Sequence record: PV287714.1
Length of the DNA stretch: 64,000 nt
Strand: one strand, 5' to 3'
From: Escherichia phage HMD-9
Shown: piece after piece, positions 1 through 64,000 of the stretch
Layout: each line of letters begins with the position of its first letter
How positions within the stretch are numbered: position 1 is the stretch's first letter
Notes under the pieces: generated by a model
Told to the model about the DNA's origin: nothing
Databases searched by the model: none
The model's input: only the letters and a program-made list of their open reading frames with translations
Program-made: the position numbers and the translations under genes

Positions 1-1
1 A

Positions 2-289
2 GTGGCATTGAGCGAAAGTACTAAAGATCTGACTGAGTCTCAAAAAGAAAAAGTCTCTGCTCTGGTCGAAGGTATGGATTATTCAGATGAATTCTCAAAT
101 AAATTGAGTGCCATCGTAGAAATGGTGAAGAAGTCTAATAAAGATGAAAGCACTATTACTGAGGGTATAAATACTCCTGATACTGAAGCAGCCGGACTGA
201 ATTTCGTCACTGAAGCTGTAGAAGATAAAGCTGCACCTGGTGCAGAAGATATTGTAAGTGTATATGCGAAAGTCGCATCTCGTTTCTAA
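2..289 (+). CDS. 22: prohead core scaffold protein gp22, C-terminal fragment (5' end outside window)
   Basis: Acidic ORF ending 19 nt before gp23 start; T4 synteny 22-23-24. Confidence 0.8.
   Translation: MALSESTKDLTESQKEKVSALVEGMDYSDEFSNKLSAIVEMVKKSNKDESTITEGINTPDTEAAGLNFVTEAVEDKAAPGAEDIVSVYAKVASRF
166..173 (+). promoter_or_regulatory. T4-type late promoter (TATAAATA), probable gene 23 promoter inside gene 22
   Basis: Exact TATAAATA about 135 nt upstream of gene 23 ATG. Confidence 0.45.
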
Positions 290-307
290 TTTTAAAGGTT
301 AACACAA

Positions 308-1873
308 ATGACTATCAAAACTAAAGCTGAACTTTTGAACAAATGGAAGCCATTACTGGAAGGTGAAGGTTTACCGGAAATTGCTAATAGCAAACAAGCG
401 ATTATCGCTAAAATCTTTGAAAACCAGGAAAAAGATTTCCAGACAGCTCCAGAGTACAAAGACGAAAAAATCGCTCAGGCGTTCGGTTCTTTCTTAACAG
501 AAGCTGAAATCGGTGGTGACCACGGTTACAATGCTACTAACATCGCTGCAGGTCAGACTTCTGGCGCAGTAACTCAGATTGGCCCAGCTGTTATGGGTAT
601 GGTACGTCGTGCTATTCCTAACCTGATTGCTTTCGACATTTGCGGTGTTCAGCCGATGAACAGCCCGACTGGCCAGGTATTCGCACTGCGCGCAGTATAC
701 GGTAAAGACCCGGTCGCTTCCGGTGCTAAAGAAGCATTCCACCCAATGTATGGTCCAGATGCAATGTTCTCTGGTCAGGGTGCTGCTAAGAAATTCGCTG
801 CTTTGAAAGCAAGTGATACTCTTGAAGTTGGAACTATTTACACCCACTTCTTCCAGGACACTGGTACTGTGTATCTGCAAGCTACAGAAGTTAAGCAAAT
901 TGATACTAGTGCAACTGACGCAGCTAAATTAGATGCTGAAATTAAGAAACAAATGGAAGCTGGTGTACTGGTAGAAATCGCTGAAGGTATGGCTACTTCT
1001 GTCGCTGAACTTCAGGAAAGTTTCAACGGTTCTACCGATAACCCATGGAATGAAATGGGCTTCCGTATCGATAAACAAGTTATCGAAGCTAAATCTCGCC
1101 AGCTGAAAGCTGCTTACTCTATCGAATTAGCACAAGACCTCCGCGCTGTTCACGGTATGGATGCTGATGCTGAACTGTCTGGTATTCTGGCTACAGAAAT
1201 CATGCTGGAAATTAACCGTGAAGTTGTTGATTGGATTAACTACTCAGCTCAGGTTGGTAAATCTGGTATGACCCTGACTCCGGGTTCTAAAGCTGGTGTA
1301 TTTGACTTCCAGGATCCGATTGATATTCGTGGTGCTCGCTGGGCGGGTGAATCCTTTAAAGCTCTGTTGTTCCAGATTGACAAAGAAGCAGTTGAAATTG
1401 CTCGTCAGACTGGTCGTGGTGAAGGTAACTTCATTATCGCTTCCCGTAACGTAGTTAACGTTCTGGCTTCAGTTGATACCGGCATTTCTTATGCTGCACA
1501 GGGTCTGGCTACCGGCTTTAACACTGATACTACCAAGTCAGTATTTGCTGGTGTTCTGGGTGGTAAATACCGTGTATATATCGACCAGTATGCTAAACAG
1601 GATTATTTCACTGTAGGTTATAAAGGTCCGAACGAAATGGATGCTGGTATTTACTATGCTCCATATGTAGCTCTGACTCCGCTGCGTGGTTCCGATCCGA
1701 AGAACTTCCAACCAGTAATGGGATTCAAAACTCGTTACGGTATCGGTATCAACCCATTTGCAGAATCCGCTGCTCAGGCTCCGGCTTCTCGCATCCAGAG
1801 CGGTATGCCTTCTATTCTGAATAGCCTTGGTAAAAACGCTTACTTCCGCCGTGTATATGTTAAAGGTATCTAA
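308..1873 (+). CDS. 23: major capsid protein gp23
   Basis: 521 aa; sequence recognised as T4 gp23 (MTIKTKAELLNKWKPLLEGEG...). Confidence 0.97.
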   Translation: MTIKTKAELLNKWKPLLEGEGLPEIANSKQAIIAKIFENQEKDFQTAPEYKDEKIAQAFGSFLTEAEIGGDHGYNATNIAAGQTSGAVTQIGPAVMGMVRRAIPNLIAFDICGVQPMNSPTGQVFALRAVYGKDPVASGAKEAFHPMYGPDAMFSGQGAAKKFAALKASDTLEVGTIYTHFFQDTGTVYLQATEVKQIDTSATDAAKLDAEIKKQMEAGVLVEIAEGMATSVAELQESFNGSTDNPWNEMGFRIDKQVIEAKSRQLKAAYSIELAQDLRAVHGMDADAELSGILATEIMLEINREVVDWINYSAQVGKSGMTLTPGSKAGVFDFQDPIDIRGARWAGESFKALLFQIDKEAVEIARQTGRGEGNFIIASRNVVNVLASVDTGISYAAQGLATGFNTDTTKSVFAGVLGGKYRVYIDQYAKQDYFTVGYKGPNEMDAGIYYAPYVALTPLRGSDPKNFQPVMGFKTRYGIGINPFAESAAQAPASRIQSGMPSILNSLGKNAYFRRVYVKGI

Positions 1874-1888
1874 TCTTTGACGATTTAA

Positions 1889-1917
1889 GGGACCTTCGGG
1901 TCCCTTTAGTTGTTTTT
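1889..1917 (+). terminator. rho-independent terminator after gene 23
   Basis: GGGACC-TTCG-GGTCCC hairpin followed by T-rich tract. Confidence 0.6.
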
Positions 1918-1921
1918 ATGG

Positions 1922-1929
1922 TATAAATA
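1922..1929 (+). promoter_or_regulatory. late promoter for gene 24
   Basis: TATAAATA about 28 nt upstream of gene 24 ATG, SD AAAGGAAAG. Confidence 0.55.
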
Positions 1930-1956
1930 AATCATATAAACTGAAAGGAAAGCGCA

Positions 1957-3240
1957 ATGGCTAAAATCAACGAACTTTTGCGCGAATCAACCACAACGAA
2001 TAGCAACTCAATCGGTCGCCCAAATCTCGTTGCTTTGACTCGCGCTACCACTAAATTAATATATTCTGACATTGTAGCAACGCAAAGAACTAATCAACCT
2101 GTTGCTGCTTTTTATGGTATCAAATACCTTAACCCAGATAATGAATTTACATTTAAAACTGGTGCTACTTACGCTGGCGAAGCTGGGTACGTAGATCGAG
2201 AACAAATCACAGAATTAACAGAAGAGTCTAAATTAACTCTCAATAAAGGCGATTTATTCAAATATAATAATATCGTTTATAAAGTATTAGAAGATACACC
2301 ATTTGCTACCATTGAAGAAAGCGATTTAGAATTAGCTCTTCAGATTGCAATTGTTCTTTTAAAGGTTCGTCTATTTTCTGATGCTGCAGTAACAAGCAAA
2401 TTTGAAAACTCTGATAGCGAAATTGCGGATGCTAGATTCCAGATTAATAAATGGCAAACCGCAGTTAAATCTCGTAAACTTAAAACTGGCATTACGGTTG
2501 AATTAGCACAAGATTTAGAAGCAAATGGATTCGATGCTCCTAATTTCTTAGAAGATTTGCTTGCAACTGAAATGGCGGATGAAATCAATAAAGATATTCT
2601 GCAGTCTTTGATTACAGTGTCAAAACGCTATAAAGTTACAGGAATTACTGATACTGGATTCATCGATTTGAGTTATGCATCTGCTCCTGAAGCTGGTCGT
2701 TCATTATACCGAATGGTATGTGAAATGGTTTCGCATATCCAAAAAGAATCAACTTATACAGCAACGTTCTGTGTTGCTTCTGCTCGTGCCGCTGCGATTC
2801 TTGCTGCATCAGGTTGGTTAAAACATAAACCAGAAGATGACAAATATCTTTCACAAAATGCCTACGGGTTATTAGCTAATGGTTTACCGCTTTATTGCGA
2901 TACCAACAGCCCATTAGATTATGTAATCGTTGGCGTAGTAGAAAATATCGGTGAAAAAGAAATTGTTGGATCAATTTTCTATGCTCCGTATACAGAAGGT
3001 CTTGACTTAGATGACCCTGAACATGTAGGTGCATTTAAAGTTGTAGTTGATCCAGAAAGCTTACAACCATCTATCGGTTTATTGGTTAGATATGCTTTAT
3101 CTGCAAATCCTTACACTGTAGCAAAAGATGAAAAAGAAGCAAGAGTAATTGATGGTGGAGACATGGATAAAATGGCGGGTCGTTCAGATTTGTCTGTTTT
3201 ATTAGGTGTTAAACTACCAAAAATTATCGTTGATGAATAA
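1957..3240 (+). CDS. 24: head vertex protein gp24
   Basis: 427 aa, gp23 paralogue, position after 23. Confidence 0.95.
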   Translation: MAKINELLRESTTTNSNSIGRPNLVALTRATTKLIYSDIVATQRTNQPVAAFYGIKYLNPDNEFTFKTGATYAGEAGYVDREQITELTEESKLTLNKGDLFKYNNIVYKVLEDTPFATIEESDLELALQIAIVLLKVRLFSDAAVTSKFENSDSEIADARFQINKWQTAVKSRKLKTGITVELAQDLEANGFDAPNFLEDLLATEMADEINKDILQSLITVSKRYKVTGITDTGFIDLSYASAPEAGRSLYRMVCEMVSHIQKESTYTATFCVASARAAAILAASGWLKHKPEDDKYLSQNAYGLLANGLPLYCDTNSPLDYVIVGVVENIGEKEIVGSIFYAPYTEGLDLDDPEHVGAFKVVVDPESLQPSIGLLVRYALSANPYTVAKDEKEARVIDGGDMDKMAGRSDLSVLLGVKLPKIIVDE

Positions 3241-3245
3241 AACAA

Positions 3246-3263
3246 AGGGACCAAAAGGTCCCT
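3246..3263. terminator. bidirectional terminator hairpin between 24 (+) and rnlB (-)
   Basis: AGGGACC-AAAA-GGTCCCT flanked by A-run and T-run. Confidence 0.55.
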
Positions 3264-3269
3264 TTTTAT

Positions 3270-4274
3270 TTAACTTACCAATTCAATCCAAGTCGGACGA
3301 AGTACATCTTGTACCATTTTAACTAATTCCTTTTTAATCAAAGAAGGATTATCCGCTTGAGTTAGAGTAATACCTTCACGAGAAGTTTCTTCCAAAATAT
3401 CTTGAACAGTTAGCCCCATCACCTTTCCAAAATCTTTTGGACCAATTTCGCCAATTTTAGAAATAACATTATTTACTCGGTTCAGTGTAACGTAGCAAGC
3501 TAAAATTCCCAGCAATTTATTATCAGCTTCTGACAACTCAACTTTAGCTTTAATAGGCTTATCAGACTTTTTCTTTTCGCTAAATTTAGAGTTCTTGCAT
3601 TTAATAGCGACACGATTGCCATTAGGCATCCAAGAAGGATAACAAGGTTTCAATACATATCCTTCAGCAGTAAATACTTCGCCTTTTGCTTCGGCATTCC
3701 AAACGCATTTATTTGCATCAACTAATCCAGCATGGTCTACTGTAAAATTATAATCCTGGACGACAGAATCTAAATCATTTGGCAATTTAATAAGTTCTTC
3801 AAATTTACCGCGACCTAAAAGTGGAGCCATTTTAAATTTAAATGTATTACAGAATGATTCCATCATATAATCATCGACATAAGTCACATCACCACTTTCC
3901 GTAGTAACAATAATGTCAAATACATAAAAATCTTTATCGCCATAATCGACATTCTTCTGAATGCCAGGTCCAGCGAATTCGCCAAAAACTTGATAAGATA
4001 CAACTGCTGAAGTTTCCATAATATCTTGCACTGCTTTAATGGAATCAGCGTAATTCTTTAAAATAATTTCATACCCAAAGAAATCTTCAGCAGGAAGAAT
4101 CGGTCCAGTACGTTTAGCACAAGTTGCTTTATCGCGTTCAATAATCAGTGAGAAATTTGTGCCATGAATCTTTTCACGAGCTACCCATTCGCCGCCAGTC
4201 AATCCTAAACTGTAAAGTTTTTCAATGAATTTAGAATTGTAATGATTTTCAAGACTGCTATACTTTTTAAACAT
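3270..4274 (-). CDS. rnlB: RNA ligase 2
   Basis: 334 aa; nucleotidyltransferase lysine motif KIHGTN; T4 position after 24. Confidence 0.93.
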
Positions 4275-4283
4275 AATTAATCC

Positions 4284-4562
4284 TCAAAATGTAATTTCTA
4301 ACCAATCACCATCACGCTGATCACTATTGACTTTAAAGCTAAATCCTTCTTTTCTCAGCCAATCACCAATTTCTTCAGTAATCAATTTATCGCGAGCGAT
4401 ACAATAATAACTAAAATATGTTTTACCTTGTTCAGCTGCTTTATTGGCAAGTTCCGAAAAATCTTTAATAAAACACTCTAGCTTAAACTGTTTACTTTTT
4501 AATGCTTTTTCGCGTAGTTGATTAGCAAAAGATTCATTTTCATAAAGATCATACTGTTCCAT
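4284..4562 (-). CDS. hypothetical protein (T4 24.2 position)
   Basis: 92 aa ORF, tightly packed in operon. Confidence 0.7.
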   Translation of the reverse strand: MEQYDLYENESFANQLREKALKSKQFKLECFIKDFSELANKAAEQGKTYFSYYCIARDKLITEEIGDWLRKEGFSFKVNSDQRDGDWLEITF

Positions 4563-4758
4563 TTTTCACCTTTTTATTGATATGTCTTTTTCTATAGACA
4601 ACTTTTTCTCGAGTTTCAAATTTATTCTTAGCAGTCATAGCTCGAGCCCATAATACAGCCACTTCTTTTGCCTGTAAGTTTAATTCACGAGCAATTTCAA
4701 TGAATGACTTTCCAGACTCATGAAGAGTAAACACCACAACCTCAGTTCTCATAATCAA
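4549..4758 (-). CDS. hypothetical small protein with helix-turn-helix-like segment (T4 24.3 position)
   Basis: 69 aa; SGKSFIEIARELNLQAKEVAVLWARA resembles HTH. Confidence 0.65.
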   Translation of the reverse strand: MIMRTEVVVFTLHESGKSFIEIARELNLQAKEVAVLWARAMTAKNKFETREKVVYRKRHINKKVKNGTV

Positions 4759-4832
4759 TCCCGTATTATTTGGTTTGTGCCATTATATACATCAATCTCA
4801 AGATGTGTTTTGTATGCTTTAAAACGAAGAAA

Positions 4833-4848
4833 GGGGCCGAAGCCCCTT
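4833..4848 (-). terminator. stem-loop/terminator downstream of hoc
   Basis: AGGGGC-CGAA-GCCCCT GNRA-loop hairpin immediately after hoc stop. Confidence 0.45.
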
Positions 4849-4852
4849 ACGA

Positions 4853-5983
4853 TTATGGATAAGTATAGATGATACCAGTTTCTAAAGCAGTTTTATGAAT
4901 GATGTATCCATTACGTGATTCTTGAACATCAACTTCTGGATAATCTTGAATCATCTTCTGAAGAGTGTAACGATGCAGGTAATATTTACTATCTGGGTCG
5001 TCAGTTTTCCAATCTTTACCTTCTTCGGTCATTTTTTGGATTTCATCCATAACCCACCAACCGCACCAGATGTAAGCTGAAGTACGATGTGGAAGAGGAT
5101 GAACATAAGGTAATTCACCTTCTGGTTCTGGAGCAACTTTATCAGTTACCTGAACTTGACCTGTTGCTGTAATAGTTTTGCTATCATAATCAGCAGCAGT
5201 AACAGTTGCAGTAACTTCAATAGTTTGACTTCCAACAGATGAAGTATCAACTGTATATACATTAGTTGACTCTTCTACAGTAGAAGAATCTTTCTTCCAC
5301 GAGTAAGTAATTTGTGCTTCTTCTGGAGCATCAGTAACATTAGCAGTAAATGTAGCCGAAGCATCTTGTTGAACGTTAATAGAAGGAGGAGTCAATGTAA
5401 CCTGTGGATTCATTGTCTTCTTATTAACCGTTAATGACACTTCATTAGAAGTAACGCTTAGTGCATCATAATCTGTCGCGGTTACTTGAGCTACACACTT
5501 GATTTTTTTAACTCCGCTTGTGGTAGGAGTGTAATTGAATGTAGCGCTAGTTGCTTCGTCCACAGGAGAATCATCTACATACCACTGATACGTAGCAGAT
5601 GCTCCATCAGGTTGAGAAGCTAAGGCAGCAGTAAATTGAACTGGGGTTCCGATTACTCCAGCGTCAGGGTTATCAGGAGTTACAGCCAATGTAGTTGACT
5701 GAGTTTTATTTTTAACTGTGATAGTTGTTGTCGCTTCAGCCGTTTCCGGGCCTCCTTCAGAAAGTGTATTTGTTGCAACAACTTTAATTGTTTTTGTTCC
5801 AGCAGGTCCTTTTAGTACATAACTAAAAGTTGCTTCAGCCCCATCTTGTAGAACATCATCTACGCTCCAAGCATATGTAATAGTTCCACCTTCAGTTTGA
5901 CCACTGGGTGCAGCAGTAAACTGCTCGGTTTCATCAATAACCCCCGTTGGTGTTTTAGGAGTTATATCAACTGTAAAAGTCAT
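4853..5983 (-). CDS. hoc: head outer capsid protein Hoc (Ig-like domains)
   Basis: 376 aa, Thr/Ser-rich tandem Ig-like segments, T4 Hoc size and position. Confidence 0.92.
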   Translation of the reverse strand: MTFTVDITPKTPTGVIDETEQFTAAPSGQTEGGTITYAWSVDDVLQDGAEATFSYVLKGPAGTKTIKVVATNTLSEGGPETAEATTTITVKNKTQSTTLAVTPDNPDAGVIGTPVQFTAALASQPDGASATYQWYVDDSPVDEATSATFNYTPTTSGVKKIKCVAQVTATDYDALSVTSNEVSLTVNKKTMNPQVTLTPPSINVQQDASATFTANVTDAPEEAQITYSWKKDSSTVEESTNVYTVDTSSVGSQTIEVTATVTAADYDSKTITATGQVQVTDKVAPEPEGELPYVHPLPHRTSAYIWCGWWVMDEIQKMTEEGKDWKTDDPDSKYYLHRYTLQKMIQDYPEVDVQESRNGYIIHKTALETGIIYTYP

Positions 5984-5992
5984 AAGTTATCC

Positions 5993-6673
5993 TTATTTTA
6001 ATGTTACGAAAGAAGAATTGCGTGTTTCACGAATTAAAACTGATCCGTCACGGTTAATGTAATAAATTAAGCTAAATAAAGTTTGGTGTGCTGACGCATG
6101 CTCAAAACTTGTTGGGTGAGATTTCCAATCCGGAGTTTCAGCAATCCATTGATAAATCCACCAAGGAACAGTACAGAATCCTGGATTTTTTCCAATCAGC
6201 TGAAGATTCGGGCTAAAGTTTTCCGGAAGAGTAAATACAGACGGCTTTTCAGATTCAATAATCTCAGCTACAGCTTGCTCGAATTTTTCTTCAACAAAAG
6301 GAGTATCTTCAATCAAAACATCGGTATTTTCGGGAATTTTATCCGTTTCGACTACTTCAATTTTAATGTCAGATTTAACCGGAGAATCAATCAGAAGTGC
6401 TGCCTCTGGATTGACTTCTTCATCGTCATATTTTAATCCGTCTGCGGCATCAGCAGCATCAATTAAGTCTTTAATAGATAACCCATCAGTCTCTGGCATA
6501 GGTTCACTAGCGAGCTTCTGGAGGGCTTCTTCAATATCATTAACGATATTATCAAAAGATTTATTCTTTTTGACCTTTATACCAAACTGTTCAGCATATT
6601 CAGCTAATTTAGCTTTAGCTTCTTTATTATCATCAAGAGCCTTCAGCTCTGCAATATAATCTTTATCTATCAT
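5993..6673 (-). CDS. inh: inhibitor of prohead protease Inh
   Basis: 226 aa, position between hoc and segD as in T4. Confidence 0.85.
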   Translation of the reverse strand: MIDKDYIAELKALDDNKEAKAKLAEYAEQFGIKVKKNKSFDNIVNDIEEALQKLASEPMPETDGLSIKDLIDAADAADGLKYDDEEVNPEAALLIDSPVKSDIKIEVVETDKIPENTDVLIEDTPFVEEKFEQAVAEIIESEKPSVFTLPENFSPNLQLIGKNPGFCTVPWWIYQWIAETPDWKSHPTSFEHASAHQTLFSLIYYINRDGSVLIRETRNSSFVTLK

Positions 6674-6686
6674 AATATTTCCTCAG

Positions 6687-6694
6687 TATAAATA
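6687..6694 (+). promoter_or_regulatory. late-promoter-like TATAAATA upstream of segD
   Basis: Exact TATAAATA 29 nt upstream of segD ATG. Confidence 0.4.
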
Positions 6695-6722
6695 TAGATA
6701 TATTTATTACTCGGAAAATAGT

Positions 6723-7340
6723 ATGTACCACTTTGTATATGAAACGACAAATCTAATAAATGGTAAAAAGTATATAGGAAAACACTCTACTGATGACTTG
6801 AATGATGGCTACCTTGGTTCCGGTAAAGCAATTCAGCAGGCTATAAAGAAATATGGTGAAAAGAATTTCTCTAGAACAATACTAAAAGAGTTTAAAACTT
6901 CCGAAGAAGCGTACATGTATGAAGAAGAAATTATAACTCCTGAACTAATAAAAAGCAAAAATTATTATAATATGAAACCTGGTGGAATTGGTGGAATTGT
7001 TATGACTGCAGAGGTTATAGCAAAGATGAAAGAATCTTCCGCTAAGAGATTTGAAAACTCACCGGGCACGGTATTAGGTACAACTTGTTACACCAATGGA
7101 ACTAAAAATATTTTTATTAAACCTGGAGAACTTGTTCCAGAAGGATTTGTAAAAGGGATGGTTCATCTTAATAGAAAGTCCAGAAAAGGATGTAAAGTCA
7201 AACCGACTACCACAGGAACTTTTTGGGTCAATAATGGAGCAATAAATAAATTAATACAACCAGACGGTATTATTCCCGACGGATTTATTAAAGGTCGTCT
7301 CATGAAAAGAGACTCTAAAGGCAAATTTAGTAAGGCATAA
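6723..7340 (+). CDS. segD: GIY-YIG homing endonuclease SegD
   Basis: 205 aa; N-terminal GIY-YIG motif (FVYETTNLINGKKYIGKH), free-standing, T4 position. Confidence 0.88.
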   Translation: MYHFVYETTNLINGKKYIGKHSTDDLNDGYLGSGKAIQQAIKKYGEKNFSRTILKEFKTSEEAYMYEEEIITPELIKSKNYYNMKPGGIGGIVMTAEVIAKMKESSAKRFENSPGTVLGTTCYTNGTKNIFIKPGELVPEGFVKGMVHLNRKSRKGCKVKPTTTGTFWVNNGAINKLIQPDGIIPDGFIKGRLMKRDSKGKFSKA

Positions 7341-7342
7341 TT

Positions 7343-8851
7343 ATGGATATTAAAGTACATTTTCACGACTTCAGTCATGTACGCATCGATTGTGAAGAGA
7401 GCACGTTCCACGAATTAAGAGATTTCTTTTCGTTTGAGGCCGATGGATATAGGTTTAATCCTCGCTTCAGATATGGCAACTGGGATGGACGAATCCGTCT
7501 TTTAGATTATAATCGCCTTCTTCCATTCGGCTTAGTCGGGCAAATTAAAAAGTTCTGTGATAACTTTGGCTATAAAGCTTGGATTGACCCACAGATTAAC
7601 GAAAAAGAAGAATTATCAAGAAAAGATTTTGATGAATGGCTTTCTAAATTAGAAATCTATTCAGGAAATAAAAGAATTGAACCGCATTGGTATCAAAAAG
7701 ATGCAGTGTTCGAAGGATTAGTTAATCGTCGTAGAATTCTTAATCTTCCAACATCCGCAGGTAAATCCTTAATTCAAGCTTTGCTTGCTCGTTATTATTT
7801 GGAAAATTATGAAGGTAAAATTCTTATCATTGTTCCAACAACTGCTCTGACAACTCAGATGGCTGATGACTTTGTTGACTATCGTTTATTCAGTCATGCA
7901 ATGATAAAGAAAATTGGCGGTGGAGCATCAAAAGATGATAAATATAAAAATGATGCACCAGTCGTTGTTGGTACATGGCAAACTGTAGTAAAACAGCCAA
8001 AAGAATGGTTCTCACAGTTTGGAATGATGATGAATGATGAATGCCATCTTGCTACAGGAAAAAGTATTTCATCTATCATATCAGGTTTAAATAACTGCAT
8101 GTTTAAATTTGGTTTGTCCGGTTCATTGCGTGATGGCAAAGCTAATATCATGCAGTATGTTGGAATGTTTGGTGAAATATTTAAGCCAGTAACGACTTCT
8201 AAATTAATGGAAGATGGACAAGTAACTGAGTTAAAAATTAATAGTATTTTTCTTCGCTATCCCGATGAGTTCACTACTAAATTAAAGGGAAAAACTTACC
8301 AAGAAGAAATAAAAATTATTACTGGACTCAGTAAAAGAAATAAATGGATCGCTAAATTAGCTATTAAGCTTGCGCAAAAAGATGAAAACGCTTTTGTCAT
8401 GTTTAAACACGTATCACACGGTAAAGCTATTTTCGATTTAATTAAAAATGAATACGATAAAGTTTATTACGTATCAGGGGAAGTTGATACCGAAACACGC
8501 AACGTAATGAAAACCTTAGCTGAAAACGGTAAAGGAATAATTATAGTAGCTAGTTATGGTGTATTTTCTACTGGTATTTCAGTTAAAAATCTGCATCACG
8601 TTGTTTTAGCACACGGTGTTAAATCTAAAATTATTGTATTGCAAACAATAGGTCGCGTATTACGTAAGCATGGTTCTAAAACAATCGCAACGGTCTGGGA
8701 CCTCATAGATGATTGCGGTGTTAAGCCAAAATCTGCTAATACGAAAAAGAAATATGTTCATTTGAACTATCTTTTAAAACACGGCATTGATCGTATTCAG
8801 CGCTACGCAGATGAAAAATTTAATTACGTAATGAAAACAGTTAATTTATAA
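7343..8851 (+). CDS. uvsW: UvsW RNA-DNA/DNA-DNA helicase
   Basis: 502 aa; Walker A LPTSAGKS and DECH helicase motifs. Confidence 0.93.
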   Translation: MDIKVHFHDFSHVRIDCEESTFHELRDFFSFEADGYRFNPRFRYGNWDGRIRLLDYNRLLPFGLVGQIKKFCDNFGYKAWIDPQINEKEELSRKDFDEWLSKLEIYSGNKRIEPHWYQKDAVFEGLVNRRRILNLPTSAGKSLIQALLARYYLENYEGKILIIVPTTALTTQMADDFVDYRLFSHAMIKKIGGGASKDDKYKNDAPVVVGTWQTVVKQPKEWFSQFGMMMNDECHLATGKSISSIISGLNNCMFKFGLSGSLRDGKANIMQYVGMFGEIFKPVTTSKLMEDGQVTELKINSIFLRYPDEFTTKLKGKTYQEEIKIITGLSKRNKWIAKLAIKLAQKDENAFVMFKHVSHGKAIFDLIKNEYDKVYYVSGEVDTETRNVMKTLAENGKGIIIVASYGVFSTGISVKNLHHVVLAHGVKSKIIVLQTIGRVLRKHGSKTIATVWDLIDDCGVKPKSANTKKKYVHLNYLLKHGIDRIQRYADEKFNYVMKTVNL

Positions 8852-8863
8852 GGGCTTCGGCCC
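8852..8863 (+). other. UUCG-tetraloop stem-loop between uvsW and uvsW.1
   Basis: GGGC-TTCG-GCCC directly after uvsW stop and before SD GGAG. Confidence 0.35.
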
Positions 8864-8876
8864 TTTGGAGAAAAAG

Positions 8877-9107
8877 ATGTTACTAGAATTTAAACAATTT
8901 CTTTATGAAGCTTCTATTGATGAATTTATGGGTAAAATTGCCTCTTGCCAAACATTAGAAGGTCTAGAAGAACTCGAAGCTTATTATAAGAAAAGAGTTA
9001 AAGAAACTGAATTAAAAGATACTGATGACATCTCTGTGAGAGATGCTTTGGCAGGAAAAAGAGCTGAATTAGAAGATTCAGACGATGAAGTAGAAGAAAG
9101 CTTTTAA
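8877..9107 (+). CDS. uvsW.1: hypothetical protein UvsW.1-like
   Basis: ATG with SD GGAG 6 nt upstream; track start at 8865 is TTG. Confidence 0.7.
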   Translation: MLLEFKQFLYEASIDEFMGKIASCQTLEGLEELEAYYKKRVKETELKDTDDISVRDALAGKRAELEDSDDEVEESF

Positions 9108-9164
9108 ATTAAAAAAGGCCCAACCAAAAAAAGGAAGGGCCAAAACTATAGACTAAAGGTCACA

Positions 9165-9332
9165 CTATAGCAAAAGTTGTGTTTCATTTAATTGTTCTTC
9201 CGAACTTTCTGAAACTGGTAGTTCTTTAATGTAATTATAGCAAGGCCCAGGATGTACAGGACCTTTGTCTGTTTCAACAACCAATGCAGAATCGATTGGA
9301 GTTTTACAGACAACACAAATCTTATCTGACAT
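9165..9332 (-). CDS. small Cys-containing protein (55 aa), not in ORF track
   Basis: ATG 9332 with SD GAGGAG; MSDKICVVCKTPIDS...PVHPGPC; late promoter just upstream. Confidence 0.5.
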   Translation of the reverse strand: MSDKICVVCKTPIDSALVVETDKGPVHPGPCYNYIKELPVSESSEEQLNETQLLL

Positions 9333-9357
9333 GATTGTCTCCTCTAAATTATATATC

Positions 9358-9365
9358 TATTTATA
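9358..9365 (-). promoter_or_regulatory. late promoter (TATAAATA on minus strand)
   Basis: Plus-strand TATTTATA 26 nt upstream of the 55-aa ORF. Confidence 0.4.
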
Positions 9366-9585
9366 TAACTCTCATATGCATATCAATGCCCATATCTTTA
9401 GAATAAAAATATTCATCAAGATATCCGGCAAATTTTCCTTTAATATAAAGTACATCTTCACCACATGGGTGGTCGGCCAGGATACGAATATCCTGGCGCT
9501 TGAGATTATACTTTTTCATTAAGAATTGAATTTCCGTTTCGAATTCTTCTTCATAATTAAAAGCATCATCAATGCTATATTTCAT
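9361..9585 (-). CDS. hypothetical protein (uvsY-downstream ORF)
   Basis: 74 aa ORF abutting uvsY stop. Confidence 0.7.
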   Translation of the reverse strand: MKYSIDDAFNYEEEFETEIQFLMKKYNLKRQDIRILADHPCGEDVLYIKGKFAGYLDEYFYSKDMGIDMHMRVI

Positions 9586-9998
9586 TATTTTCCAGCCTCA
9601 AATGCTCGCATGTCTTGAATATGCTTAATAGCAAATCCACGTGATTTAATAGCATCAAGAGCTCCACTACAGAAATCCAATAAAATTCCCCAATATTGTA
9701 ATGAAGTATCAACTTTTAAAACATCCTTATCAGCTGATAGAACTGTCTTCATTTCTGATTTCTCATAACGATCCATACTAAATTCATCACCATCTCCTCG
9801 TCCCGAGTAGTAGTCTAATTTAGCTTTAAGAGCAACTTTTTTCTGTGCTTCAATTCTAAGCATTTCCTTTTTAATACTTGAATGCTTATTAAGCCATTTA
9901 CTATATAACATCACATTATTAGCTGCTTCATACTGTAATTTAGTCGAATCTATAAACACATCTTTCTTCAATTCTTCTTGAAGATCTTCTAATTTCAT
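9585..9998 (-). CDS. uvsY: recombination mediator UvsY
   Basis: 137 aa, T4 UvsY size and position. Confidence 0.92.
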   Translation of the reverse strand: MKLEDLQEELKKDVFIDSTKLQYEAANNVMLYSKWLNKHSSIKKEMLRIEAQKKVALKAKLDYYSGRGDGDEFSMDRYEKSEMKTVLSADKDVLKVDTSLQYWGILLDFCSGALDAIKSRGFAIKHIQDMRAFEAGK

Positions 9999-10038
9999 AT
10001 TGTTCTCTATTCAATTGTTATTGGATGGACTTAGATTC

Positions 10039-10064
10039 ATTATACCACGTTTATACGTGAAGCA
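10039..10064 (-). promoter_or_regulatory. MotA-dependent middle promoter upstream of uvsY
   Basis: Minus strand aaTGCTTCA (MotA box) - 13 nt - TATAAT. Confidence 0.45.
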
Positions 10065-10463
10065 TTATACTCTGTTACTGGAAGCCAGTTGTAGTTTTAT
10101 CTGTTCAATATCATCAGGGTTATCGATGACCGAAAAGCGTATTTCTACTATCAGAGTATAATCATCATAAACCGGTATTACATTAACTGCTAATTTATCA
10201 ATACGTGGCTCGTAGTTTCTTACTGCGCTTTCAATGTTACGCTCAACAGTATCAGCAGTAAGAGGAGTCATATTCTCAAAAAGCTGGTCAGATAAATCGC
10301 ATCCAAATTCTGGGTCAAATGGTCTCGACCCTTTTCTGGTTGTAATAATTCCTAAAAGACTATTTTTAATTGACCTTAATCCAAGGGATCTAGAAACATC
10401 TTTGTCCCAATCCATTTTCATTTCTGGGTCAATGTCAGAATAAAGCTTATTAATATTTGCCAT
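10065..10463 (-). CDS. 25: baseplate wedge subunit gp25
   Basis: 132 aa, position. Confidence 0.92.
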   Translation of the reverse strand: MANINKLYSDIDPEMKMDWDKDVSRSLGLRSIKNSLLGIITTRKGSRPFDPEFGCDLSDQLFENMTPLTADTVERNIESAVRNYEPRIDKLAVNVIPVYDDYTLIVEIRFSVIDNPDDIEQIKLQLASSNRV

Positions 10464-11089
10464 TACAATAGCTCAAAGAATTCTTTGAGTCCTCTTATTA
10501 CATGAGCGTGAGATTTTCCACACTCTGGACATTTAATTGGAACAGCCAAATAAACAGTAGGCTTTAAAAGCATATCTTTTATAGCTACAATATCTGACTC
10601 TGTGATGATAGAATATAAATCTTCCAACTCTTTTTCATTCAAGTCTTCAATTGGAATGCTTTCACCGTTAGCATGAATTGTTTCTATACATGATACTATC
10701 ATGTGGGCTATATTTTTATCATCAAAAATTTTAGGGTAATGGAACTTAATTTTAATGTCGCCCAGTGTATACCAGAGGTCTTCTGGTGCATCTATTTGTG
10801 TATGTAATAGATTTATATGGGTTGGTATTTCAGTTCCACAAGTGCACTTCCAGGAGTTTTCGTGATTAACTTCTCCAAGAGAATGCGCCCATAAATGAAT
10901 CAACAGTAGTTCTGATTCTTGGCGGTTTAAATCTTTTGCATTTGTGCATTCTTTGATTAGCTTTTTAACGTTCTCTTCTACTGAACCGTTCTTTTTAGCA
11001 GTAATAAGTTCTAGATATTCTTTAAGAGTAAATGCGCGACAGTTGATTATTTTAGAACCAACTCTCACATCAAATTTGTATTCATACAT
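10463..11089 (-). CDS. 26: baseplate hub subunit gp26
   Basis: 208 aa, position. Confidence 0.9.
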
Positions 11090-11110
11090 ATTTAGCTCCT
11101 TTATTTATCA

Positions 11111-11122
11111 TATTTATAAATA
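11111..11122. promoter_or_regulatory. overlapping divergent late promoters for 26 (-) and 51 (+)
   Basis: TATTTATAAATA contains TATAAATA in both orientations between divergent late genes. Confidence 0.5.
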
Positions 11123-11139
11123 GAATAAAAGGAGCATCT

Positions 11140-11889
11140 ATGGCAAACATTATTCGTTGTAAATTACCAGATGGTGTTCATCGTTTTAAACCATTTACGG
11201 TAGAAGATTATCGAGATTTTTTGTTAGTTCGAAACGATATAGAACATCGGTCACCACAAGAACAAAAAGAAATAATTGCTGATTTAATTGCTGATTATTT
11301 TGGAGACTATCCGAAGACTTGGCAACCATTTATATTTTTGCAGGTATTTGTAGGGTCGATAGGTAAAACTAAAGTACCGGTCACATTTGTATGTCCAAAA
11401 TGTAAAAAAGAAAAGACAGTTCCATTTGAAATATATCAAAAAGAATTAAAGGAACCTGTTTTTGATGTAGCTAATGTTAAAATTAAATTAAAGTTTCCTT
11501 CTGAGTTTTATGAAAATAAAGCAAAGATGATTACTGAAAATATTCATTCTGTTCAAGTAGATGAAACTTGGTATGATTGGAAGGAAATTAGCGAATCAAG
11601 TCAAATAGAACTCGTTGACGCCATCGAGATAGAAACATTAGAAAAAATTCTCGATGCAATGAATCCTATTAATTTAACTCTACATATGTCATGCTGTAAT
11701 AAGTACATTAAAAAATACACTGATATAGTAGACGTGTTTAAGCTATTAGTTAACCCAGATGAGATATTTACTTTTTATCAAATTAATCACACACTTGTAA
11801 AAAGTAATTATAGCTTAAATTCAATAATGAAAATGATTCCTGCCGAGCGCGGATTCGTATTAAAACTGATTGAGAAGGATAAACAATAA
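11140..11889 (+). CDS. 51: baseplate hub assembly protein gp51
   Basis: 249 aa, position. Confidence 0.9.
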
Positions 11890-13064
11890 TGAGTATGTTG
11901 CAACGCCCCGGATATCCAAATCTCAGCGTTAAATTATTTGATAGCTACGACGCTTGGAGTAATAATAGATTTGTTGAATTAGCTGCTACTATTACCACAT
12001 TAACTATGCGGGATTCTCTTTATGGACGAAATGAAGGAATGCTGCAGTTTTATGATTCTAAAAACATCCATACAAAAATGGATGGAAATGAAATAATTCA
12101 GATTTCTGTAGCTAATGCAAATGATATTAATAATGTTAAAACACGAATTTATGGATGTAAGCATTTTTCCGTGTCAGTAGATTCAAAAGGTGATAACATC
12201 ATTGCTATTGAATTGGGAACTATTCATTCTATAGAAAATCTTAAATTTGGTAGACCATTTTTCCCTGATGCAGGTGAATCTATAAAAGAAATGCTTGGCG
12301 TCATTTATCAAGATCGCACATTATTAACTCCAGCAATAAATGCTATAAATGCTTATGTTCCTGATATTCCGTGGACTAGTACATTTGAAAACTATTTGTC
12401 ATATGTCAGAGAAGTTGCTCTAGCTGTAGGAAGTGACAAATTTGTATTTGTGTGGCAAGACATCATGGGAGTTAACATGATGGACTATGATATGATGATA
12501 AATCAAGAACCATATCCAATGATTGTCGGTGAGCCATCTTTAATAGGTCAATTCATCCAAGAATTAAAATATCCATTAGCATATGATTTCGTTTGGTTGA
12601 CTAAATCGAATCCTCACAAACGTGACCCAATGAAAAACGCTACTATCTATGCGCATTCATTTTTAGATTCTTCATTGCCAATGATTACTACAGGAAAGGG
12701 CGAAAACTCTATTGTAGTGTCAAGATCAGGTGCTTATTCTGAAATGACTTATAGGAATGGGTATGAAGAAGCTATTCGTCTTCAAACTATGGCACAATAC
12801 GATGGCTATGCTAAATGTTCTACTGTCGGTAATTTTAACTTGACACCTGGCGTTAAAATTATTTTTAACGATAGTAAAAACCAATTTAAAACAGAATTTT
12901 ACGTTGATGAAGTCATCCATGAATTATCAAATAATAATTCAGTAACTCATCTATATATGTTCACTAATGCAACGAAACTGGAAACAATAGACCCAGTTAA
13001 GGTTAAAAATGAATTTAAATCTGATACTACCACTGAAGAAAGTAGTTCTTCCAATAAGCAATAA
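11889..13064 (+). CDS. 27: baseplate hub subunit gp27
   Basis: 391 aa, position. Confidence 0.93.
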
Positions 13065-13542
13065 AGAAGTTTCTATTCCTAAAATGGGTCTTAAACATTA
13101 TAACATTTTAAAAGATGTTAAAGGTCCTGATGAAAATTTAAAACTTCTTATTGATTCTATTTGTCCGAATTTATCACCAGCAGAAGTTGATTTCGTTTCC
13201 ATTCATTTATTGGAATTTAATGGAAAGATTAAATCTCGTAAAGAAATAGATGGTTATACTTATGACATTAATGATGTTTATGTATGCCAAAGATTAGAAT
13301 TTCAATACCAAGGAAATACATTTTATTTTAGACCGCCTGGAAAATTTGAACAATTTTTAACTGTGAGCGATATGTTATCCAAATGCTTGCTTAAGGTCAA
13401 TGATGAAGTTAAAGAAATTAATTTTCTTGAGATGCCAGCATTCGTTTTAAAATGGGCAAATGATATTTTTACAACTTTAGCAATTCCTGGCCCTAATGGT
13501 CCAATAACCGGAATTGGCAATATTATTGGATTATTTGAATGA
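13009..13542 (+). CDS. 28: baseplate hub distal subunit gp28
   Basis: 177 aa, overlaps 3' end of 27. Confidence 0.85.
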
Positions 13543-15311
13543 AAAAGCCACAAGAAATGCAAACGATGCGTAGAAAAGTTATTTCAGATAATAAACCAAC
13601 ACAGGAAGCGGCTAAATCCGCTTCTAACACTTTATCTGGACTTAACGATATATCTACGAAATTGGATGATGCTCAAGCTGCTTCTGAGTTAATTGCTCAA
13701 ACTGTCGAAGAAAAATCGAATGAAATAATTGGAGCAATTGACAACGTAGAAAGCGCAGTGAGTGATACTACTGCTGGTTCTGAGTTAATTGCTGAAACCG
13801 TTGAAATTGGCAATAATATTAATAAAGAAATCGGTGAATCACTCGGGAGCAAATTAGATAAATTAACAAGTTTACTAGAGCAAAAAATTCAGACAGCTGG
13901 AATTCAACAAACAGGAACTAGTTTAGCCACGGTTGAAAGCGCTATTCCTGTTAAAGTTGTTGAGGACGATACAGCTGAATCTGTGGGTCCTTTATTACCG
14001 GCTCCTGAAGCAGTTAATAATGATCCTGATGCTGATTTTTTCCCTACCCCTCAGCCAGTCGAACCTAAACAAGAATCGCCAGAAGAAAAACAGAAAAAAG
14101 ACGCATTTAACTTAAAATTATCTCAAGCTTTAGATAAATTAACAAAGACTGTTGATTTCGGATTTAAGAAATCTATTTCAATTACTGATAAAATATCAAG
14201 CATGCTATTTAAGTATACCGTCAGTGCTGCTATTGAAGCTGCTAAAATGACTGCAATGATATTGGCTGTTGTTGTTGGAATAGATCTACTGATGGTTCAC
14301 TTTAAATATTGGTCAGATAAATTTTCGCAGGCTTGGGATTTGTTTAGTTCAAACTTTACTAAATTCTCTAGCGAAACCGGAACATGGGGTCCTTTATTAC
14401 AGAGCATCTTTAGTTCTATTGATGAAATTAAAAAATTCTGGGAAGAGGGAGATTGGGGTGGTTTGACAACAGCTATCATAGAAGGACTTGGAAGTGTTCT
14501 TTTTAATTTAGGAGAGCTTATTCAATTAGGTATGGCTAAATTATCTGCAGCAATTCTTCGAGTCATTCCTGGTATGAAGGATACTGCTGATGAAGTAGAA
14601 GGAAGAGCATTGGAAAATTTCCAAAATTCTACTGGAGCATCTCTCAATAAAGAAGACCAAGAAAAAGTTGCAAATTATCAAGATAAACGAATGAACGGAG
14701 ACCTTGGTCCGATAGCAAAAGGATTAGATAAAATTGCTAATTGGAAAACTCGTGCATCTAATTGGATTCGCGGTGTTGATAATAAAGAAGCACTAACTAC
14801 CGACGAAGAACGTGCAGCAGAAGAAGAAAAATTAAAGCAGCTTTCACCTGAAGAAAGAAAAAATGCTTTAATGAAGGCTAATGAAGCACGTGCCGCGATG
14901 ATTCGTTTTGAAAAATATGCTGATTCAGCTGATATGAGTAAAGACTCAACGGTTAAATCTGTTGAATCTGCCTATGAAGACCTTAAAAAACGGATGGATG
15001 ACCCGGATTTAAACAATTCACCGGCAGTTAAAAAAGAACTTGCTGCTAGATTTTCTAAAATTGATGCTACTTATCAAGAGCTCAAGAAAAATCAGCCTAA
15101 TGCCAAACCTGAAACTTCTGCTAAATCGCCAGAAGCGAAACAGGTCCAGGTTATTGAAAAGAACAAAGCACAGCAAGCTCCTGTTCAGCAAGCATCTCCT
15201 TCAATCAATAATACTAATAATGTTGTTAAGAAAAATACTGTCGTTCATAATATGACACCTGTAACAAGCACAACTGCTCCTGGTGTATTTGATGCGACTG
15301 GAGTTAATTAA
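13539..15311 (+). CDS. 29: baseplate hub / tail length determinator gp29
   Basis: 590 aa, central hydrophobic segment, position. Confidence 0.92.
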   Translation: MKKPQEMQTMRRKVISDNKPTQEAAKSASNTLSGLNDISTKLDDAQAASELIAQTVEEKSNEIIGAIDNVESAVSDTTAGSELIAETVEIGNNINKEIGESLGSKLDKLTSLLEQKIQTAGIQQTGTSLATVESAIPVKVVEDDTAESVGPLLPAPEAVNNDPDADFFPTPQPVEPKQESPEEKQKKDAFNLKLSQALDKLTKTVDFGFKKSISITDKISSMLFKYTVSAAIEAAKMTAMILAVVVGIDLLMVHFKYWSDKFSQAWDLFSSNFTKFSSETGTWGPLLQSIFSSIDEIKKFWEEGDWGGLTTAIIEGLGSVLFNLGELIQLGMAKLSAAILRVIPGMKDTADEVEGRALENFQNSTGASLNKEDQEKVANYQDKRMNGDLGPIAKGLDKIANWKTRASNWIRGVDNKEALTTDEERAAEEEKLKQLSPEERKNALMKANEARAAMIRFEKYADSADMSKDSTVKSVESAYEDLKKRMDDPDLNNSPAVKKELAARFSKIDATYQELKKNQPNAKPETSAKSPEAKQVQVIEKNKAQQAPVQQASPSINNTNNVVKKNTVVHNMTPVTSTTAPGVFDATGVN

Positions 15312-15319
15312 GGAATAAT

Positions 15320-16414
15320 ATGGCAATTGTTAAAGAAATAACTACTGATTTAATTAAAAAGTCCGGTGAGAAAATTTCAGCCGGACAGAGCACTAAATCA
15401 GAAGTAGTAACTAAAACATACACTGCCCAGTTTCCAACTGGGCGTGCTAGTGGTAATGACACTACAGGGGACTTCCAGGTAACAGATCTATATAAGAATG
15501 GATTATTATTTACTGCATACAATATGTCATCTAGGGATTCTGGAAGTCTTAGATCGATGAGATCTAACTACTCTTCTTCATCTTCGAGTATTTTAAGTAC
15601 AGCTAGAAACACTATTAGTAGTACAGTATCAAAACTATCAAATGGATTAATATCAAATAATAATTCAGGAACAATAAGTAAAGCTCCTGTGGCAAATATT
15701 CTTTTGCCGAGATCTAAATCTGACGTTGATACATCATCACATAGATTTAATGATGTTCAAGAAAGTCTTATCAGCAGAGGCGGAGGTACTGCTACTGGTG
15801 TGCTAAGTAATATTGCTTCAACTGCAGTGTTTGGGGCACTGGAAAGTATAACGCAAGGTATAATGGCTGATAATAATGAACAGATTTATACAACAGCCAG
15901 AAGTATGTATGGTGGTGCTGAGAATAGAACTAAAGTGTTTACATGGGATTTGACTCCACGTTCAACAGAAGATTTAATGGCTATTATTAATATCTATCAA
16001 TATTTTAACTATTTTTCTTATGGTGAAACGGGCAAATCTCAATATGCTGCTGAAATAAAGGGGTATTTAGATGATTGGTATCGTTCTACGTTAATTGAAC
16101 CTTTATCTCCGGAAGACGCGGCTAAAAATAAAACACTATTTGAGAAAATGACAGCAAGTTTAACGAACGTTCTAGTAGTTTCAAACCCGACAGTTTGGAT
16201 GGTGAAAAACTTTGGTGCAACATCTAAGTTTGATGGAAAAACGGAAATATTTGGCCCATGTCAAATACAGAGCATTAGATTTGATAAAACGCCTAACGGT
16301 AACTTTAATGGATTAGCTATTGCTCCAAACCTCTCTAGTACATTTACTCTTGAGATTACTATGAGAGAAATTATCACGTTAAACCGTGCTTCTTTATATG
16401 CGGGGACTTTTTAA
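15320..16414 (+). CDS. 48: baseplate tail tube cap gp48
   Basis: 364 aa, position. Confidence 0.9.
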   Translation: MAIVKEITTDLIKKSGEKISAGQSTKSEVVTKTYTAQFPTGRASGNDTTGDFQVTDLYKNGLLFTAYNMSSRDSGSLRSMRSNYSSSSSSILSTARNTISSTVSKLSNGLISNNNSGTISKAPVANILLPRSKSDVDTSSHRFNDVQESLISRGGGTATGVLSNIASTAVFGALESITQGIMADNNEQIYTTARSMYGGAENRTKVFTWDLTPRSTEDLMAIINIYQYFNYFSYGETGKSQYAAEIKGYLDDWYRSTLIEPLSPEDAAKNKTLFEKMTASLTNVLVVSNPTVWMVKNFGATSKFDGKTEIFGPCQIQSIRFDKTPNGNFNGLAIAPNLSSTFTLEITMREIITLNRASLYAGTF

Positions 16415-17379
16415 TGTATTCTTTAGAGGAATTTAATAATCAAGCAATAAACGCAGATTTCCAACGTAATAATATGTTTAGCTGCGTTTTTGCGACAACT
16501 CCATCAACTAAAAGCTCTTCGTTGATAAGTTCAATTAGCAACTTTTCTTATAATAACTTGGGCCTAAATTCAAATTGGTTAGGATTAACTCAAGGTGATA
16601 TTAATCAGGGAATTACCACGCTAATTACAGCTGGCACACAAAAACTAATAAGAAAATCAGGAGTCAGTAAATATCTTATTGGTGCCATGAGTCAACGTAC
16701 TGTCCAGAGTTTATTAGGCTCATTTACGGTTGGTACATATTTAATTGACTTCTTTAACATGGCATATAACTCATCTGGATTGATGATATATTCTGTAAAA
16801 ATGCCAGAGAATAGATTATCCTATGAAACTGACTGGAACTATAATTCTCCTAATATTCGTATAACTGGGAGAGAATTAGACCCTTTGGTTATTTCATTTA
16901 GAATGGATTCAGAAGCTTGTAACTATCGTGCAATGCAAGACTGGGTTAACTCCGTTCAAGACCCAGTAACTGGATTACGTGCTTTGCCACAAGATGTCGA
17001 GGCAGATATTCAGGTTAATCTTCATTCTCGCAATGGATTGCCTCATACTGCGGTGATGTTCACCGGATGCATTCCAATATCAGTGAGCGCTCCTGAGCTA
17101 TCATATGATGGAGATAACCAAATAACTACATTTGATGTTACTTTTGCGTACAGAGTGATGCAGGCTGGAGCAGTTGATAGGCAAGCTGCGCTTGAATGGC
17201 TTGAATCTGCTGCTATAAATGGTATTCAAAGCGTTCTCGGAAATAGTGGAGGTGTTACTGGACTATCTAATTCGCTTTCACGACTTAGTAGATTAGGAGG
17301 AACTGCGGGAAGCATTTCAAACATTAATACTATGACGGGAATTGTCAACTCGCAAAGTAAAATATTAGGAGCAATATAA
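16414..17379 (+). CDS. 54: baseplate tail tube initiator gp54
   Basis: 321 aa, position. Confidence 0.9.
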   Translation: MYSLEEFNNQAINADFQRNNMFSCVFATTPSTKSSSLISSISNFSYNNLGLNSNWLGLTQGDINQGITTLITAGTQKLIRKSGVSKYLIGAMSQRTVQSLLGSFTVGTYLIDFFNMAYNSSGLMIYSVKMPENRLSYETDWNYNSPNIRITGRELDPLVISFRMDSEACNYRAMQDWVNSVQDPVTGLRALPQDVEADIQVNLHSRNGLPHTAVMFTGCIPISVSAPELSYDGDNQITTFDVTFAYRVMQAGAVDRQAALEWLESAAINGIQSVLGNSGGVTGLSNSLSRLSRLGGTAGSISNINTMTGIVNSQSKILGAI

Positions 17380-17383
17380 CAAT

Positions 17384-17401
17384 GGGGACCTTTCGGTCCC
17401 C
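17384..17401. terminator. bidirectional terminator between 54 (+) and minus-strand alt region
   Basis: GGGGACC-TTTC-GGTCCCC followed by T-run. Confidence 0.55.
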
Positions 17402-17407
17402 ATATTT

Positions 17408-17698
17408 TTATTTACGGAATGAAATAAAAGCAGCAACTGAAGCAACTAAACTGTCTTCAATATAAACTTCAATTTTTACCGGAGCTTCTGACTCAAATTT
17501 ACCTGTTACTACACCTTGGAAAATACTTTCAGTCTGTTCTGGCTTTGAAAAATTTTCAGAAGGAAAAATTCCGAACTTTTTATCTGTTCCAAAAATTTTG
17601 ATAAATTCATCATAAACTGCTTCATTAAAAGCATTATCAGCAGGAATAACGCCTTCAACTACAAGTTCTTGACCTAAAAAGCGCAAAGAAGATTTCAT
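17408..17698 (-). CDS. hypothetical protein (T4 alt.-3 position)
   Basis: 96 aa ORF downstream of alt. Confidence 0.7.
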   Translation of the reverse strand: MKSSLRFLGQELVVEGVIPADNAFNEAVYDEFIKIFGTDKKFGIFPSENFSKPEQTESIFQGVVTGKFESEAPVKIEVYIEDSLVASVAAFISFRK

Positions 17699-17705
17699 TT
17701 TGTGT

Positions 17706-17760
17706 TCCTCATGTTATGTCAGTAAGATTACTATAACACAACATGAGGGACTTGTAAACT
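17706..17760 (-). promoter_or_regulatory. early-type promoter plus leader inverted repeat (copy 1 of repeated cassette)
   Basis: Minus strand GTTTACA..TATAGTAAT; inverted repeat CCCTCATGTTGTG/CATAACATGAGG spans SD; near-identical copy at 31232-31290. Confidence 0.45.
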
Positions 17761-17934
17761 ACATTTTGAACTTTTTAGTACGCGTAATAGGCATGCGTCG
17801 ATTTTATACTGTTTCATTGTTTGAAGAGCAGTATCAAAAACAGCATTAATGACACCAATTGGATTTCCACCCATGTTTTTAAGCTTAACTAATGATAGTT
17901 TCTCATTAACACCTATCATTACGATATGCATCAT
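17731..17934 (-). CDS. Alt N-terminal paralogue, distal half (T4 alt.-2-like)
   Basis: MMHIV..MKQYKIDACLLRVLKS aligns to Alt residues ~64-125. Confidence 0.7.
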   Translation of the reverse strand: MMHIVMIGVNEKLSLVKLKNMGGNPIGVINAVFDTALQTMKQYKIDACLLRVLKSSKCSLQVPHVVL

Positions 17935-18116
17935 TTTATCGCCCGGCTTAACGTTTTATTCGTATCACCGCCAGAGGTGTATGTACAAAATCTAAATCCA
18001 GGAAGCACACTTTCTTCACCGGCTTGAATAGCAAAAATTTGAGGTATTTTATGCTTAGGATTTAAGTTAACAACCGGCGCCGAAGCGCCGTCAAATAATT
18101 CTGTAATAAGTTCCAT
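17931..18116 (-). CDS. Alt N-terminal paralogue, proximal half (T4 alt.-1-like)
   Basis: MELITELFD..PGFRFCTYTSGGDTN aligns to Alt residues 1-55; out of frame with the next ORF. Confidence 0.7.
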   Translation of the reverse strand: MELITELFDGASAPVVNLNPKHKIPQIFAIQAGEESVLPGFRFCTYTSGGDTNKTLSRAIK

Positions 18117-18119
18117 GAT

Positions 18120-20171
18120 TTATCCTTGAACAAACTTGTAAGGCATGTTTGCAATATCTATGCAAGACGCAATAATTCCAAGAGATGATTCTGCTTTCTG
18201 TTTAACATTTGATGAAACAAACGATGCAAAGTCAACTCTATCTTCTATATCACCTGTCATTGTAACCAATTCACCAGTTTCCATTAAACGGTCACCGTCA
18301 TAAATTACCGATTCGGTGAGTTCTTCTGTGGTCATAACTTCAGCTTGAATAAGCTTGTTGTTAGTTCTAATTGTTCCATCGTTGTAAGATGCATCAGTTA
18401 TTTTATTAACTTTGACCATTAATCCACGTGGCAAAATGACTTCCATTTCATTTGAAGGCGCTAAACTTCCACCGGGTAAAACAACATTGACCTTATCAGC
18501 CCCAGTAATAACCCATCCAATTCCAACTAAATTATCGCTAGAATTTACAAGTCCTTCATCAGTTTTATCAATAGAAACACTTAAACGCTTTTCGTCTGGT
18601 AAAACACCCACAGATGAATCAGTCATCCAAGTACCAAAAATATTTGGATATAATGATGTTGACACAAAGTTTCTAAAATAAAAAACTCGATTTTTTACCA
18701 TTGCTTCGTATATTGAAGGTAACATTCGTTGTGAACGATACAAAGTAATACCTTTTGGTAATCGTTCACCATTTTTAAAGGCTGAATCTAAATTATCAAT
18801 GGCTTGTTCTATTTCAGGTGCTGTTAAAATACTTGTACGCTCATCTGGATTATATAATCCCAAAAGAGCATTATTCATGTCTACATATCCTGAACCTACA
18901 TATTCACGAATTCCGCGTTTTTGCGCTGGTGTGTATTTAGATGAATCTTTATTTTCGACTATAGGATGTAATGACCATCCAGCGGTAAGAGCATATCCAC
19001 GTAATTCTCTTCGAATAATCTTTGTTTTTATTGCATTCCAAGAATTTTGTACTAACTCATTTGCAGCATCTTGGTTTAAATGCGAATGTCTGTTAATATT
19101 TCTTTCAAACCAAGCACCTTTATATTTTTCTAAAGTATCATCGACGATAGAAGCAATAGTTTCTAAAGTTTTTATTGAAGTAATAGATTCTTTTCGTAAT
19201 TTTTCTAAAGCTTTATTTTTTATTTCTGCATTAATAATGGATTCTTTATCTTCAGGAATTATAGAAGCTTCTCTGAATGCCATCCCAGCTGTAACACTGC
19301 TAAGAGCATTCTCTAATGCAAATCCTGAAGTAGAAATAACAGTTAATTCGTTAGCATCAGAAATTAAAGGCGCGTCGGCGGGTTTATTTAATTCTGCTGC
19401 TGAAGCCTCAAATTTTTGAAACATTGGTGTTTCAAATCTAGAAGATTCCAATGACTGACTTTGTGCAATTGCTCTACGGGAAATTTTAACTTTAACAATA
19501 ACAGCTTGGTCAGAACGCTTATCATTTTCTTGCGCAATAGATGCAGCAATTGCCTCATTTTTAGTTACTTGAGCTCCAGTATCTTTATTGATATAAACAT
19601 CACCGACCTTCGATTCAACTTTAGTAAAGAGCTCGGTGCTAATTTCCGGAACTCCTGGAATGTCTTCTAGTGATACATTTTTGCGATGTATAAGAATATA
19701 TGCATACTTTTTATCGTAATCCCAGAGTTCCTTAAGAAGGACGTATCTGCCGCCTGAACGACTGCGGATAAGTCTATCAGCAATAACTTGAATTTGTCGA
19801 GCTTGACCAGCAGTTTTAGACTTAAGAATACGAAGCATGCAGGCATCAATTTTATACTGACGCATCGTTTGCATCGCAACAGTAAAAACTGAATTGATGT
19901 AATTAATTGGGCTTGGACCGAGACCTTTTAATTTAGCAATTGAACCTTTAGCAGTTAATGTAAAAGGAACGATGTGCATCATTTTATCGCCCATCTTTAA
20001 ATCACGGTTAGTATCACCTCCAGATGTATAAGTACATAAACGAAAGCCTGGTTGTTCTATTGCGTCATCAACATGAACTGAAAAAATTTGTGGTATTTTC
20101 TTCTTTGGATACAAATTTGTAATCGGAAGAGTAGTATTTTCGTCAAATAATTCTGTAATAAGTTCCATCAT
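18120..20171 (-). CDS. alt: RNA polymerase ADP-ribosyltransferase Alt
   Basis: 683 aa; T4 Alt size and N-terminal sequence. Confidence 0.93.
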   Translation of the reverse strand: MMELITELFDENTTLPITNLYPKKKIPQIFSVHVDDAIEQPGFRLCTYTSGGDTNRDLKMGDKMMHIVPFTLTAKGSIAKLKGLGPSPINYINSVFTVAMQTMRQYKIDACMLRILKSKTAGQARQIQVIADRLIRSRSGGRYVLLKELWDYDKKYAYILIHRKNVSLEDIPGVPEISTELFTKVESKVGDVYINKDTGAQVTKNEAIAASIAQENDKRSDQAVIVKVKISRRAIAQSQSLESSRFETPMFQKFEASAAELNKPADAPLISDANELTVISTSGFALENALSSVTAGMAFREASIIPEDKESIINAEIKNKALEKLRKESITSIKTLETIASIVDDTLEKYKGAWFERNINRHSHLNQDAANELVQNSWNAIKTKIIRRELRGYALTAGWSLHPIVENKDSSKYTPAQKRGIREYVGSGYVDMNNALLGLYNPDERTSILTAPEIEQAIDNLDSAFKNGERLPKGITLYRSQRMLPSIYEAMVKNRVFYFRNFVSTSLYPNIFGTWMTDSSVGVLPDEKRLSVSIDKTDEGLVNSSDNLVGIGWVITGADKVNVVLPGGSLAPSNEMEVILPRGLMVKVNKITDASYNDGTIRTNNKLIQAEVMTTEELTESVIYDGDRLMETGELVTMTGDIEDRVDFASFVSSNVKQKAESSLGIIASCIDIANMPYKFVQG

Positions 20172-20191
20172 ATCCTCTCTAGTGTTTATTC

Positions 20192-20199
20192 TATTTATA
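20192..20199 (-). promoter_or_regulatory. late promoter upstream of alt
   Basis: Minus-strand TATAAATA about 20 nt upstream of alt ATG. Confidence 0.45.
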
Positions 20200-20204
20200 A
20201 AATT

Positions 20205-20222
20205 AAAGGCCCGAAGGCCTTT
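20205..20222 (-). terminator. stem-loop/terminator upstream of alt
   Basis: AAAGGCC-CGAA-GGCCTTT, T-rich tail on minus strand. Confidence 0.45.
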
Positions 20223-20409
20223 AATAATCTAATGGTAAGAGAGTACGATATATTTCAAACTTTGGCCCTTTTTCATAGGCATCAAATGTTTCTGAAAATT
20301 TATTATAAGCATATGCATCTACAAATTCGAGAATGATTTGTGATACAGAAGTAGAAACATCTCCACCTTCTTTTTGAGCAACGACAATTGTTTCTAAGTA
20401 AGCTTTCAT
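20221..20409 (-). CDS. hypothetical protein
   Basis: 62 aa ORF overlapping gene 30 stop. Confidence 0.7.
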   Translation of the reverse strand: MKAYLETIVVAQKEGGDVSTSVSQIILEFVDAYAYNKFSETFDAYEKGPKFEIYRTLLPLDY

Positions 20410-21869
20410 AGACCAGTTACCTCATGAAAATCACCAAATACATCCTCGAATGTATTAGCTTTAGTTTTATCTTCACGTAAACGAATCGCAATCGGAAGAA
20501 ATAATTTAACGTAATCAGTGCGGCCATCAGATTTTAACCAACCATTGCATTCGCACTCTAGAATTTTTCCAATATAATAATTTTGGTTTTCCATAATGCG
20601 AGTACGGTCAAGTTCATGCGATTTTACACCGGCTTTATCTTTTAAGCCTGAACCAGCATTTACTTTAATTTTTCCACACTCTGACTCAAGAATAAATCCA
20701 CCTGCTTTAGTAGGGTCTTTACGGTGAGGATAAATTCCTACAATTTTTAAATCAACATCAATTACTTCTTTAAATTTATAGAGATTTTTTGAACGAGCAT
20801 TTTCCCATAATCCATCGATATTTTTGAGAATAATACCTTCAAGACCTTGGTCAATATACTTTTTATAAATTACCTTAGCTTCATCTAGGTTATTTACTAC
20901 CTGGTTTTCAATTAAAATTACTTTATCATAGCCTGATGTCATTTGTTCTAGTTTAGAAAAACGTACATCATATTTCAAACGAAATGCAGGAAGACCGTAT
21001 ATTTCTACCAACGGGACATAATCCCAGACCTGAAACTTCATGCATTGAGCTTCTTTTTCAGAAATGGTTCCCTTTAAAGATTTATTGGCGATGCCATTAG
21101 ATGCAGTACGTGATTCAGCTACTTCTGTGAAGTCTTTAACTTTGCTGTTTCCAGGATGAGCATCAAAAAGAAAATCTAGGCCTTCTGGCTCCTTTTTAAC
21201 TTGCTCGTGGTATACCAATTCGCCATCAATTAACACACCTTCTGGATGAATCTGGCGGGCTTCAGCAGTCATTTTGATTAACTCTTCCTTAAGAAGATCT
21301 AATCCTAGATATTCATTACCAGCTCGTGATAAAAGACGAACATCATCTAATTCATCACCTCGGACTTCAGCAAAACACCGAGCTCCATCTGCTTTTAACT
21401 GTGCAAAGGCTGGAAACTTAATATTCTTATTAATGCCTTTTTCATCATAAGAACTTGCCAGCATTTGAGGTTGTTCAGGAATTAAACCTGGCCAAACTTT
21501 GTTTGCAATAGATACTGAAGCACCGCATTCAAGGTCTCGCATCATAACTCGACGCAAAACTTCAACATCATCCTTTTTACCATCAGTGATATATCCAGTC
21601 AATTCCTCAATTGCAGCATTTCCAGTCAATTTCCGAGTAGCTAATGTGAATTCAATGAAGTCAAGCATATCGGTAAGAGTCAACATTCCAAAACTCTGGG
21701 TAGTAATACCAGGTTTAGGCCATTTCTTGATATAATACTGCAACCCACGAGAATAAGTCAGACGATATACTCGTTTAAGCAATTCATTATCTTTATTCTT
21801 TTCAAGAATTGCTTGCTTCTGCTTAGTTGAACCAATAGATGCTATTTCGTTCAGAATTTTAAGAATCAT
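20406..21869 (-). CDS. 30: ATP-dependent DNA ligase gp30
   Basis: 487 aa; adenylation motif KADGAR. Confidence 0.96.
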   Translation of the reverse strand: MILKILNEIASIGSTKQKQAILEKNKDNELLKRVYRLTYSRGLQYYIKKWPKPGITTQSFGMLTLTDMLDFIEFTLATRKLTGNAAIEELTGYITDGKKDDVEVLRRVMMRDLECGASVSIANKVWPGLIPEQPQMLASSYDEKGINKNIKFPAFAQLKADGARCFAEVRGDELDDVRLLSRAGNEYLGLDLLKEELIKMTAEARQIHPEGVLIDGELVYHEQVKKEPEGLDFLFDAHPGNSKVKDFTEVAESRTASNGIANKSLKGTISEKEAQCMKFQVWDYVPLVEIYGLPAFRLKYDVRFSKLEQMTSGYDKVILIENQVVNNLDEAKVIYKKYIDQGLEGIILKNIDGLWENARSKNLYKFKEVIDVDLKIVGIYPHRKDPTKAGGFILESECGKIKVNAGSGLKDKAGVKSHELDRTRIMENQNYYIGKILECECNGWLKSDGRTDYVKLFLPIAIRLREDKTKANTFEDVFGDFHEVTGL

Positions 21870-22135
21870 TATTCATCCTTCAGAGTTTGGTTTACAGCTC
21901 TATTATAAATCAATTCATCATTAAGCTCAGTCAAAGACTTATGATATGTGGTTCTAACTTTATTTCCTTGCATCCAGTGCTTGATATAAATGAAACCTTG
22001 CTCTACACATTTTTTAAAAATTCGTTCGTCTTTTTGAGCTCGGAACTCTGGATTGCATCTAAAAAATTGATTTACGTGACCGTAATCACGTGTAGTATTA
22101 CCTTCATTTTCATAAATAGTGTGAACAACAAACAT
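21869..22135 (-). CDS. hypothetical protein (30.1 position)
   Basis: 88 aa ORF. Confidence 0.75.
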   Translation of the reverse strand: MFVVHTIYENEGNTTRDYGHVNQFFRCNPEFRAQKDERIFKKCVEQGFIYIKHWMQGNKVRTTYHKSLTELNDELIYNRAVNQTLKDE

Positions 22136-22998
22136 TAGAATGCTCCTTGAAAAATATTATCACCACTAGTAAGTCTATTAAAATACCCTGCGTCGCCAGG
22201 CTTAATATAACTCCACGTGTGGAATGGATTCATATGATACGGGTGTGTATAATATGGATTATATGGATGTGTATAATATGGATGATATGGATTTAATCCA
22301 GGCGTTCTCCAAGTAGTGTTCCAAGGAAAAGAATCGTTTTTAACCATCTTCTCAATTACATCTTTTATAGCTTTTTCACTATCAAAACTTTCTTTATTTT
22401 CCTTTGGTGAAAAAAGCTTATTCTCTACATCGTTCCATGTATAAACTCGCTGTGCAGTTTTTGGAATACTGTCACGCTCTCCTCGAGCCATCCAATAAAC
22501 TGGAACATTTAATATTTCACTCGCGTGATCGCAGTGGTGAGCGAGATCATCAATATAACAAATTACGTTATATTTCTCTTTTGCCTTTTTGAACAACTCT
22601 TCTTTTGAAGAATCATGACCACACATCAGTACTTCTGAAAAGGCACCAGGAAAAAGAGCATTCAAATTAAATTGACGATTCAGCAGAGCGTCAATAGAAT
22701 CACCCAGTGCTGTAACAGCTACAAAATTATAATCTTCTTTTAATTTGTTAATTACACACAGAGCATCTTTATATGGAGACAAATAACGAATAAAATCTGA
22801 TCGATTATATTTTTCAATTAACTTGACACCAAGTTCTTCATCACAATTAAAGAGTTTACCCGGAGAAATAAATTTCTCATCTTGGATCATTTTTAAAATA
22901 TGTTCTAACGGAAGATTATATTTCTGAGCAAAATAAGGAAGGCCTGATTGCCAGCTTAAACATACTCCATCAATATCAGTCAAAATAGTTGGCTTCAT
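22135..22998 (-). CDS. HAD-like hydrolase with C-terminal His/Pro/Tyr repeat (30.2 position)
   Basis: N-terminal ILTDIDGV (HAD motif I); C-terminal HPYYTHPY repeats. Confidence 0.8.
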   Translation of the reverse strand: MKPTILTDIDGVCLSWQSGLPYFAQKYNLPLEHILKMIQDEKFISPGKLFNCDEELGVKLIEKYNRSDFIRYLSPYKDALCVINKLKEDYNFVAVTALGDSIDALLNRQFNLNALFPGAFSEVLMCGHDSSKEELFKKAKEKYNVICYIDDLAHHCDHASEILNVPVYWMARGERDSIPKTAQRVYTWNDVENKLFSPKENKESFDSEKAIKDVIEKMVKNDSFPWNTTWRTPGLNPYHPYYTHPYNPYYTHPYHMNPFHTWSYIKPGDAGYFNRLTSGDNIFQGAF

Positions 22999-23459
22999 AG
23001 AGAGTCTCTTAATAGGTTTAACACATCAATAAATTCAGCTTCGGTTAGTATTGTATCATCTTTTGTTAGACCACTAGCCATGCTGTGCTTCAAAACTTTT
23101 CCTTTCGAGGCTTGTAATGCATCACGAAAGCCCCTGTTTTGGATCGCTGCTTCAAAATATGCATTTGTATATAATTCTTTCCACGCCGGGGAGTATCTTG
23201 AAAACGGAACTCCAAGCCAAAAGAGGGTCCCACGGTCCTGAGCTCTAGCATAAGATCGTCCAGCTTGTCGGGCGGCAAGCCCGGATAACCCAAATATGCG
23301 TCTTTGCTGTTCAACATTTTTCACCTTACACCCTTGGAGGAATCCTTCGAGACCTCCAAATTGAATACCATCCATAACGAAAGGCCATTGGGCGAAATTA
23401 CTTAATGCACATGATGGCCATTTAAAATTGCTTCTTATCTCTAGCTCAGACATTTTCAA
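22995..23459 (-). CDS. hypothetical protein (30.3 position)
   Basis: 154 aa ORF. Confidence 0.75.
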   Translation of the reverse strand: MKMSELEIRSNFKWPSCALSNFAQWPFVMDGIQFGGLEGFLQGCKVKNVEQQRRIFGLSGLAARQAGRSYARAQDRGTLFWLGVPFSRYSPAWKELYTNAYFEAAIQNRGFRDALQASKGKVLKHSMASGLTKDDTILTEAEFIDVLNLLRDSL

Positions 23460-23652
23460 TACTTATAATTTCAACATCAGCCCAATGACCATAGCAAGGA
23501 AGACGAAATTCAACTGGCCAGTTAGGGTCCTTTTCTAATATAATAGACTGAACTTGTGGCTCTTCATGTTCATCGGTATACGGACCTTTATACGTTACTT
23601 TATATGTGACCTTAATGTACTGAATTCCAAAAATCTTATTAATTATATTCAT
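23446..23652 (-). CDS. hypothetical protein
   Basis: 68 aa ORF in operon. Confidence 0.65.
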   Translation of the reverse strand: MNIINKIFGIQYIKVTYKVTYKGPYTDEHEEPQVQSIILEKDPNWPVEFRLPCYGHWADVEIISIENV

Positions 23653-23846
23653 ATTAATTCCTTTAATCCATAGATAGGAGATAATTCATCACCCATACGA
23701 AGGTCTTCATTTCCATCTACCCAGGAAACAATATAAGCCTCTTTTATTTGAATACCACTCCATTTAAATGGAGGTAGAACCTTAGAAATTAATCCAGGTA
23801 TACCAACTCCCTTTAATTCAACAGTTTGACCCGAAAAGAATTTCAT
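23649..23846 (-). CDS. hypothetical protein
   Basis: 65 aa ORF, 4-nt overlap coupling. Confidence 0.65.
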   Translation of the reverse strand: MKFFSGQTVELKGVGIPGLISKVLPPFKWSGIQIKEAYIVSWVDGNEDLRMGDELSPIYGLKELI

Positions 23847-24133
23847 TAGAACCTCATCTGAAAACCATGCGATTTAACATTACCGCCGCCAATATCAGAA
23901 ATGTTAATTTCGCGCGCAATTGAAGGGTCAATGTCAATTTCACGATTGAGTTTAGTGATAGCTAAAGTATCACGTCCATTTACAGTACGGAACTCTAAAG
24001 GGCAGACTACATTAACGTAGTTTTTAATCGATTCACTGGTAGGTTGCAAATGAGCAGGAAGGTCTTTAGGTGCCTTAGAGAAAACCACTTCACAGAAATT
24101 TTTGCGGGTATCAAAATAAGTAGTCATAAACAT
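23846..24133 (-). CDS. hypothetical protein
   Basis: 95 aa ORF. Confidence 0.7.
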   Translation of the reverse strand: MFMTTYFDTRKNFCEVVFSKAPKDLPAHLQPTSESIKNYVNVVCPLEFRTVNGRDTLAITKLNREIDIDPSIAREINISDIGGGNVKSHGFQMRF

Positions 24134-24174
24134 AGTATTTTCCTCAGTAAGGGGCCGAAGCCCCTCATTTTATT

Positions 24175-24540
24175 TTAAATATCAAATTCGTTAAGAACTA
24201 CATCAAAGATCGCTTCAAGATGCTCAGGTTTAGCTCTGTTACTCAGAATATGACGAATCCAAGTTTTAACCAGAAGCTTACGATTGACGCCATTCCAGCA
24301 AGGATGAGTACCTAAATCGCGTTGACGAAAATCATCATCTAATGCGATTTTAAAAGAAGAACCTTCTTTCGTGATTGAAACCGTGATGCCATTTTCAAAT
24401 CGCATATAAACGTAGTTAGGAGTCATATACTGTTCAATTTCGCATATTGATCCATTTTGGTGTTTCCAAAGGCAGATAGTATCAATAGAACCTGCAATAC
24501 CGTTAGAAACATATTTACGTTCAAAGTTGATGTAGTTCAT
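24175..24540 (-). CDS. hypothetical protein
   Basis: 121 aa ORF; early-promoter-like sequence upstream (24570-24603). Confidence 0.7.
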   Translation of the reverse strand: MNYINFERKYVSNGIAGSIDTICLWKHQNGSICEIEQYMTPNYVYMRFENGITVSITKEGSSFKIALDDDFRQRDLGTHPCWNGVNRKLLVKTWIRHILSNRAKPEHLEAIFDVVLNEFDI

Positions 24541-24608
24541 TTTTATTCTCCGAGATGTTTAATTGCGGTACAGGTATATAATATCATATCCTGTACCAAA
24601 GTAAACAA

Positions 24609-24941
24609 TTATTTTACTACTTTCCAGTGCTGCATGTCAAGTTTACCAACTTTTTTCATCTTCTCAATTAAGCGTTCGGCACGTTGGCGAGCTGTAACAT
24701 AATACCATTCACCCAATTCATTTTGTTCAATTTTTCCAACGATTACTGTATTCAATTCATAAATCCAACCAGTAAAGAAATTATGAACTTGGATTGTAAA
24801 GGTGAAATCTGTTCCCATACCTTCTGTTGTTTCTACTTCAATAATATCACCTTCAACTGCCATTAAGAACCACATAGTTTCATCATATTTACCATTGAAG
24901 CATTTAGTTTTAACTGTGGCGTTCAGATTAATCGTTTTCAT
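24609..24941 (-). CDS. hypothetical protein
   Basis: 110 aa ORF; early-promoter-like sequence upstream (24965-25000). Confidence 0.7.
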   Translation of the reverse strand: MKTINLNATVKTKCFNGKYDETMWFLMAVEGDIIEVETTEGMGTDFTFTIQVHNFFTGWIYELNTVIVGKIEQNELGEWYYVTARQRAERLIEKMKKVGKLDMQHWKVVK

Positions 24942-25028
24942 TTTATTCTCCTTTGTTTGTGTAAGATAATACTATCACAAAGGAACTATACTGTAAACAA
25001 CTTTATGCAATCTTTGGAAAATAAAAAA

Positions 25029-25046
25029 GGACTCCCGAAGGAGTCC
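25029..25046 (-). terminator. rho-independent terminator
   Basis: GGACTCC-CGAA-GGAGTCC then TTTTTTAT on minus strand. Confidence 0.5.
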
Positions 25047-25051
25047 TCAAC

Positions 25052-25228
25052 TTATGCTTTCTGCTTACCAAAACGAGAAGCATCATCTCGAAGAACCGCA
25101 CGTGCTCGGCGCATGATCTTCTCAACAGTTTGATTGATACGAGAGTTCGACCCACGCTTGTAACCAGCGCGTTTAGAATCACCAACTTTCTTTTCAACTG
25201 CTTTCTTTGCTTTAGCTTGTTTTGCCAT
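25052..25228 (-). CDS. small highly basic protein (58 aa)
   Basis: MAKQAKAKKAVEKK...; ATG at 25228 preferred over track start. Confidence 0.6.
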   Translation of the reverse strand: MAKQAKAKKAVEKKVGDSKRAGYKRGSNSRINQTVEKIMRRARAVLRDDASRFGKQKA

Positions 25229-25422
25229 TATAAATTCTCTTTTAAATGAAAATGCAGGACTTATTGGCATTGCCTGCGCAGGCCCTCAAGGGGAACATAG
25301 GTTTTGAGTATTTACCGACAGGATAACCATAAACCTCGTCAACATTCAAGAGGTACACCGTAAAACAAAGTTCGACGGCTCCTCGATTTTAGCTCACACT
25401 AAGGCAGTGACTCTCCAATAAA

Positions 25423-25671
25423 TTACTTCAGTGTTACCACAAAGTGACGAACTGCTTTTCGTGCGGCAGAAGCCAGAGGCTTAGCATACTTAAGTTCATC
25501 TTTTTCCTGGAGCTCAGCGGCTAATGCAGTTTGAGCAGGATTCAGATGTTTGAAATAACGCAGGATTTCAAGAGCTTCGGCTTCAACATCAATAGATGCG
25601 CCATAGTTTTCGTGACCATTATTCCATGCGTTTCGTTGCAGTTCAAGAGCGTGTTGTAATTGTTTAATCAT
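25423..25671 (-). CDS. rIII: lysis inhibition accessory protein RIII
   Basis: 82 aa, position between 30-cluster and 31. Confidence 0.8.
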   Translation of the reverse strand: MIKQLQHALELQRNAWNNGHENYGASIDVEAEALEILRYFKHLNPAQTALAAELQEKDELKYAKPLASAARKAVRHFVVTLK

Positions 25672-25818
25672 TTAAAAATTCTCGTTAGAGATTAAAACTC
25701 GGTAGTCACGTTCTTCTGAATTTCATCTTCTTTCGACAGATCTCTCAGTTGTAGACTACCACGTAGAATTGTTCGGTTAACTTATTATTCCGACACCCAA
25801 TTCATATTATTATTTATA

Positions 25819-26154
25819 TCACTTATAAAGACACGGAATAGCTTTATAGTGACAAGTAACGAATTTTTGTTTAATTTCTTTTGGCTGCTTAAGACCCAGA
25901 GCTACAAAAGGATGCGGAACGTTTCGAATTTGACCAACTGGAAGAGAAGTCAAATCACCAACTTCGCAGAAACCTTCAGGAACATCAGGACCAACAGAGT
26001 GAACTACACACAGTTCAGGAACTTCACCTTGGACACGTTTACCGATAATAAGTCCTGATTCTGTAACTTCTTCATCGCCGGCTTGTGCAGGTTCAGAAAC
26101 TAAAATAACATATTCACCGACAGCACGAATTGGTAGCTGTTGTACTTCAGACAT
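25819..26154 (-). CDS. 31: co-chaperonin gp31 (GroES analogue)
   Basis: 111 aa, T4 gp31 size and sequence. Confidence 0.92.
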
Positions 26155-26210
26155 CGTTTTTCCTTTTTGTTAACAGATGAATTAATAATAACAAATAATT
26201 CTTAAAGCAT

Positions 26211-26519
26211 TTATTTACCAATAAATTGAAGCAAATGCTCAACTTTCATACCATTAACAGAAATCAATTTGTCAATAGAAAAACCTCGCCATGCACCTAG
26301 TTCAACATCAAATACTGGAATCATATCAGTAGATTCTTTCCGAGTAGATTCAGTCAATTTACCGGTTTGCATGGTTGGCATAAAGTCAGCATCACGAGTG
26401 CCTTTCATAGTACGAATAGTACCATCAGACTTTTCAAAAACCACGTTTGAAATACCCATGGACAATTTAGTTTTCAAAATTTCACGAATTGCTACTTTCT
26501 GTTCAGTTGTCAGTTTCAT
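26211..26519 (-). CDS. hypothetical protein (31.1 position)
   Basis: 102 aa ORF. Confidence 0.75.
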   Translation of the reverse strand: MKLTTEQKVAIREILKTKLSMGISNVVFEKSDGTIRTMKGTRDADFMPTMQTGKLTESTRKESTDMIPVFDVELGAWRGFSIDKLISVNGMKVEHLLQFIGK

Positions 26520-26756
26520 TTATTTACCTATCACAGTTTTAATATGAGTTGTTCCACGTTCTTTAAGAGTGGAAAGCAATTTTTGGCATTTTTCTAGATC
26601 AGATTTCCAACTATACGGTTTATCAATACAAACCCAGTTTGACTTATAATACTGCTTCCATTTAGAGAAAAAATACTTCTTATACTCTACAGCAAATGAA
26701 ATATTCTCGTTAGAATAAGAACTAATTGCTGTGAGCTGTACCAAACGAAATTTCAT
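26520..26756 (-). CDS. hypothetical protein (31.2 position)
   Basis: 78 aa ORF. Confidence 0.7.
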   Translation of the reverse strand: MKFRLVQLTAISSYSNENISFAVEYKKYFFSKWKQYYKSNWVCIDKPYSWKSDLEKCQKLLSTLKERGTTHIKTVIGK

Positions 26757-27337
26757 TATTCACCACAGAATTCGTTGATATTTTCCCAATTTAACTTATT
26801 CAAGTTTTTCTTAGGAACATTAAACACTTCAATACCTGCATTTCGCAGAATATCATCCCAGCCAGGTTTATTCTTATCGTATGTTTCGCAATAAACCAGC
26901 TTTTTAATTCCAGATTGAGCTATCGCTTTTGCACAATCTGGGCAAGGAGAAAGTGTTACATACATAGTAGCACCTTCAATTGAAGAACCGTTTCGTGCAG
27001 CAAACAAAATCGCATTTAGTTCAGCATGAATTTCATTTTTAGACGACCATTCAGAGTGAGCGCTACGGTGTTCTTTCGCCAAGACAAAGCGATCAATTGA
27101 ACCAAACGATACACATTCAGGCTTATGACCTTGAATGATAGTATGTTTAGGCTTATTCAGCAACCAGCCTTGTTCAGCAGCATAATCACAGCAATTCACA
27201 CCACCCGCTGGAGAACCGTTATATCCGGTAGAAATAATACGTCCATTCTTTTCAATTACTGCTCCTACCTTCCAGGAGCAACATTTGGATTCTTGTGATA
27301 CTAAATATGCAATTTGAAGTACTGTACTCGCTTTCAT
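26756..27337 (-). CDS. cd: dCMP deaminase
   Basis: 193 aa; zinc motifs HAE...PCPDC. Confidence 0.93.
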   Translation of the reverse strand: MKASTVLQIAYLVSQESKCCSWKVGAVIEKNGRIISTGYNGSPAGGVNCCDYAAEQGWLLNKPKHTIIQGHKPECVSFGSIDRFVLAKEHRSAHSEWSSKNEIHAELNAILFAARNGSSIEGATMYVTLSPCPDCAKAIAQSGIKKLVYCETYDKNKPGWDDILRNAGIEVFNVPKKNLNKLNWENINEFCGE

Positions 27338-27672
27338 TTCATAATCACCAGATAAGCAGATTTAGCAGTTTCAACACGATAAATTTCGTGACGAAGTTTA
27401 GTTATACTTTTAATAACAGAACTAATTATATTCTGCCCATCTTTAAAGCGGTTTTTCTTATCAATAAAAATTGCACCAGCCATCTTTTTGTGAAGCTCAA
27501 CTGGATACTTCGTCACAATAATAGCATCATACACAGAAGGATGAATACTATTCACTAGAGTATCATTCATTAAAGTTATTCTAATGAACTGTGCTGTTTC
27601 AGAATCAAGCGCTCTATGATCGCCAGTATCATTTTCAAGACAATTATCAATTATATCAGTTAAATTCATCAT
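27334..27672 (-). CDS. hypothetical protein (cd.1 position)
   Basis: 112 aa ORF. Confidence 0.7.
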   Translation of the reverse strand: MMNLTDIIDNCLENDTGDHRALDSETAQFIRITLMNDTLVNSIHPSVYDAIIVTKYPVELHKKMAGAIFIDKKNRFKDGQNIISSVIKSITKLRHEIYRVETAKSAYLVIMK

Positions 27673-27905
27673 AGTACGCCATACACCCTTTGTGCTTCAA
27701 CTAATCCATCAAAATCCAGTTTGAGATGTGTTATTTGGTCACCATCACCTGGATTCACAGTTACTAATACTGAACGAGGAGTTTCGGTAATAACACGAAC
27801 CGATGTTTCTGGAAATCGTTCAGAAACCTTATTTACCAATTCTTGAGCAAATAGTTTAACTTTTTCTTGGAATTCTTTAACAGTAATTGGTTTTTCACTT
27901 AGCAT
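27669..27905 (-). CDS. hypothetical protein (cd.2 position)
   Basis: 78 aa ORF; early-promoter-like sequence upstream (27930-27962). Confidence 0.7.
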   Translation of the reverse strand: MLSEKPITVKEFQEKVKLFAQELVNKVSERFPETSVRVITETPRSVLVTVNPGDGDQITHLKLDFDGLVEAQRVYGVL

Positions 27906-27967
27906 TTCAATTTCCTCATTTGTTTTGGTAAAGCTATAATATCACAACTCTACCGTAAAGTAAACTG

Positions 27968-28243
27968 TTAAATTGCCTTGAATTCTGATGTCTGTGATTC
28001 AAAGCGAATATCGCCTTTGATGACTAGCTCAGCATCAAGACCAAATACGACAATGATATGCGCAGAACCTGGATACAGCGTAATGGCAATAGAATCCACC
28101 TGGTCTGGAAGCAAAGTGTTCAATACATGAGTCACTTGAGCATGAATTCGAAGCTCAGCTGCATTATCAAGCTTTTCAAACATGTTATTAGCGATAATTT
28201 GGCTAAACACTACTTCTACGATTTTAGAGTAAGTCGGAAACAT
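27968..28243 (-). CDS. hypothetical protein (cd.3 position)
   Basis: 91 aa ORF. Confidence 0.7.
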   Translation of the reverse strand: MFPTYSKIVEVVFSQIIANNMFEKLDNAAELRIHAQVTHVLNTLLPDQVDSIAITLYPGSAHIIVVFGLDAELVIKGDIRFESQTSEFKAI

Positions 28244-28245
28244 AT

Positions 28246-28446
28246 TTACCTCACATAATTTTCTTCAAGCCAATCAATAACATCCAAAGCGTTATCAAAA
28301 ATTGAACCATCTACTTTGTCTTCTGTTTCATAATCAAGAACATCTAAGCCTACTCTTCCATCAACAATAGGCCATAAACAAAATAGATATTTCTTTTCTT
28401 TTTCAATTTTATCACAAAGACGATAAATCTTTTCTATATTATTCAT
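28246..28446 (-). CDS. hypothetical protein (cd.4 position)
   Basis: 66 aa ORF. Confidence 0.65.
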   Translation of the reverse strand: MNNIEKIYRLCDKIEKEKKYLFCLWPIVDGRVGLDVLDYETEDKVDGSIFDNALDVIDWLEENYVR

Positions 28447-28635
28447 AAGTTTTCCATGGTAAAGGTAGTTTAGTTTTCTTTACTGTTAGTTCAATATCAG
28501 GATTCTTTTCTCTTAATTTAAGGCATTCCTCCCAAGCTCTTATTTCACTAGTGAATACACAAAATTGCCCATTACTAGTACCAACTAAACCGCTATTTAC
28601 AATAACAATAGACCAAGTTTCATGATGCCAAGCCA

Positions 28636-28636
<1 letters not shown>
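28439..28636 (-). CDS. hypothetical protein (cd.5 position)
   Basis: 65 aa ORF. Confidence 0.65.
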
Positions 28637-29854
<1,218 letters not shown>

Positions 29855-29858
<4 letters not shown>

Positions 29859-30085
29859 TTATTTTCCTCAACCAGTGATTGAATATAATCATGCAGGTCT
29901 TTAGATGCTTTGCCCCACTTATTTTGATATTCATTTTTAAGATTAGCACGTGATTGAGCTAATAAAACATCATTAGTTGGAGGTAAAGATTCTAACCGCT
30001 GAATCTGGCGTCCATAAATCATTGCAGCCATCTCGGATTCATAAATCAATCCTTTGAGATGTTCAAATTGATGCCATGAAATCAT
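29855..30085 (-). CDS. hypothetical protein
   Basis: 76 aa ORF. Confidence 0.7.
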
Positions 30086-30381
30086 TTACATTTATCCTCT
30101 TTTAGCTCTTGACGATAATAACATATCATGGTTTTTTGGTCATGTACATATCGTTTTACATCATTAAGCCAAATACGAAATTCCTGGGAATCTTCGAATG
30201 GCATACCGACCCAAGCTTTACCATCAATAACTTTAACTTGCCAGGATAGTTTAGCTTCATCATATGACTTTATCTGCACAGGCCAATTAGGATGAACTGT
30301 TTCTTTCTTTACTTCTAGAGGCTTTGTCGAACAACCAACTAGAAGACCAATAGATAATATTACTGCTGATAGTTTAATCAT
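30082..30381 (-). CDS. o-spanin (outer-membrane lipoprotein), T4 PseT.2-like
   Basis: Signal peptide with lipobox LLVGC; 99 aa; adjacent to i-spanin. Confidence 0.8.
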   Translation of the reverse strand: MIKLSAVILSIGLLVGCSTKPLEVKKETVHPNWPVQIKSYDEAKLSWQVKVIDGKAWVGMPFEDSQEFRIWLNDVKRYVHDQKTMICYYRQELKEDKCK

Positions 30382-30731
30382 TTAGAAAGTTCCTGGATGT
30401 CTTCTGCGAACTTGTTGAAGGAGTTGTTGATTTGTTTTTCAACCAATCCTGGCTTATGAGCCACCACATCCGCCTTCTTTGCGTCTTTGCGCAGTTTTTC
30501 ATTTTCACGCTCAATAGCAGCAATTGCCTCACGATTTTTATTATTCATCGCATCAATATAATTATACTGAATTCGCAAATTATCTAATGCTAAAGCGTTT
30601 TCATTGGCCGTTTTTGTAATTTCAGTAACCGATGTTTCTAATCTTTCTACCTTATTTTTTAAAATAATAGATGTTCCGCCAAATGCTATTACAAGTAATA
30701 GCAATCCAGCTGTAAAATTACTTACATGCAT
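30378..30731 (-). CDS. i-spanin (N-terminal TMD, periplasmic coiled coil), T4 PseT.3-like
   Basis: N-terminal TM helix GLLLLVIAFGGTSIIL then charged helical region; 117 aa. Confidence 0.8.
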   Translation of the reverse strand: MHVSNFTAGLLLLVIAFGGTSIILKNKVERLETSVTEITKTANENALALDNLRIQYNYIDAMNNKNREAIAAIERENEKLRKDAKKADVVAHKPGLVEKQINNSFNKFAEDIQELSK

Positions 30732-31228
30732 AAAGTTTTAATAACCTCTATAATATCGTCTTGAGAAAGACCGTTAATTAAAATATGATGTTCAGCCGGA
30801 GATTTAGAAATTTTAAAGCATGCCTCAACATCTTCTGCCATATCCGATGCGCTACGATTTGGATTACTAATTCCAAGACGATGTTTTCCCGTTAAAGGAT
30901 TAACGATGATATAGCATTTACAATTGTTAATATGAACATTAGGTTGAGTCTGATTAATGAACACATCACAATCATATTTCGCAAGCTGATTTTCTAAAAA
31001 GACTTTCATCTCCTCAACCGCATCAGGAAGCATATCACGGGCTTGCTCAAGACGACGATTTCGATATTCTTTAATGGTCGTTTTCCGCTTGACTTGCTTA
31101 GCTAAATCTTTCTTAAGATCGGTGATATATCCAACTCGACGATTTCCTTTAAATACAGAAATCCCATCTGTAGTATCACCGTATGCTTCAACGACCATTT
31201 CAGTAGTAATAAGCTGTAAATCCATCAT
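30722..31228 (-). CDS. alc: Alc, inhibitor of host transcription
   Basis: 167-168 aa, position upstream of spanins and downstream of rnlA. Confidence 0.82.
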   Translation of the reverse strand: MMDLQLITTEMVVEAYGDTTDGISVFKGNRRVGYITDLKKDLAKQVKRKTTIKEYRNRRLEQARDMLPDAVEEMKVFLENQLAKYDCDVFINQTQPNVHINNCKCYIIVNPLTGKHRLGISNPNRSASDMAEDVEACFKISKSPAEHHILINGLSQDDIIEVIKTLCM

Positions 31229-31231
31229 AAA

Positions 31232-31289
31232 GTCCTCATGTTATGTCAGTAAGACTACTGTAACACAACACGAGGGACTTGTAAACAGC

Positions 31290-31290
<1 letters not shown>
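31232..31290 (-). promoter_or_regulatory. early-type promoter plus leader inverted repeat (copy 2 of repeated cassette)
   Basis: Near-identical to 17706-17760; GTTTACA..TACAGTAGT; inverted repeat overlaps SD of alc. Confidence 0.45.
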
Positions 31291-32877
<1,587 letters not shown>

Positions 32878-32884
32878 AATAAAA

Positions 32885-32900
32885 TGGGCCTTGCGGCCCA
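32885..32900 (-). terminator. hairpin between nrdB stop and denA start (terminator and split Shine-Dalgarno element)
   Basis: TGGGCC-GCAA-GGCCCA followed by TTTTATT; AAGGAG lies 5' of the hairpin. Confidence 0.45.
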
Positions 32901-32904
32901 CTCC

Positions 32905-34083
32905 TTAAAAGTATTTTTTAAAACTCATCATAACTTTATCATCAACATCATTATCAATCTGTGCTACAAGATAAGATGACAGTTCTACTTCTTGCGGTGC
33001 AGATTGAACATTATCAGAATTAAGATATTCACGAATCCAAGGATACGGATGTTTAACCGGAGCATCGGTAATTGGACATGGAAGACCACACTGTTTCATA
33101 CGAGATACAGTTAAGTAATCAATAAAGCTCCACATGCTATTTGTATTTAATCCAGGAACATCGCCATCTTTAAATAAATGAACTGCCCAATCTTTTTCTT
33201 GGCGGTTAACTTCCATGAAAATATCAACTGCTTCTTGTTCACACTCTTGAGCAATTTTAACCCATTCATCGCCATCAGTACCGGATTGAAGTTGACGAAT
33301 AATATATTGAGTGCCTTTAAGGTGAAGCTGCTCATCACGAGCAATGAACTTCATAATCTTGGCATTACCTTCCATGATTTCCATGTTTTTGTGGAAGTTA
33401 AATGTACAGGCGAAAGATACATAAAAACGAATAGCTTCCAATGCGTTGATTACATGAAGGCAGAGGTAAAGAGATTTCATTAGCGCTCGTTTAGCTTCGG
33501 CTTCTTGTTTAATAGCTCGATTTAAACGAAAATCAGCATCAGGAGATTCTTTAGCTAGTTCTACGAATTCTTTAGCATTTTCCCATTCACGGGTCTTCTT
33601 AAGAACATCATCGTAGTAGCGACCAATGGACTCGGCACGTTTCATAATATCTTCATCTAATACAATCTCATCAAATACCTTTGACGGATCAGTATAAAGA
33701 TTTCGCATAATATGAGTGTATGAACGACTGTGAATAGTTTCGCTAAAAGTCCATGTAGCAACCCATGTATCAAGACTTGGGTCTGAAATTAACGACATAA
33801 GTACAGCAGACGGTGCACGACCCTGAATGCTATCTAGAAGTGATTGATACTTCAGGTTATTAGTAAAAATATCTTGCTGATACTGAGGAAGCTTGTTAAA
33901 TTGTGCAGCATCCATCATCAAGTTTACTTCTTCCGGACGCCAGAAAAATGACAAAGACTTCTCAATAAGTTCTTCAAATACTCGATGCCGTTGAATATCA
34001 TATCGAGCTAAACCCAATCCAGAACCAAAAAACATCGGCTCAGTCAAAATATTAACAGGTGATGTATTAAAAACAGTACTCAT
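32905..34083 (-). CDS. nrdB: ribonucleotide reductase beta subunit, uninterrupted
   Basis: 392 aa continuous ORF with diiron-site residues; no intron. Confidence 0.95.
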   Translation of the reverse strand: MSTVFNTSPVNILTEPMFFGSGLGLARYDIQRHRVFEELIEKSLSFFWRPEEVNLMMDAAQFNKLPQYQQDIFTNNLKYQSLLDSIQGRAPSAVLMSLISDPSLDTWVATWTFSETIHSRSYTHIMRNLYTDPSKVFDEIVLDEDIMKRAESIGRYYDDVLKKTREWENAKEFVELAKESPDADFRLNRAIKQEAEAKRALMKSLYLCLHVINALEAIRFYVSFACTFNFHKNMEIMEGNAKIMKFIARDEQLHLKGTQYIIRQLQSGTDGDEWVKIAQECEQEAVDIFMEVNRQEKDWAVHLFKDGDVPGLNTNSMWSFIDYLTVSRMKQCGLPCPITDAPVKHPYPWIREYLNSDNVQSAPQEVELSSYLVAQIDNDVDDKVMMSFKKYF

Positions 34084-34721
34084 TTAGAATCCTTAAATTT
34101 ACATTTATCATAATGCCATCTTAAAGCATTACCTTTATTAACTTTCTTTCCACAATGCGGACACGGCGGATACTCTGCACCTTGTTTAGTTCTCAAAGAA
34201 ATCAAATCGCGGGTTTCTTTAGTATGAGGAACATCTCTCGTTGGAGAGATTGTACCATACATTGGATTAAGCACGCCGACTTTAGCAGCAGCTATATTCT
34301 TTTTAGCTTCTTCAGTTTTAGGTTTTCTCATGCGAGCTAAATGCTCTTTAGTAAATTTCCTTCCTTTAAGAGCTCTACTTATCTTTTCTCTGGTTTCTAT
34401 AGAAACTTCACGTCCTATAGCAGCTCCAGACAAACGTCGTCTACCTAATTCGTATAGTTGAGAAGAAATTTTATATGAGCGATTTTTACCAGTCAAGCAC
34501 ATTAAACCAAAAGCTTTCTTTAATCCCGGGGTGTCATATATTTTACATAAAAGCCAATGCGCTATAAAATGCTCTCTACCTGTTAATTCAACTAAATTTT
34601 CTTTATCATCAGAACCTCCCATACATCTAGGGATTATATGATGAGTCTCTTTATATCCTAATAAAGGTTCCCGGGTTTGTGCCCGGGAAATTAAACTGTT
34701 ATATACGTTTTGATAATTCAT
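34080..34721 (-). CDS. mobE: HNH homing endonuclease MobE
   Basis: 213 aa; HNH motif HHIIPRCMGGSDDKENLVELTGREHFIAH; inserted between nrdA and nrdB with overlapping start/stop. Confidence 0.85.
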   Translation of the reverse strand: MNYQNVYNSLISRAQTREPLLGYKETHHIIPRCMGGSDDKENLVELTGREHFIAHWLLCKIYDTPGLKKAFGLMCLTGKNRSYKISSQLYELGRRRLSGAAIGREVSIETREKISRALKGRKFTKEHLARMRKPKTEEAKKNIAAAKVGVLNPMYGTISPTRDVPHTKETRDLISLRTKQGAEYPPCPHCGKKVNKGNALRWHYDKCKFKDSK

Positions 34722-36985
34722 TACAATTTACACGCTGCGCAATCTTCAGCTTTTGGAGTTTCTATTTCATAATCATCAGTACCGGAACCATCACGAGTAT
34801 TATGATAATAGAAGTTTTTAATGCCATAATACCATCCGTATAGCATGTCATCAATCATTACAGACATTGGAACCTTTCCTTTTGGAAAAATCTGCGGGTC
34901 ATAATATGTATTCGCTGAAGCTGATTGACATACCCATTTAAGCATAATAGCTACCTGCGTAAGATAAGGTTTATTACCTTTCTTAGCTAATTTCCATGTA
35001 TAATCATATAGGTCTATGTTATGTTCAATATTGGGCACGACTTGATTAAAGGAACCCTCTTTTGATTCTTTAACAGAGACTGGTCCGCGTGGAGGCTCGA
35101 TACCGTTTGTACTGTTGGAAACTTGGGAAGATGACTCACATGGCATAAGTGCTGATAATGTGCTATTACGGATGCCAAAGAGCTTAAGGTCTTCCCGCAG
35201 CGACGACCAGTCACAAACGTATTTTGGAGCTGCGATTTGGTCAATCTTTTTATTGTACCAGTCGATAGGTAATTCGCCTCGAGACCAACGAGTGTCTGAA
35301 TAATATTCGCAAGGTCCTTTTTCTTTGGCGAGCTTAATGGATGCTTTAATGAGTCCATACTGTAGTCTCTCAAATAGTTCATGTGTTAAATCGTTAGCAT
35401 CTTCATAAGAAGCAAAGTTACTTGCCAGCCAAGCTGCATAGTTAGTAACACCTACACCAAGATTTCGACGCTTTTTAGCTTTTTCTGCTTCAGGAACTGG
35501 ATATCCTTGGTAATCCAAAAGATTATCAAGAGCGCGAACTTGAACTTCTGCCAATTCATTAATTTTATCTTGGTCTTGCCAATCGAAGTTATCTAACACA
35601 AATGCAGATAACGTACACAATCCAATTTCGGCATCAGGACTATTCACATCATTTGTTGGAATAGCAATTTCACAACACAAGTTACTCTGACGAATAGGTG
35701 CCTTTTCACGAATAAACGGAGTATAGTTATTCGTATTATCAATGAACTGTACATAAATCCTTGCTGTTCCTGATCGTTCAGTCATGAGCAATTCAAACAG
35801 TTCACGGGCTTTAATACGCTTTTTACGAATATTAGGGTCTTTTTCTGCGGCTTCGTATAATTCACGGAAACGGTCTTGGTCTTTAAAATAAGAATAATAA
35901 AGCTCACCACCCATTTCATGTGGACTGAACAAAGTAATGTAGTCGTTCTTTCCAAAACGTTCCATCATTAGGTCATTCAGCTGGACGCCATAATCCATAT
36001 GACGGATACGGTTTTCTTCTACGCCTTTGTTATTTTTCAAAACGAGAAGATTTTCAACTTCCAAATGCCAAATAGGATAATAAGCAGTAGCAGCGCCGCC
36101 ACGAATTCCACCCTGTGAGCATGATTTAACAGCAGTCTGAAAATGTTTCCAAAAAGGAATAACACCAGTATGACGTACTTCACCTGTACCAATCTTAGAA
36201 CCTTCGGCACGAATCATACCAACGTTAATACCAATTCCAGCGCGTTTGGAGATATATTCAACAATTGAAGCGGAAGCCTTGTTGATAGACTTCAGCGAAT
36301 CACCCGCCTCAATAACAACGCATGAACTAAACTGCCGAGTTGGAGTACGGCAACCAGCCATAATAGGAGTTGGTAATGAAATCTGTCGAGTAGATACTGC
36401 TTCATAAAAACGAATAACGTGTTTTAGTCTATCAACAGGTTCATCTTGATGCAATGCCATTCCAATAGTCATAAATGCAAACTGTGGAGTTTCATAAATT
36501 TGACCAGTGGTTTTATCTTTAACTAGATATTTTTCTTTTAATTGCATCGCCCCGGAATAAGTAAATTCCATATCCCGCTCATGCTTAATTTTTGATTCTA
36601 AAAATGTAATTTCTTCTGCTGAATATTTTGACAGCAGTTCAGGGTCATATTTACCTTCATTTACACAGTAAGAAATATGGTCAATAAATGAACGGGGCTC
36701 ATACTGCCCGTAAACATGCTTACGAAGAGCGAACATTAAACAGCGTGCAGCTACATATTGATAATCAGGCTCTTCAACTGAAATAGAATTCGCAGCAGCC
36801 TTAATTACAATGGTTTGAATGTCATCAGTGGTCATTCCATCACGGAGATATGATTTAATATTTTCATATAATTCATAAGGATCTACAGATGTTCCTTCAG
36901 CTGCCCAAGATAAAACTTTAATAATTTTTTGCGGGTCAAAGCTCTGAGAAACACCACTACTTTTGATAACATTAATTAATTGCAT
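34721..36985 (-). CDS. nrdA: ribonucleotide reductase alpha subunit
   Basis: 754 aa; ATP-cone N-terminus, catalytic Cys region, C-terminal CxxC tail. Confidence 0.96.
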   Translation of the reverse strand: MQLINVIKSSGVSQSFDPQKIIKVLSWAAEGTSVDPYELYENIKSYLRDGMTTDDIQTIVIKAAANSISVEEPDYQYVAARCLMFALRKHVYGQYEPRSFIDHISYCVNEGKYDPELLSKYSAEEITFLESKIKHERDMEFTYSGAMQLKEKYLVKDKTTGQIYETPQFAFMTIGMALHQDEPVDRLKHVIRFYEAVSTRQISLPTPIMAGCRTPTRQFSSCVVIEAGDSLKSINKASASIVEYISKRAGIGINVGMIRAEGSKIGTGEVRHTGVIPFWKHFQTAVKSCSQGGIRGGAATAYYPIWHLEVENLLVLKNNKGVEENRIRHMDYGVQLNDLMMERFGKNDYITLFSPHEMGGELYYSYFKDQDRFRELYEAAEKDPNIRKKRIKARELFELLMTERSGTARIYVQFIDNTNNYTPFIREKAPIRQSNLCCEIAIPTNDVNSPDAEIGLCTLSAFVLDNFDWQDQDKINELAEVQVRALDNLLDYQGYPVPEAEKAKKRRNLGVGVTNYAAWLASNFASYEDANDLTHELFERLQYGLIKASIKLAKEKGPCEYYSDTRWSRGELPIDWYNKKIDQIAAPKYVCDWSSLREDLKLFGIRNSTLSALMPCESSSQVSNSTNGIEPPRGPVSVKESKEGSFNQVVPNIEHNIDLYDYTWKLAKKGNKPYLTQVAIMLKWVCQSASANTYYDPQIFPKGKVPMSVMIDDMLYGWYYGIKNFYYHNTRDGSGTDDYEIETPKAEDCAACKL

Positions 36986-37302
36986 AAGTCCTCAACTTGA
37001 AAATCGTCTTTAAACAATCGGTTAACTATATGAGCTATTATATCACCATGACACGGCTTTGGTTTACATGTGCATCCTAGCCTCATTCCACGTAAAGGCT
37101 CTAAATGTGCTTTAGTTATTTCTCCGGATTTAATTCGACGTATAAAATCTTTTTTGAATAATTCAATGGCAGCCTCCCGGCTGCCAGCATCTTTACCGAC
37201 GTAATTTCCCCAAAATGTACCACGGTGAATATTAACATCAAAGTCGGATTTATATTTATTCACTACCTGGCATAGACGGCCCGCGCGGTGATAATTCGTC
37301 AT
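36976..37302 (-). CDS. hypothetical protein (nrdA.1 position)
   Basis: 108 aa ORF. Confidence 0.7.
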
Positions 37303-37519
37303 ATTGTTTTTCCGTTAAAACAGTAATATCATAGTAACAATCTGAAGAAGTTTTAACTGTAGAAATTTTATTATCAAAATACTCACGAGTCATTTTATGA
37401 GTATAATATTTTTTGCCGTAAATGATAATAGGCTGATTTGGTCCTGGAACTTCTAACTCGCTTGGGTTAGGAAGTGTAAAAAGAACTACACCAGAAGTAT
37501 CTTTAAATCGTAAAATCAT
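37256..37519 (-). CDS. hypothetical protein (nrdA.2 position)
   Basis: 87 aa ORF. Confidence 0.7.
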
Positions 37520-37542
37520 ATATCCTCACAATTAATAATTAA

Positions 37543-37854
37543 TTACACCGCCATTTTTCCTTTAATAGGAGGGTGTGATTCGTAACCTTTAAGAACGAAA
37601 TCTTTAGGCCTGAGTTTAAGAATGTATTCCAATTGTTCTTTAGTAGAAAGATAACGGAATTTATAAGGCAATCCGCCTATTACCAGTTCACAAAGCTCTT
37701 TAGGTTCACGACGCAAAATTTCTTTACATTGTTCTACGTGATTCATATAGATATGAGTATTACCGCCAGAAAATATCAAATCTCCTGGAATAAGATTACA
37801 CATCTTAGCTACAATATGAACCAACGCAGCATATGATGCAATGTTGAATGGAAG
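37543..37854 (-). CDS. td: thymidylate synthase, exon 2
   Basis: Encodes LPFNIASYAALVH...; joins exon 1 to give 286 aa; the track's leading M is the intron 3' ATG. Confidence 0.93.
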   Translation of the reverse strand, partial: LPFNIASYAALVHIVAKMCNLIPGDLIFSGGNTHIYMNHVEQCKEILRREPKELCELVIGGLPYKFRYLSTKEQLEYILKLRPKDFVLKGYESHPPIKGKMAV

Positions 37855-38108
37855 CATTATGTTCAGATAAGGTCGTTAATCTTATCCCGGAATTATATCC
37901 AGCTGCATGTCACCATACAGATCAGACTATATCTCCATCTTGATGAAGCAAGATGTCTATCGTTTCGAGTCACTTGACCCTACTCCCCAAAGGGATAGTC
38001 GTTAGGCATTTAGTTCAAAAGAACATTTAGCACGGGATTGTCTACTAGAGAGGTTCCCCGTTTAGATAGATTACAAGTATAAGTCACCTTATACTCAGGC
38101 CTCAATTA
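37855..38108 (-). ncRNA. group I self-splicing intron in td, ORF-less (no I-TevI)
   Basis: 5' end TAATTGAGGCCTGAGTATAAGGTGACTTATAC..., 3' end ...CTGAACATAATG; exon 1 ends in U, intron ends in G; 254 nt, no ORF. Confidence 0.9.
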
Positions 38109-38657
38109 ACCCAAGAAAACATCTACACTTCTTTGGTACCATTGTAAATCAAGATAACCATTACGCACATTAAACTGATAGAACATATGACAGGGCGGTA
38201 ATGCCATTTGATTGATTTCAGCTGGATTCCATGCTGAAACGATTTGACGTCGATCAGTTGGTAATTTTTTAATACGATCAATAGTTTCAACTAATTGATC
38301 CACACCACCGAAATCACGCCATTGTTTACCGTATATAGGACCAAGTTCACCACTATGATATCCTAGGTCTTTAGCCTGGTTTTCATAGTTATCGTCCCAA
38401 ATAGTTTTACCTTGAATAAGACTACCATGAGTGCGAAGACGTAAATCATTAACATTGGTAGAACCGGAAATAAACCATAGAAGCTCAGCAATGCAAGCTT
38501 TCCAAGCGAGCTTCTTAGTCGTTACTGCAGGAAAACCTTTAGTTAAATCCCAGCGTAATTTAGTACCGAACAAAGCAATTGTTCCTGTGCCTGTTCGGTC
38601 ATCGGTTTCATAGCCATTTTCAAAAATGTCTTTAATTAAATCTTGGTATTGTTTCAT
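38109..38657 (-). CDS. td: thymidylate synthase, exon 1
   Basis: 183 codons ending QRSVDVFLG; the track's stop is the first 3 nt of the intron. Confidence 0.93.
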
Positions 38658-38676
38658 TTAGTACCTTATATAAATT

Positions 38677-38705
38677 ATAATACATTTTATGAAGCTAATA
38701 ATCAA
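38677..38705 (-). promoter_or_regulatory. sigma70-like promoter upstream of td
   Basis: Minus strand TTGATT - 17 nt - TG-TATTAT, about 20 nt upstream of td ATG. Confidence 0.4.
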
Positions 38706-39061
38706 TACGGTTTAGCATCAAATTTTCTTTCAATTTCAGGCGTAAAATACAATTCTTTACCACGCTTGGAAAAGCGACCAATAATATGATAATTATTCTC
38801 ATCAAACGTGATATTGCCGATATCCATAGCTTTCAACCAAATATCGATATTTCTGTCAAGCTTTATATCAAAATTCCAATACGGAGAATTATTACCAAAA
38901 ATACTACAAGCGGATTCAGTGAAACAACTGCTATAAATCTTGTCTTTAGGAACTACTAATTGATAGACGCCTTTAATAAACTGAGGACCCTGCCATTTTG
39001 GTTGTTTCGCGTCTTTTTCTAATAGAATAGGGTAATAATTAAAGTTCATATTTTCCGCCAC
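38702..39061 (-). CDS. hypothetical protein between td and frd (lineage-specific candidate)
   Basis: 115-119 aa; probable ATG at 39049; no recognisable family; frd and td are adjacent in T4 as I recall. Confidence 0.65.
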   Translation of the reverse strand: MAENMNFNYYPILLEKDAKQPKWQGPQFIKGVYQLVVPKDKIYSSCFTESACSIFGNNSPYWNFDIKLDRNIDIWLKAMDIGNITFDENNYHIIGRFSKRGKELYFTPEIERKFDAKPY

Positions 39062-39069
39062 GTGTTATT

Positions 39070-39896
<827 letters not shown>

Positions 39897-39906
39897 ATTA
39901 TTTTCC

Positions 39907-40149
39907 TTAAACAGACTTTTTCACAATTTTCCAATCAGCTTTAAACTGTTCAACGTCAGAATGGTAAATCCAGAATCCTGCGCTTTCTCCATCCTCATAA
40001 AGAGGGCATCCATCGCATTCATCTTCCCATCCCATATCACGCAAAAGACGTTCAGCTTTTTCAACAAGTTCAGAATCTTTACCGATGATATTAAAATACC
40101 ATTTACCCCTAACTTCTGAATCTTTAATGCTCTGACGTTGTAATCTCAT
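39907..40149 (-). CDS. hypothetical protein (frd.2 position)
   Basis: 80 aa ORF; early-promoter-like sequence at 40160-40204. Confidence 0.7.
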   Translation of the reverse strand: MRLQRQSIKDSEVRGKWYFNIIGKDSELVEKAERLLRDMGWEDECDGCPLYEDGESAGFWIYHSDVEQFKADWKIVKKSV

Positions 40150-40203
40150 TTTATTCTCCTTAGTTGATAGGGTAATAATATCACACTACTACCCTTCTGT
40201 AAA

Positions 40204-40584
40204 CTACTTTTTGAAAGTTTTTCGCAAAAGTTCAATGATTTCATCTACATTGTTTTCGTCAACAATGCAGTGAATTTTTGTTACGCCAGAAACCTTGTCT
40301 TCGACTTCGTCTTCTTCAGAAGTCGGTTCTTTATACTCACGAAAACAATGAAATTCGTCTTCGCAAATTTCTAAAAGTCTATCTTTGAGATAAAAATGCT
40401 TTCCATTTGCGCATTCAATGTGTTTTACTGCTTTATATCCATTAGCGAAGGAAACTTCTTTAACTTCAAACCATCCGCCATTATCTCGAATAGCTTTAAC
40501 TATTGATGAATTAGAACGTGGACTATAATTAATAAATGTATCAATAAGTCTTGGAACAAGTTCATACTTTCTACCAGTATACAT
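40204..40584 (-). CDS. hypothetical protein (frd.3 position)
   Basis: 126 aa ORF. Confidence 0.7.
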   Translation of the reverse strand: MYTGRKYELVPRLIDTFINYSPRSNSSIVKAIRDNGGWFEVKEVSFANGYKAVKHIECANGKHFYLKDRLLEICEDEFHCFREYKEPTSEEDEVEDKVSGVTKIHCIVDENNVDEIIELLRKTFKK

Positions 40585-40628
40585 TGCGTTTTCCTCATTT
40601 TAATAGGGGCTTGATAGCCCCTTGATAA

Positions 40629-40880
40629 TTACTGCTCAATAAATCCAGTGTAAAATTCTACATCTTCAGCATCCATACCGTCACAATATTCATTAACCAT
40701 AAATTGTTTAAGACGATTTAAAGGACCTTCAATAGCAACTGAAACATTGCAGTTAGGATCATTTAGTGCGCTTGTAATACGGAGTTCAGGATAACGATTA
40801 CGAATAATTTCTTCAATATATTCAAAATCAACAACATCAATATCAATTTTAGCCATGTTATTTTCCTCTTTAATCATCAT
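40629..40880 (-). CDS. hypothetical acidic protein
   Basis: 83 aa ORF immediately downstream of an early promoter. Confidence 0.65.
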
Positions 40881-40894
40881 CAGTATTGCCGATA

Positions 40895-40929
40895 GTTGTA
40901 TAGTACCATAGTCCTTGTTGTATGTAAAC
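40895..40929 (-). promoter_or_regulatory. T4 early-type promoter
   Basis: Minus strand A/T-rich UP, GTTTACA, about 17 nt, TACTAT; same architecture as motA promoter. Confidence 0.4.
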
Positions 40930-40960
40930 TGTTATGTGAAAAAATTTTTGAAATAAAAAA

Positions 40961-40979
40961 GGGGACCTCTAGGGTCCCC
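40961..40979 (-). terminator. rho-independent terminator downstream of gene 32
   Basis: GGGGACC-CTAGA-GGTCCCC followed by TTTTTATTT on minus strand. Confidence 0.55.
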
Positions 40980-41001
40980 AATTAATTAGTAATATAATCT
41001 A

Positions 41002-41910
41002 TTAAAGGTCATTCAAAAGGTCATCCAGGTCCGTGTCATCAGCACTAGATGAACTGCCAGAGCTTGAGCTCATAAAATCATCTTCAGTTTTTGTTTTGAA
41101 GTCATCAACATTGAATGCATCCAAATCATCAGCAACTTTATCGGCTTTCTTGGCAGCAGTTGCTGCGGCACCACCCATAGCAGCAGTTCCCATAACTTGA
41201 CTGAACTTAGTGCTCAGTTCTTCAAACGATTTGAATTTATCTTTAGAAGTCATTTCAGAAAGGTCAACCATTTGTTCGAACAGTTCTTTCTGGAAAGATT
41301 CATCATCAATGTTTGGAATCGCAGATTGATTCAGGAATTTAGATTCGTCGTAGTTACTAAAACCAGAAACTTGTTTAACTTTCAGTACAAAGTTAGCACC
41401 TTCCCACGGACAAGTTACATCAACCGGAGTTTCACCCATTTCAACATCAACTGCAATCATTGCATTGATTTTATCCCAGATTTTCTTACCGAAACGGTAT
41501 TTAAATACTTTACCTTCATTTTCTGGAGCAGCTGGGTCTTTTACTACAAGAATGTTAGCCCAGTAAGAAATTTTACGTTTAACAAGACCGTACTCTTTAT
41601 TGTCAGTATTATACAAATCATTTTTACTGATGTACTGACATACTGGACAAGAATCGTAATCACCGTGGGTAGATGAACATGTTTCAATATACCATTTACC
41701 ATTTTTCTTGAAACCGTGATTTACAAGAATTGCGAACGGTGCTTGTTCATCATTTTTAGACGGAAGAAAACGAATTACTGCTTGACCGTTACCCGCATTG
41801 TCGAGTTTCAGTTTCCACTCGCCTTTATCTTCAGAAGAAAAACCACCTTTATTTCCAGCCAGTTTAGCCATTTGTGCAGCGAGTTCAGCAGTAGATTTAC
41901 GTTTAAACAT
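41002..41910 (-). CDS. 32: single-stranded DNA-binding protein gp32
   Basis: 302 aa; zinc-binding H..C..C..C region, acidic C-terminus. Confidence 0.96.
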
Positions 41911-41990
41911 TTTTATTTCCTTTTTAATTTAATTAACAGTTGGTGCTATGACGATGTATGACCTCATAGCTGGTCAGTGAGATAATTATA
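41911..41990 (-). promoter_or_regulatory. gene 32 translational operator (leader pseudoknot plus AU-rich repeat tract)
   Basis: Leader reads GCTATGAGGTCATACATCGTCATAGCAC...TTAATTAAATTAAAAAGGAAATAAAAATG. Confidence 0.5.
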
Positions 41991-42009
41991 ATCTATTTAT
42001 AATAAGCAA

Positions 42010-42663
42010 TTAATACTTACAAGATTTCACAGTTTCAATAAAAACACTTTTAGCTTTCTGTGAATCAATATTTAAAATTTTTCTATAAGCCTTTAACTTT
42101 ATAGAATAATTATTCCAGACTAAATTATCAGTCTGTTCATCATGTTTATCAATTATATTTAAAAACGAATCAAGCAAGATAAACGTCTCAAACGAAATTA
42201 TATTCGATTGAAGTAGTTTAAAAATATAACTTGATTGAACTTTTGGATTATACTCAAAGATTTCTTTAAAAGCAGAAACTTCAACTTTTTTACTAAAATA
42301 ATAAATGTTGCGAATATCTTCTTCAAACTTAAATTTAATTTGCTTTAAGCGTCCGATATATTCACGATAAAACACAAGTGCATCAGCGTCAGAGATGTCA
42401 CCAATCCAAGCATCTTGGTTAGCAACAAGATTGCTTATAAAGATTAAAGCAAGTTCCTTTAATTTATATTTTTCTGATAACTTCTGGAAAAAATACTTAT
42501 CCCTTCGCTTTTGATAAGCGGCATCAGACACCCGCATGCACCAATTATACTTAATTACATCATACTTTCCATTCATATGTTGTTTTATCATTAAGTATAA
42601 TTTATAAACTGATTTACCATCAATGTATCTTTCACCACCAGCAGGCATGCGGAGTTTAATCAT
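42010..42663 (-). CDS. 59: helicase loader gp59
   Basis: 217 aa, position. Confidence 0.9.
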   Translation of the reverse strand: MIKLRMPAGGERYIDGKSVYKLYLMIKQHMNGKYDVIKYNWCMRVSDAAYQKRRDKYFFQKLSEKYKLKELALIFISNLVANQDAWIGDISDADALVFYREYIGRLKQIKFKFEEDIRNIYYFSKKVEVSAFKEIFEYNPKVQSSYIFKLLQSNIISFETFILLDSFLNIIDKHDEQTDNLVWNNYSIKLKAYRKILNIDSQKAKSVFIETVKSCKY

Positions 42664-42998
42664 AGTAGAAAATCTAATGTATTAGTTTTTTCACAACGAA
42701 CAACAGAAGGACGTAAAAGATTTTCGTCAATAGCTTCTGATTGAATTTTTTCAATTATTCCCGAAGGAATAAATTTAGCAAATTGAGTTTCAGGAATAGA
42801 ATTTTCTTCCAAGAATGCTGTTGTAGCTTCAAGATAACTCATTCCAAACTCTTCTACCATTTTTTCAATAATAAATCCATTTTCTTGGCGGTCAAGAAGT
42901 TTTGCTATTTCATCCTTTTCTTTCTTAATTGAAAGTTCTTTTTCTGAAAGACCGGTCTCATCGACCGGACGAATATCATTTAGAGAAAACTGTGTCAT
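42660..42998 (-). CDS. 33: late transcription co-activator gp33
   Basis: 112 aa from MTQFSLNDIRPV; track start is 3 codons upstream. Confidence 0.88.
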   Translation of the reverse strand: MTQFSLNDIRPVDETGLSEKELSIKKEKDEIAKLLDRQENGFIIEKMVEEFGMSYLEATTAFLEENSIPETQFAKFIPSGIIEKIQSEAIDENLLRPSVVRCEKTNTLDFLL

Positions 42999-43245
42999 AA
43001 AGTTCAACTACCTCTTCAGTTTCAGCTTCAAACACATCACGGTTATCTTTATGATACAAAGCTAATAGACGATTAAACATCTTACCATCAACGCCAAGTT
43101 CATCTTTGGCACGAATTCGAATATCTTTAATCAATTCATTATAACCAGAAATTTTCAGTTTATGGTCAGATGCTTCTTTGATAAATTTAGCTAAGTCTTC
43201 GCCATGGATAGCTTCATCAAATTCAACCATTTCTTTTTTAGCCAT
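42976..43245 (-). CDS. dsbA: dsDNA-binding protein DsbA
   Basis: 89 aa, position. Confidence 0.85.
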   Translation of the reverse strand: MAKKEMVEFDEAIHGEDLAKFIKEASDHKLKISGYNELIKDIRIRAKDELGVDGKMFNRLLALYHKDNRDVFEAETEEVVELYDTVFSK

Positions 43246-43253
43246 TATTCACC

Positions 43254-44171
43254 TCAAAATTCATTAATGCTATTAGTTAATTTAGAAAGACCCGCTTTTA
43301 CAAAATATGAATAAATTTTGCCACGCGGTGGTAATTTATATGAATTATAGTAATTCACAATGTTTGAAGCAATATTATCAGGAATATAATCAAAATCAAT
43401 TAGAACTAAATTTTCTTTGTATCGATTATATTCAGATTCGGTGAGAAGCACCTTAGCTTGCTCACGGTCATTAGCAATAGCTTCAACAATAGAGGTTTTC
43501 ATTGAAGGAGTTCGTTCACCTTCAACTCTGGTAAACCAAAAGTCAGATCGTACTTTAACTGAAGCAACGTTATCCTTTTTGTCGCCTTTAAGGATTTTAG
43601 TCATACAGTCAATTTCAGCAGAACCGCTTTTAATTTTAACCCATTTCTTGTGCATCGGTGACCATTGCTTAACATTTGGATACTTATGAAGTTGAGTAAA
43701 GTCGCTATCCGATGAAATGATTAAAATCTTATGTCCTTCTAAAGAGAACTTTTTAACAAGAACAGCAATATGGTCATCTGCTTCATACTTATCAATATCC
43801 ATAACGATGTATGGCATATAAGCTTTCAATTCATCTATAACTTTATGGCTGGATTCAAAATAACCTTCCCAGTCCCAAGTAGATTCTTCTCGTGCTTTTC
43901 CACGGTTTTTCTTATAATAATAAGCAAAATCACGACGCCAGTATCCAGATTTCGCGTTATCAATACACAACACAATTTTAGTGTATCCAAGAGTTTTTGC
44001 TTTTTTGACATTAAACTTAATTGAGTTCAATATCAAATGACGAACCATTGATAAATTAATTTTTTCTTTATCTGGGAAGTTTACCAAAGCAGTTGAAAGC
44101 GCAATTTGACTAAAGTCAATTAAGCAGATTCCTTCTTTGTAATCTTCATCCAGCATCATTTCTAAATCCAT
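43254..44171 (-). CDS. rnh: RNase H (5'-3' exonuclease)
   Basis: 305 aa from MDLEMMLDEDYKEG; FEN-family acidic residues. Confidence 0.93.
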   Translation of the reverse strand: MDLEMMLDEDYKEGICLIDFSQIALSTALVNFPDKEKINLSMVRHLILNSIKFNVKKAKTLGYTKIVLCIDNAKSGYWRRDFAYYYKKNRGKAREESTWDWEGYFESSHKVIDELKAYMPYIVMDIDKYEADDHIAVLVKKFSLEGHKILIISSDSDFTQLHKYPNVKQWSPMHKKWVKIKSGSAEIDCMTKILKGDKKDNVASVKVRSDFWFTRVEGERTPSMKTSIVEAIANDREQAKVLLTESEYNRYKENLVLIDFDYIPDNIASNIVNYYNSYKLPPRGKIYSYFVKAGLSKLTNSINEF

Positions 44172-44233
44172 ATGAACCTCGTTCAATTAGTGAGATTTCT
44201 ATTATATACCATCCAAATCTTAAAGTAAACAAG

Positions 44234-44241
44234 TATAAATA
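44234..44241 (+). promoter_or_regulatory. late promoter for gene 34
   Basis: TATAAATA 34 nt upstream of ATG; SD AGGAG. Confidence 0.55.
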
Positions 44242-44275
44242 CTTATTATTGAAAACACAATAGGAGCCCGGGAGA

Positions 44276-47200
44276 ATGGCCGAGATTAAAAGAAAGTTCA
44301 GAGCAGAAGATGGTCTGGACGCAGGTGGCGATAAAATAATCAACGTAGCTTTAGCTGATCGTACCGTAGGAACTGACGGTGTCAACGTTGATTACTTAAT
44401 TCAAGAAAACACAGTTCAACAATACGATCCAACTCGTGGATATTTAAAAGATTTTGTAATCATTTATGATAACCGCTTTTGGGCTGCTATAAATGATATT
44501 CCAAAACCAGCAGGAGCTTTTAATAGCGTACGCTGGAGAGCATTACGTACTGATGCTAATTGGACAACTGTTTCATCAGGACCTTATCAATTAAAGTCAG
44601 GCGAATCAATTTCAGTTGATACTGCAGCCGGTAATGACATTACATTTACTTTACCATCTTCCCCAATTGATGGAGATACTATCGTTCTCCAAGACATTGG
44701 AGGAAAACCTGGAGTTAACCAAGTTTTAATTGTAGCTCCAGTACAAAGTATTGTAAACTTTAGAGGCGAACAAGTACGTTCAGTACTAATGACTCATCCA
44801 AAATCGCAGATAGTTTTAATTTTTAGTAATCGTCTGTGGCAAATGTATGTAGCTGATTATAGCAGAGAAGCTGCAGTTGTAACACCGGCAAGTCTTTATC
44901 AGGCGCAATCTAACGATTTTATCGTGCGTAGATTTACTTCCGCTGCGCCGATTAATATTAAACTTCCGAGATTTGCTAATCATGGCGATATTATTAATTT
45001 CGTCGATTTAGATAAACTAAATCCGCTTTATCATACAATTGTTACTACATACGATGAAACGACTTCAATACAAGAAGTTGGAACTCATTCCATTGAAGGC
45101 CGTACAACGATTGACGGTTTCTTGATGTATGATGATAATGAAAAATTATGGAGACTGTTTGACGGGGATAGTAAAGCACGTTTACGTATTATAACGACTA
45201 ATTCAAACATTCGCCCAAATGAAGAAGTTATGGTATTTGGAGCGAATAACGGAACAACCCAAACAATTGAACTTCAGCTTCCAACTGATATTTCTATTGG
45301 TGATACTGTTAAAATTTCCATGAATTACATGAGAAAAGGCCAAACAGTTAAAATCAAAGCTGCTGGTGAAGATAAAATTGCTTCTTCAGTTCAATTGCTG
45401 CAATTCCCAAAACGTTCAGAGTATCCGCCTGAAACTAAATGGGTGACTGTTCAAGAATTAGTTTTTAACGGCGAAACTAATTATGTTCCAGTTTTACAGC
45501 TTGCTTATATAGAAGATTCTGATGGAAAATACTGGGTTGTACAACAAAACGTTCCAACTGTAGAAAGAGTTGATTCTTTAAATGATTCTACTAGAGCAAG
45601 ATTAGGCGTAATAGCTTTAGCTACACAAGCTCAAGCAAATGCTGATTTAGAAAATTCTCCGCAAAAAGAATTAGCAATTACACCAGAAACATTAGCTAAC
45701 CGTACTGCTACAGAAACTCGTAGAGGTATCGCAAGAATAGCAACTACTGCTCAAGTGAATCAGAACACCACATTCTCTTTTGCTGATGATATTATCATCA
45801 CTCCTAAAAAGCTGAATGAAAGAACTGCCACAGAAACTCGTAGAGGCGTTGCTGAAATTGCTACGCAGCAGGAAACTAATGCAGGTACTGATGATACTAC
45901 AATCATCACTCCTAAAAAGCTTCAAGCTAGACAAGGTTCTGAATCATTATCTGGTATTGTAACCTTTGTATCTACCGCAGGAGCTACTCCAGCTTCTAGT
46001 CGTGAATTAAATGGTACAAACGTTTATAATAAAAACACTAATAATTTAGTTGTTTCGCCTAAAGCTTTGGATCAGTATAAAGCTACTCCAACCCAACAAG
46101 GTGCAGTAATTTTAGCAGTTGAAAGTGAAGTAATTGCTGGACAAAGCCAAGAAGGATGGGCAAATGCGGTTGTAACGCCAGAAACGTTACATAAAAAGAC
46201 ATCAACTGATGGAAGAATTGGTTTAATTGAAATTGCTACGCAAAGTGAAGTTAATACTGGAACTGATTATACTCGTGCAGTCACTCCTAAAACTTTAAAT
46301 GATCGTAAAGCAACTGAAAGTTTAAGTGGTATAGCTGAAATTGCTACACAAGTTGAATTCGACGCAGGCGTCGACGATACTCGTATCTCTACACCATTAA
46401 AAATTAAAACTAGATTTAATAGTACTGATCGTACTTCTGTTGTTGCTCTATCTGGATTAGTTGAATCAGGAACTCTCTGGGACCATTATACCCTTAATAT
46501 TCTTGAAGCAAATGAGACACAGCGTGGTACACTTCGCGTAGCTACACAAGTTGAAGCTGCTGCAGGAAAATTAGATAATGTTTTAATAACTCCTAAAAAG
46601 CTTTTAGGTACTAAATCTACTGAAGCACAGGAAGGTGTTATTAAAGTTGCAACCCAGTCTGAAACTGTGACTGGAACATCAGCAAATACTGCTGTATCTC
46701 CAAAAAATTTAAAGTGGATTGTGCAGAGTGAACCTACCTGGGCAGCTACTACTGCGGTAAGAGGTTTTGTTAAAACTTCATCTGGTTCAATTACGTTCGT
46801 TGGTAATGATACGGTAGGTTCAACACAGCCATTAGAATCATATGAGAAAAATAGCTATGCGGTATCACCATATGAATTAAACCGTGTATTAGCAAATTAT
46901 TTGCCGTTAAAAGCAAAAGCTGCTGATACAAATTTATTGGATGGTCTAGATTCATCTCAGTTCATTCGTAGGGATATTGCACAGACGGTTAATGGTTCAC
47001 TAACCTTAACCCAGCAAACGAATCTGAGTGCCCCTCTTGTATCATCTAGTACTGGTGAATTTGGTGGTTCTTTAGCTGCTAATAGAACATTTACCATCCG
47101 TAATACCGGACTCCCGACCAATATCATTTTCGAAAAAGGTCCTGCAACCGGTTCAAACCCGGTTCAGTCAATGAGCATCCGTGTATGGGGTAACCAGTAT

Positions 47201-48145
47201 GGCGGCGGCTCGGATACGACTCGTTCTACCGTATTTGAAGTTGGTGATGAAACGTCTAATCACTTTTATTCTCAACGTAATAAAGACGGGAATATAACGT
47301 TTAGCATTAATGGTACTGTGATGCCAAAAAATGTAACTGCTTCGGGTATGTTGAATGTGAATGGCGCTGCAGCATTCGGTAGTTCAGTTAATGTAACCGG
47401 CGAAATTATTTCCAGAAATACAAACGCTTTCCGCGCTATCAGTAGCCAATACGGGTTCTTTATTCGTAATGATAGCTCTAATGTCTATTTTATGCTGACC
47501 GATCAAGGCGATCAGACTGGTGGATATAATGCATTACGTCCTTTAACCATTAATAATGCATCTGGTCAAGTAACGATTGGTGAAAGCTTAATTATTGCCA
47601 AAGGTGCAACTATTAACTCAGGTGGTTTAACTGTTAACTCGAGAATTCGTTCTCAAGGCACTAAAACATCTAATTTATATACTCGTGCACCAACATCTGA
47701 TACTGTAGGATTCTGGTCAATCGATGTTAATGATTCAGCTACTTATAACCAGTTCCCAGGTTATTTTAAAATGGTTGAAAAAACTAATGAAGTGACTGGG
47801 CTTCCATACTTAGAACGTGGCGAAGAAGTTAAATCTCCTGGTACACTGACTCAGTTTGGTAATACACTTGATTCGCTTTACCAAGATTGGATTACTTATC
47901 CAACGACGCCAGAAGCGCGTACCACTCGCTGGACCCGTACATGGCAGAAAACCAAAAACTCTTGGTCAAGTTTTGTTCAGGTATTTGATGGAGGTAACCC
48001 TCCTCAGCCATCTGATATCGGTGCTTTACCATCTGATAATGCTATAATGGGGAATCTTACTATTCGTGATTTCTTACGAATTGGTAATGTTCGCATTGTT
48101 CCTGACCCAGTGAATAAATCTGTTAAATTTGAATGGATTGAATAA
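44276..48145 (+). CDS. 34: long tail fibre proximal subunit gp34
   Basis: 1289 aa with internal ~40-aa fibre repeats. Confidence 0.95.
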   Translation: MAEIKRKFRAEDGLDAGGDKIINVALADRTVGTDGVNVDYLIQENTVQQYDPTRGYLKDFVIIYDNRFWAAINDIPKPAGAFNSVRWRALRTDANWTTVSSGPYQLKSGESISVDTAAGNDITFTLPSSPIDGDTIVLQDIGGKPGVNQVLIVAPVQSIVNFRGEQVRSVLMTHPKSQIVLIFSNRLWQMYVADYSREAAVVTPASLYQAQSNDFIVRRFTSAAPINIKLPRFANHGDIINFVDLDKLNPLYHTIVTTYDETTSIQEVGTHSIEGRTTIDGFLMYDDNEKLWRLFDGDSKARLRIITTNSNIRPNEEVMVFGANNGTTQTIELQLPTDISIGDTVKISMNYMRKGQTVKIKAAGEDKIASSVQLLQFPKRSEYPPETKWVTVQELVFNGETNYVPVLQLAYIEDSDGKYWVVQQNVPTVERVDSLNDSTRARLGVIALATQAQANADLENSPQKELAITPETLANRTATETRRGIARIATTAQVNQNTTFSFADDIIITPKKLNERTATETRRGVAEIATQQETNAGTDDTTIITPKKLQARQGSESLSGIVTFVSTAGATPASSRELNGTNVYNKNTNNLVVSPKALDQYKATPTQQGAVILAVESEVIAGQSQEGWANAVVTPETLHKKTSTDGRIGLIEIATQSEVNTGTDYTRAVTPKTLNDRKATESLSGIAEIATQVEFDAGVDDTRISTPLKIKTRFNSTDRTSVVALSGLVESGTLWDHYTLNILEANETQRGTLRVATQVEAAAGKLDNVLITPKKLLGTKSTEAQEGVIKVATQSETVTGTSANTAVSPKNLKWIVQSEPTWAATTAVRGFVKTSSGSITFVGNDTVGSTQPLESYEKNSYAVSPYELNRVLANYLPLKAKAADTNLLDGLDSSQFIRRDIAQTVNGSLTLTQQTNLSAPLVSSSTGEFGGSLAANRTFTIRNTGLPTNIIFEKGPATGSNPVQSMSIRVWGNQYGGGSDTTRSTVFEVGDETSNHFYSQRNKDGNITFSINGTVMPKNVTASGMLNVNGAAAFGSSVNVTGEIISRNTNAFRAISSQYGFFIRNDSSNVYFMLTDQGDQTGGYNALRPLTINNASGQVTIGESLIIAKGATINSGGLTVNSRIRSQGTKTSNLYTRAPTSDTVGFWSIDVNDSATYNQFPGYFKMVEKTNEVTGLPYLERGEEVKSPGTLTQFGNTLDSLYQDWITYPTTPEARTTRWTRTWQKTKNSWSSFVQVFDGGNPPQPSDIGALPSDNAIMGNLTIRDFLRIGNVRIVPDPVNKSVKFEWIE

Positions 48146-48153
48146 GAGGTATT

Positions 48154-49269
48154 ATGGAAAAATTTATGGCAGAGTTTGGACAAGGATATGTCCAAACGCC
48201 ATTTTTATCGGAAAGTAATTCAGTAAGATACAAAATAAGCATAGCGGGTTCTTGCCCGCTTTCTACAGCAGGACCATACGTTAAATTTCAGGATAATCCT
48301 ATCGGAAATCAAACATTTAGCGCAGGCCTTCATTTAAGAGTTTTTGACCCTTCAACAGGAGCATTAGTTGATAGTAAGTCATATGCTTTTTCGACTTCAA
48401 ATGATACTACATCAGCTGCTTTTGTCAGTTTCATGAATTCTTTTTCAAACAACAGACTTGTTGCTATATTAACCAGTGGAAAGGTTAATTTTCCTCCTGA
48501 AGTGGTATCTTGGTTAAGGGGAGCAGGAACGTCTGCTTTTCCATCAGATTCAGTATTGTCAAGATTTGACGTATCATATGCTGCTTTTTACACTTCTTCT
48601 AAAAGAGCTATTGCATTAGAACATGTTAAACTGAGTAATAGAAAAAGCACAGATGACTATCAAACTATTTTAGATGTTGTATTTGACAGTTTAGAAGACG
48701 TTGGAGCTACGGGATTTCCTAAAAGAACATATGAAAGCGTTGAGCAATTTATGTCAGCGGTTGGCGGAACCAATAACGAAATTGCGCGATTGCCAACTTC
48801 AGCTGCTATAAGTAAACTCTCTGATTATAATTTAATTCCTGGCGATGTTCTTTATCTTAAAGCTCAGTTATATGCCGATGCAGATTTACTTGCGCTTGGA
48901 ACTACAAATATATCTATCCGTTTTTATAATGCATCGAATGGATATATTTCCTCTACCCAAGCTGAGTTTACTGGACAAGCTGGGTCTTGGGAATTAAAGG
49001 AAGATTATGTAGTTGTTCCTGAAAATGCAGTCGGATTTACTATATATGCGCAGAGAACTGCTCAAGCTGGTCAAGGCGGAATGAGGAATTTAAGCTTTTC
49101 TGAAGTATCAAGAAATGGCGGCATTTCAAAACCTGCCGAATTTGGCGTCAACGGTATTCGCGTTAATTATGTCTGTGAATCGGCTTCACCTCCAGATATA
49201 ATGGTACTTCCTACACAAGCCTCTTCTAAAACTGGCAAAGTGTTTGGGCAAGAATTTAGAGAAGTTTAA
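48154..49269 (+). CDS. 35: long tail fibre hinge gp35
   Basis: 371 aa, position. Confidence 0.9.
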   Translation: MEKFMAEFGQGYVQTPFLSESNSVRYKISIAGSCPLSTAGPYVKFQDNPIGNQTFSAGLHLRVFDPSTGALVDSKSYAFSTSNDTTSAAFVSFMNSFSNNRLVAILTSGKVNFPPEVVSWLRGAGTSAFPSDSVLSRFDVSYAAFYTSSKRAIALEHVKLSNRKSTDDYQTILDVVFDSLEDVGATGFPKRTYESVEQFMSAVGGTNNEIARLPTSAAISKLSDYNLIPGDVLYLKAQLYADADLLALGTTNISIRFYNASNGYISSTQAEFTGQAGSWELKEDYVVVPENAVGFTIYAQRTAQAGQGGMRNLSFSEVSRNGGISKPAEFGVNGIRVNYVCESASPPDIMVLPTQASSKTGKVFGQEFREV

Positions 49270-49274
49270 ACTGA

Positions 49275-49297
49275 GGGAGCCTTCGGGTTCCCTTTTT
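49275..49297 (+). terminator. rho-independent terminator after gene 35
   Basis: GGGAGCC-TTCG-GGTTCCC followed by TTTTTCTTT. Confidence 0.55.
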
Positions 49298-49300
49298 CTT

Positions 49301-49308
49301 TATAAATA
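49301..49308 (+). promoter_or_regulatory. late promoter for genes 36-37-38
   Basis: TATAAATA 23 nt upstream of gene 36 ATG. Confidence 0.55.
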
Positions 49309-49331
49309 ATATTAAAATAAAGGGGCATATA

Positions 49332-50021
49332 ATGGCTGATTTAAAAGTAGGTTCAACTGTGGGTGGATCTGTCATTTGGCATCAAGGAAATTTTCCATTG
49401 AATTCAGCCGGTGACGATGTACTCTATAAATCATTTAAAATATATTCAGAATATAATAAACCGCAGGCAGCTGATAACGATTTCGTTTCTAAAGCTAATG
49501 GTGGCACAAAGTCTCAAGGTTTCCAAAAAGAAGTAGAATTTAAAGAAGGCGTTAAGATTTCTGCAACGTTTTCTGGAGGTTCAGACCTGAATGGGTTATA
49601 TTCTGGCAATGGAGATGGAGCTTCCAGAGAAAAAGCTAACATGGATTTACGTTCATGGTACGGCATTGGTATTTGGAACACATGCACAAGTGATGGGATA
49701 CAGGGACGCACAATCTGGTTTAATGCCAGGAGTGGTAAAGTTGAAACAGTTGGCAATATTGTTTCTGGCCAACAAGTTATTTCTAATGCTTCAGGACCGA
49801 CCGCCCCGGCACACTTAACTCGCAAAGATTATGTTGATGGAGCAATAAATATTGTTACAGCAAACGCAAACTCTAGGGTATTACGCTCTGGAGATACTAT
49901 GACAGGAAATTTAACTGCGCCAAACCTTTTTTCACAGAATCCTGCATCTCAACCCTCACATGTTCCACGATTTGATCAAATTGTTATTAAGGATTCTGTT
50001 CAAGATTTCGGCTATTATTAA
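49332..50021 (+). CDS. 36: long tail fibre distal subunit gp36
   Basis: 229 aa, position. Confidence 0.88.
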   Translation: MADLKVGSTVGGSVIWHQGNFPLNSAGDDVLYKSFKIYSEYNKPQAADNDFVSKANGGTKSQGFQKEVEFKEGVKISATFSGGSDLNGLYSGNGDGASREKANMDLRSWYGIGIWNTCTSDGIQGRTIWFNARSGKVETVGNIVSGQQVISNASGPTAPAHLTRKDYVDGAINIVTANANSRVLRSGDTMTGNLTAPNLFSQNPASQPSHVPRFDQIVIKDSVQDFGYY

Positions 50022-50029
50022 GAGGACTT

Positions 50030-53000
50030 ATGGCTACTTTAAAACAAATACAATTTAAAAGAAGCAAAACTGCAGGAGCACGTCCTGCCGCTTCAGTATT
50101 AGCCGAAGGTGAATTGGCTATAAACTTAAAAGACCGTGTACTTTTTACTAAAGACGATCAAGGGAATATCATTGATCTGGGTTTTGCTAAGGGCGGTAGT
50201 ATTGACGGGAATGTTATTCATAACGGTAACTACAACCAGACTGGCGATTACACTATAACCGGAGCTATTTCACAAAAGTCTGGACATTTTACTACTACCG
50301 GTAGTATAACAGCAACCGGTGATGTCACAGCAAAATCTCGCCTAATGACTGATATAGGCGAAGTTTTGGTACGTAGTAATGGTACCGCACATGTTCGATT
50401 CCAGGATTTGGCTGATGGACGCGAAAGAGCTATAATTTATTCTCAAAACCGTACTGGGAATACCAAGCAAATATTGAACGTTCGTGTTCAGGATTACACT
50501 AATTCAACATCTAATACTTTTGCATTCAACGGTGACGGTTTATTTTATGCCCCATCTATTTCCGGCGGAACATCAGTAAAATCTCCAGTAATTTATACCA
50601 ATACTGTTAATACAGACAGTAAGAATATTGGCGATTACGATATATCTTCATTAGCAAATAACACTCCATTGGCAGAAAGCGAAACGGCTATTAACCACCT
50701 CCGTGTTATGCGAAATGCTGTAGGATCTGGTATATTCCATGAAGTTAAAGATAATGATGGAATAACTTGGTATACCGGAGATGGCTTAGACACTTATCTT
50801 TGGTCGTTTACCTGGTCTGGTGGATTGAAAGCGGGTCATTCTATTTCTGTTGGTACTCCTGGTGGCAATAAAGGATACTCTGAATTAGGGACTGCTTCAA
50901 TTTCTCTTGGTGATAATGATACCGGGCTAAAATGGCATCAGGATGGATATTTCCAAACAGTAAACAACGGGACAAGAACTTTCACCTATGGCCCTACCGA
51001 AACACAAAGCCTTAGAAAAATGGTTATGGGTTATTCTCCGGACGGGATTCTTATGACAACGCCGCCGACAGAAAACTATGCATTAGCCACTGTTGTTACT
51101 TATCATGATAATAACGCGTATGGTGACGGTCAGACTCTTTTAGGATATTATCAAGGCGGTAATTATCATCACTATTTCCGCGGTAAGGGTACCACAAACA
51201 TTAATACTCATGGCGGTTTGTTAGTTACTCCAGGTGATATTAATGTTATCGGTGGTTCGGTTAATATCGATGGTATAAATAATTCTTCTACCCTGCTATT
51301 TAGAGGCAACACGACCGGAGCTAGTTCAGTTGATAATATGACAATTTCCGTTTGGGGCAATACGTTTACTAATCCTAGTGTAGGTAATCGTAAAAACGTC
51401 ATGGAAATTTCTGATGCAACTAGCTGGATGAGCTATATTCAAAGACTTACAACTGGTGAAGTAGAAATGAACGTTAACGGTTCATTTGAATCATCTGGTG
51501 TTACTGCTGGACATAGAGGAGTTCACACAACAGGCGAAATTTCATCCGGAGCAGTGAATGCGCTTCGCATTTGGAATGCAGATTATGGAGTCATTTTCCG
51601 TCGTTCAGAAAACAGTCTTCATATTATTCCGACTGCTTACGGTGAAGGTAAAAATGGAAATATCGGTCCACTTCGCCCGTTCCGTATGGACCTTGATACA
51701 GGTAAAGTAAGTATTCCTAATATGGATACTACTAATTTGATTATGAACCCAAATGGTTCTATTAAATTTACTGGTCATGGTAATGGTACCGAGCTGTATG
51801 GTAATCAGTATGGGCAAGCGGCACCGATTTATCAAGAAATTAATAATGATTCCGCTTCTGCTTATATTCCAATTATAAAACAGAAATACTTAAATGGCGG
51901 TATAATGTGGTCTATGGGAACAGAACTTAATTCCGGTGATTTTGTAATCCATAGAATTAATGCCGCCGGTGATGAAAACCGAATTATTAAATTTGATAGT
52001 AACTGCGTTCCGCATTTCCCGGATAACGTGCTGGTTGGCGGTGATATTAACATGAAAGGCGCGATGACTTTTGACGCCGGACGTTTAGGATCACGAGATT
52101 ATTTTAAATTTAACCATTGGGGTGATAGTAATAATGCTCGTGATAACATCATCCAGTTAGAAGATAGTCAAGGCGCTCATTTTTCCACTGAACGTACTTT
52201 AGCGACTGGTGCAATTAAAACTCGTTTCTTTGGCGAAACATTTACTGATGGTACATTATACCTAAATCAGATGAATAATAGCTCTGAACGATTCTCTATC
52301 AGAAATTGGGGAAATTCAGAAGTTGGTCGCGCGGCAGTGATGGAAGTCGGTGATTCCAAAGGTTATCACTTCTATACGGAACGCAGGACAGATAATAGTT
52401 TGGCGTTTGATGTTGCTGGCGTTTTTACCGTGCATGGACCTACCGGGATCACTATCAAAAACTCTGCTGGTGCACGACATATCTGGTTTAGAGATGATAG
52501 CGATGCAGAAAAGTCTGTTATCTGGGCTACAGATGAGGGTATTTTACATATTCGCAATAACTATGGTGGAGCAGTTGCACATCGCTTCCAGGGCGCGATG
52601 TTTAAACTTAACGGACGTGTTCCTTATGCCGCAGATCAAGGAATTATTCGTGGTGAGGTTTCTGGCGGTGCTTATGTGGATTGGAGAAATCGCCCTGCTG
52701 GTTTGTTGCTTGACTGTCAACAAAGCGTTGATAGTGCTCATGCCATTTGGAAAGCGGTTGATTGGGGGCGTAACTACATCGCTGCTTTGGATGTTCATAT
52801 GCCAGGTAATAGTAATAATACTGCAGCAGCGATTCTCCATGTTCAAGATGCTAATTATCAATTCCATGCAAGTGGAGAATTTCATGCCACTGGTAACGGA
52901 AGCTTTAACGATGTTTATATTCGATCAGACCGTCGCCTCAAAGAAAACATCGAAGATTATATAGGAAATGCAACTGATTTAATCGGTAAACTGAAAGTTA

Positions 53001-53278
53001 AAACCTACGATAAAGTTAAATCATTATCCGACCGTGAAATTATCGGTCATGAGATTGGCATTATCGCACAGGATTTACAAGAAATATTACCAGAAGCGAT
53101 TAATATTTCGAAAATTGGCAATCTTGATAAACCAGACGAAGTTCTGACAATTTCTAACTCTGCTGTGAATGCTCTTTTAATTAAGGCCATTCAGGAAATG
53201 AGTGAAGAAATTAAAGAATTGAAAACGCCTTTCTTCACTAAAATTGCTCGCAAAATTGGTAAATACTTTAAATTCTAA
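50030..53278 (+). CDS. 37: long tail fibre distal subunit gp37 with C-terminal chaperone-like extension
   Basis: 1082 aa; last ~117 aa begin [10 protein letters not shown]. Confidence 0.92.
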
Positions 53279-53310
53279 TAACAAGGGGCATTGCCCCTTT
53301 GGAGATAATT

Positions 53311-54090
53311 ATGTCAGTAGTTGGTGTTCCTGGTTGGATTGGTAGTTCATCCGTAAATGAAACAGGACAACGATGGATGAGTCAAGCGGCTGGTCAATTA
53401 AGATTAGGTGTTCCTTGCTGGATGAGTCAATTTGCAGGTCGCTCAAGAGAAATTATTCACACACTTGGAGCAGACCATAACTTCAATGGTCAATGGTTCC
53501 GAGATAGATGTTTTGAGGCAGGTAGTACACCTATAGTGTTTAATATCACTGGAGATTTAGTATCATATTCTAAAGATGTTCCTTTATTCTTCATGTACGG
53601 AGATACACCGAATGAATATGTTCAGTTGAATATACATGGCGTAACGATGTATGGTCGTGGCGGGAATGGCGGTAGCAATAGTCCCGGATCGGCTGGGGGT
53701 CATTGTATTCAAAATGATATTGGTGGAAGACTAAGAATTAATAATGGCGGAGCTATTGCAGGCGGCGGTGGCGGTGGCGGCGGCGGTAACTACGGTAGAC
53801 TATCATTTGGTGGTGGTGGTGGTCGCCCATTCGGTGCTGGCGGGTCTTCCTCTCATATGGGTGCTGGTGCAACCGCTGGCACCATTTCCGCTCCGGGTGC
53901 AGGATCTGTCGGTGAGGGGTCTCTTTGGGTATATACAGGCGGGAATGGCGGTGAAGTTGGCTCAGCAGGAGGTAGATGTAATATTCATGGGAACGGTACA
54001 GAATATAACGGTGGTGCTGCTGGTTATGCCGTCATAGGGTCTACACCGACATGGCAAAACGTTGGAGCAATATATGGTCCAAGAGTATAA
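53311..54090 (+). CDS. 38: T2-type tail fibre adhesin gp38 (glycine-rich motifs)
   Basis: 259 aa from MSVVGVPGW; poly-Gly runs; track start 53299 is non-ATG. Confidence 0.88.
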
Positions 54091-54120
54091 TTTGAATAAA
54101 TATCCTTAAAAGGAGGGTCT

Positions 54121-54777
54121 ATGGCAGCACCTAGAATATCATTTTCGCCCTCTGATATTCTATTTGGTGTTCTAGATCGCTTGTTCAAAGATAACGCTAC
54201 CGGGAAGGTTCTTGCTTCCCGAGTAGCTGTCGTAATTCTTTTGTTTATAATGGCGATTGTTTGGTATAGGGGAGATAGTTTCTTTGAGTACTATAAGCAA
54301 TCAAAGTATGAAACATACAGTGAAATTATTGAAAAGGAAAGAAATGCACGCTTTGAATCTGTCGCCCTGGAACAACTCCAGATAGTTCATATATCATCTG
54401 AGGCAGACTTTAGTGCGGTGTATTCTTTCCGCCCTAAAAACTTAAACTATTTTGTTGATATTATAGCATATGAAGGAAAATTACCTTCAACAATAAGCGA
54501 AAAATCACTTGGAGGATATCCTGTTGATAAAACTATGGATGAATATACAGTTCATTTAAATGGACGTCATTATTATTCCGACTCAAAATTTGCTTTTTTA
54601 CCAACTAAAAAGCCTACTCCCGAAATAAATTACATGTACAGTTGTCCATATTTCAATTTGGATAATATCTATGCTGGAACAATAACCATGTACTGGTATA
54701 GAAATGATCATATAAGTAATGACCGCCTTGAATCAATATGTTCCCAGGCGGCCAGAATATTAGGAAGGGCTAAATAA
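54121..54777 (+). CDS. t: holin T
   Basis: 218 aa; recognised as T4 holin; single TMD then large C-terminal domain. Confidence 0.95.
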   Translation: MAAPRISFSPSDILFGVLDRLFKDNATGKVLASRVAVVILLFIMAIVWYRGDSFFEYYKQSKYETYSEIIEKERNARFESVALEQLQIVHISSEADFSAVYSFRPKNLNYFVDIIAYEGKLPSTISEKSLGGYPVDKTMDEYTVHLNGRHYYSDSKFAFLPTKKPTPEINYMYSCPYFNLDNIYAGTITMYWYRNDHISNDRLESICSQAARILGRAK

Positions 54778-55050
54778 TTATTTGTTTGTATACATCTCTA
54801 GATATCGATATACACCCTCAAAACCCTCGTTGAATTCGTCGATGAGGGTTTTCTTATTTTCTTGGGTTAATTCAGAAACAATTTTACGGAATGAATTCTG
54901 ATTCAATTTTCTACCTTCATGCGTTACTCCAATCTCATTCAGAAATGCGATAAAATTAACACGATTCTCAACAATATCTTCTCTGGAAAATTTAATCAAA
55001 ATAGATGCAACAGTAATAATTTCACGAACTGTATCAATGTTTTTATTCAT
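54778..55050 (-). CDS. asiA: anti-sigma70 protein AsiA
   Basis: 90 aa, near-identical to T4 AsiA as I recall it. Confidence 0.92.
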   Translation of the reverse strand: MNKNIDTVREIITVASILIKFSREDIVENRVNFIAFLNEIGVTHEGRKLNQNSFRKIVSELTQENKKTLIDEFNEGFEGVYRYLEMYTNK

Positions 55051-55078
55051 TAACTACACCACTCAATTAGTTGACTTT

Positions 55079-55111
55079 ATTATAATATCATCAGACGCTT
55101 GATTTGTAAAC
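55079..55111 (-). promoter_or_regulatory. early promoter for asiA
   Basis: Minus strand GTTTACA - spacer - TATTATAAT, about 29 nt upstream of asiA. Confidence 0.45.
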
Positions 55112-55211
55112 TGGTCTGTGTTATTTTCTTCAAAAATTTTTTCTACGAATTCCTTGAACGACTCACGTTCCTGAGCTACATTATGCTCGATTACCTTTTC
55201 AAGATTATGAC

Positions 55212-55490
55212 TCATTCGAAATAATCTTCAATTTCGTAATCATGGACATAAATCATTATAGTTTTTAATACATCATCAATACTTTTTCCTGGAGCTGGAA
55301 TTACGTAAAAATATCCTGCTTTTGAGAGGTCTTTATAAGTTCCAACCAAGAAATCATTATTCTCAAGATGTAGTTCTTCAACTAATTCATCGACAATTGA
55401 GTGGTATAAATTTGGTAGAAACTTATATAGCTTTTCTAGAATGTCAATTTTGATTGTATATTGAACCACAGATTGAGAATCAATAATCAT
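55212..55490 (-). CDS. arn: anti-restriction nuclease Arn (McrBC inhibitor)
   Basis: 92 aa acidic protein; size and position match T4 arn. Confidence 0.8.
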   Translation of the reverse strand: MIIDSQSVVQYTIKIDILEKLYKFLPNLYHSIVDELVEELHLENNDFLVGTYKDLSKAGYFYVIPAPGKSIDDVLKTIMIYVHDYEIEDYFE

Positions 55491-55573
55491 AGACCTTCCC
55501 CTTATGTTTTTGTTTGCGATTAGATTCTTTAAACGCTTTCTTCTTATCTTTATGAACAGAAGCTTTATTAAAA

Positions 55574-55792
55574 TTATGTTTTGCGACTAAATTGTTCATA
55601 GTGCTGAATTACCTCTCTTAAACATTTGCATGTGAATGAAAACTTTTTAGCTACACCACATTCAAATATATGTTCTCTTAAATCACTTGTATCAGTATAT
55701 CCCATCTCAACGATAAAATGCCGTATTAGATTTTTATCTTTATCATTGAGAGAATTAAAATAATCGGATTTTGAATTAATTTCCCTGGCCAA
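55574..55792 (-). CDS. hypothetical protein (arn.x position)
   Basis: 72 aa ORF. Confidence 0.65.
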   Translation of the reverse strand: MAREINSKSDYFNSLNDKDKNLIRHFIVEMGYTDTSDLREHIFECGVAKKFSFTCKCLREVIQHYEQFSRKT

Positions 55793-56072
55793 ATTGAATC
55801 ACCTTCAGTTGACGTTTTAGCTCTTTTATCATCTCTTCGTTCATCGCAATATAAAGATCGCGTAAAGCAGGCTTTAGCATTCCATTTATTGGGGAACTAA
55901 ATGGACATACATAATCTTTTCCTACGAGCTTTTTAGTGAATTCCATATTACAGAACTGAAATGCCGGTTCATTGGCATAAATTCCCCATTTAGTTGACAT
56001 CATTTTATTGGCATATTCCAATGCCTGGATTTGATTCATAATTCCATCAATTTGAAACTTTTTAATATTCAT
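55776..56072 (-). CDS. hypothetical protein (arn.x position)
   Basis: 98 aa ORF. Confidence 0.65.
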   Translation of the reverse strand: MNIKKFQIDGIMNQIQALEYANKMMSTKWGIYANEPAFQFCNMEFTKKLVGKDYVCPFSSPINGMLKPALRDLYIAMNEEMIKELKRQLKVIQFGQGN

Positions 56073-56533
56073 TAGTAAAGGTCCTCAGAGTAAAGTTCTT
56101 TTTCACTACCACCACGTTCAATACGCACTTGTCCAGCGTAAGTTGCAATAATCATTGCTTCTTCACGTGTCCAATAATTACTATATTGGTCAATAAACCC
56201 TTGGTCATCATCACAAACTTGCTGAGTAACTAATTGAGGTTTAACTACATCTAAAACTTCTGCCATATCTTTAGAATAATGACGAGCACCTGGAATAACA
56301 AGAGTTCGTCCATCTTTTAATTTAAAACGGTTGGCTGCGCAAACAATTCGTCGTTGATACTTTTGGTTTTCATCCCAGTATGCGGTCTGCCAACAGATTT
56401 CAGGAACTTCTGTAAGAATATCTTCTTCTGCGCATTTATAACCATGTGCTTTAAATTTTTCAACAAGACTTTCTGGAGTTTCACGAGATAAAGGAACATT
56501 CAGCATTTTTAAACGATTAATAAATGGGTTCAT
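56072..56533 (-). CDS. hypothetical protein (arn.x position)
   Basis: 153 aa ORF. Confidence 0.7.
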
Positions 56534-56859
56534 TTAAACCATCCTTTAATACGTTGCCACAAAGTTTTCTGTTGAGCTTTGTTAACACCAATTGAGCGAA
56601 TAACTGGTTGAGATTCCTGAAATTCTTTATAATCAGCAAGGTAAATTTCGTAAGCTGAATCTGTAAAAGAACTTATCGCTGCCATGAAATTATTGCGAAT
56701 ACCTACTGGAGCATCTTTACTTTCACGAATAATCATGTATTTGCCAATCTTAATCTTTACGATGGTTCCAAGATAAGCTCCATGGTACCAGATATCCCAT
56801 CCCTCTTGAGTGGGTTCTGCACAACGACGAAGTTCATTGATAATTTCTAACTTGTTCAT
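56530..56859 (-). CDS. hypothetical protein (motA.1 position)
   Basis: 109 aa ORF. Confidence 0.7.
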
Positions 56860-56869
56860 TATTTATTCC

Positions 56870-57505
56870 TCACAGTTCAGATGCTACGGTGATTACAGCT
56901 TCAATGTTTTCTGCCGAGCGTTTAATGTCAAGATACACATTGCCATTTTTAGCGATTTTACATGACATTCCGATATCAGTAAATTTCTGAATATGATGTT
57001 CCATCATTTTGTATCCAAAAATTCGCATATTTCCATTGTTGTTAATTTCAAAATTACGAATTCCGTGAGTGCGTTTTTCTAAAATAGCGAGATAGTTACT
57101 GCGATAAATTTCAATCTTTTTAACAACAAATCTGGTTTCATTTAAAAGTTTTATCATGAAATCTTTATCTTCTTCCATATCAGAAGTAATTTCACGAGCT
57201 TTACGAGTTGCTCGTTTTTTCAGTAGTTCCGGAGCATTTTCTTGTGCGTATAAAGTTGCTGCATTTGAAATAATATCCTGAGCTTCACCCGTAATGATTA
57301 ATCCATCGCCAGATTTCTCCACCAGGCCTTTTTTAATCAATACCCCAATATTACTATTAACTACTGCGTTACCTAAATCTGGATGCACCTCACGAACTTC
57401 TGCAGCTGTAATGAAATCTTTCTTAGCAATGGTAATTAAAATCGCAGCAGTTTTTTCATTCAGAACATCGTTAGAAGCTTTGATGATGTAAGTTACTTTA
57501 GACAT
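56870..57505 (-). CDS. motA: middle-transcription activator MotA
   Basis: 211 aa, T4 MotA size and sequence. Confidence 0.93.
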   Translation of the reverse strand: MSKVTYIIKASNDVLNEKTAAILITIAKKDFITAAEVREVHPDLGNAVVNSNIGVLIKKGLVEKSGDGLIITGEAQDIISNAATLYAQENAPELLKKRATRKAREITSDMEEDKDFMIKLLNETRFVVKKIEIYRSNYLAILEKRTHGIRNFEINNNGNMRIFGYKMMEHHIQKFTDIGMSCKIAKNGNVYLDIKRSAENIEAVITVASEL

Positions 57506-57545
57506 TTTCTAATCTCCGTAATTCTGTATCAGTAGTTGATAGTTG

Positions 57546-57576
57546 TATAGTACCACAGTATGCTTTGGTTGTAAAC
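57546..57576 (-). promoter_or_regulatory. early promoter for motA
   Basis: Minus strand A/T-rich UP, GTTTACA, spacer, TACTAT. Confidence 0.45.
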
Positions 57577-57607
57577 CGTTTTGTGAAAAAATTTTTGAAA
57601 TAAAAAA

Positions 57608-57627
57608 GGGAGAGCCTCGGCTCTCCC
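57608..57627 (-). terminator. rho-independent terminator upstream of motA promoter
   Basis: GGGAGAGCC..GGCTCTCCC followed by TTTTTTATTT on minus strand. Confidence 0.5.
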
Positions 57628-57633
57628 TAAAAT

Positions 57634-57783
57634 TTACTGCATGACTGTGATAACTGTCATGATAACACGTTGAATGCCGAACGCAAGAAGACCTCCTGCT
57701 ACGGCTGGAACAACACCTAAACCCGCCAGTAAAATGCTACCAGATACTAATGCCGCGCTTGTAATACCTATGAATGGACTCAT
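57634..57783 (-). CDS. small hydrophobic protein (49 aa), not in ORF track
   Basis: ATGA overlap with gene 52 stop; Gly/Ala-rich TM-like sequence. Confidence 0.5.
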   Translation of the reverse strand: MSPFIGITSAALVSGSILLAGLGVVPAVAGGLLAFGIQRVIMTVITVMQ

Positions 57784-59108
57784 TTGATTTCCTCTAAATC
57801 TTTGGTGTATTCTGTAACTACATCAGTAGTTTTCCAGTATTCGTTTTCTTCTTTTTTAGCTTTAGCTTCTTCAGCAAGTTTCTTTGCTTCATCGGAAGTC
57901 ATATGAAAAATGTTCATTCCAACTAGTTTATCAACATAAGAAGAATACATATCAATTTTAGAAAGTTCTTCAGTCAGTTCTTTGCGAGTTTTACCTTGCA
58001 CAACAATTTCACCTGAAATCACTTTCTTAATAAAATGTGCCTTGGCAAAGGCTAAACGAAATGTTGATTCAGTTTCTTTGATTTTGTTATCAATTCGTTT
58101 TTGGACATAAGTTTTACGAACTTCAACGAAGTCTTTGATTAAATCAACTACGTTATCGTAAACTTGTAGTTTTCCTTTCTCATTAATAACCGTAATATTC
58201 TGGGAACGACGCTCAATCAACCCAAAGTCTTTCATAATTTTTGCATGGCGTTCTTCTTCGTTATCGCTCAAAGAATATTCTTTGCGGAATTTAACTTTGA
58301 AGCCAAAACCGTGCTCACCACAAGCATCATCCCACGTAATGAAGCCTTTATCTTCAAGCGGGTCTAAGATTTTACTCACATAAGTTTCACGATCATACTT
58401 ATACGGAATCTCAGTGATATTCATTTGAGTTCGTGAAGTAAACTTATATGTTCCACGAATTTCATATTGTCCATCAATTTCAACGACTTCACCACGAAAT
58501 TCTGGGAATTCTACCTTCGGTTTAGTTACTTTCTTTCCTTGAAGAGCTTGTAGTACAGCTTTCTTGACAGAAGAAACACTATGAGGAAGAATGTAAGTTG
58601 CATAACCAGTTGCAATACCGGAAACGCCATTAAGAAGAACAGTAGGAATAATAGGCAAATAGAAAGCAGGCGGAATGTGTTCTTTATCTTGATGTACCGG
58701 AGCATATTCAGTATCTTTATATACGTTATAGAAATTTTTACTTACACGAGCAAAAATATAACGACTTGCTGCTGCCTTTTGGACAGTACGAGAACCAAAG
58801 TTTCCTTGACCATCTAATAGAGGAAAGTTATTATTCCAAGTGTTAGCCATCAAAGCACCTGCGTCTTGCGCAGAGTTTTCACCATGATGATATCCAAGGT
58901 CCGCTACACCACCTGCGATAGAAGCGAGTTTGTGAAACTTATCTTTATTTCCTCGTGCCAAATCAAGAGCTCGAGCAATAACAAATCGTTGAACTGGCTT
59001 AAATCCATCAATCATATTTGGAATAGCACGATTTTCAACCGTGTACATAGCATAAGCCAATGCTTCATTATCAATGATACTTTTTAAATCGCGATTATTC
59101 AGTTGCAT
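57780..59108 (-). CDS. 52: topoisomerase II medium subunit gp52
   Basis: 442 aa, position. Confidence 0.94.
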   Translation of the reverse strand: MQLNNRDLKSIIDNEALAYAMYTVENRAIPNMIDGFKPVQRFVIARALDLARGNKDKFHKLASIAGGVADLGYHHGENSAQDAGALMANTWNNNFPLLDGQGNFGSRTVQKAAASRYIFARVSKNFYNVYKDTEYAPVHQDKEHIPPAFYLPIIPTVLLNGVSGIATGYATYILPHSVSSVKKAVLQALQGKKVTKPKVEFPEFRGEVVEIDGQYEIRGTYKFTSRTQMNITEIPYKYDRETYVSKILDPLEDKGFITWDDACGEHGFGFKVKFRKEYSLSDNEEERHAKIMKDFGLIERRSQNITVINEKGKLQVYDNVVDLIKDFVEVRKTYVQKRIDNKIKETESTFRLAFAKAHFIKKVISGEIVVQGKTRKELTEELSKIDMYSSYVDKLVGMNIFHMTSDEAKKLAEEAKAKKEENEYWKTTDVVTEYTKDLEEIK

Positions 59109-59112
59109 AAAT

Positions 59113-59253
59113 TTACCATACTAGTGAATGTAGTGCCATAATAACATCAGAAATGAAAAGCACGACTTGAATTAATCCGAACATTATTCCGTAATATAAT
59201 GCTACCAATAAAGCAGCAAGGGCTAATGAATAGCCCAAGATTTTCTTAATCAT
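59113..59253 (-). CDS. small hydrophobic protein (46 aa), not in ORF track
   Basis: MIKKILGYSLALAALLVALYYG...; ends 5 nt before gene 52 ATG. Confidence 0.5.
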   Translation of the reverse strand: MIKKILGYSLALAALLVALYYGIMFGLIQVVLFISDVIMALHSLVW

Positions 59254-59404
59254 TAGTAGATAACAACACAAATGTTAAATATGCACACATACCCTGAGCT
59301 AAAGCTTGCGAAAACACACTGCTAGCATCGATACAGATAGTTAAAACACATGCTACTATCCAACAAATAAATGAAATAACTCCTAATAATTTCGCAATAT
59401 TCAT
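59246..59404 (-). CDS. small membrane protein, Ac-like (52 aa)
   Basis: ATG at 59404 with SD GGAG; single TMD; T4 ac position. Confidence 0.6.
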   Translation of the reverse strand: MNIAKLLGVISFICWIVACVLTICIDASSVFSQALAQGMCAYLTFVLLSTND

Positions 59405-59414
59405 AATATTCTCC

Positions 59415-59570
59415 TCAACTATTTTTAGAACCAATGTACGCGAATAATGATAAAATCGCTAATACGCCCTGAGCTGATGCTTGCAAAAATACTGAAGTTT
59501 CTCCAGTTATTACTGTTCCGATGCATAAAAAGAACCAACAGAAAAAGGCTATACCGTGAACAAATTTCAT
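59415..59570 (-). CDS. small membrane protein, paralogue of the Ac-like protein (51 aa), not in track
   Basis: Shares F.CW..C..T...SVF.QA.AQG pattern with the adjacent ORF. Confidence 0.55.
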   Translation of the reverse strand: MKFVHGIAFFCWFFLCIGTVITGETSVFLQASAQGVLAILSLFAYIGSKNS

Positions 59571-59577
59571 ATTTTCC

Positions 59578-59658
59578 TCACTGGCGTCCGAAGACGCCTT
59601 TAGTTTTAAGATTGTTACGATAGAACTGCATCACGTGTTCGTTATGGAAATTGCTCAT
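59578..59658 (-). CDS. stp: Stp peptide (26 aa), anti-restriction / PrrC-activating peptide
   Basis: Translates to [26 protein letters not shown], matching T4 Stp as I recall it. Confidence 0.85.
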
Positions 59659-60101
59659 TAATATGCCTGCAAAACAAATTTAAAATTATCAGCCAACATA
59701 CGGTTCATTTCTTCAAGTGTTTGATACTCAGAATGATGATTACGAGTAAACGCCAAAGCTAACTGACCTTTTCCAAATCCTGTCGTCAGAGGTTTCATCT
59801 TAGAAGCAGGCAGATAAAATACTGTGTATACCATATTGTTATTTGCAATAGTACGCGCAAGCTGAGACCGACGTTGACGAATATGACTTAGAACTGCACT
59901 GAACCCTTGCTTAGAACGCTGATTACCTACATAAAATCGTGCAGATACGCATGAACCATCGAATTCACTTACTAAAAAGTAAAATCCAGGTTTAGATAAA
60001 ATATCTTTATGCGGAGTTCCAAAAACCCATTCACCGCCCTTGATTGTACCAATAACAGTAGCGCCTGCATTATTCAGATCAGTAACAGTCATGTATTTCA
60101 T
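59658..60101 (-). CDS. ndd: nucleoid disruption protein Ndd
   Basis: About 147 aa from [13 protein letters not shown] with SD GAGG; track start 60149 is upstream. Confidence 0.85.
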
Positions 60102-60161
60102 ATTAATTTCCTCTAAATTATTTTCTACTCCAAGGCCGCATGTATTCATGCGGCCATTAAA

Positions 60162-60377
60162 TTAATCGTCGCAGTCGACGCTCAATTCCCAAAACTCTTC
60201 TACGGTATAAGTTTCAGTATCATTTTCAATACAGAAACGTTCATTACTGTTATTTGCTAAAGTAGCATTAACTGTCGGTTTCTCGCTAGTGCTCTTAAGA
60301 GGTGAAATACGAATTAACTGATCACCGTTATCTAAACAGAAAATTTCACCAACTTTTACATCTTTAAAACTTTTCAT
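60162..60377 (-). CDS. hypothetical protein (ndd.1 position)
   Basis: 71 aa ORF. Confidence 0.65.
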   Translation of the reverse strand: MKSFKDVKVGEIFCLDNGDQLIRISPLKSTSEKPTVNATLANNSNERFCIENDTETYTVEEFWELSVDCDD

Positions 60378-60385
60378 AATTCACC

Positions 60386-60493
60386 TCAAGGAGTATAAAA
60401 TCCAAACGCAGTTGTTGACCATCCCATCCAATATGGGAAATTTGCACCAATGTAAAACATAAGAATATAAAACCAAATGTTTAGTAAATTCAT
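60386..60493 (-). CDS. tiny hydrophobic peptide (35 aa), not in track
   Basis: ATGA coupling to upstream ORF; MNLLNIWFYILMFYIG... Confidence 0.45.
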   Translation of the reverse strand: MNLLNIWFYILMFYIGANFPYWMGWSTTAFGFYTP

Positions 60494-60690
60494 CATTTTA
60501 CACCATTCCAAATTGTTTCAACTACGGATTTTAAACCATTTTGATGAATATCCATTCCGACTACCGCCATCAAATAGATTCCAACTACAACTGAACCTAA
60601 GGCAAAAATCAGCATGAAAATGAATAAAGCCGGAAAAATATTATCGAAAAACCATTCAATAAATGTAAAAGCACTACGTTTACGCTTCAT
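60493..60690 (-). CDS. small membrane protein (65 aa)
   Basis: ATG 60690 with SD GAGGA; TM segment FPALFIFMLIFALGSVVVGIYLMAVV. Confidence 0.6.
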   Translation of the reverse strand: MKRKRSAFTFIEWFFDNIFPALFIFMLIFALGSVVVGIYLMAVVGMDIHQNGLKSVVETIWNGVK

Positions 60691-60697
60691 ATTTTCC

Positions 60698-60811
60698 TCA
60701 CATAAATCCAAAGTAAGCGTTTAATACATCAATCATTAAAACGATTGGGAATATACTCAAAACTACTAGTATTATAACTACATTCCATATAGCTTTAACA
60801 ATCTTTTTCAT
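60698..60811 (-). CDS. small membrane peptide (37 aa)
   Basis: ATG 60811 with SD GGAGG just downstream of an early promoter; track ORF is an upstream extension. Confidence 0.5.
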   Translation of the reverse strand: MKKIVKAIWNVVIILVVLSIFPIVLMIDVLNAYFGFM

Positions 60812-60839
60812 TTTCTGTTCCTCCGTAGTTGATAGGGTA

Positions 60840-60869
60840 ATAATACCACAGAGGAACAGTCTTGTAAAC
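60840..60869 (-). promoter_or_regulatory. T4 early-type promoter
   Basis: Minus strand GTTTACA - ~18 nt - TATTAT. Confidence 0.4.
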
Positions 60870-60876
60870 AACTTTT

Positions 60877-60975
60877 TTAAAAATATTCGTAATAAATGTG
60901 AATACCAATCACTACTGCCGAAACTTGTGCAACCCACCACGCACAAGCAATAAGTACAGAATTCAAAATTTTCAT
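60877..60975 (-). CDS. tiny hydrophobic peptide (32 aa), not in track
   Basis: MKILNSVLIACAWWVAQVSAVVIGIH...; coupled to neighbours. Confidence 0.4.
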   Translation of the reverse strand: MKILNSVLIACAWWVAQVSAVVIGIHIYYEYF

Positions 60976-61058
60976 AATAACCTCATCACAAAAGTAAATG
61001 TTAAACAAATTAATGGAATACTAATTAACCAAACAAAACACCACCATAATGAACTCAT
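60972..61058 (-). CDS. tiny hydrophobic peptide (28 aa), not in track
   Basis: MSSLWWCFVWLISIPLICLTFTFVMRLL; ATGA overlaps on both sides. Confidence 0.4.
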   Translation of the reverse strand: MSSLWWCFVWLISIPLICLTFTFVMRLL

Positions 61059-61327
61059 AGTTCAATCTCAGCGATTTTCATTTCATTACTATTAATAGCC
61101 GCTTTAAGACTATCTGAAAGAATTACATCCCAGTGGTCATTCATATGACCATTAACTAAACGTGTAATTTCTTCGGGAGTTGAAAAATAAGGCGTATCAG
61201 ACTCCCAGTGCGATAGTCCCAAGCGAGTATAAATCATACCTTCATCATCGATAGAATATTCAACTGACACAAACTCATCAGTTATTTTATGTTTAGCGTA
61301 ATAAAATTTAAATTTCATTTTACTCAA
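61055..61327 (-). CDS. hypothetical protein
   Basis: 90 aa ORF. Confidence 0.65.
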   Translation of the reverse strand: MSKMKFKFYYAKHKITDEFVSVEYSIDDEGMIYTRLGLSHWESDTPYFSTPEEITRLVNGHMNDHWDVILSDSLKAAINSNEMKIAEIEL

Positions 61328-61542
61328 TAATCCGCTAAAAGATCGACAATTGCATCACGAAGACACTTATTCGCAATACGTTTAAGAGCAATTTCAGTTT
61401 CTGGAGCATTTTGAATAATCATTGAATTCAATTCAGCCTCAGCAAACTGAAGTTCTTTAACTAATTCAGCTTTATATTTTCCTTGCCCTTTCTTAGCTTT
61501 TGCTCGTTTTAATTCAGCTGTAGTAAACATTTTATTCTCCAA
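61324..61542 (-). CDS. hypothetical protein
   Basis: 72 aa ORF; early promoter (61564-61594) upstream. Confidence 0.65.
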   Translation of the reverse strand: MENKMFTTAELKRAKAKKGQGKYKAELVKELQFAEAELNSMIIQNAPETEIALKRIANKCLRDAIVDLLADY

Positions 61543-61563
61543 ATCCGTATCAGTTGATAGTTG

Positions 61564-61594
61564 TATAGTACCACAGTCCTTGTGGTATGTAAAC
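61564..61594 (-). promoter_or_regulatory. T4 early-type promoter
   Basis: Minus strand A/T-rich UP, GTTTACA, spacer, TACTAT; near-identical to motA promoter. Confidence 0.4.
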
Positions 61595-61611
61595 TGTTTT
61601 GTGAAAATTTT

Positions 61612-62169
61612 TTAAATGGAAAGATACCATCCGTTGTAGTTGCTTTTTCTTACAACTTTACGAAGGTCTTCTCTATCACCGATGAACTTCGGAGTGTACT
61701 GGATGACACCTGGATGAATTTCTTTAGTGTTGAATATAATTATACAGTCAGCGACTTGGTGATTCAGAATGGGCCCTAGATTTATTCCAGAACCATATGG
61801 ATACTCTCCGCTGCATCCTGTTGTTACCGAAATCCAACGTGAGTCAGTTTGATGGGTTTTGACTTCTACACGAAGTCCGCAGTATCTTGGGTGCGCCAAT
61901 ACATCCCACGCATATGTATACGGGTCATTAACATCCTCTTGGCCTTTGTTAACATACCCGCTTAGCCAATCTGCTACAAAAAACTCTGCGTACACCGCGA
62001 TACGGCATCTTTCGATAACTTCTGCTTTATCCTGATTTGGATTTTGTTTTAAAGAGTATCTTGCTGTATCAGCAATTTTGACCTTCATTTCACTAGTCAA
62101 GTCACTGTTCGATAGGGTAAATGTCGGAATCTGAAATAGTCTCTGTAAACCCGGATTCGTTTTCTGCAT
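61612..62169 (-). CDS. denB: endonuclease IV (DenB)
   Basis: 185 aa; size and position match T4 denB. Confidence 0.75.
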   Translation of the reverse strand: MQKTNPGLQRLFQIPTFTLSNSDLTSEMKVKIADTARYSLKQNPNQDKAEVIERCRIAVYAEFFVADWLSGYVNKGQEDVNDPYTYAWDVLAHPRYCGLRVEVKTHQTDSRWISVTTGCSGEYPYGSGINLGPILNHQVADCIIIFNTKEIHPGVIQYTPKFIGDREDLRKVVRKSNYNGWYLSI

Positions 62170-62431
62170 TTAGACTTTCCTTTTTACCGCTGAGATAAGC
62201 GTTATATACTTTAAGAGTACCATAATAAATTCTGTCATTTTCATCTAAAGACTCACGGTCGAGTTCATCGAGTTCCTTTTTATCCATGACTATAACATCA
62301 TTACAGTAAAGAAACCCAAGTTTTTCGTGACCAAACTCAAATTTATTGCAGTACACAATATTAGCGTGATGATTTCCGTGTAGATTAATCTCTTTTATGT
62401 CGGAATCACCGATATTCATACAATAAATCAT
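62102..62431 (-). CDS. hypothetical protein overlapping denB 5' end
   Basis: 109 aa ORF; start uncertain. Confidence 0.55.
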   Translation of the reverse strand: MIYCMNIGDSDIKEINLHGNHHANIVYCNKFEFGHEKLGFLYCNDVIVMDKKELDELDRESLDENDRIYYGTLKVYNAYLSGKKESLNAENESGFTETISDSDIYPIEQ

Positions 62432-62450
62432 AATTTCCCTTAAAACAAAA

Positions 62451-62462
62451 GGGCCGAAGCCC
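62451..62462 (-). terminator. GNRA-tetraloop stem-loop/terminator
   Basis: GGGC-CGAA-GCCC flanked by A-run and T-run. Confidence 0.45.
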
Positions 62463-62467
62463 TTATT

Positions 62468-62662
62468 TTATTTGAATTGTGCAATTCTTTTCTCTAAACA
62501 ATCTGCGTAAGATTTCATTGAGATAAATTGTGAAAGCAACAGTTCTTGTTCAACTTCATTAATCGTTATAAACTTTGTGCTTTCTAAAAATTTGCTCAGT
62601 GCATTAATTTTGAGCATTAATTGATCGTATTCTTCTTTTACTCGTGCTTGATAACCTAACAT
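62468..62662 (-). CDS. hypothetical protein
   Basis: 64 aa ORF between rIIB and denB. Confidence 0.65.
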   Translation of the reverse strand: MLGYQARVKEEYDQLMLKINALSKFLESTKFITINEVEQELLLSQFISMKSYADCLEKRIAQFK

Positions 62663-62690
62663 AATTTTCCTTAGTTAAGGGCCGAAGCCC

Positions 62691-63629
62691 TTATTTGAAT
62701 TGTTCAGTAACGTCTTCAACTACTTCGTATTGGCAGGTACGCATTTTAGCATCGTTGTAATCAATCGGAATTGATACTACATCGCGAGGATGTACTTTAA
62801 CTTTTACAACTCGGCTGGTTGAACTGCCAAAGTGACGAATATAAGATTTAGAACACACATGCAGACCACGAGAACAAGTTTGTGTATCATCGTCATTCAC
62901 ACGAGTACGTGGCATTTTAACTACTTTGCCAGGACTGTTATCAAAAGTATTTGAATGACAGTCAAAGTAATTACTGCGAACTACTTTCCAAGCATAGAAG
63001 TAACCGTCTTCTGTAATTTCAATATCGTTTGCTACCAAGAAATCAAAGAGTCGAGATACCGCTTTTTGGCTCGGGTTTTCCAACAGATTTTCCAAGAACG
63101 GAAAATAAAATTCAAAGTTTTCACCTTTTTCCATCGAATCGAGAATACGATCAACTAAACCAGACCGCAATTCAATATTTTGATAGAACAAGCTTCCACC
63201 TTCAATTCGAACATCACCGGAAATATATTTTTCAACAGCGCGACGAACGTTAATTTTTTGCGCTGCTTCTTCCAATTTATCTGCAACAAGCAGATTAAGA
63301 ATTTCCTGGAAGTTTGAATGAGTATTAGGAGTTGCGTTATAAGTTACACCGTCAACAGTAATTGAAATGAATTTTTTAGATGCATTCCAAATAATGTCAG
63401 ATTTAGCAACTGGAGCAATAGCTGCATCACTCTTAACTGTAACTGTAATGTCACCGCTAATGGTAACTTTGGAGCGTTTAGCTTCTTCAGCATTTTTCAA
63501 AACACGACGGATTGTGTCAACCGATACATCTTTCCAATAAGCCAATTCCTGTTGGGTATAATTACCGCTTGAATACAGTTTAACAATTTCAGCTTGTTCG
63601 TTTTTGGTCAGGCATTTAATATTGTACAT
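62691..63629 (-). CDS. rIIB: RIIB protein
   Basis: 312 aa, T4 rIIB size and position. Confidence 0.9.
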   Translation of the reverse strand: MYNIKCLTKNEQAEIVKLYSSGNYTQQELAYWKDVSVDTIRRVLKNAEEAKRSKVTISGDITVTVKSDAAIAPVAKSDIIWNASKKFISITVDGVTYNATPNTHSNFQEILNLLVADKLEEAAQKINVRRAVEKYISGDVRIEGGSLFYQNIELRSGLVDRILDSMEKGENFEFYFPFLENLLENPSQKAVSRLFDFLVANDIEITEDGYFYAWKVVRSNYFDCHSNTFDNSPGKVVKMPRTRVNDDDTQTCSRGLHVCSKSYIRHFGSSTSRVVKVKVHPRDVVSIPIDYNDAKMRTCQYEVVEDVTEQFK

Positions 63630-63640
63630 AATTTTCCTTA

Positions 63641-64000
63641 TTAGGCCGCAAGGGCCTTCATAGTTTTAGCGATTTGGGAAACTTCATCATCACTTAAAGA
63701 ATTGCGATAACCGATGAAGTCGGAAACAATACGGAATTTCTTGGTAAACTCAGCAACCATTTTATCACTGTTTTTTGAAGCATTATTTGATAATACATCA
63801 AAAAGATTAGTTACCGTCCAGATGTCATGACCGATGGTATCTTTTCCACCGTTGAAATATACACCCTGTAATGAACTAACCATATTAGCGAGTCGTGTAT
63901 ATTCTTCAGAAACTTCATCTACACTGAAGTACTTCATCATAAAATCTAACTCAGGATACTTTATAATTTTATAAATATATAGTTTAGCTGAACTTGAATA
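63641..64000 (-). CDS. rIIA: RIIA protein, C-terminal fragment (5' end beyond window)
   Basis: Open frame to window edge, immediately upstream of rIIB. Confidence 0.8.

Follow-up and report, generated by a model that had tools for sequence, protein, structure and literature searches.

The closest described relative of the gene analysed here is segE of phage T4 (SegE, P18060), which lies at T4 112057-112674 between inh and uvsW and is listed as encoding an active endonuclease with uvsW as its target gene (PMC2988022, Table 1). In crosses between T4 and RB30, homing of SegE was almost 100% (Kadyrov et al. 1997, as cited in PMC2330249). According to the same source, homing needs an intact gene as well as DNA homology and brings co-conversion of flanking markers. 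The position of the SegE cut is given slightly differently in different secondary sources. Kadyrov is said to have found in 1997 that the enzyme cuts at the 5' end of the RB30 uvsW gene and that it cuts T4's own DNA less well. A second free-standing GIY-YIG endonuclease of T4, SegD (P19895), resides between genes 23 and 24. Its gene has no promoter of its own (PMC2988022), is expressed as early RNA and middle protein (PMC9697503), and is reported not to home in a 2018 Virology paper. I-TevI, from the td intron of T4, differs from SegE in being intron-encoded and in having another C-terminal DNA-binding region, and its expression, too, is from a late promoter (PMC2988022). Finally, SegG and SegF of T4, which are likewise free-standing, cleave a conserved gene next to their own (gene 32 and gene 56, respectively) in the phage that lacks the endonuclease and co-convert flanking markers, a process termed "intronless homing" in which host promoters are shared or embedded (PMC2988022, PMC2330249). 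The system described below differs from these two in its target gene and in that the promoter it appears to share is a late one, placed in a 49-bp divergent spacer.

The locus lies in a window of 64,000 nucleotides from Escherichia phage HMD-9 (PV287714.1). The window is part of a Tequatrovirus genome; over 6600-7400, it shares 100% identity with Salmonella phage Lv5cm and about 98-99% with T4. An ATG-initiated open reading frame at 6723..7340 (+) encodes 205 amino acids plus a stop codon. The best overall explanation, to which we give a probability of about 0.9, is that it is the free-standing homing endonuclease gene segE, sitting behind the resident uvsW late promoter in the inh-uvsW slot of a Tequatrovirus. 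The locus has the following features:

5993..6673, minus strand: inh (prohead protease inhibitor; hoc.1), the divergently transcribed upstream neighbour.
6687..6694, plus strand: late-promoter box, exact TATAAATA, identical in T4 and in the segE-less phages T2, RB30 and fPS-90 (there upstream of uvsW).
6701..6708, minus strand: AATAAATA (7 of 8 positions), probable late promoter of inh, whose ATG follows after 27 nt.
6711..6722, plus strand: leader segment that has diverged from segE-less phages; GGA at 6713-6715 is a weak Shine-Dalgarno.
6723..7340, plus strand: segE coding sequence, with the GIY-YIG nuclease domain at about residues 1-92 and the C-terminal half at about residues 95-205.
7241..7248, plus strand: AATAAATA (7 of 8 positions) within segE, towards its 3' end; candidate embedded promoter of uvsW, whose ATG follows after 94 nt.
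7343..7478, plus strand: recoded 5' block of uvsW, about 136 nt, that accompanies segE; in alleles without segE, probably the target region of the enzyme.
7343..8851, plus strand: uvsW helicase gene, downstream partner in the late unit and published SegE target gene (PMC2988022, Table 1).

The encoded protein matches T4 SegE at 200 of 205 positions (97.6%) across its whole length, with the substitutions K47N, A96T, E97D, T120K and L149P (window residue first), and a protein of phage phiC600P9 is 100% identical to it. In two T4 records (NC_000866 and AF158101), the 205-residue inh-uvsW gene at 112057-112674 carries the name segE, and segD is the opposite-strand gene at 106561-107232, flanked by genes 23 and 24. 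The same assignment, segE to inh/uvsW and segD to 23/24, is given in Table 1 of the review by Edgell, Gibb and Belfort (PMC2988022). Judged by sequence and position, the open reading frame is the ortholog of T4 segE and not of segD, the name under which it had first been annotated; the T4 annotation and the full-length identity to SegE refute that name. With T4 SegD, the protein shares 46% identity over 95 amino acids (SegD residues 4-98), in the nuclease half alone, and the protein comparison found no C-terminal similarity to SegD. The place where segD would be expected is also empty. Between the end of gene 23 (1873) and the start of gene 24 (1957) is a spacer of 83 bp (1874-1956) without segD, which in T4 is a minus-strand gene of 672 bp in that spacer. 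The open reading frame at 6723-7340 is about 4.8 kb away. The 23/24 spacer keeps a hairpin-like GGGACCTTCGGGTCCC and the TATAAATA box of gene 24 (1922-1929). The feature is thus already known, as T4 segE behind the known uvsW late promoter, and the value of our analysis is mainly that of a correction: the segD label would attach the wrong literature, that of a reportedly non-homing enzyme, to a gene whose T4 counterpart homes at about 100%.

Other parts of the initial annotation agree with what we found. The gene is indeed flanked by minus-strand inh (5993..6673) and plus-strand uvsW (7343..8851), but it is not the lone plus-strand gene it was said to be, as uvsW has the same orientation and begins only 2 nt after the segE stop codon. 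Diverged SegE homologs occupy the same inh/uvsW slot in NP4 (Gelderlandvirus, 64%) and WSPA (Muldoonvirus, 44%). The homologous loci are at 1493-2128 in Salmonella phage NP4 and at 1501-2148 in Serratia phage WSPA, and homologs at 34-39% were seen in unrelated slots, in a tRNA cluster (Stenotrophomonas phage Marzo) and between clamp-loader genes (Synechococcus phage ME01).

The reading of the gene as a free-standing endonuclease with an N-terminal GIY-YIG motif also stands. The N terminus, MYHFVYETTNLINGKKYIGKH, carries the two GIY-YIG half-motifs, and with 36.8 bits the protein clears the cut-off of 25 set for the Pfam model PF19835 (SegE_GIY-YIG). The general model PF01541 (GIY-YIG) reaches 21.3 bits, slightly under its cut-off of 22.6, and TIGR01453 stays below its own (33 versus 56); PHROG 314, "homing endonuclease," matches at 4e-43. 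Residues Y6, Y17, G19, H21, E67, Y82 and N83 do not vary among 8 aligned homologs (34-98% identity), and all five differences from T4 SegE lie outside the family-invariant columns. When a profile of these 8 homologs was compared with the PDB, the best match was the catalytic domain of I-TevI (1MK0, 1LN0), weak at E = 0.02 and covering residues 5-84. This match came out on top because the profile was used instead of the single sequence, for which a phmmer search of the PDB returned spurious weak matches alone, e.g., a phage tail tube protein at E = 0.002. SegE Y6, Y17 and N83 align with Y6, Y17 and N90 of I-TevI, and E67 aligns with E75 within one position. The Arg27 segment of I-TevI falls in a gap of this weak profile alignment, with H21 and K43 as invariant alternatives; the gap holds equally for T4 SegE, which is listed as active (PMC2988022). 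An AlphaFold2 model made without an alignment shows a beta-beta-alpha-beta-alpha order in the N-terminal half, an order that fits the GIY-YIG fold in a model too poor (mean pLDDT 43) to carry weight. On these conserved residues, the gene looks functional and the window variant may be active.

The C-terminal half (about residues 95-205) is the presumed DNA-binding region; Pfam gave no match to this half alone. It contains two copies of a motif of about 27 residues, GTxxxxNGxxNxxIxPxxxxPxGFxKG, encoded at 7077-7157 and 7212-7292 (SegE residues 119-145 and 164-190) and 44% identical to each other. The second copy is conserved in the family and matches the C terminus of a PHROG of HNH endonucleases; Pfam has no model for the motif.

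The exact TATAAATA upstream of the gene was correctly reported: it lies at 6687-6694 (+), with 28 nt between the box and the ATG, which is 29 positions past the last box base. The window holds 14 exact boxes versus 9.0 +/- 3.0 in shuffled sequences, a number reached in 6 of 100 shuffles, such that the count alone is no better than chance. Their placement is clearly non-random: 9 of the 14, including that of segE, lie 17-34 nt upstream of an ATG-initiated reading frame on the same strand, and the 28-nt spacing before segE is typical of the other boxes in the window. The spacer between inh and segE (49 bp, divergent) is identical in T4 from the box to the ATG, and an exact plus-strand box is also present in the Gelderlandvirus NP4 and the Muldoonvirus WSPA, making three phage genera in total. 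A "predicted late promoter" is annotated at the same box in fPS-90, before uvsW, and in fPS-2, before segE. A promoter scan found no sigma-70-like promoter upstream of segE. Together, these sequence features make TATAAATA at 6687-6694 a plausible late promoter of segE. The box on the minus strand (6701..6708) is likely the late promoter of inh, arranged back to back with the plus-strand one. In NP4 and WSPA, an exact TATAAATA stands at the corresponding position, and a perfect 9-nt inverted repeat (6688-6696 and 6699-6707) reflects the two opposed boxes. The review mentions a late promoter upstream of inh, about 4.8 kb from segD (PMC2988022), a position that fits this minus-strand box. A second pair of back-to-back late promoters resembling the inh/segE pair is seen at 11111-11122, between genes 26 (-) and 51 (+), where a plus-strand and a minus-strand TATAAATA, both exact, overlap.

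To whom does this promoter belong? The flanks of the locus are matched by 508 phage records, about 158 with segE and about 335 without it (T2, RB30, fPS-90 and others); by tblastn, SegE is found at an identity of at least 95% in 158 phage records. In the segE-less phages, inh and uvsW are about 50 bp apart and the flanks are otherwise collinear. The gene is thus polymorphic for presence and absence between otherwise collinear genomes, as are free-standing homing endonuclease genes. The segE-less spacer is identical to the window through ...TATAAATATAGATATATTTATTAC, which ends at window position 6710, and its box stands 29 nt before the uvsW ATG. The box appears to be the resident uvsW late promoter because segE-less phages keep an identical box at the same distance. 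From this comparison, segE is best described as a promoter-less insert in the uvsW leader that borrows the uvsW late promoter. The review calls the segE promoter "endonuclease-specific" and places it in the upstream non-coding region (PMC2988022). This wording is right on the position, and the comparison of alleles shows a promoter that is, by its sequence, older than the insert. In segE-less leaders, a short upstream ATG (ATGGTATTTAGACATGACTGA; T2 800-830) overlaps the uvsW start and has no obvious Shine-Dalgarno. In segE-bearing phages, the last bases of segE supply uvsW with an AAGG Shine-Dalgarno (window 7332-7335).

Late expression, which had been predicted from the box, agrees with published data: in a T4 time course, segE, inh and uvsW all belong to the late class, both for RNA and for protein (PMC9697503, supplementary files 4-6), SegE being detectable from the same time point as UvsW and Inh (PMC9697503), and the spacer is identical in T4. 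For UvsW, expression from a late promoter is established (PMC3016281). The further suggestion that late timing serves homing, when replicated genomes are available as targets, fares less well. The timing itself is supported, but it may simply be inherited from the insertion site, since the promoter also precedes uvsW in phages without the endonuclease. The idea of an adaptive timing is weakened because the promoter would belong to the resident gene.

Could the gene still be segD, with an endonuclease-specific late promoter that evolved to time cleavage to replicated targets? The GIY-YIG domain and the TATAAATA box both exist, and the N-terminal domain of T4 SegD is 46% identical. However, T4 segD encodes 223 amino acids on the opposite strand between genes 23 and 24 and is expressed as early RNA and middle protein, the corresponding slot in the window is an 83-bp spacer, and the C-terminal halves are unrelated. 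Furthermore, a promoter present in phages lacking the endonuclease is not endonuclease-specific. We consider this explanation practically untenable. A degenerating endonuclease gene without activity, a mere passenger at the late stage of the homing cycle, would account for the five amino acid differences from T4 SegE, including P149L (T4 residue first), for the lack of an alignable equivalent of Arg27 and for the weak ribosome-binding site. Yet the reading frame is full length, with neither frameshift nor premature stop, every family-invariant residue is retained, an identical protein exists in another phage, and 158 records carry SegE at an identity of at least 95%; the absent Arg alignment is a property of the active T4 enzyme as well (PMC2988022). 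Decay thus seems very improbable.

A more serious alternative concerns the promoter of uvsW: the upstream TATAAATA could serve segE only, with uvsW transcribed chiefly from the embedded AATAAATA at 7241-7248. The review implies as much when it states that the promoter of the downstream gene is embedded in segE (PMC2988022), and the box at 7241-7248, 94 nt before uvsW, may be the one it refers to. Its 7 of 8 matching positions become an exact TATAAATA at the equivalent codons of Serratia phage WSPA. But every Tequatrovirus and Gelderlandvirus copy has the box at 7 of 8, and the box falls on conserved codons (NNGxINK), where promoter conservation and coding constraint are indistinguishable and where the latter can explain the conservation. 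A terminator scan found no terminator between segE and uvsW, and in segE-less phages the upstream box is the sole candidate promoter for uvsW. We regard this alternative as rather unlikely, and we favour the upstream box as the resident uvsW promoter, shared by segE.

With the box as resident promoter and segE as a promoter-less gene in the uvsW leader, the following mechanism can be proposed. Late in infection, RNA polymerase modified by gp55, gp33 and gp45 would start transcription from TATAAATA at 6687-6694, near position 6700 if the usual geometry of T4 late promoters applies. The resulting transcript would carry segE and then uvsW, whose coding regions are 2 nt apart with no predicted terminator between them. 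In a mixed infection, SegE would cleave the 5' end of uvsW in the allele that lacks segE, and double-strand-break repair would copy segE and flanking markers from the segE-bearing genome, as published for T4 x RB30. The segE-bearing genome itself would be protected by the first ~136 nt of uvsW, where the recoding mostly affects silent positions. The check that had been proposed for the locus, cleavage of the inh-uvsW junction in a segE-less relative, is already in the literature for SegE with RB30 (Kadyrov et al. 1997, as summarized in PMC2988022 and PMC2330249).

The recoded block (7343-7478) is 73.7% identical to T2, RB30 and fPS-90, and identity rises to 97-99% directly downstream; to the left of the insert, alleles with and without segE differ by about 2.5%, with no hot spot. 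The UvsW protein is nearly unchanged across the block (five substitutions and one extra codon). The block type found in segE-bearing phages occurs at an identity of at least 95% in 157 records, against about 158 records with segE, and the T2-type block in 335, against about 335 without it. These figures, compared as totals and not record by record, fit a tight linkage with segE. The block is probably the protected SegE target region, as its divergence from segE-less alleles suggests, and such a pattern is expected for a free-standing homing endonuclease with a diverged, poorly cleaved target of its own. A distant blastn search for the donor lineage of the block returned nothing closer than 80% except mosaics. 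The locus would make a tidy example of a selfish endonuclease gene that uses a promoter of its host and brings along a resistant version of its target, although it raises no new question.

A few segE-less phages (UFV11, UFV05 and CJY920) are mosaic, switching from the T2 type to the type of segE-bearing phages at uvsW nt ~88-105, with two different breakpoints, and continuing in the latter type to nt ~137. The identity class of 80-90% for the uvsW block comprises fourteen records. Tentatively, and with the odds somewhat against it, these observations could be read jointly as a promoter-less cassette of about 770 bp (6711-7478), the mosaics being partial gene-conversion products or cleavage-resistant empty sites. 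Such a cassette may consist of the diverged leader, the segE reading frame and the recoded ~136 nt, dropped behind the resident uvsW late promoter, and if so, this would differ from the 2010 review, which speaks of an "endonuclease-specific" promoter (PMC2988022). The breakpoints in UFV11, UFV05 and CJY920 may also mark the SegE cleavage region. As for the target gene itself, uvsW is in this window a 502-residue reading frame (7343-8851) followed by a separate 80-residue one (8865-9107, uvsW.1), and the T4 RefSeq record gives a single uvsW coding sequence of 1764 bp with a note on sequence discrepancies.

Follow-up and report, generated by a model that had tools for sequence, protein, structure and literature searches.

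The sequence at positions 17731–18116 (minus strand) of Escherichia phage HMD-9 (record PV287714.1) is very probably the stump that remains of the 5′ part of a second alt-like ADP-ribosyltransferase gene, originally full-length and now a transcribed pseudogene remnant that is decaying neutrally. The two short open reading frames that it carries, alt.-1 and alt.-2, appear to have no protein function, and the only functional part of the interval is likely to be its last ~50 nt, which overlap the putative promoter of the neighboring gene alt.-3. When compared with a functional homolog, the remnant displays two disabling lesions, a 1699-nt deletion and a 1-nt frameshift. All positions refer to the window, i.e. 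the 64,000 nt stretch of HMD-9 DNA that was analyzed.

The alt region of HMD-9

A 2.85-kb region that includes the remnant shares 99.8% identity with Escherichia phage Pu-Krd-SF4 and ~97% with phage T4. On the strength of this sequence identity, the window is assigned to Tequatrovirus and the two short open reading frames are identified as the T4 alt.-1 and alt.-2. The order of genes also matches that of T4 and T4T: alt.-1 and alt.-2 are flanked by alt and alt.-3, all on the same strand, with gene 54 upstream and gene 30 (DNA ligase) downstream.

The alt gene, which encodes the full-length Alt ADP-ribosyltransferase, is found at 18120–20168 (minus strand). This gives 682 aa when the second ATG is taken as the start, as in the T4 annotation; the ORF-finder list shows 18120–20171 (minus strand), a start one codon earlier. 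The window alt is ~97% identical to T4 alt, and its product contains the Pfam domain PF03496 (ADPrib_exo_Tox) at residues 375–615, with an E-value = 2.4e-33. At the 5′ side of alt, a pattern match places the T4 late-promoter motif TATAAATA at 20192–20199 (minus strand); the late-promoter consensus is well established in T4.

The alt.-1 open reading frame (17931–18116, minus strand) consists of 61 aa, begins with MELITELFDGASAP and ends with GGDTNKTLSRAIK. A Shine-Dalgarno sequence AAGGA, that of the former second alt copy, is found at 18123–18127 (minus strand), 6 nt upstream of the alt.-1 ATG, and overlaps the end of alt. The alt.-2 open reading frame (17731–17934, minus strand) consists of 67 aa and extends from MMHIVMIGVNEK to LLRVLKSSKCSLQVPHVVL. 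Both are annotated under these names in T4 and T4T. The sequence and the coordinates of the two open reading frames show that the stop codon of alt.-1 (TGA) and the start codon of alt.-2 (ATG) overlap as ATGA at 17931–17934 (minus strand). Open reading frames of 33–49 aa are also present on the plus strand of the interval, but these were rejected as by-products of the AT-rich sequence; they are annotated in no related record.

The downstream neighbor, alt.-3 (17408–17698, minus strand), is intact and encodes a 96 aa protein of the DUF5498 family (Pfam PF17602, E-value = 1.4e-64). Between gene 54 and alt.-3, at 17382–17403 (either strand), there is an intrinsic-terminator hairpin with a perfect 9-bp GC-rich stem, ATGGGGACC-TTTC-GGTCCCCAT, and a T-run on the plus strand; a terminator is annotated here in phages fPS-2 and e11/2. 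The hairpin is probably a bidirectional terminator shared by the convergent genes 54 and alt.-3, and it terminates the transcription unit that consists of alt, alt.-1, alt.-2, and alt.-3.

The locus is real, correctly placed, and already known and annotated. In the T4 reference, alt.-1 and alt.-2 are described as a duplicate of the initial portion of alt that has acquired a stop codon, and the T4T record notes ‘a deletion and further frame shift in the second copy of gene alt’. The fPS-2 record carries the label ‘similar to N-terminal of ... Alt; putative pseudogene’. The two open reading frames were also listed as paralogous duplications of alt in a 2006 comparative paper (PMC1524935). Several records name the remnant open reading frames ‘ADP-ribosyltransferase’, although these carry no domain.

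Similarity to the Alt N-terminal sequence

Both remnant open reading frames contain Alt-type N-terminal sequence. Positions 1–53 of Alt.-1 and positions 1–54 of Alt share 34 identical residues, and positions 1–55 of Alt.-2 share 33 with positions 63–117 of Alt. At the nt level, the remnant and the 5′ end of alt are 72.9% identical over 210 nt (E-value = 3e-28), which is far above chance. Alt.-1 and Alt.-2 end in tails, of 8 and 12 residues respectively, that are non-homologous or out of frame. The pairwise alignment of the remnant with alt shows one 1-nt gap, located immediately 3′ of GGTGATACGAA. A Pfam search with Alt.-1, Alt.-2, and the fused 128 aa open reading frame gave zero matches, and the ART catalytic domain is absent from them.

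The initial annotation had proposed that two short open reading frames directly downstream of alt re-encode the Alt N-terminus and that a 1-nt difference after GGDTN splits the copy. The alignments agree with both points, the first with exact coordinates. The proposed extent, Alt residues ~1–125, holds as far as the N-terminal homology is concerned, but this ends at ~117 and not at 125. A tandem duplication of the Alt N-terminus alone, as was also assumed, does not fit, as the ancestor is a full-length 685 aa paralog, which the majority of Tequatrovirus genomes still carry in complete form.

The intact second alt gene and the two lesions

An intact second alt gene of 685 aa is found between alt and alt.-3 in locus L003 (at 1880–3937) and in phages RB32, EcNP1, IME339, ECO78, SHFML-11, and teqdroes. 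The first 347 nt of the remnant show ~95–97% identity with the 5′ end of this gene, and the AAGGA Shine-Dalgarno sequence upstream of alt.-1 is identical in the intact paralog of L003. The right comparator for the remnant is the intact second paralog and not alt itself.

Three of these records call for comment. L003 is PV654520.1, a 142 kb record entitled ‘Pseudomonas phage vB_PSGBLB0006’ with P. aeruginosa as host. Its locus is ~97% identical to that of T4-type coliphages, which suggests that either the host is mislabeled or a Tequatrovirus contaminant is present. In ECO78 (PP526941.1), ‘thymidylate synthase’ is given as the product of the alt gene (2852–4945), which is plainly a mistake in the annotation. 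The RB32 record describes the intact copy as an ‘apparent insertion in alt.-2’; the event in fact ran in the opposite direction.

Only two gaps interrupt the colinearity of the window with L003: one of 1 nt, and one of 1699 nt with the 9-nt sequence CTAAAAAGT on either side. In six of nine intact copies this sequence is found as direct repeats, at positions +340 and +2039 of the gene, and a blastn comparison with L003 shows that a lone repeat survives at the deletion junction in the window (17770–17778, minus strand). The upstream repeat, at +340, is missing in the other three intact copies (L018, L026, and L030); the microhomology that would have mediated the deletion is therefore itself polymorphic.

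The 1699-nt deletion takes codons ~117–679 and with these the entire ADP-ribosyltransferase domain, as the PF03496 domain of the intact copy (residues 416–620) lies inside the deleted segment. The deletion also changes the reading frame, and therefore the stump continues for 12 unrelated codons, SKCSLQVPHVVL, that end at a TAG at 17731. Thus alt.-2 is composed of codons 62–116 of the second alt copy and a 12-codon out-of-frame tail that enters the alt.-3 promoter. The end point of the deletion is 11 nt upstream of the −35 hexamer of this promoter candidate.

The other lesion is found in a run of A residues at 17954–17957 (minus strand), where the ancestral AATAAAAACG (A5) is changed to AATAAAACG (A4). 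The loss of 1 nt produces a frameshift, and alt.-1 is composed of codons 1–53 of the second alt copy fused to 8 frameshifted codons.

A likely course of events can be outlined. Downstream of alt, a full-length second alt-like ADP-ribosyltransferase gene would once have formed a tandem pair with it. Slippage or a microhomology mechanism would then have removed 1699 nt between the CTAAAAAGT repeats, either in a common ancestor of HMD-9 and T4 or in an allele that spread by recombination. Later, the loss of one A from the A5 run would have converted the 128-codon stump to open reading frames of 61 and 67 codons. The large deletion appears to have come first and the loss of the A second, because phages N2 and SYGD1 keep the A5 run together with a single 128-codon open reading frame. 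Recurrent deletion at the CTAAAAAGT repeats, instead of a single event, is formally conceivable.

Distribution and secondary mutations in related phages

A search with the internal part of the intact copy showed hits in 407 phage records, with 402 covering at least 80% of that part. A query spanning the deletion junction matched 495 records and was contiguous in only 90. The intact second alt is therefore the majority state (~80%), and the state found in T4 and the window is a minority allele. IMG/VR holds few T4-type contigs; the exact junction pattern was found in only two, and a protein-seeded scan gave seven loci with two intact second copies.

Seventeen remnants were aligned, consisting of the window, 14 INPHARED records, and two IMG/VR contigs, a non-random sample selected by hand. 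The deletion junction is identical in all 17. The A-run is A5 in all nine intact copies, and among the remnants it is A4 in 13 and A5 in four. Seven remnants, including the window, T4, T4T, e11/2, and VEc20, display the A4 frameshift as the only further lesion and show the split into 61 and 67 codons. N2 and SYGD1 are the two remnants with A5 and the single 128-codon open reading frame. In the other eight, codon 6 is changed from GAA to TAA; six of these also have the A4 run and two (SG1 and fPS-2) have A5. An extra −1 deletion in a T-run inside alt.-2 is found in two of the six with both TAA and A4 (235Ecol030PP and CE1).

The same junction adjoins two different alt alleles, one of 2094 nt and 697 aa (L007, L008, L012, L013, L015, L016, and L017), the other of 2049 nt and 682 aa (the window, T4, and L014). 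Either the deletion allele has moved between backgrounds by recombination, or alt itself is mosaic.

Substitutions in the remnant

Sequence variants were scored over the 348 nt shared by the intact copies and the remnants, with the consensus of the nine intact copies taken as the ancestor. The intact copies show 30 synonymous changes, 1 non-synonymous change, and no stop codon. Variants of the remnants that are shared with intact copies give a similar pattern (15 synonymous, 1 non-synonymous, no stop). Variants private to the remnants consist of 5 synonymous and 10 non-synonymous changes and 1 stop codon. The difference between the remnant-private variants and those of the intact copies is significant (Fisher p = 2.6e-6), with the provisos that there are only 16 private variants, that the ancestor is a consensus, that the sequences were chosen by hand, and that recombination with intact copies may blur the classes. 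The neutral expectation, with 78% of sites non-synonymous, is consistent with the remnant-private ratio (binomial p = 0.37), whereas the intact copies depart very strongly from it (p = 4e-19). Thus the 5′ region is strongly constrained when part of the whole gene and essentially unconstrained after truncation: a ratio of 30 synonymous to 1 non-synonymous change in the intact copies, against 5 synonymous to 11 non-synonymous or stop changes private to the remnants, shows that constraint was relaxed upon truncation.

Transcription and the putative alt.-3 promoter

No terminator-like site was found on the minus strand between alt and alt.-3. Since the late-promoter motif TATAAATA is present 5′ of alt, the stump should, as judged from the sequence, share the alt transcript. 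In a time-resolved study of T4, the RNA of alt.-1 and alt.-2 is of the ‘middle’ class, as is that of alt, and the protein class of alt.-1 and alt.-2 is NA (PMC9697503, Tables S2 and S3). The Alt protein itself is late (PMC9697503). The remnant would ride passively on a read-through transcript that extends from alt to alt.-3, and would decay neutrally.

A sigma-70-type promoter sequence, TTTACA-17 nt-TATAGT with an extended −10 TG, is present at 17730–17758 (minus strand). It shows a 10/12 match, the best in the region, and its −35 hexamer is invariant across all aligned loci. This sequence is the putative early promoter of alt.-3. A separate early promoter fits the T4 data, in which both the RNA and the protein of alt.-3 are early while the RNA of alt, alt.-1, and alt.-2 is middle (PMC9697503). 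Alt.-3 is a DUF5498 protein whose gene has a putative strong early-type promoter to itself; in T4 it reaches intensities around 1e9 and ranks with the abundant early proteins (PMC9697503).

The position of this promoter raises the question of whether the stump is kept for a role in cis: it might serve the alt.-3 promoter as a spacer or UP-like A-rich element, or the alt mRNA as a stabilizing 3′ UTR. There is a strong promoter-like site whose −35 hexamer begins 11 nt beyond the end of the deletion, the A-rich junction repeat is situated at the position of an UP element, and the gene served is that of an abundant early protein in T4 (PMC9697503). In addition, all sampled deletion carriers retain the same stump of ~350 nt. 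However, the promoter overlaps only the last ~50 nt. The other ~300 nt display neutral-looking substitutions and indels and no significant fold, and an Rfam scan of 17300–18300 gave only two sub-threshold chance matches, both outside the remnant. A single deletion event would account just as well for the uniform length of the stump. A role in cis for the stump as a whole is therefore improbable.

Possible protein products of the remnant

A function for Alt.-1 as a small protein, with or without Alt.-2, is very improbable. Such a protein might be packaged together with Alt or compete with it as a decoy or modulator. In alt.-1, the ATG and its Shine-Dalgarno sequence AAGGA are preserved, the reading frame is intact over the first 53 codons, and the product has the MELITE motif adjacent to the gp21 cleavage region, so that a short peptide might in principle be translated. 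The prohead core contains ~40 copies of the gpAlt protein, which loses a small N-terminal peptide through cleavage by gp21 (PMC9958956). Alt.-1 retains this N-terminal sequence trimmed by gp21, which may target Alt to the prohead core. Moreover, remnant RNA is present in T4 infection (PMC9697503), the T4-type split with both open reading frames open is preserved in the seven remnants noted above, the 128 aa open reading frame is kept in two others, and the ATGA overlap at the start of alt.-2 could permit translational coupling.

Several observations stand against a protein function. The codon-6 stop abolishes Alt.-1 in 8/17 remnants, the substitutions private to the remnants are mostly non-synonymous, and ~80% of related phages carry the full gene instead. 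No targeting function is mapped to this segment in the retrievable literature. In the T4 proteome, Alt.-1 (P39495) has an intensity of zero in 24/24 samples and Alt.-2 (P39494) has no row (PMC9697503); these are shotgun data on T4 and not on HMD-9, and a small protein of low abundance or stability could escape them. The neighboring Alt and Alt.-3 proteins are abundant in the same data, which cover up to ~85% of the proteins (PMC9697503). Good tryptic peptides are expected from Alt.-1 (MELITELFDGASAPVVNLNPK, IPQIFAIQAGEESVLPGFR, and FCTYTSGGDTNK), and its absence from the T4 data therefore carries some weight.

The specific proposal, that the 61 aa Alt.-1 is translated late and enters the prohead core or titrates the factor that recognizes the Alt N-terminus, has a very small probability; if it were true, a truncated paralog would tune the amount of Alt that is packaged. 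Of the two outcomes offered by the initial annotation, the packaged decoy or fragment thus finds no support, given the codon-6 stop and the failure to detect either protein in T4 (PMC9697503). The decaying pseudogene is the one that agrees with the data: the lesions differ by lineage, constraint is relaxed, and the protein is undetected in T4.

It is scarcely credible that a 128 aa fragment is made across the split, either by programmed −1 ribosomal frameshifting or through transcriptional slippage on the A-run. The lesion does lie in a homopolymeric A-run, a −1 shift would restore the ancestral frame, and N2 and SYGD1 encode the fused 128 aa open reading frame. However, the junction reads ACG AAT AAA ACG, which contains A4 only and no X XXY YYZ heptamer. 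In the −1 frame there is a TAA exactly at the site, so that it could be passed only by a mismatched P-site slip. Transcriptional slippage generally requires much longer A-runs. The site is also variable among related phages (AAT, GAT, or AAC, with A4 or A5), many of these have an upstream stop, and some have an additional downstream frameshift. A stimulatory RNA structure was not indicated by folding of 126 nt that span the site and lie mostly downstream of it (minimum free energy −25.1 kcal/mol against a shuffle mean of −22, z = −0.96). Frameshifting at the junction had been put forward for testing with the initial annotation; at the sequence level, with the heptamer absent, no unusual fold, and an arrangement that is not conserved, the check is negative.

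That the A4 run is a homopolymer sequencing or assembly error, and that the phage truly encodes the 128 aa open reading frame, can be set aside: a 1-nt change in homopolymer length is a typical error, but A4 recurs in independent genomes (the Sanger T4 reference, T4T, several T4 resequencings, and e11/2, the last confirmed in the alignment), the RB55 and RB59 remnants agree with that of T4T in length (426 nt) and in identity, and even with A5 the 1699-nt deletion leaves a stump without a domain.

Comparison with known alt sequences

The reading of the interval as a pseudogene remnant matters little beyond correct annotation. The pair alt.-1 and alt.-2 should be annotated as one pseudogene, not as two hypothetical proteins or as an ‘ADP-ribosyltransferase’. 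The locus is, in addition, a clean natural example from the T-even phages of a microhomology-mediated deletion followed by lineage-specific decay. It also shows that the model phage T4 is without a second Alt-like ADP-ribosyltransferase; in ~80% of the related phages sequenced, this gene is retained and under strong purifying selection. The role of this intact second Alt paralog is the more interesting question.

The closest known counterparts of the remnant are the T4 alt.-1 and alt.-2 (UniProt P39495, Y12C_BPT4, and P39494; AF158101 and HM137666), which occupy the same place between alt and alt.-3. Over 426 nt, the T4 and T4T remnants share 97.4–97.9% DNA identity with the window. T4 and the window have in common the 61- and 67-codon open reading frames, the deletion junction, the A4 frameshift, and the ATGA overlap; they differ by a few point substitutions, e.g. 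in the tails KTLSRAIK/KTLNQAIK, VPHVVL/VPRVVL, and NMGG/NLGG.

The intact paralog (685 aa; named ‘alt.-2’ in RB32 and RB14, and also labeled ‘Alt-like RNA polymerase ADP-ribosyltransferase’) represents the locus orthologous to the remnant. The two share the Shine-Dalgarno sequence, the start, and the downstream alt.-3 promoter. However, the intact paralog keeps codons 117–679 with the PF03496 ART domain, while the window is without these and carries the A-run frameshift as well.

The T4 Alt protein (gpAlt) has a paralogous N-terminus with ~60–64% aa identity over residues 1–117, including the MELITELFD and GFRxCTYTSGGDTN sequences. Alt is complete, catalytically equipped, expressed, and packaged, whereas the remnant is without the catalytic domain and its protein is undetected in T4 (PMC9697503).

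Tandem alt paralogs, some of them partial or split, recur in T4-like phages, e.g. RB49 ORF183c, 44RR ORF187c/188c, CDS210/211 of Acinetobacter phage ZZ1, and copies in JS98 and Bp7 (PMC1524935, PMC4177764). The alt-like copies of RB49, 44RR, ZZ1, JS98, and Bp7 are independent events in other genera.

Follow-up and report, generated by a model that had tools for sequence, protein, structure and literature searches.

The window analysed here, the whole stretch of 64,000 nucleotides, derives from a Tequatrovirus (T4-like) phage and is, between 17.4 and 18.1 kb, 99.9% identical to phage Pu-Krd-SF4 and 97.6% identical to T4. Its minus strand carries two copies of a promoter–leader cassette, one in front of alt.-3 and the other in front of alc, together with the following neighbouring features.

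17382..17403, both strands: two-way intrinsic terminator, at the end of the alt...alt.-3 unit and of gene 54
17408..17698, minus strand: alt.-3 coding sequence (96 aa, DUF5498)
17707..17759, minus strand: cassette copy 1, promoter and leader immediately 5' of alt.-3 (exact pattern match, aligned to copy 2 and to the T4 copies)
17731..17934, minus strand: alt.-2, remnant of a second Alt paralog, whose shifted frame enters cassette copy 1
20192..20199, minus strand: late promoter TATAAATA 5' of alt, a candidate source of read-through RNA over copy 1
30722..31228, minus strand: alc coding sequence (inhibitor of host transcription, PF17527)
31234..31286, minus strand: cassette copy 2, occupying nearly the entire rnlA–alc spacer
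31290..32414, minus strand: rnlA (gene 63), the upstream gene whose transcripts would run on into copy 2, with 3 nt between its TAA stop and GTTTAC

The two copies comprise 53 nt each and are identical at 50 of them, the three differences being A/G, T/C and A/G. A preliminary description of this DNA had claimed just these differences in a near-identical cassette standing on the minus strand before two unrelated genes, and all of this is confirmed, the protein comparison having returned no mutual similarity between Alc and Alt.-3. The description was right about the sites (given as 17706-17760 and 31232-31290), with the exact ends off by 1–4 nt. It had assigned copy 1 to an ORF downstream of alt, which identifies the region correctly but not the gene: the order is alt, alt.-1, alt.-2, alt.-3, and the gene served is alt.-3, the third ORF after alt, rather than the ORF directly following it. 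The shared stretch runs from the G of GTTTAC to just past GAGGA and is flanked by unrelated sequence. A pattern search allowing up to three mismatches found exactly these two matches in the window, compared with none in 100 dinucleotide-preserving shuffles (chance expectation: none). By BLAST, the cassette occurs at 999 places in 501 phage records, which amounts to two per genome throughout Tequatrovirus, and there is one partial match in a Mosigvirus. A scan of the whole window against Rfam 15 at gathering thresholds gave no match at either copy, its sole match being a group I intron at 37903–38118. Copy 1, in the window and in T4, overlaps the final nine codons and the stop of alt.-2.

Each copy contains the parts of an early-type promoter, in agreement with the −35 and −10 elements that the preliminary description had read into it.

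17753..17758, minus strand: −35 element TTTACA of copy 1 (promoter scan), with GTTTAC at 17754-17759
17730..17738, minus strand: extended −10 element of copy 1, TGT + TATAGT, enclosing the TAG stop of alt.-2 (17731-17733)
17723, minus strand: predicted transcription start of copy 1, an A located 7 nt after the −10 and placed by a position rule
31280..31285, minus strand: −35 element TTTACA of copy 2 (promoter scan)
31257..31265, minus strand: extended −10 element of copy 2, TGT + TACAGT (TATAGT in T4 itself)
31250, minus strand: predicted transcription start of copy 2, placed by the same kind of rule

The promoter scan reads copy 1 as TTTACA-17-TATAGT, with 10 of 12 consensus matches, and copy 2 as TTTACA-17-TACAGT, with 9 of 12, both having TG in front of the −10. 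T4 has TATAGT in both of its cassettes, and the TACAGT of the alc copy in the window is the weaker −10. The sequence features defining a T4-type early promoter, which are GTTTAC(A), a 17-bp spacer, TGn and TAnnnT, are all present. Compared with the T4 early promoters (Pe) as reviewed by Hinton (2010), the cassette shares the GTTTAC −35, the spacer length, the TGn and the −10, whereas the description of the Pe consensus does not mention complementarity between spacer and Shine-Dalgarno (SD) sequence and the cassette −10 is TATAGT or TACAGT, not TATAAT. An A/T-rich region 5' of the −35 is a further trait of the class. The 25 nt located 5' of the −35 are coding sequence at both copies and have an A+T content of 68% (copy 1) and 60% (copy 2), the other promoters in the window ranging from 68 to 84%. 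The GenBank record of T4 has no annotated promoter features; the homologous site in the record of phage fPS-65 is annotated as a predicted early promoter.

The spacer of a sigma-70 promoter is the one promoter part whose sequence is almost unconstrained. In both copies, it forms the 5' arm of a predicted hairpin whose 3' arm includes the SD.

17735..17748, minus strand: 5' arm of the copy 1 hairpin, consisting of promoter spacer and start of the −10, with anti-SD CCUC at 17745-17748 (minimum-free-energy (MFE) and centroid folds)
17707..17720, minus strand: 3' arm of the copy 1 hairpin, with SD GAGG at 17707-17710
31262..31275, minus strand: 5' arm of the copy 2 hairpin, with anti-SD CCUC at 31272-31275; the helix can be extended outward by AGUCC/GGACU
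31234..31247, minus strand: 3' arm of the copy 2 hairpin, with SD GAGG at 31234-31237

An inverted repeat of this kind had been noted before, and the MFE and centroid folds of both copies recover it. The predicted structure of the read-through RNA is a 14-bp helix topped by a 4-bp apical helix, with the GAGG buried. Its folding energy is −23.7 kcal/mol for copy 1 and, depending on the flank folded, −28.6 to −30.1 kcal/mol for copy 2, with z-scores of −5.1 and −4.2, respectively. The probability of the SD being paired with nucleotides from before the start site is 1.00 for both copies, which bears out, at the level of predicted folds, the earlier claim that read-through RNA would sequester the SD. 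Both predicted start sites, which correspond in T4 to about 123.06 kb and 136.30 kb, fall in the apical part of the hairpin, after the entire long 5' arm and before the 3' arm. RNA starting there would therefore lack the 5' arm and is predicted to be nearly unstructured (−1.8 to −2.2 kcal/mol); RNA beginning just 5' of the predicted +1 folds with −1.3 (copy 1) and −1.8 kcal/mol (copy 2). The companion claim, that RNA from the embedded promoter has a free SD, holds for the absent 5' arm and for a predicted fold of only about −2 kcal/mol, but not to the letter: in the short alt.-3 RNA the SD is paired with the first codons at a probability of 0.98, within the −2.2 kcal/mol fold. Judged by the predicted energy, this pairing is too weak to matter, even though the SD is not literally free. 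A short frame starting from the AUG in the 3' arm (AUGAGG...UGA, overlapping the start codon) is present in both copies; it is treated as incidental, since no separate SD precedes it and its frame is dictated by the constant distance between SD and AUG. As a further observation on copy 1, the alt.-2 frame ends inside the hairpin in the window and in T4, and ribosomes on alt.-2 would open the hairpin; Alt.-2 protein is undetected in T4.

Like intrinsic (rho-independent) terminators, the cassette has a stable intergenic stem-loop, but it differs from them in that the tails after the stems are A-rich and lack a U-tract, in both copies and in orthologs, the stem consists largely of A and U and includes G-U pairs, and the terminator scan calls neither stem. 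An intrinsic terminator was rejected as the identity of the stem on these grounds.

We consider it fairly probable that, owing to the anti-SD in the promoter spacer, alc and alt.-3 are translated or not according to the promoter from which their RNA was started. The cassette would then unite a T4-type immediate-early promoter with the leader and ribosome-binding site of the gene that it serves, with the anti-SD tract (CCCUCAUGUUGUGUU) encoded in the promoter spacer. RNA polymerase arriving from upstream, at alc from rnlA and earlier genes and at alt.-3 from the alt late promoter, would transcribe both arms, and the nascent read-through RNA would adopt the 14+4-bp hairpin over the GAGG, so that no ribosome starts on alc or alt.-3. 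Polymerase from the embedded promoter would start in the apical part and transcribe the 3' arm only, leaving the leader open and translatable. Alc and Alt.-3 would thus be made only while the early promoter fires, despite middle and late read-through RNA covering their genes. That a hairpin of −22 kcal/mol or lower over the SD would block 30S binding is argued by analogy from the established work on T4 gene e, where the hairpin over the SD brings an approximately 100-fold reduction (Uzan and Miller 2010).

The mechanism presupposes read-through RNA, and read-through transcription across both cassettes appears plausible from the arrangement of signals. The terminator scan found no terminator between the alt late promoter (20199) and cassette copy 1, and no terminator-like site on the minus strand between approximately 34668 and alc; the mapped T4 middle promoters PnrdB and PnrdA are located upstream of the alc region. 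In T4, according to the supplementary tables of Wolfram-Schauerte (2022), alt has middle RNA and late protein, alt.-1 and alt.-2 have middle RNA with no protein detected, and alt.-3 has early RNA and early protein. The step in RNA class at the alt.-2/alt.-3 cassette supports an active early promoter there. Both rnlA and alc have early RNA, with late protein for the former and early protein for the latter (Wolfram-Schauerte 2022). The T4 protein classes fit translation of the two genes confined to the early period, without proving it.

The position of the upstream genes could also suggest translational coupling, whereby the SD on long RNAs becomes accessible only when ribosomes complete the upstream gene, and alc and alt.-3 are expressed in step with rnlA and alt.-2. 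Upstream stops do lie 0–12 nt before TTTAC at most promoters of the SD-burying design (see below), and at copy 1 in the window, where the stop of alt.-2 is inside the hairpin, coupling is possible if alt.-2 is translated. The alc stem, however, starts at least 10 nt past the rnlA stop, and at least 15 pairs would remain. With a footprint of textbook size, a ribosome terminating on rnlA would at most just reach that far. Moreover, RnlA protein is late whereas Alc protein is early in T4, and Alt.-2 protein is undetected there. We therefore regard coupling as very unlikely, and promoter-dependent gating remains the preferred reading.

Evidence for the pairing as a selected property comes from the rnlA–alc arrangement, which is conserved, with a spacer of about 60 nt, across many T4-like genera. 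A pattern scan of IMG/VR gave 11 loci; spacers were then retrieved by protein anchoring, and 27 distinct orthologous spacers were gathered in this way via the Alc protein, from Gelderlandvirus, Roskildevirus, Dhakavirus, Winklervirus, Kagamiyamavirus, Klebsiella phages and others. Nearly all have GTTTACA-N16/17-TAnnnT, and 19 of the 27 carry, directly after GTTTACA, an anti-SD complementary to the SD region, in sequences that differ from one another. The stem pairs change between lineages, as exemplified by TCTCCGTTT/AAACGGAGA, TCTCCTCAG/CTGAGGAGA, AACCTCTCATTTTT/GAAAATGAGAGGTT and TCCTCATTTCGTTGTG/CACACTAACGAAATGAGGA. In a plain MAFFT alignment of 16 representatives (15 alc spacers and the alt.-3 copy of the window), RNAalifold recovers a 9-bp helix with compensatory changes in 8 of its 9 pairs. 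Paired cells amount to 87.7%, compared to 68.6 ± 2.5 in shuffles, and the covariation score is 0.561, compared to 0.247 in shuffles and 0.07–0.23 with the partners slid; neither value was reached in any of 500 shuffles. Duplexes of spacer and leader are on average more stable for cognate (−17.4 kcal/mol) than for non-cognate combinations (−10.8 kcal/mol). Within Tequatrovirus the cassette is almost invariant, and the few changes are located in the loop or the −10, with pairing kept or slightly weakened. Read from the aligned sequences, the design of spacer–SD pairing is kept at alc across many T4-like genera despite changed stems.

These comparisons bear on a role at the level of DNA, in which the repeat would be a recombination hot spot, a cruciform or an operator, or else a functionless relic of recombination. 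Promoter–leader modules did move between loci, as would be expected from the PeSL recombination model (see below), and the literature leaves the shut-off of early promoters unexplained (Hinton 2010). Sense and antisense strands fold equally well (means of −20.0 and −20.8 kcal/mol), with the consequence that pairing by itself is no proof of a role in RNA; only the T4-type alc copy favours the sense strand (−24.4 vs −15.4 kcal/mol). Yet an operator would keep its sequence, whereas the arms co-vary with no conserved sequence beyond the SD; a loop of 12–25 nt is unfavourable for a cruciform; and no role in DNA explains why the SD is one of the arms. We assign very little probability to explanations of this type and continue with the translational one.

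The spacers that depart from the design are informative in their own right. In three alc orthologs (L038, L045 and L054) the hairpin around the −10 ends short of the SD, three others (L043, L056 and L057) have only a small hairpin within the spacer, and in Gaprivervirus a true terminator overlapping the promoter replaces the anti-SD hairpin, which is a different way of insulating alc. A hairpin that ends just before the SD would be well placed to protect a 3' end left by RegB or RNase E cleavage in the leader. The hairpin could accordingly be viewed as an element of stability or processing, be it a 3'-protective stem for the rnlA or alt message after endonuclease cleavage or a site of the RNase III type. 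Stable stems placed exactly between cistrons agree with this view, as does the protection that RNA structure affords against RegB (Uzan and Miller review). A protective hairpin, however, needs neither the SD nor the promoter spacer as its arms; RegB targets GGAG, while the SD of the cassette reads GAGG; and a bulged helix of only 14+4 bp would be a short substrate for RNase III. On this evidence a stability or processing function appears quite unlikely compared with the gating of the SD.

The design is not restricted to the two cassettes. Scanning of T4 positions 1-76.5 kb together with the window yielded 30 early-type promoters with TGn before a gene. The SD is predicted to be paired (P ≥ 0.8) with positions −62 to −27 at 10 of the 30 early-promoter genes, compared to 3 of 122 other same-strand genes (Fisher p = 4e-6), and anti-SD tetramers are found in 10 of the 30 spacers against a background of 5.8% (p = 5e-6), with the qualification that these counts of 10/30 include both cassette copies as well as a repeated pair (T4 53942, window 60868) and that the independent cases are somewhat fewer. 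Two further examples in the window use sequences unrelated to the cassette.

60815..60868, minus strand: early promoter of like design and unrelated sequence; its spacer CUGUUCCUCUGUGGU pairs with the SD-containing ACUACGGAGGAACAG (−23.4 kcal/mol, P = 1.00), and a near-copy lies at T4 53942
24948..24997, minus strand: early promoter of like design with an unrelated stem, UUCCUUUGU pairing with ACAAAGGAG (−18.9 kcal/mol, P = 1.00)

T4 itself has SD-burying early promoters before regB, denV and motB.2. The three other genes with a paired SD include I-TevII, a known late-promoter case, and gene 26, which has a late promoter in the loop; recovery of both validates the screen. By fold prediction, about a third of the T4 early promoters would be built with spacer–SD pairing. 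Most promoters of the SD-burying design directly adjoin the preceding gene's stop codon and have no terminator upstream, and it is at such sites that insulation would be needed. The design is found at 10 of 23 promoters without and 1 of 7 with an upstream terminator, which is the expected direction but, with such small numbers, not significant. The promoter-dependent gating proposed in the preliminary description is supported within the limits of modelling, in that its computationally testable predictions, concerning folds, covariation, enrichment and context, all came out in its favour, even where the test might have gone against it.

Structure at early promoters is nonetheless wider than SD burial. 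Regions from promoter to ATG are structured (z < −2) at 17 of the 30 early promoters and at 16 of 122 controls, and about 7 of the 17 structured hairpins, formed around the −10, stop short of the SD. Stem-loops around the −10 may therefore serve some broader purpose, with the burial of the SD added on top. Among the systems closest to the cassette are the PeSL (promoter-early stem-loop) cassettes of T4-like phages (Arbiol 2010; Comeau 2014). They resemble the present cassette in having an early promoter, a stem-loop and then an SD, and in being repeated and exchanged between loci. They differ in the role given to the stem-loop by their authors, namely terminator or attenuator and recombination site, with no discussion of translation in the text of Arbiol (2010), and in that the T4 and PST stems in the figures are just upstream of the promoter, whereas the cassette stem encloses the −10 and has the SD as its 3' arm. 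Applied here, the stem-loop would stop or slow polymerase coming from upstream, and the overlap with the SD would be secondary. One PeSL stem-loop lowered lacZ expression to the same extent as the rrnB T1 terminator did, PeSL stem-loops are found between −35 and −10 or over the −10 (Arbiol 2010), and the frequency of structured regions just given, several of them without involvement of the SD, points in the same direction. Evidence against it is that neither the copies nor the orthologs have a U-tract, their tails being A-rich, and that the stems escape the terminator scan; that the 3' arm coincides with the SD far above chance and co-varies with the spacer; and that the real terminator found in Gaprivervirus looks quite different. 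The attenuator explanation is considered unlikely on balance, and we retain translational gating as the probable function of the SD-burying stems.

Judged as a PeSL, the cassette is an intergenic stop-to-ATG unit with early promoter, stem-loop and SD (delimited by the rnlA stop at alc and by the TAG of an intact Alt paralog in phage RB68, see below); it is a repeated motif located near indels and, on the recombination inferred here, exchanged between loci; the property of a terminator or attenuator is not apparent from its sequence. The other system with which it must be compared is that of T4 genes e, soc, 49, I-TevI, I-TevII and I-TevIII, whose SD and/or AUG are in a helix on long transcripts and which have an internal late promoter (Uzan and Miller 2010). 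In both, the promoter lies within the structure and gives a short RNA lacking the 5' arm, from which translation occurs in the known cases and is predicted for the cassette; the pairing of the SD and the placement of the promoter, as judged from the predicted start, are those of a ribosome-site hairpin with internal promoter. The differences are that the cassette promoter is a sigma-70 early promoter and theirs a late one (TATAAATA), that the cassette has its anti-SD in the −35/−10 spacer, and that the proposed timing is reversed, with an early gene silenced on later read-through RNA. The cassette is understood as a combination of two known kinds, the promoter and stem-loop of PeSL and the T4 ribosome-site hairpin around an internal late promoter. 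The hairpin cases listed by Uzan and Miller (2010) comprise late-promoter cases only, and alc and alt.-3 are absent from them. A full-text literature search found no description of spacer/SD complementarity; relative to the literature searched, the anti-SD in an early-promoter spacer, its presence at about a third of the early promoters and the covariation across genera at alc are new, although priority is uncertain, the older T4 literature being outside the scope of the search.

The significance of the pairing lies in the timing of gene expression. T4 is the reference system for timed phage gene expression, yet what brings early protein synthesis to an end is understood only in part, and the shut-off of the early promoters is not understood (Hinton 2010 and another review). 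If the pairing works, it provides a rule that requires no protein: where a gene has an early promoter of its own, only RNA from that promoter is translated. Early genes would fall silent once the early promoters are shut off, even where middle and late read-through RNA covers them, and densely packed genes would be insulated from their upstream neighbours. We hold it possible, but for now rather doubtful, that anti-SD spacers constitute a genome-wide system of translational insulation, conserved with covariation, and that "immediate-early" is also a translational class. Such a system, if real, would act alongside RegB cleavage and go some way towards explaining why early protein synthesis stops so abruptly, and many PeSL stem-loops would be translational gates, not terminators. 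The exchange of whole promoter–leader units between loci would make sense, in that each unit carries its own translational control, and synthetic biology would gain a compact design in which a promoter switches on the ribosome site in which it sits. Should the pairing have no effect, the finding reduces to an ordinary duplicated early promoter.

Lastly, genome comparison suggests how the cassette came to be present twice. Phages RB68, fPS-65 and ESh17 have, instead of alt.-1 and alt.-2, a full second Alt paralog of about 685 aa. T4 and the window have lost most of it, by a deletion between two short CTAAAAAGT repeats according to sequence comparison, and the resulting shift of frame makes the alt.-2 remnant read into the cassette. 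In RB68 the intact paralog is 685 aa long and its TAG stop shares the G with the first base of GTTTAC. From this overlap, with the alt.-2 overlap explained by the frame shift of the deletion, it would follow that the cassette was ancestrally the complete intergenic spacer at both loci. In five other genera (Dhakavirus, Mosigvirus, Marfavirus, Kanagawavirus and Kagamiyamavirus), the alt.-3 ortholog likewise has an early promoter directly adjoining the alt stop, and its ribosome site is ATGAGGA; the spacer there is without anti-SD and has a small internal hairpin (ACACCACAAGGATGTGGT). The alc-type arm at alt.-3 is thus specific to Tequatrovirus. Probably, therefore, the alc version is the ancestral one, and ectopic recombination in the ancestor of Tequatrovirus copied it over the spacer of alt.-3. 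The alt.-3 orthologs of other genera manage without the hairpin, from which it follows that gating is not essential for alt.-3.

Further cases point to promoter–leader modules being exchanged between loci, with the recombination itself inferred from sequence. The polymorphism of the Alt-paralog deletion adjoins copy 1, and PeSL crossovers have been mapped between the −10 and the ATG (Arbiol 2010; Comeau 2014). In a Dhakavirus-like genome (L042/L071), the alc and alt.-3 leaders are identical over 30 nt, from after the −10 to the ATG, while the spacers differ. In a Mosigvirus, an alt.-3-type stretch reaching from the −10 to the ATG, with the 5' arm absent, stands before an unrelated ORF near ndd.

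The anti-SD design, in which a tract in the promoter spacer (5' arm) pairs with the Shine-Dalgarno sequence (SD; 3' arm) in read-through RNA, recurs in a second repeated promoter-leader family, AGAC(T/C)GTTCCTCTGTGG...ATCAACTACGGAGGAACA(G/C)AAAATG, and the genes behind its members differ (ndd region versus nrdC.8/nrdC.9 region). Leader families are found more widely among the early promoters, with the stretch from -10 to about +12 held in common (e.g., GGTACTATACAACTATC and TATTATTACCCTATCAACTA), and this sharing suggests that promoter-leader modules are shuffled as whole units. In Mosigvirus LF82-41, GTTTACA...TATAGTAGTCTTACTGAAACATGAGGAACACAAAATG precedes an unrelated small ORF; between the -10 and the ATG the leader is of the alt.-3 type, the spacer differs, and the 5' arm is missing.

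Window 60815-60868, minus strand: second repeated promoter-leader family, anti-SD design
T4 (L090) 53942: promoter of the same family
Window 61593, 57575, 40928; and 60868, 40203 (minus strand): leader-family promoters
L016:2985-3043 (Mosigvirus LF82-41): small ORF with alt.-3-type leader, ndd-denB region

Upstream of alc in Gaprivervirus, the anti-SD hairpin is replaced by a GGGG...CCCC terminator with a T-run overlapping a weak -35; these phages also carry alcb, a partial duplicate of alc. In both cassette copies of the window, the AUG in the 3' arm starts a frame of 4-5 codons (AUG AGG ... UGA) that lacks its own SD; the UGA shares bases with the start codon of the downstream gene, alt.-3 or alc. 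This short frame is probably a by-product of fixed spacing.

L021:86-157, L032, L033 and L058 (Gaprivervirus): GGGG...CCCC terminator upstream of alc
Window 17712-17695 and 31239-31225, minus strand: short upstream frames in the cassette 3' arm
Window 17731-18116: alt.-2 and alt.-1, remnant of a second Alt paralog

Regarding the origin of alt.-1 and alt.-2, the T4 record remarks solely on an 'old duplication of the first part of alt'. A second Alt ADP-ribosyltransferase paralog of ~685 aa (L003:1450-3507) is intact in RB68, fPS-65 and ESh17, and by sequence comparison the two small genes are the leftovers of this full-length paralog. In T4 and the window, the deletion sits between a pair of short CTAAAAAGT repeats, and the resulting frameshift carries the reading frame into the promoter cassette.

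The hairpin upstream of gene 26 (10463-11089), with arms GCUCCUUUUAU...AUAAAGGAGC, the late promoter TATAAATA in its loop and the gene 26 SD as its 3' arm, represents the classical late-promoter form of the putative gate seen at early promoters. Strong inverted repeats at several other early promoters, in the window and in T4, hold the -10 in the loop, end before the SD and lack a U-tract; their role is outside what the gating model, with the SD hidden in read-through RNA, explains.

Window ~11090-11135, minus strand: hairpin upstream of gene 26
Window 40203, 27964 and 24605, minus strand; T4 20611, 57989 and 73938: strong inverted repeats, -10 in loop
Window 32441-32467, minus strand: candidate MotA-dependent middle promoter
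Window 37903-38118, minus strand: group I intron (Rfam RF00028, 72.7 bits)

Just upstream of rnlA (gene 63), ATGCTTC-N12-TACTAT looks, from its sequence, like a MotA-dependent middle promoter; the candidate is absent from one published table of mapped T4 middle promoters. The position of the group I intron matches that expected for the td gene.

What the first reader, a model, noticed from the sequence alone, without database searches (positions are those of the whole stretch)
22231..22300. Tandem 24-bp repeat at the 3' end of a HAD-like hydrolase gene
The 287-aa ORF starts with a HAD motif I (ILTDIDGV) and ends with a His/Pro/Tyr-rich repeat (HPYYTHPY, HPYNPYYT). On the DNA this is about 2.3 copies of GG(G/A)TGTGTATAATATGGAT(T/G)ATAT. 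Repeat number could vary between isolates, and the His/Tyr-rich tail might bind metal or a surface.
Basis: seen in the sequence. Interest (0 to 1): 0.4.

Follow-up and report, generated by a model that had tools for sequence, protein, structure and literature searches.

The report
Length-variable repeat in T4 gp30.2 tail
The 24-base tandem repeat is real and its copy number differs between related T4-like phages, but it is an ordinary in-frame slippage polymorphism in the floppy C-terminal tail of an uncharacterised phosphatase-like phage protein (T4 gp30.2).

Summary
The window is a Tequatrovirus (T4-like) genome. The ORF at 22135-22998 (- strand, 287 aa) is the homolog of T4 gene 30.2. It lies between 30.3 (AdfN/NADAR) and 30.1 (DUF3045), just upstream of DNA ligase.

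- **The repeat is real.** TRF finds period 24, 2.5 copies, 88% matches and score 97 at 22234-22292. No score exceeded 76 in 100 dinucleotide shuffles. It encodes HPYYTHPY/NPYYTHPY (residues 239-254) and lies 33 codons before the stop, not at the very end.
- **Copy number varies.** In 489 phage records, 58 carry the two-unit allele. The rest are 3-27 bp shorter, and every indel seen is a multiple of 3. T4 itself has 278 aa.
- **The tail looks disordered.** It modelled at low confidence twice, evolves about four times faster than the core, and is absent from most distant homologs. Histidine richness is not conserved, so a metal-binding role has no support.

The most likely explanation is slippage in a low-complexity spacer. 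This is ordinary and of low interest.

The parts
22135..22998 (-). Gene 30.2 homolog, 287 aa: HAD-fold phosphatase-like core, helical linker and disordered tail.
   Evidence: ORF list. It is 99.8% identical to Escherichia phage Pu-Krd-SF4 and matches 519 Tequatrovirus-type records. The T2 record annotates the same gene as gp30.2. PHROG 420 matches at E 2e-89.
22414..22998 (-). HAD core with a helical C1-type cap, residues 1-195.
22963..22980 (-). HAD motif I, TDIDGV (D8 nucleophile, D10 acid/base).
   Evidence: D8 and D10 are invariant in 57 homologs. Coordinates were checked by translation.
22702..22716 (-). HAD motif II, VTALG (T96).
   Evidence: T96, A97, L98 and G99 are nearly invariant. 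Coordinates checked.
22603..22605 (-). HAD motif III lysine, K132.
   Evidence: Invariant. Coordinates checked.
22546..22551 (-). HAD motif IV, D150-D151.
   Evidence: Invariant. Coordinates checked.
22333..22413 (-). Charged linker, residues 196-222, with a predicted helix at 207-220.
   Evidence: 13 of 27 residues are charged. The helix at 207-220 falls in blocks with mean pLDDT 63 (201-210) and 86 (211-220).
22138..22332 (-). Aromatic/Pro/His-rich low-complexity tail, residues 223-287, predicted disordered.
   Evidence: Composition is P9 Y9 T7 N6 F5 G5 H5 with only 5 charged residues of 65. pLDDT is 37-54 and below 50 in the second model. PDB sequences give no match.
22234..22292 (.). The 24-bp tandem repeat, 2.5 copies.
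   Evidence: TRF score 97, with 0 of 100 shuffles reaching it. Sub-structure.
22237..22284 (-). The two full 8-codon units, HPYYTHPY and NPYYTHPY (residues 239-254). This is the segment that varies in length between phages.
   Evidence: Translation and the DNA alignment of 18 alleles.
22168..22197 (-). GDAGYFNRLT, a degenerate version of the family motif G(T)GIEYLxxQPT.
   Evidence: Alignment A2 shows E262, Y263 and T269 (T4-type numbering) nearly invariant. The window/T2-type allele has lost the Glu and the Pro and is one codon shorter.
22138..22167 (-). C-terminal decapeptide SGDNIFQGAF, conserved in the 18 Tequatrovirus alleles read (one has L for F283). The SG at 22162-22167 is duplicated (SGSG) in some phages.
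22133..22137 (-). TAATG: the 30.2 stop codon overlaps the 30.1 start codon by one base.
   Evidence: At the other end, the 30.3 stop and 30.2 start overlap as ATGA at 22995-22998.

Best explanation
The ORF is the T4 gene 30.2 homolog. Its first 195 residues form a HAD-superfamily domain with a helical cap. This is most likely a Mg2+-dependent phosphatase acting on a small phosphorylated molecule, with a (deoxy)nucleoside monophosphate as the leading guess.

A charged helix follows, and then a 65-residue tail rich in Tyr, Pro, His and Asn that is predicted to be disordered. The 24-bp repeat lies in the variable spacer of this tail, between a conserved W(R/K)xPG motif and the C-terminal motifs.

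The spacer is made of short direct repeats (ATCCATAT 9-mers nested in a 24-mer). Replication slippage or unequal recombination between them adds and removes units of 3 to 24 bp. Only in-frame changes survive. This is because the conserved C-terminus must stay in frame, and possibly also because ribosomes must reach the TAATG junction that starts gene 30.1. The window carries a two-unit allele.

Shown: that the repeat exists, that its length is polymorphic and in frame, the HAD fold and catalytic residues, the low model confidence for the tail, and its faster evolution. Inferred: the slippage mechanism, the phosphatase activity and substrate class, and that the repeat acts only as a spacer of tolerated length.
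For: - Repeat significance.
- The DNA alignment of 18 Tequatrovirus alleles shows every indel falling on the ATCCATAT/TATTATACAC repeat lattice, with lengths that are multiples of 3. Protein lengths run from 278 to 290 aa.
- Census: of 489 phage records matching the last 266 bp of the gene, 55 have the window's length, Shfl2 (present as two records) is +6 and RPN226 is +9. An evenly spaced sample of the rest shows spans of -3, -9, -15, -18, -21, -24 and -27.
- UFV05 carries a single HPYYTHPY unit. RPN226 carries two 11-codon units.
- An independent 11-residue tandem duplication sits in the tail of Erwinia phage Cronus, and T4 has HPYQT/HPFQT.
- Core versus tail, window against T4: nucleotide divergence 4.3% with 20 synonymous and 3 non-synonymous codon changes, against 17.8% with 8 and 13, plus gaps.
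- Tail pLDDT is below 55 in two models.
- HAD fold. Catalytic residues conserved. hhalign against a mouse 5'(3')-deoxyribonucleotidase fragment gives 89% probability and 30% identity over 88 columns. The PDB profile search's only hit is that enzyme, at E 0.13.
- Most of the 1299 family representatives listed are 190-215 aa, so they have the core only.
Against: - No enzyme assay exists, and no paper on gp30.2 function was found.
- No Pfam or NCBIfam HAD model reaches its threshold on this protein.
- The substrate class rests on weak profile similarity and on the presence of a cap.
- The C-terminal decapeptide stays conserved next to a hypervariable segment, and the tail changes are mostly non-synonymous. 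Both fit an adaptive, partner-binding tail as well as relaxed constraint.
- The slippage rate was not measured. The two-unit allele may be one old event spread by recombination rather than a recurrent one.
Confidence: 0.7

Rival explanations
1. The tail is a working tether. Short linear motifs (W(R/K)xPG, GIEYLxxQPT, SGDNIFQGAF) dock the phosphatase onto a phage or host partner, such as the replication or dNTP-synthesis machinery. Spacer length and sequence are then under adaptive, possibly arms-race, selection rather than drifting.
For: - SGDNIFQGAF is conserved in the 18 Tequatrovirus alleles read although the sequence just upstream is hypervariable.
- G(T)GIEYLxxQPT recurs 16-20 residues from the C-terminus in several genera.
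- Non-synonymous changes outnumber synonymous ones in the tail, 13 to 8 against T4.
- Other C-terminal motif classes and whole extra domains are attached to the same core in other genera.
- There is a loose resemblance to the clamp-binding ends of T4 gp43 (SLDFLFG) and gp55 (SLDFLYEAND).
Against: - No partner is known, and AlphaFold2 gives no confident docking of the tail.
- The window/T2-type allele has lost the nearly invariant Glu and Pro of the GIEYL..QPT motif, which looks like decay rather than tuning.
- Most family members lack a tail.
- The clamp-motif resemblance is three identical residues and is absent in Mosigvirus alleles.
- These motifs were not found in other ORFs of the window or in T4 bases 1-50000.
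Confidence: 0.2
2. One reading: the His/Tyr/Pro repeat is a metal-binding or surface-binding module, and more copies give more binding.
For: The 29-residue segment 234-262 has 5 His, 7 Tyr and no charged residue. HP(Y/F) units recur in Tequatrovirus alleles.
Against: - His content is not conserved. It is 0-5% of the tail across the homologs scored, with the window's own tail the highest at 5% and many genera at 0-1%.
- There is no HxH or HExxH-type spacing typical of metal sites. This judgement is from the sequence, not from a tool.
- The tail is predicted disordered and has no PDB or Pfam match.
- Gene 30.2 lies in the early/middle gene block on the early strand with no signal peptide, so a surface role is unlikely. 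This is inferred from the gene order seen.
Confidence: 0.07
3. The repeat works at the DNA or RNA level, as a promoter, a protein-binding array, a structured RNA or an antisense gene. Its coding content would then be incidental.
For: The + strand of each unit contains TATAAT-like hexamers. A 49-aa antisense ORF (22147-22296) exists in the window.
Against: - Promoter-like sites in 21800-23500 number 6, against 6.6 +/- 2.5 in shuffles. None lies inside the repeat on the + strand, and no terminators were found.
- RNA folding of the region gives z = -1.84, with 10 of 200 shuffles folding as well.
- There is no Rfam match at E <= 1.
- The antisense open frame is broken or shortened in most alleles.
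- All length changes preserve the sense reading frame.
Confidence: 0.03

Closest known systems
Bacteriophage T4 gene 30.2 product (hypothetical protein T4p204; PHROG 420)
   Same: It is the same gene. It sits in the same position between 30.3 and 30.1 upstream of DNA ligase. The core differs from T4 at 4.3% of nucleotides. PHROG 420 matches at E 2e-89.
   Different: T4 has 278 aa against 287 here. T4 has NPYNPYHPYQTHPFQTW in place of the two HPYYTHPY-type units, and it keeps the canonical GGIEYLYNRPT motif that is degenerate here (GDAGYFNRLT).
5'(3')-deoxyribonucleotidases of the HAD superfamily (cdN/mdN, Pfam NT5C PF06941; PDB 2jao, 2i7d, 3bwv)
   Same: - HAD core plus a helical cap inserted after motif I.
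- A DGVLxxF/W-(Q/E)-SGL stretch after the nucleophile.
- Foldseek E 3e-8 to 5e-8, with target TM-score up to 0.71.
   Different: PF06941 does not match this protein even at E <= 1; only one distant family member reaches E 9e-4, below the gathering score. Generic HAD phosphatases and dehalogenases score equally well by fold. Those enzymes have no aromatic/Pro-rich tail. Substrate is untested.
T4 polynucleotide kinase/phosphatase (Pnkp), 3'-phosphatase domain
   Different: By my recollection of the published structures (not checked here), the Pnkp phosphatase has no cap, which lets it reach nucleic-acid ends. This model has about 55 residues of helical cap (residues 16-72), which in HAD enzymes usually goes with small substrates. 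There is also no kinase domain.
In-frame coding tandem repeats (coding VNTRs or minisatellites) generated by slipped-strand mispairing
   Same: Head-to-tail units, length differences between isolates in whole codons, and a location in a low-complexity disordered segment.
   Different: The range is small: about one or two full units plus 3-9 bp steps. No allele with three or more 24-bp units appeared in the 120 table rows read (60 best, 60 evenly spaced). There is no evidence of phase-variation-like switching.

Membership tests
HAD (haloacid dehalogenase-like) superfamily | Motif I, DxDx(T/V), at the end of strand 1. | tested here: met
   T7-D8-I9-D10-G11-V12. D8 and D10 are invariant in 57 homologs.
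HAD (haloacid dehalogenase-like) superfamily | Motif II (Ser/Thr), motif III (Lys) and motif IV (acidic pair DD or DxxxD). | tested here: met
   T96 is nearly invariant. K132, D150 and D151 are invariant.
HAD (haloacid dehalogenase-like) superfamily | Rossmann-like alpha/beta core fold shared with solved HAD enzymes. | tested here: met
HAD (haloacid dehalogenase-like) superfamily | Match to a curated HAD sequence model above its threshold. | tested here: not met
   Pfam and NCBIfam give no HAD hit for this protein. Distant family members give only sub-threshold hits to PF00702, PF13419 and PF06941. Membership therefore rests on fold and motifs.
HAD (haloacid dehalogenase-like) superfamily | Mg2+-dependent phosphoryl transfer through an aspartyl-phosphate intermediate. 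| not testable with these tools
   Needs an enzyme assay.
5'(3')-deoxyribonucleotidase family (NT5C, PF06941) | Sequence membership, meaning the Pfam gathering score. | tested here: not met
   No PF06941 hit at E <= 1. hhalign against a cdN fragment gives 89% probability, and the PDB profile search gives E 0.13. This is a resemblance, not membership.
5'(3')-deoxyribonucleotidase family (NT5C, PF06941) | dNMP phosphatase activity. | not testable with these tools
   No assay was possible and no literature was found.
Pnkp-type capless (C0) HAD polynucleotide 3'-phosphatase | No cap domain, so that macromolecular ends can reach the active site. | tested here: not met
   The model has five helices (16-26, 32-40, 46-49, 54-65, 68-72) inserted after strand 1, which is a C1-type cap. 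That Pnkp's phosphatase is capless is my recollection, not a check made here.
Coding tandem repeat with copy-number polymorphism | At least two head-to-tail copies, beyond chance. | tested here: met
   2.5 copies with TRF score 97, against a shuffle maximum of 76.
Coding tandem repeat with copy-number polymorphism | Length differs among related genomes by whole units or sub-units, in frame. | tested here: met
   Alleles of 278-290 aa. All indels are multiples of 3 and lie on the repeat lattice.
Metal-binding His-rich tail | His residues conserved across homologs. | tested here: not met
   The His fraction of tails is 0-5% and is highest in the window allele. T4-type alleles have fewer His in the corresponding segment.

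The most novel reading that the evidence does not exclude
The hypervariable aromatic/proline tail of gp30.2 is a fast-evolving docking arm. Its short terminal motifs would recruit a nucleotide phosphatase to a phage replication or dNTP-synthesis complex, or let it evade or engage a host factor. Spacer length, set by the repeat number, would tune that interaction. The conserved position directly upstream of DNA ligase in four Straboviridae genera, and the single fused 30.2-30.1 ORF, would then reflect a shared pathway.
Probability: 0.12. Interest if true: 0.5.

Novelty: new member of a known kind. Interest (0 to 1): 0.2.

Why it matters
This has limited importance.

- It gives an uncharacterised, widely conserved T4 early gene (30.2) a well-supported fold assignment: a capped HAD phosphatase with all catalytic residues present.
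- It shows that the C-terminal tail is a dispensable, fast-evolving, slippage-prone add-on.
- The length polymorphism could serve as a fine-scale typing marker among Tequatrovirus isolates.
- The conserved terminal motifs give a concrete starting point for partner-finding experiments.
- The repeat does not reveal a new mechanism.

Tried and rejected
- **Junction census by megablast.** An 85-nt repeat-only query found nothing, probably because of the low-complexity filter or the 28-nt word requirement. I counted alleles from alignment spans of a 266-nt anchored query instead.
- **Second AlphaFold2 run.** I used only tail-bearing homologs with the T4-type protein first, to see whether the GIEYL motif docks on the core. 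The model was worse (mean pLDDT 69) and the tail stayed below 50, so it was uninformative.
- **Tail against PDB sequences.** No match.
- **Defence-system models (PADLOC).** Nothing for gp30.2 or gp30.1.
- **Rfam, RNA folding and promoter/terminator scans.** Nothing above background.
- **Antisense ORF.** Not conserved.
- **Tail motifs in other proteins.** I scanned the window and T4 bases 1-50000. No credible second occurrence turned up. The rest of the T4 genome was not scanned.
- **Clamp-binding idea.** The C-terminus shares only S.D.(I/L)F with gp43 and gp55, so I kept it only as a weak lead.
- **Frameshift origin of the degenerate motif.** Rejected. The difference from the T4 type is an in-frame 3-nt deletion plus substitutions.
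- **Literature.** Three searches found no functional work on gp30.2.

Full report
**Where we are.** The window is a T4-like phage genome. The 864-bp ORF at 22135-22998 (- strand) is 99.8% identical to Escherichia phage Pu-Krd-SF4 and matches 519 phage records, nearly all Escherichia, Shigella and Yersinia Tequatrovirus. Its neighbours are DNA ligase gp30 (20406-21869), gp30.1/DUF3045 (21869-22135; Pfam E 4e-64) and gp30.3 (22995-23459; PF08010, E 1e-69). The T2 and fFiEco06 records label the ORF gp30.2. It belongs to PHROG 420, 'unknown function'.

**The observation.** Tandem Repeats Finder reports 22234-22292 with period 24, 2.5 copies, 88% matches and score 97. This is the best score in the window. 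None of 100 dinucleotide-preserving shuffles of the window reached it; the shuffle mean was 49.6 and the maximum 76. The 24-mer is built from nested 9- and 15-nt sub-units.

On the coding strand it reads ...GLNPY-HPYYTHPY-NPYYTHPY-HMNPFHTW... The two full units are residues 239-254 (22237-22284).

**The protein.**
- An AlphaFold2 model built on 57 homologs has pLDDT of 92-98 over almost all of residues 1-190. It shows a Rossmann-like strand order and a five-helix insert at residues 16-72, immediately after strand 1.
- Foldseek against the PDB returns only HAD-fold enzymes at the top, with E about 1e-8 and probability 1.00. They include human and mouse 5'(3')-deoxyribonucleotidase and a staphylococcal deoxyribonucleotidase-like protein, which has the highest target TM-score at 0.66-0.71.
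- In the alignment D8, D10, K132, D150 and D151 are invariant and T96 is nearly so. These are the four HAD motifs.
- The second Asp of motif I is the feature of phosphatases rather than dehalogenases. This point is established knowledge of the superfamily, not a test made here.
- By sequence the family is orphan. No Pfam or NCBIfam HAD model is reached. A profile search of PDB sequences finds only mouse cdN, at E 0.13. hhalign of the family profile against that cdN fragment gives 89% probability and 30% identity over 88 columns. Distant members give only sub-threshold hits to PF00702, PF13419 and PF06941.
- An exhaustive profile search finds 1299 cluster representatives at E <= 0.001. Most of those listed are 190-215 aa, so they consist of the core alone.

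The HAD reading is therefore well supported. The sub-family and substrate remain open. The cap argues for a small substrate, and a nucleoside monophosphate is the best guess.

**The tail.** Residues 196-222 are a charged, partly helical linker. Residues 223-287 hold 9 Pro, 9 Tyr, 7 Thr, 6 Asn, 5 Phe, 5 Gly and 5 His, with only 5 charged residues of 65. This segment has pLDDT 37-54 and stays below 50 in a second model built only from tail-bearing homologs. It matches nothing in the PDB.

Across Straboviridae homologs the tail ranges from absent to about 150 aa and is not alignable as a whole. One sub-set, which includes Tequatrovirus, Mosigvirus and phages of Klebsiella and Citrobacter, shares an order of short motifs: FPxxW(K/R)xPG, then a variable aromatic/Pro spacer, then G(T)GIEYLxxQPT, then a short end. 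The window's repeat lies in that variable spacer.

The window (T2-type) allele has a degenerate version of the GIEYL motif, GDAGYFNRLT. It differs from the T4 type by substitutions plus an in-frame 3-nt deletion, not by a frameshift. The last ten residues, SGDNIFQGAF, are conserved in the 18 Tequatrovirus alleles read, with one allele carrying L for F283.

**Does copy number vary? Yes.**
- Eighteen alleles read directly range from 278 aa (T4, fFiEco06) to 290 aa (RPN226).
- UFV05 has one HPYYTHPY unit. The window, Pu-Krd and Shfl2 have two. RPN226 has two 11-codon units (NPYNPYYTHPY twice). G8, T2, QOTSP, FL34, P922 and T4 have other combinations of the NPY, HPY and YTH pieces.
- In the DNA alignment every gap lies on the ATCCATAT/TATTATACAC lattice and is a multiple of 3.
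- Of 489 phage records matching the last 266 bp of the gene, the 58 best hold 55 with exactly the window's span, the two Shfl2 records at +6 and RPN226 at +9.
- An evenly spaced sample of all 489 shows spans of -3, -9, -15, -18, -21, -24 and -27. About 58% of the sample are T4-type alleles so diverged that megablast aligns only from position 124-133 onward.
- No allele with three or more units appeared in the 120 table rows read (60 best plus 60 evenly spaced, which overlap).
- A second small polymorphism, SG versus SGSG (6 bp), sits at 22162-22167.
- Tandem duplication in this tail recurs elsewhere. Erwinia phage Cronus has PMTPCDPPYPY/PMTPCDPVYP, and T4 has HPYQT/HPFQT.

**Rates.** Between the window and T4, the core differs at 4.3% of nucleotides, with 20 synonymous and 3 non-synonymous codon changes. 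The tail differs at 17.8%, with 8 and 13, plus 18 gapped columns. This fits relaxed constraint. It would also fit diversifying selection, and these data cannot separate the two.

**DNA- or RNA-level alternatives.** Promoter-like sites are at the shuffle expectation and there are no terminators. RNA folding gives z = -1.84 and Rfam finds nothing. The antisense open frame is not conserved. Maintenance of the sense frame in all alleles points to protein-level constraint, or to translational coupling at the TAATG junction with gene 30.1.

**Most likely explanation (about 0.7).** Slipped-strand mispairing or unequal recombination between short direct repeats changes the length of a tolerant, disordered spacer in the tail of a HAD phosphatase. 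The repeat has no role of its own. Slipped-strand mispairing is classical knowledge that was first worked out in T4; it was not tested here.

**Rivals.**
- The tail is an adaptive docking arm (about 0.2). The conserved terminal motifs support this. The lack of any partner and the decayed motif in this allele weaken it.
- A metal- or surface-binding His/Tyr module (about 0.07). His is not conserved.
- A DNA- or RNA-level element (about 0.03).

**What is known.** No paper in the searchable library deals with gp30.2 function. The neighbouring gp30.3 was recently shown to be AdfN, a NADAR enzyme that counters DarTG1 (PMC11825919). Some GenBank records already annotate this gene as 'haloacid dehalogenase-like hydrolase domain-containing protein', 'putative phosphatase' or '5'-3' deoxyribonucleotidase'. 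The HAD idea is therefore not new. The repeat polymorphism appears not to have been described, but it is an ordinary example of its kind.

**Verdict.** In novelty it is a new member of a known kind, and interest is low (0.2).

Noticed in passing
window 22995-23459 (- strand): This is the gp30.3 homolog (PF08010, E 1e-69). It was recently renamed AdfN, a NADAR ADP-ribosylglycohydrolase that neutralises the DarTG1 defence system (PMC11825919). Its stop codon overlaps the 30.2 start codon as ATGA at 22995-22998, so the two genes are probably translationally coupled.
   Followed up: partly
L024 234-1142 (protein P0015; Logan contig SRR21148734_3542831, 1378 bp): A single 302-aa ORF fuses the gp30.2 HAD core to a gp30.1/DUF3045 domain. 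This could be a Rosetta-stone hint that 30.2 and 30.1 work together. It rests on one short contig, however, so it could equally be an assembly or gene-calling artefact.
   Followed up: partly
L026, L027 and L028 (Klebsiella phage vB_KpnM_VPA32, Acinetobacter phage vB_ApiM_fHyAci03 and a Shewanella Thanatos-like contig): The HAD gene lies directly upstream of the DNA ligase gene, or one small ORF away, on the same strand in all three distant genera as well as in Tequatrovirus. The NADAR gene 30.3 is adjacent only in some of them. The ligase adjacency is therefore the conserved link, although it may simply reflect the conserved Straboviridae gene order.
   Followed up: partly
Proteins P0066, P0069 (Yersinia phage phiR1-RT type), P0084, P0102, P0144, P0153 and P0198: In these proteins the same HAD core carries quite different extensions. 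They include a roughly 110-aa C-terminal domain, a Cys-rich 150-aa C-terminal extension, and extra sequence N-terminal to the core in proteins of 591 and 660 aa. The core seems to be a module that recombines with varied partners.
   Followed up: no
Tails of P0012-P0021 and P0022-P0034: Besides GIEYLxxQPT, at least two other recurrent C-terminal motif classes occur in tails of other lineages. One is (L/F)(R/K)A(Y/F)Y close to the end. The other is Y.LLNKV.ANDS.
   Followed up: no
window 22162-22167 (- strand): There is a second in-frame micro-duplication polymorphism. The window, T4 and G8 have SG, while T2, Shfl2, DalCa and QOTSP have SGSG (an extra AGTGGT). It lies immediately before the conserved DNIFQGAF end.
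   Followed up: yes
window 22135-22260 compared with 489 phage records: Tequatrovirus 30.2 has two allele classes in its last ~125 nt. The T4 type has QTWN...GGIEYLYNRPT and the T2/window type has HTWS...GDAGYFNRLT. UFV05 combines a window-like repeat unit with a T4-type end, which suggests recombination inside the tail.
   Followed up: partly
window 23577-23613 and 29809-29848: TRF lists other short tandem repeats: period 12 with 3 copies (score 37), which falls in the 68-aa ORF at 23446-23652 and matches its repeated VTYK, and period 21 with 2 copies (score 57). Both scores are within the range seen in shuffled sequence.
   Followed up: no

Follow-up and report, generated by a model that had tools for sequence, protein, structure and literature searches.

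In phage T4, an intervening hairpin shortens the spacing between the Shine-Dalgarno (SD) sequence and the AUG of gene 38 (22 to 5 nt) and of gene 25 (27 to 11 nt) (PMC3014915). In both, the hairpin enhances initiation, and mutations that destabilize it reduce initiation (PMC3014915). The gene 25 split site is backed by mutations, lacZ fusions, and DMS probing (PMC3014915), and the split, or accommodated, site at the gene 26-25 junction goes back to Nivinskas et al. (1999) and Malys and Nivinskas (2009), as reviewed in PMC3014915. RNA structures that reduce initiation are also known from nuclease genes of the T4 family, namely I-TevI, segB, and Aeh1 mobE (PMC3014915). Close to the genes that concern us here, T4 mobE contains a weak internal intrinsic terminator at which 30%–50% termination was measured (Wilson and Edgell 2009; PMC2790892), and the T4 nrdB middle promoter is located inside the mobE coding region (PMC2790892). 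The hairpin-bridged T4 sites cited in the reviews consulted are those of genes 25 and 38; denA, the endonuclease II gene described below, would be the third.

The DNA analyzed is a 64,000-nt stretch of Escherichia phage HMD-9 (PV287714.1), referred to as the window, to which all positions refer; the element of interest is read on the minus strand. This segment is T4-like (Tequatrovirus), and the best megablast match is Escherichia phage W143 (99.0% identity over a 701-nt query). According to the ORF list, the minus strand carries nrdA, a mobE-like HNH gene, nrdB, denA, and rnlA. The window also holds one of the two precedents, gene 25, at 10463-10068 on the minus strand (tblastn, 99% identity), preceded by a UAAUAA stop, GAGG, 1 nt, an 18-nt tetraloop hairpin, an 8-nt tail, and the AUG. 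For gene 38, a tblastn search of the window with an approximate T4 gp38 query returned no homologue.

The sequence-only reading of this locus had placed an SD, then a hairpin, then the denA ATG, and this layout is confirmed on the minus strand by sequence and folding. The interval that it gave, 32878-32904, holds GGAG, the hairpin, and the tail; the full element spans 32875-32907 on the minus strand (Table 1).

Table 1. Features of the nrdB-denA junction and other elements of the window discussed in the text
Feature	Position	Strand	Details and basis
nrdB CDS	32905..34083	-	single ORF, 392 aa; annotated as ribonucleotide reductase beta subunit in relatives
nrdB TAA stop	32907-32905	-	preceded by ...TAC TTT
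Shine-Dalgarno AAGGAG of denA	32901..32906	-	best anti-SD duplex; first two bases are the last two of the nrdB stop
Hairpin UGGGCC-GCAA-GGCCCA	32885..32900	-	fold of -11.6 kcal/mol and covariation
U-rich tail UUUUAUU	32878..32884	-	spacer to the AUG as well as terminator-type U-tract
denA (endonuclease II, GIY-YIG)	32467..32877	-	136 aa from the ATG at 32877-32875
In-frame GTG inside the hairpin	32899..32901	-	T4 RefSeq denA start, 144 aa
Candidate MotA-type middle promoter TGCTTCC-N13-TACTAT	32441..32466	-	inferred from a near match, with C instead of A at position 7
MotA-box/-10 motif inside the mobE-like ORF	34249..34273	-	pattern match
Gene 26-25 split ribosome site	10461..10494	-	GAGG-a-CUCAAAG AAUU CUUUGAG-cuauugua-AUG; sequence and fold
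Hairpin then proximal SD	63657-63643	-	followed by UAAGGAAaauuAUG
Hairpin then proximal SD	62693-62676	-	followed by UAAGGAAaauuAUG
Hairpin then proximal SD	59598-59583	-	followed by GAGGAAaauAUG
Hairpin then proximal SD	24165-24150	-	followed by GAGGAAaauacuAUG
Hairpin then proximal SD	8850-8865	+	followed by GGAGaaaaagAUG
Hairpin then proximal SD	53283-53299	+	followed by GGAGauaauuAUG

The hairpin has a stem of 6 bp, 5 of them G-C, that begins 4 nt past the nrdB TAA, and is made up of a 5′ arm (32900-32895), a GNRA tetraloop (32894-32891), and a 3′ arm (32890-32885). The last G of AAGGAG and the A of the AUG are separated by 23 nt, 16 in the hairpin and 7 in the tail. By itself, the 16-nt hairpin folds at the energy listed in Table 1 (z -2.9). 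The 29-nt stretch from SD to AUG folds at -16.4 kcal/mol (z -4.2) and a 66-nt context at -18 kcal/mol (z -3.0), and in both cases none of 200 shuffles was equally stable. An Rfam scan of 32300-33400 gave a single match, the L20_leader at 32870-32996 on the minus strand, at 24.3 bits (gathering score 58.7; E 0.032). This sub-threshold match was taken as chance.

To look for a closer SD, the 45 nt 5′ of the denA ATG were scanned against the 3′ end of 16S rRNA by duplex energy. AAGGAG reaches -8.7 kcal/mol and sites nearer the ATG no better than -3.0 kcal/mol, in agreement with the claim that it is the only good SD of denA. At the -3.0 kcal/mol site, the loop contributes its last two bases and the 3′ arm its first two to a cryptic AAGG, which was rejected as a closer SD because it is weak, sequestered in the stem, and missing in relatives with a UUCG loop. 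The scan found no SD in the 7-nt tail. Thus, no closer functional SD is apparent in the 45 nt upstream, the best nearer site being weak and stem-paired. The GGAG at 32904-32901 is also the tetranucleotide that marks RegB endoribonuclease sites in the SD of early mRNAs, which makes it a candidate site at most; most relatives have GGAA, GGAU, GGAC, or GGU instead.

The identity of the downstream gene is clear, as its product matches endonuclease II in PDB 2WSH with an E value of 5.5e-87, and the 2WSH construct begins MKEIATEY, which corresponds to the ATG at 32877. The T4 RefSeq record (NC_000866) annotates denA at 137517..137951 from a GTG that lies 24 nt upstream of the ATG. Were this the start, the hairpin would be coding and there would be no split SD. 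The 8-codon extension is indeed open in the T4 type, yet an in-frame start 8 codons upstream exists in only five of the 28 junction sequences described below (two further types have a TTG 2 codons upstream of the ATG), and in many the frame is closed sooner by a stop. In addition, the GTG overlaps the last SD base, leaving zero spacer; eight other annotated genomes use the ATG; and the crystallized enzyme (PDB 2WSH) and the residue numbering follow the 136-aa form. The ATG at 32877 is the conserved denA start in all relatives. We therefore give almost no credence to initiation at the GTG, and the RefSeq start is probably an over-extension. A gene caller that insists on a proximal SD will give denA a wrong start or a wrong score.

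To place the junction in a wider context, IMG/VR and metagenome contigs were searched with DenA and a DenA alignment, and annotated phage records were added, giving 91 loci with a callable denA start (the window and T4 included). In 65 of the fetched loci nrdB directly precedes denA, and 63 of these 65 show the order stop/SD, GC stem with tetraloop, short tail, and ATG, in 28 distinct junction sequences. A stop that overlaps or abuts a purine-rich SD occurs in all 28 types, as TAAGGA, TAAAGGA, or TAGGAG, with a weaker TAAGAG in two (L032 and L033, in which the SD is reduced to AAGAG(AGGG)). The GGA/GAG purines past the nrdB stop are non-coding yet conserved. The SD is separated by 0-3 nt from a GC stem of 4-7 bp, and a tail of 6-10 nt that lacks an SD connects the stem to the ATG. 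Most types have a tetraloop of UUCG and the T4 type one of GCAA or GUAA; UUUG and UUAG are seen occasionally, and in one type the loop is 5 nt long. Among named phages, the layout is also found in eight, belonging to Mosig-, Gelderland-, Gapriver-, Kanagawa-, Jiaoda-, Moon-, Winkler-, and Bragavirus, so that nine genera carry it if the window's own Tequatrovirus is counted. The distant DenA homologues of RB49 and of Aeromonas and Klebsiella phages are encoded without nrdB-denA adjacency and are uninformative on the junction, except as a contrast.

Covariation was evaluated on a loop-centered alignment of 24 distinct sequences, with shuffles and registers slid by 1-3 columns as controls. Overall, 90.5% of the alignment cells are paired, and compensatory double changes occur in five of the seven stem pairs (26 cells). 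The covariation score of 0.442 compares with 0.187 ± 0.031 for shuffles (none of 500 reached 0.442) and at most 0.27 for slid registers. Because different stem sequences recur with compensatory changes, the hairpin is under selection, and the junction hairpin is a selected RNA structure.

The spacing across the hairpin is similarly constrained. Counted from the GG of the SD, the AUG is 23-29 nt away in the raw sequence of the 28 junction types, with a median of 25. When the hairpin is subtracted, the distance becomes 6-14 nt, with a median of 9 and most values at 8-11, which equals the distance given by a canonical AAGGAGGU SD with a spacer of 5-7 nt. In the window, the looped-out spacing of denA is 7 nt. 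The tails of the relatives, 6-10 nt long, contain an SD in no case, and their best anti-SD duplex is -2.1 kcal/mol. U makes up 66% and A 17% of these tails, compared with 48% A and 27% T for the 7 nt that precede SD-led starts of the window.

Other hairpins of the window serve as a comparison. A pure terminator or stability hairpin leaves the position of the SD unconstrained, and the gene's own SD normally lies downstream from it. In the window, a proximal SD follows every other GC hairpin located shortly upstream of a start codon (six cases are listed in Table 1), and the exceptions without one are denA and, alongside it, gene 25. Tetraloop hairpins of the C(UUCG)G and GNRA kinds in T4 intercistronic regions are reportedly known from work by Tuerk and colleagues in 1988. 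The denA hairpin belongs to the same structural class (most relatives have C(UUCG)G and the T4 type has GCAA or GUAA), but such hairpins elsewhere in the window precede a proximal SD, whereas the denA SD is on the 5′ side of its hairpin. The denA gene of RB49 (Krischvirus) offers another contrast. Here, too, a GC hairpin, closed by GAAA, and a U-tract precede denA. However, the gene before denA is not nrdB, and a 26-nt stretch with a canonical proximal SD, GAGGAAAGGA, follows the hairpin. The RB49 region (L039:1430-1500) thus reads UAAGGUG, GAAA-loop hairpin, U-tract, proximal SD, and AUG, which is the conventional terminator-then-SD order. This layout could be intermediate or ancestral relative to the split site.

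The resemblance to the gene 25 site is close. Both junctions are intercistronic and show the order stop, SD, 0-1 nt, 16-18 nt tetraloop hairpin, SD-less tail of 7-8 nt, and AUG; both are conserved among T-even relatives; and both occur in the window (10461-10494 and 32875-32907). They differ in the stem, which at denA is rich in GC, has a GNRA or UUCG loop, and folds at -11.6 kcal/mol, whereas at gene 25 it is rich in AU, the whole region of 37 nt folding at -9.3 kcal/mol. Also unlike gene 25, the denA SD overlaps the stop, the denA tail is a U-tract, and the element is terminator-like as well. Conservation is deeper at denA, with nine genera, one of them (Bragavirus) outside Tevenvirinae, and the covariation is much clearer. 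The gene 25 site was validated by experiment, whereas that of denA is predicted from the sequence. As for gene 38, a distal SD is likewise brought near by a hairpin, and the raw spacing of 22 nt is nearly the same as the 23 nt of denA.

Thus, denA has every feature by which a split site is recognized at the sequence level: a distal SD, an intervening stem-loop, restored spacing, the lack of a proximal SD, and covariation. The split-SD interpretation of denA is well supported by the covariation, the conserved effective spacing, the missing proximal SD, and the identity of design with the gene 25 site. Under this interpretation, AAGGAG, at 23 nt from the AUG, would be too distant to act on linear RNA, for which about 15 nt is the limit. 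Once folded, the 16-nt GC hairpin would loop out of the 30S subunit, so that the 7 nt of UUUUAUU would be the effective spacer and the SD and AUG could be engaged together. Ribosomes would then initiate at denA via the looped-out hairpin. The T4-type hairpin with its U-tract would probably also act as a partial intrinsic terminator or 3′ stabilizer of nrdB transcripts, in which case denA would be made from read-through RNA only. Taken as a whole, a hairpin-bridged initiation region whose T4-type hairpin probably doubles as a partial terminator or 3′ stabilizer is the account that we hold to be probable, if by no means assured. The split SD had already been proposed from the letters of the window, and that proposal has gained considerably from the distal SD, the selected hairpin, the restoration of spacing in every lineage, the absence of a proximal SD, and the match to the gene 26-25 site.

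In a search of the accessible literature, which did not reach key older T4 sources, neither the initiation region of denA nor transcript ends past nrdB were found to be described; the proposed denA split site is newly described, or at least not findably published. The relatives provide a natural series of stems, loops, and tails with which to study how the 30S subunit makes room for a helix that is looped out between SD and P site.

Two nrdB-denA loci that depart from the layout, L027 (1440-1510) and L088 (1410-1480), belong to unrelated lineages and have neither hairpin nor SD; instead, the nrdB TGA overlaps the denA ATG (ATGA). The closest DenA relative of L027, L025, keeps the hairpin, so the loss in L027 may be recent. 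Because denA has an ATGA overlap in these two lineages, termination-reinitiation coupling alone can express it, and the SD may matter less than assumed. These two lineages favor a different explanation of the whole junction, in which the hairpin is a mere intercistronic terminator or 3′-stability element of the C(UUCG)G or GNRA kind common in T4 and denA is re-initiated by ribosomes about 25 nt past the nrdB stop, the spacing across the hairpin being irrelevant. The AAGGAG at the stop would then be incidental, or would help to retain the 30S subunit. The frequency of GC tetraloop hairpins between genes of the window is compatible with this, as are the U-tract and positive terminator score of the T4-type element. 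Moreover, the 5′ arm, 4 nt further on, would lie beneath a ribosome positioned at the nrdB stop, and termination and refolding would thus be physically linked. However, re-initiation leaves unexplained why the SD is directly 5′ of the stem in 28 junction types, why the tail is 6-10 nt with a median effective spacing of 9 nt, and why a proximal SD is lacking, unlike at the window's other hairpins. Several lineages also keep the layout without a terminator-like tail (scores down to -43, see below). The nrdB stop and denA ATG are 27 nt apart in the window, and a stop/start overlap occurs in L027 and L088 only. We regard re-initiation without a role for the hairpin spacing as unlikely, though it merits some weight, and coupling may contribute in hairpin-bearing phages too.

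A further alternative is that the structure represses denA. An extended helix, in which GGAG pairs with UUUU and CUUUUA pairs with UGAAAG outside it, would hide both SD and AUG and keep a toxic nuclease low or structure-gated, to be opened by, for example, the ribosome terminating on nrdB. The minimum free energy fold of the 66-nt context does pair the SD and the UG of the AUG, and a 10-bp extended helix accounts for 73% of the ensemble of the 29-nt element. In the T4 type, the SD is unpaired with a probability of 0.16-0.21, which would oppose its use, and the structures of I-TevI, segB, and Aeh1 mobE may be counted as support. But 11 of 24 sequences have a non-canonical seventh pair, the extension is without covariation, and accessibility of the SD and AUG differs widely between lineages. 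Opening the extra G.U and A-U pairs would cost about 4.8 kcal/mol, as against -8.7 kcal/mol gained by SD-anti-SD pairing. Masking of the SD by the U-tract is rejected as a conserved function, given that the extension does not covary, and repression by the extended helix is in our opinion very unlikely. The suggestion in the sequence-only reading that the arrangement keeps endonuclease II expression low gains some backing from the masking predicted in the T4 type but is not upheld as stated: the gene 25 and 38 hairpins enhance initiation, and the GGAG-masking extension of the T4 type is not conserved.

The possible role of the split-site hairpin in termination was evaluated with an approximate discriminant d of the d'Aubenton-Carafa type (1990). 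Next to the T4-type hairpin, on its 3′ side, is UUUUAUUA, with 6 U in 8 nt, and d is +24.7. For scale, d is +36 to +41 for the three strongest terminator-like elements of the window and negative for hairpins with a proximal SD. Among the junction types, d is positive in 16 of 28 only; in Mosigvirus (-43) and Kanagawavirus (-30) the SD-hairpin-AUG geometry is kept and the tail is not terminator-like. The GenBank record of KAW1E185 labels the homologous hairpin "putative terminator" (a computational label). A terminator scan of the window did not list the denA hairpin, perhaps because the U run is consumed by a stem extension that tolerates G-T pairs. Several other lineages were checked, and there denA and rnlA overlap by stop and ATG; termination in them must therefore be weak or leaky, given that a strong terminator would silence rnlA too. 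The claim that the hairpin is the nrdB terminator is plausible for the T4 type, where the UUUUAUU tract, the d of +24.7, and the KAW1E185 label speak for it, as do the U-rich tails of relatives and the candidate promoter before rnlA described below, and it is limited by the 16 of 28 types and by the denA/rnlA overlap elsewhere. Transcription would, on this sequence evidence, stop only partly at the denA hairpin. We conclude that what is conserved is the function as a split ribosome site, with partial termination a plausible second function that varies among lineages and is strongest in the T4 type. Of the hairpin-bridged sites considered here, only that of denA has a terminator-like hairpin.

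Three strong terminator-like hairpins of the window are at 57607-57628, 40961-40979, and 25028-25047, all on the minus strand. Two of the three share a near-identical tail, UUUUU(U)AUUUCAAAAAUUUU, and may thus belong to a repeated terminator/promoter module.

The terminator inside T4 mobE can be compared with the denA hairpin. Both are in the same operon region, and both consist of a short GC hairpin with a loop of 4-6 nt and a short U-tract; the mobE element attenuates transcription without halting it, as the denA hairpin is predicted to do. The mobE terminator is within a coding region and does not position an SD, and the denA U-tract is the better one (d of +24.7 vs. -33 for the mobE internal terminator hairpin). 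A homologous hairpin is found near the 5′ end of the mobE-like ORF of the window, which matches the place of the published terminator in T4, at 34668-34689 on the minus strand, as UUCCCGGG-CACAAA-CCCGGGAA followed by CCUUUAUU.

With regard to promoters, the MotA-box/-10 motif inside the mobE-like ORF (Table 1) is the likely source of nrdB-denA transcripts, judging from the pattern match and from its position, which is that reported for the nrdB middle promoter of T4. The denA-rnlA spacer, absent in the other lineages checked, is 52 nt in this phage and holds the near-consensus candidate MotA promoter listed in Table 1, immediately past the denA stop and upstream of rnlA. If that promoter is real, denA would be the only gene in this phage that depends on read-through of the hairpin.

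Termination and initiation could also be joined more tightly, in that the 33-nt element might be a ribosome-gated terminator fused to a split site. While a ribosome occupied the nrdB stop, 4 nt before the stem, the terminator hairpin could not form behind RNA polymerase, and only translated nrdB messages would reach denA. Once the ribosome departs, the hairpin would refold and offer the stop-overlapping SD to the AUG for immediate re-engagement. Translation of nrdB would in this way gate denA and fix a low DenA:NrdB ratio. We consider such gating distinctly unlikely.

Two observations concern the neighboring genes. The gap between nrdA and nrdB is occupied by one 213-aa HNH ORF (34080-34721 on the minus strand) that overlaps both gene ends. 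At this position T4 has mobE (426 nt) and a separate nrdB.1, and T4 may carry in split form the gene that is intact here as the 213-aa ORF. In addition, T4 nrdB is in two pieces, with a group I intron that carries I-TevIII between them. Here, nrdB is an uninterrupted ORF (32905-34083 on the minus strand), and the nrdB intron is therefore absent from HMD-9.
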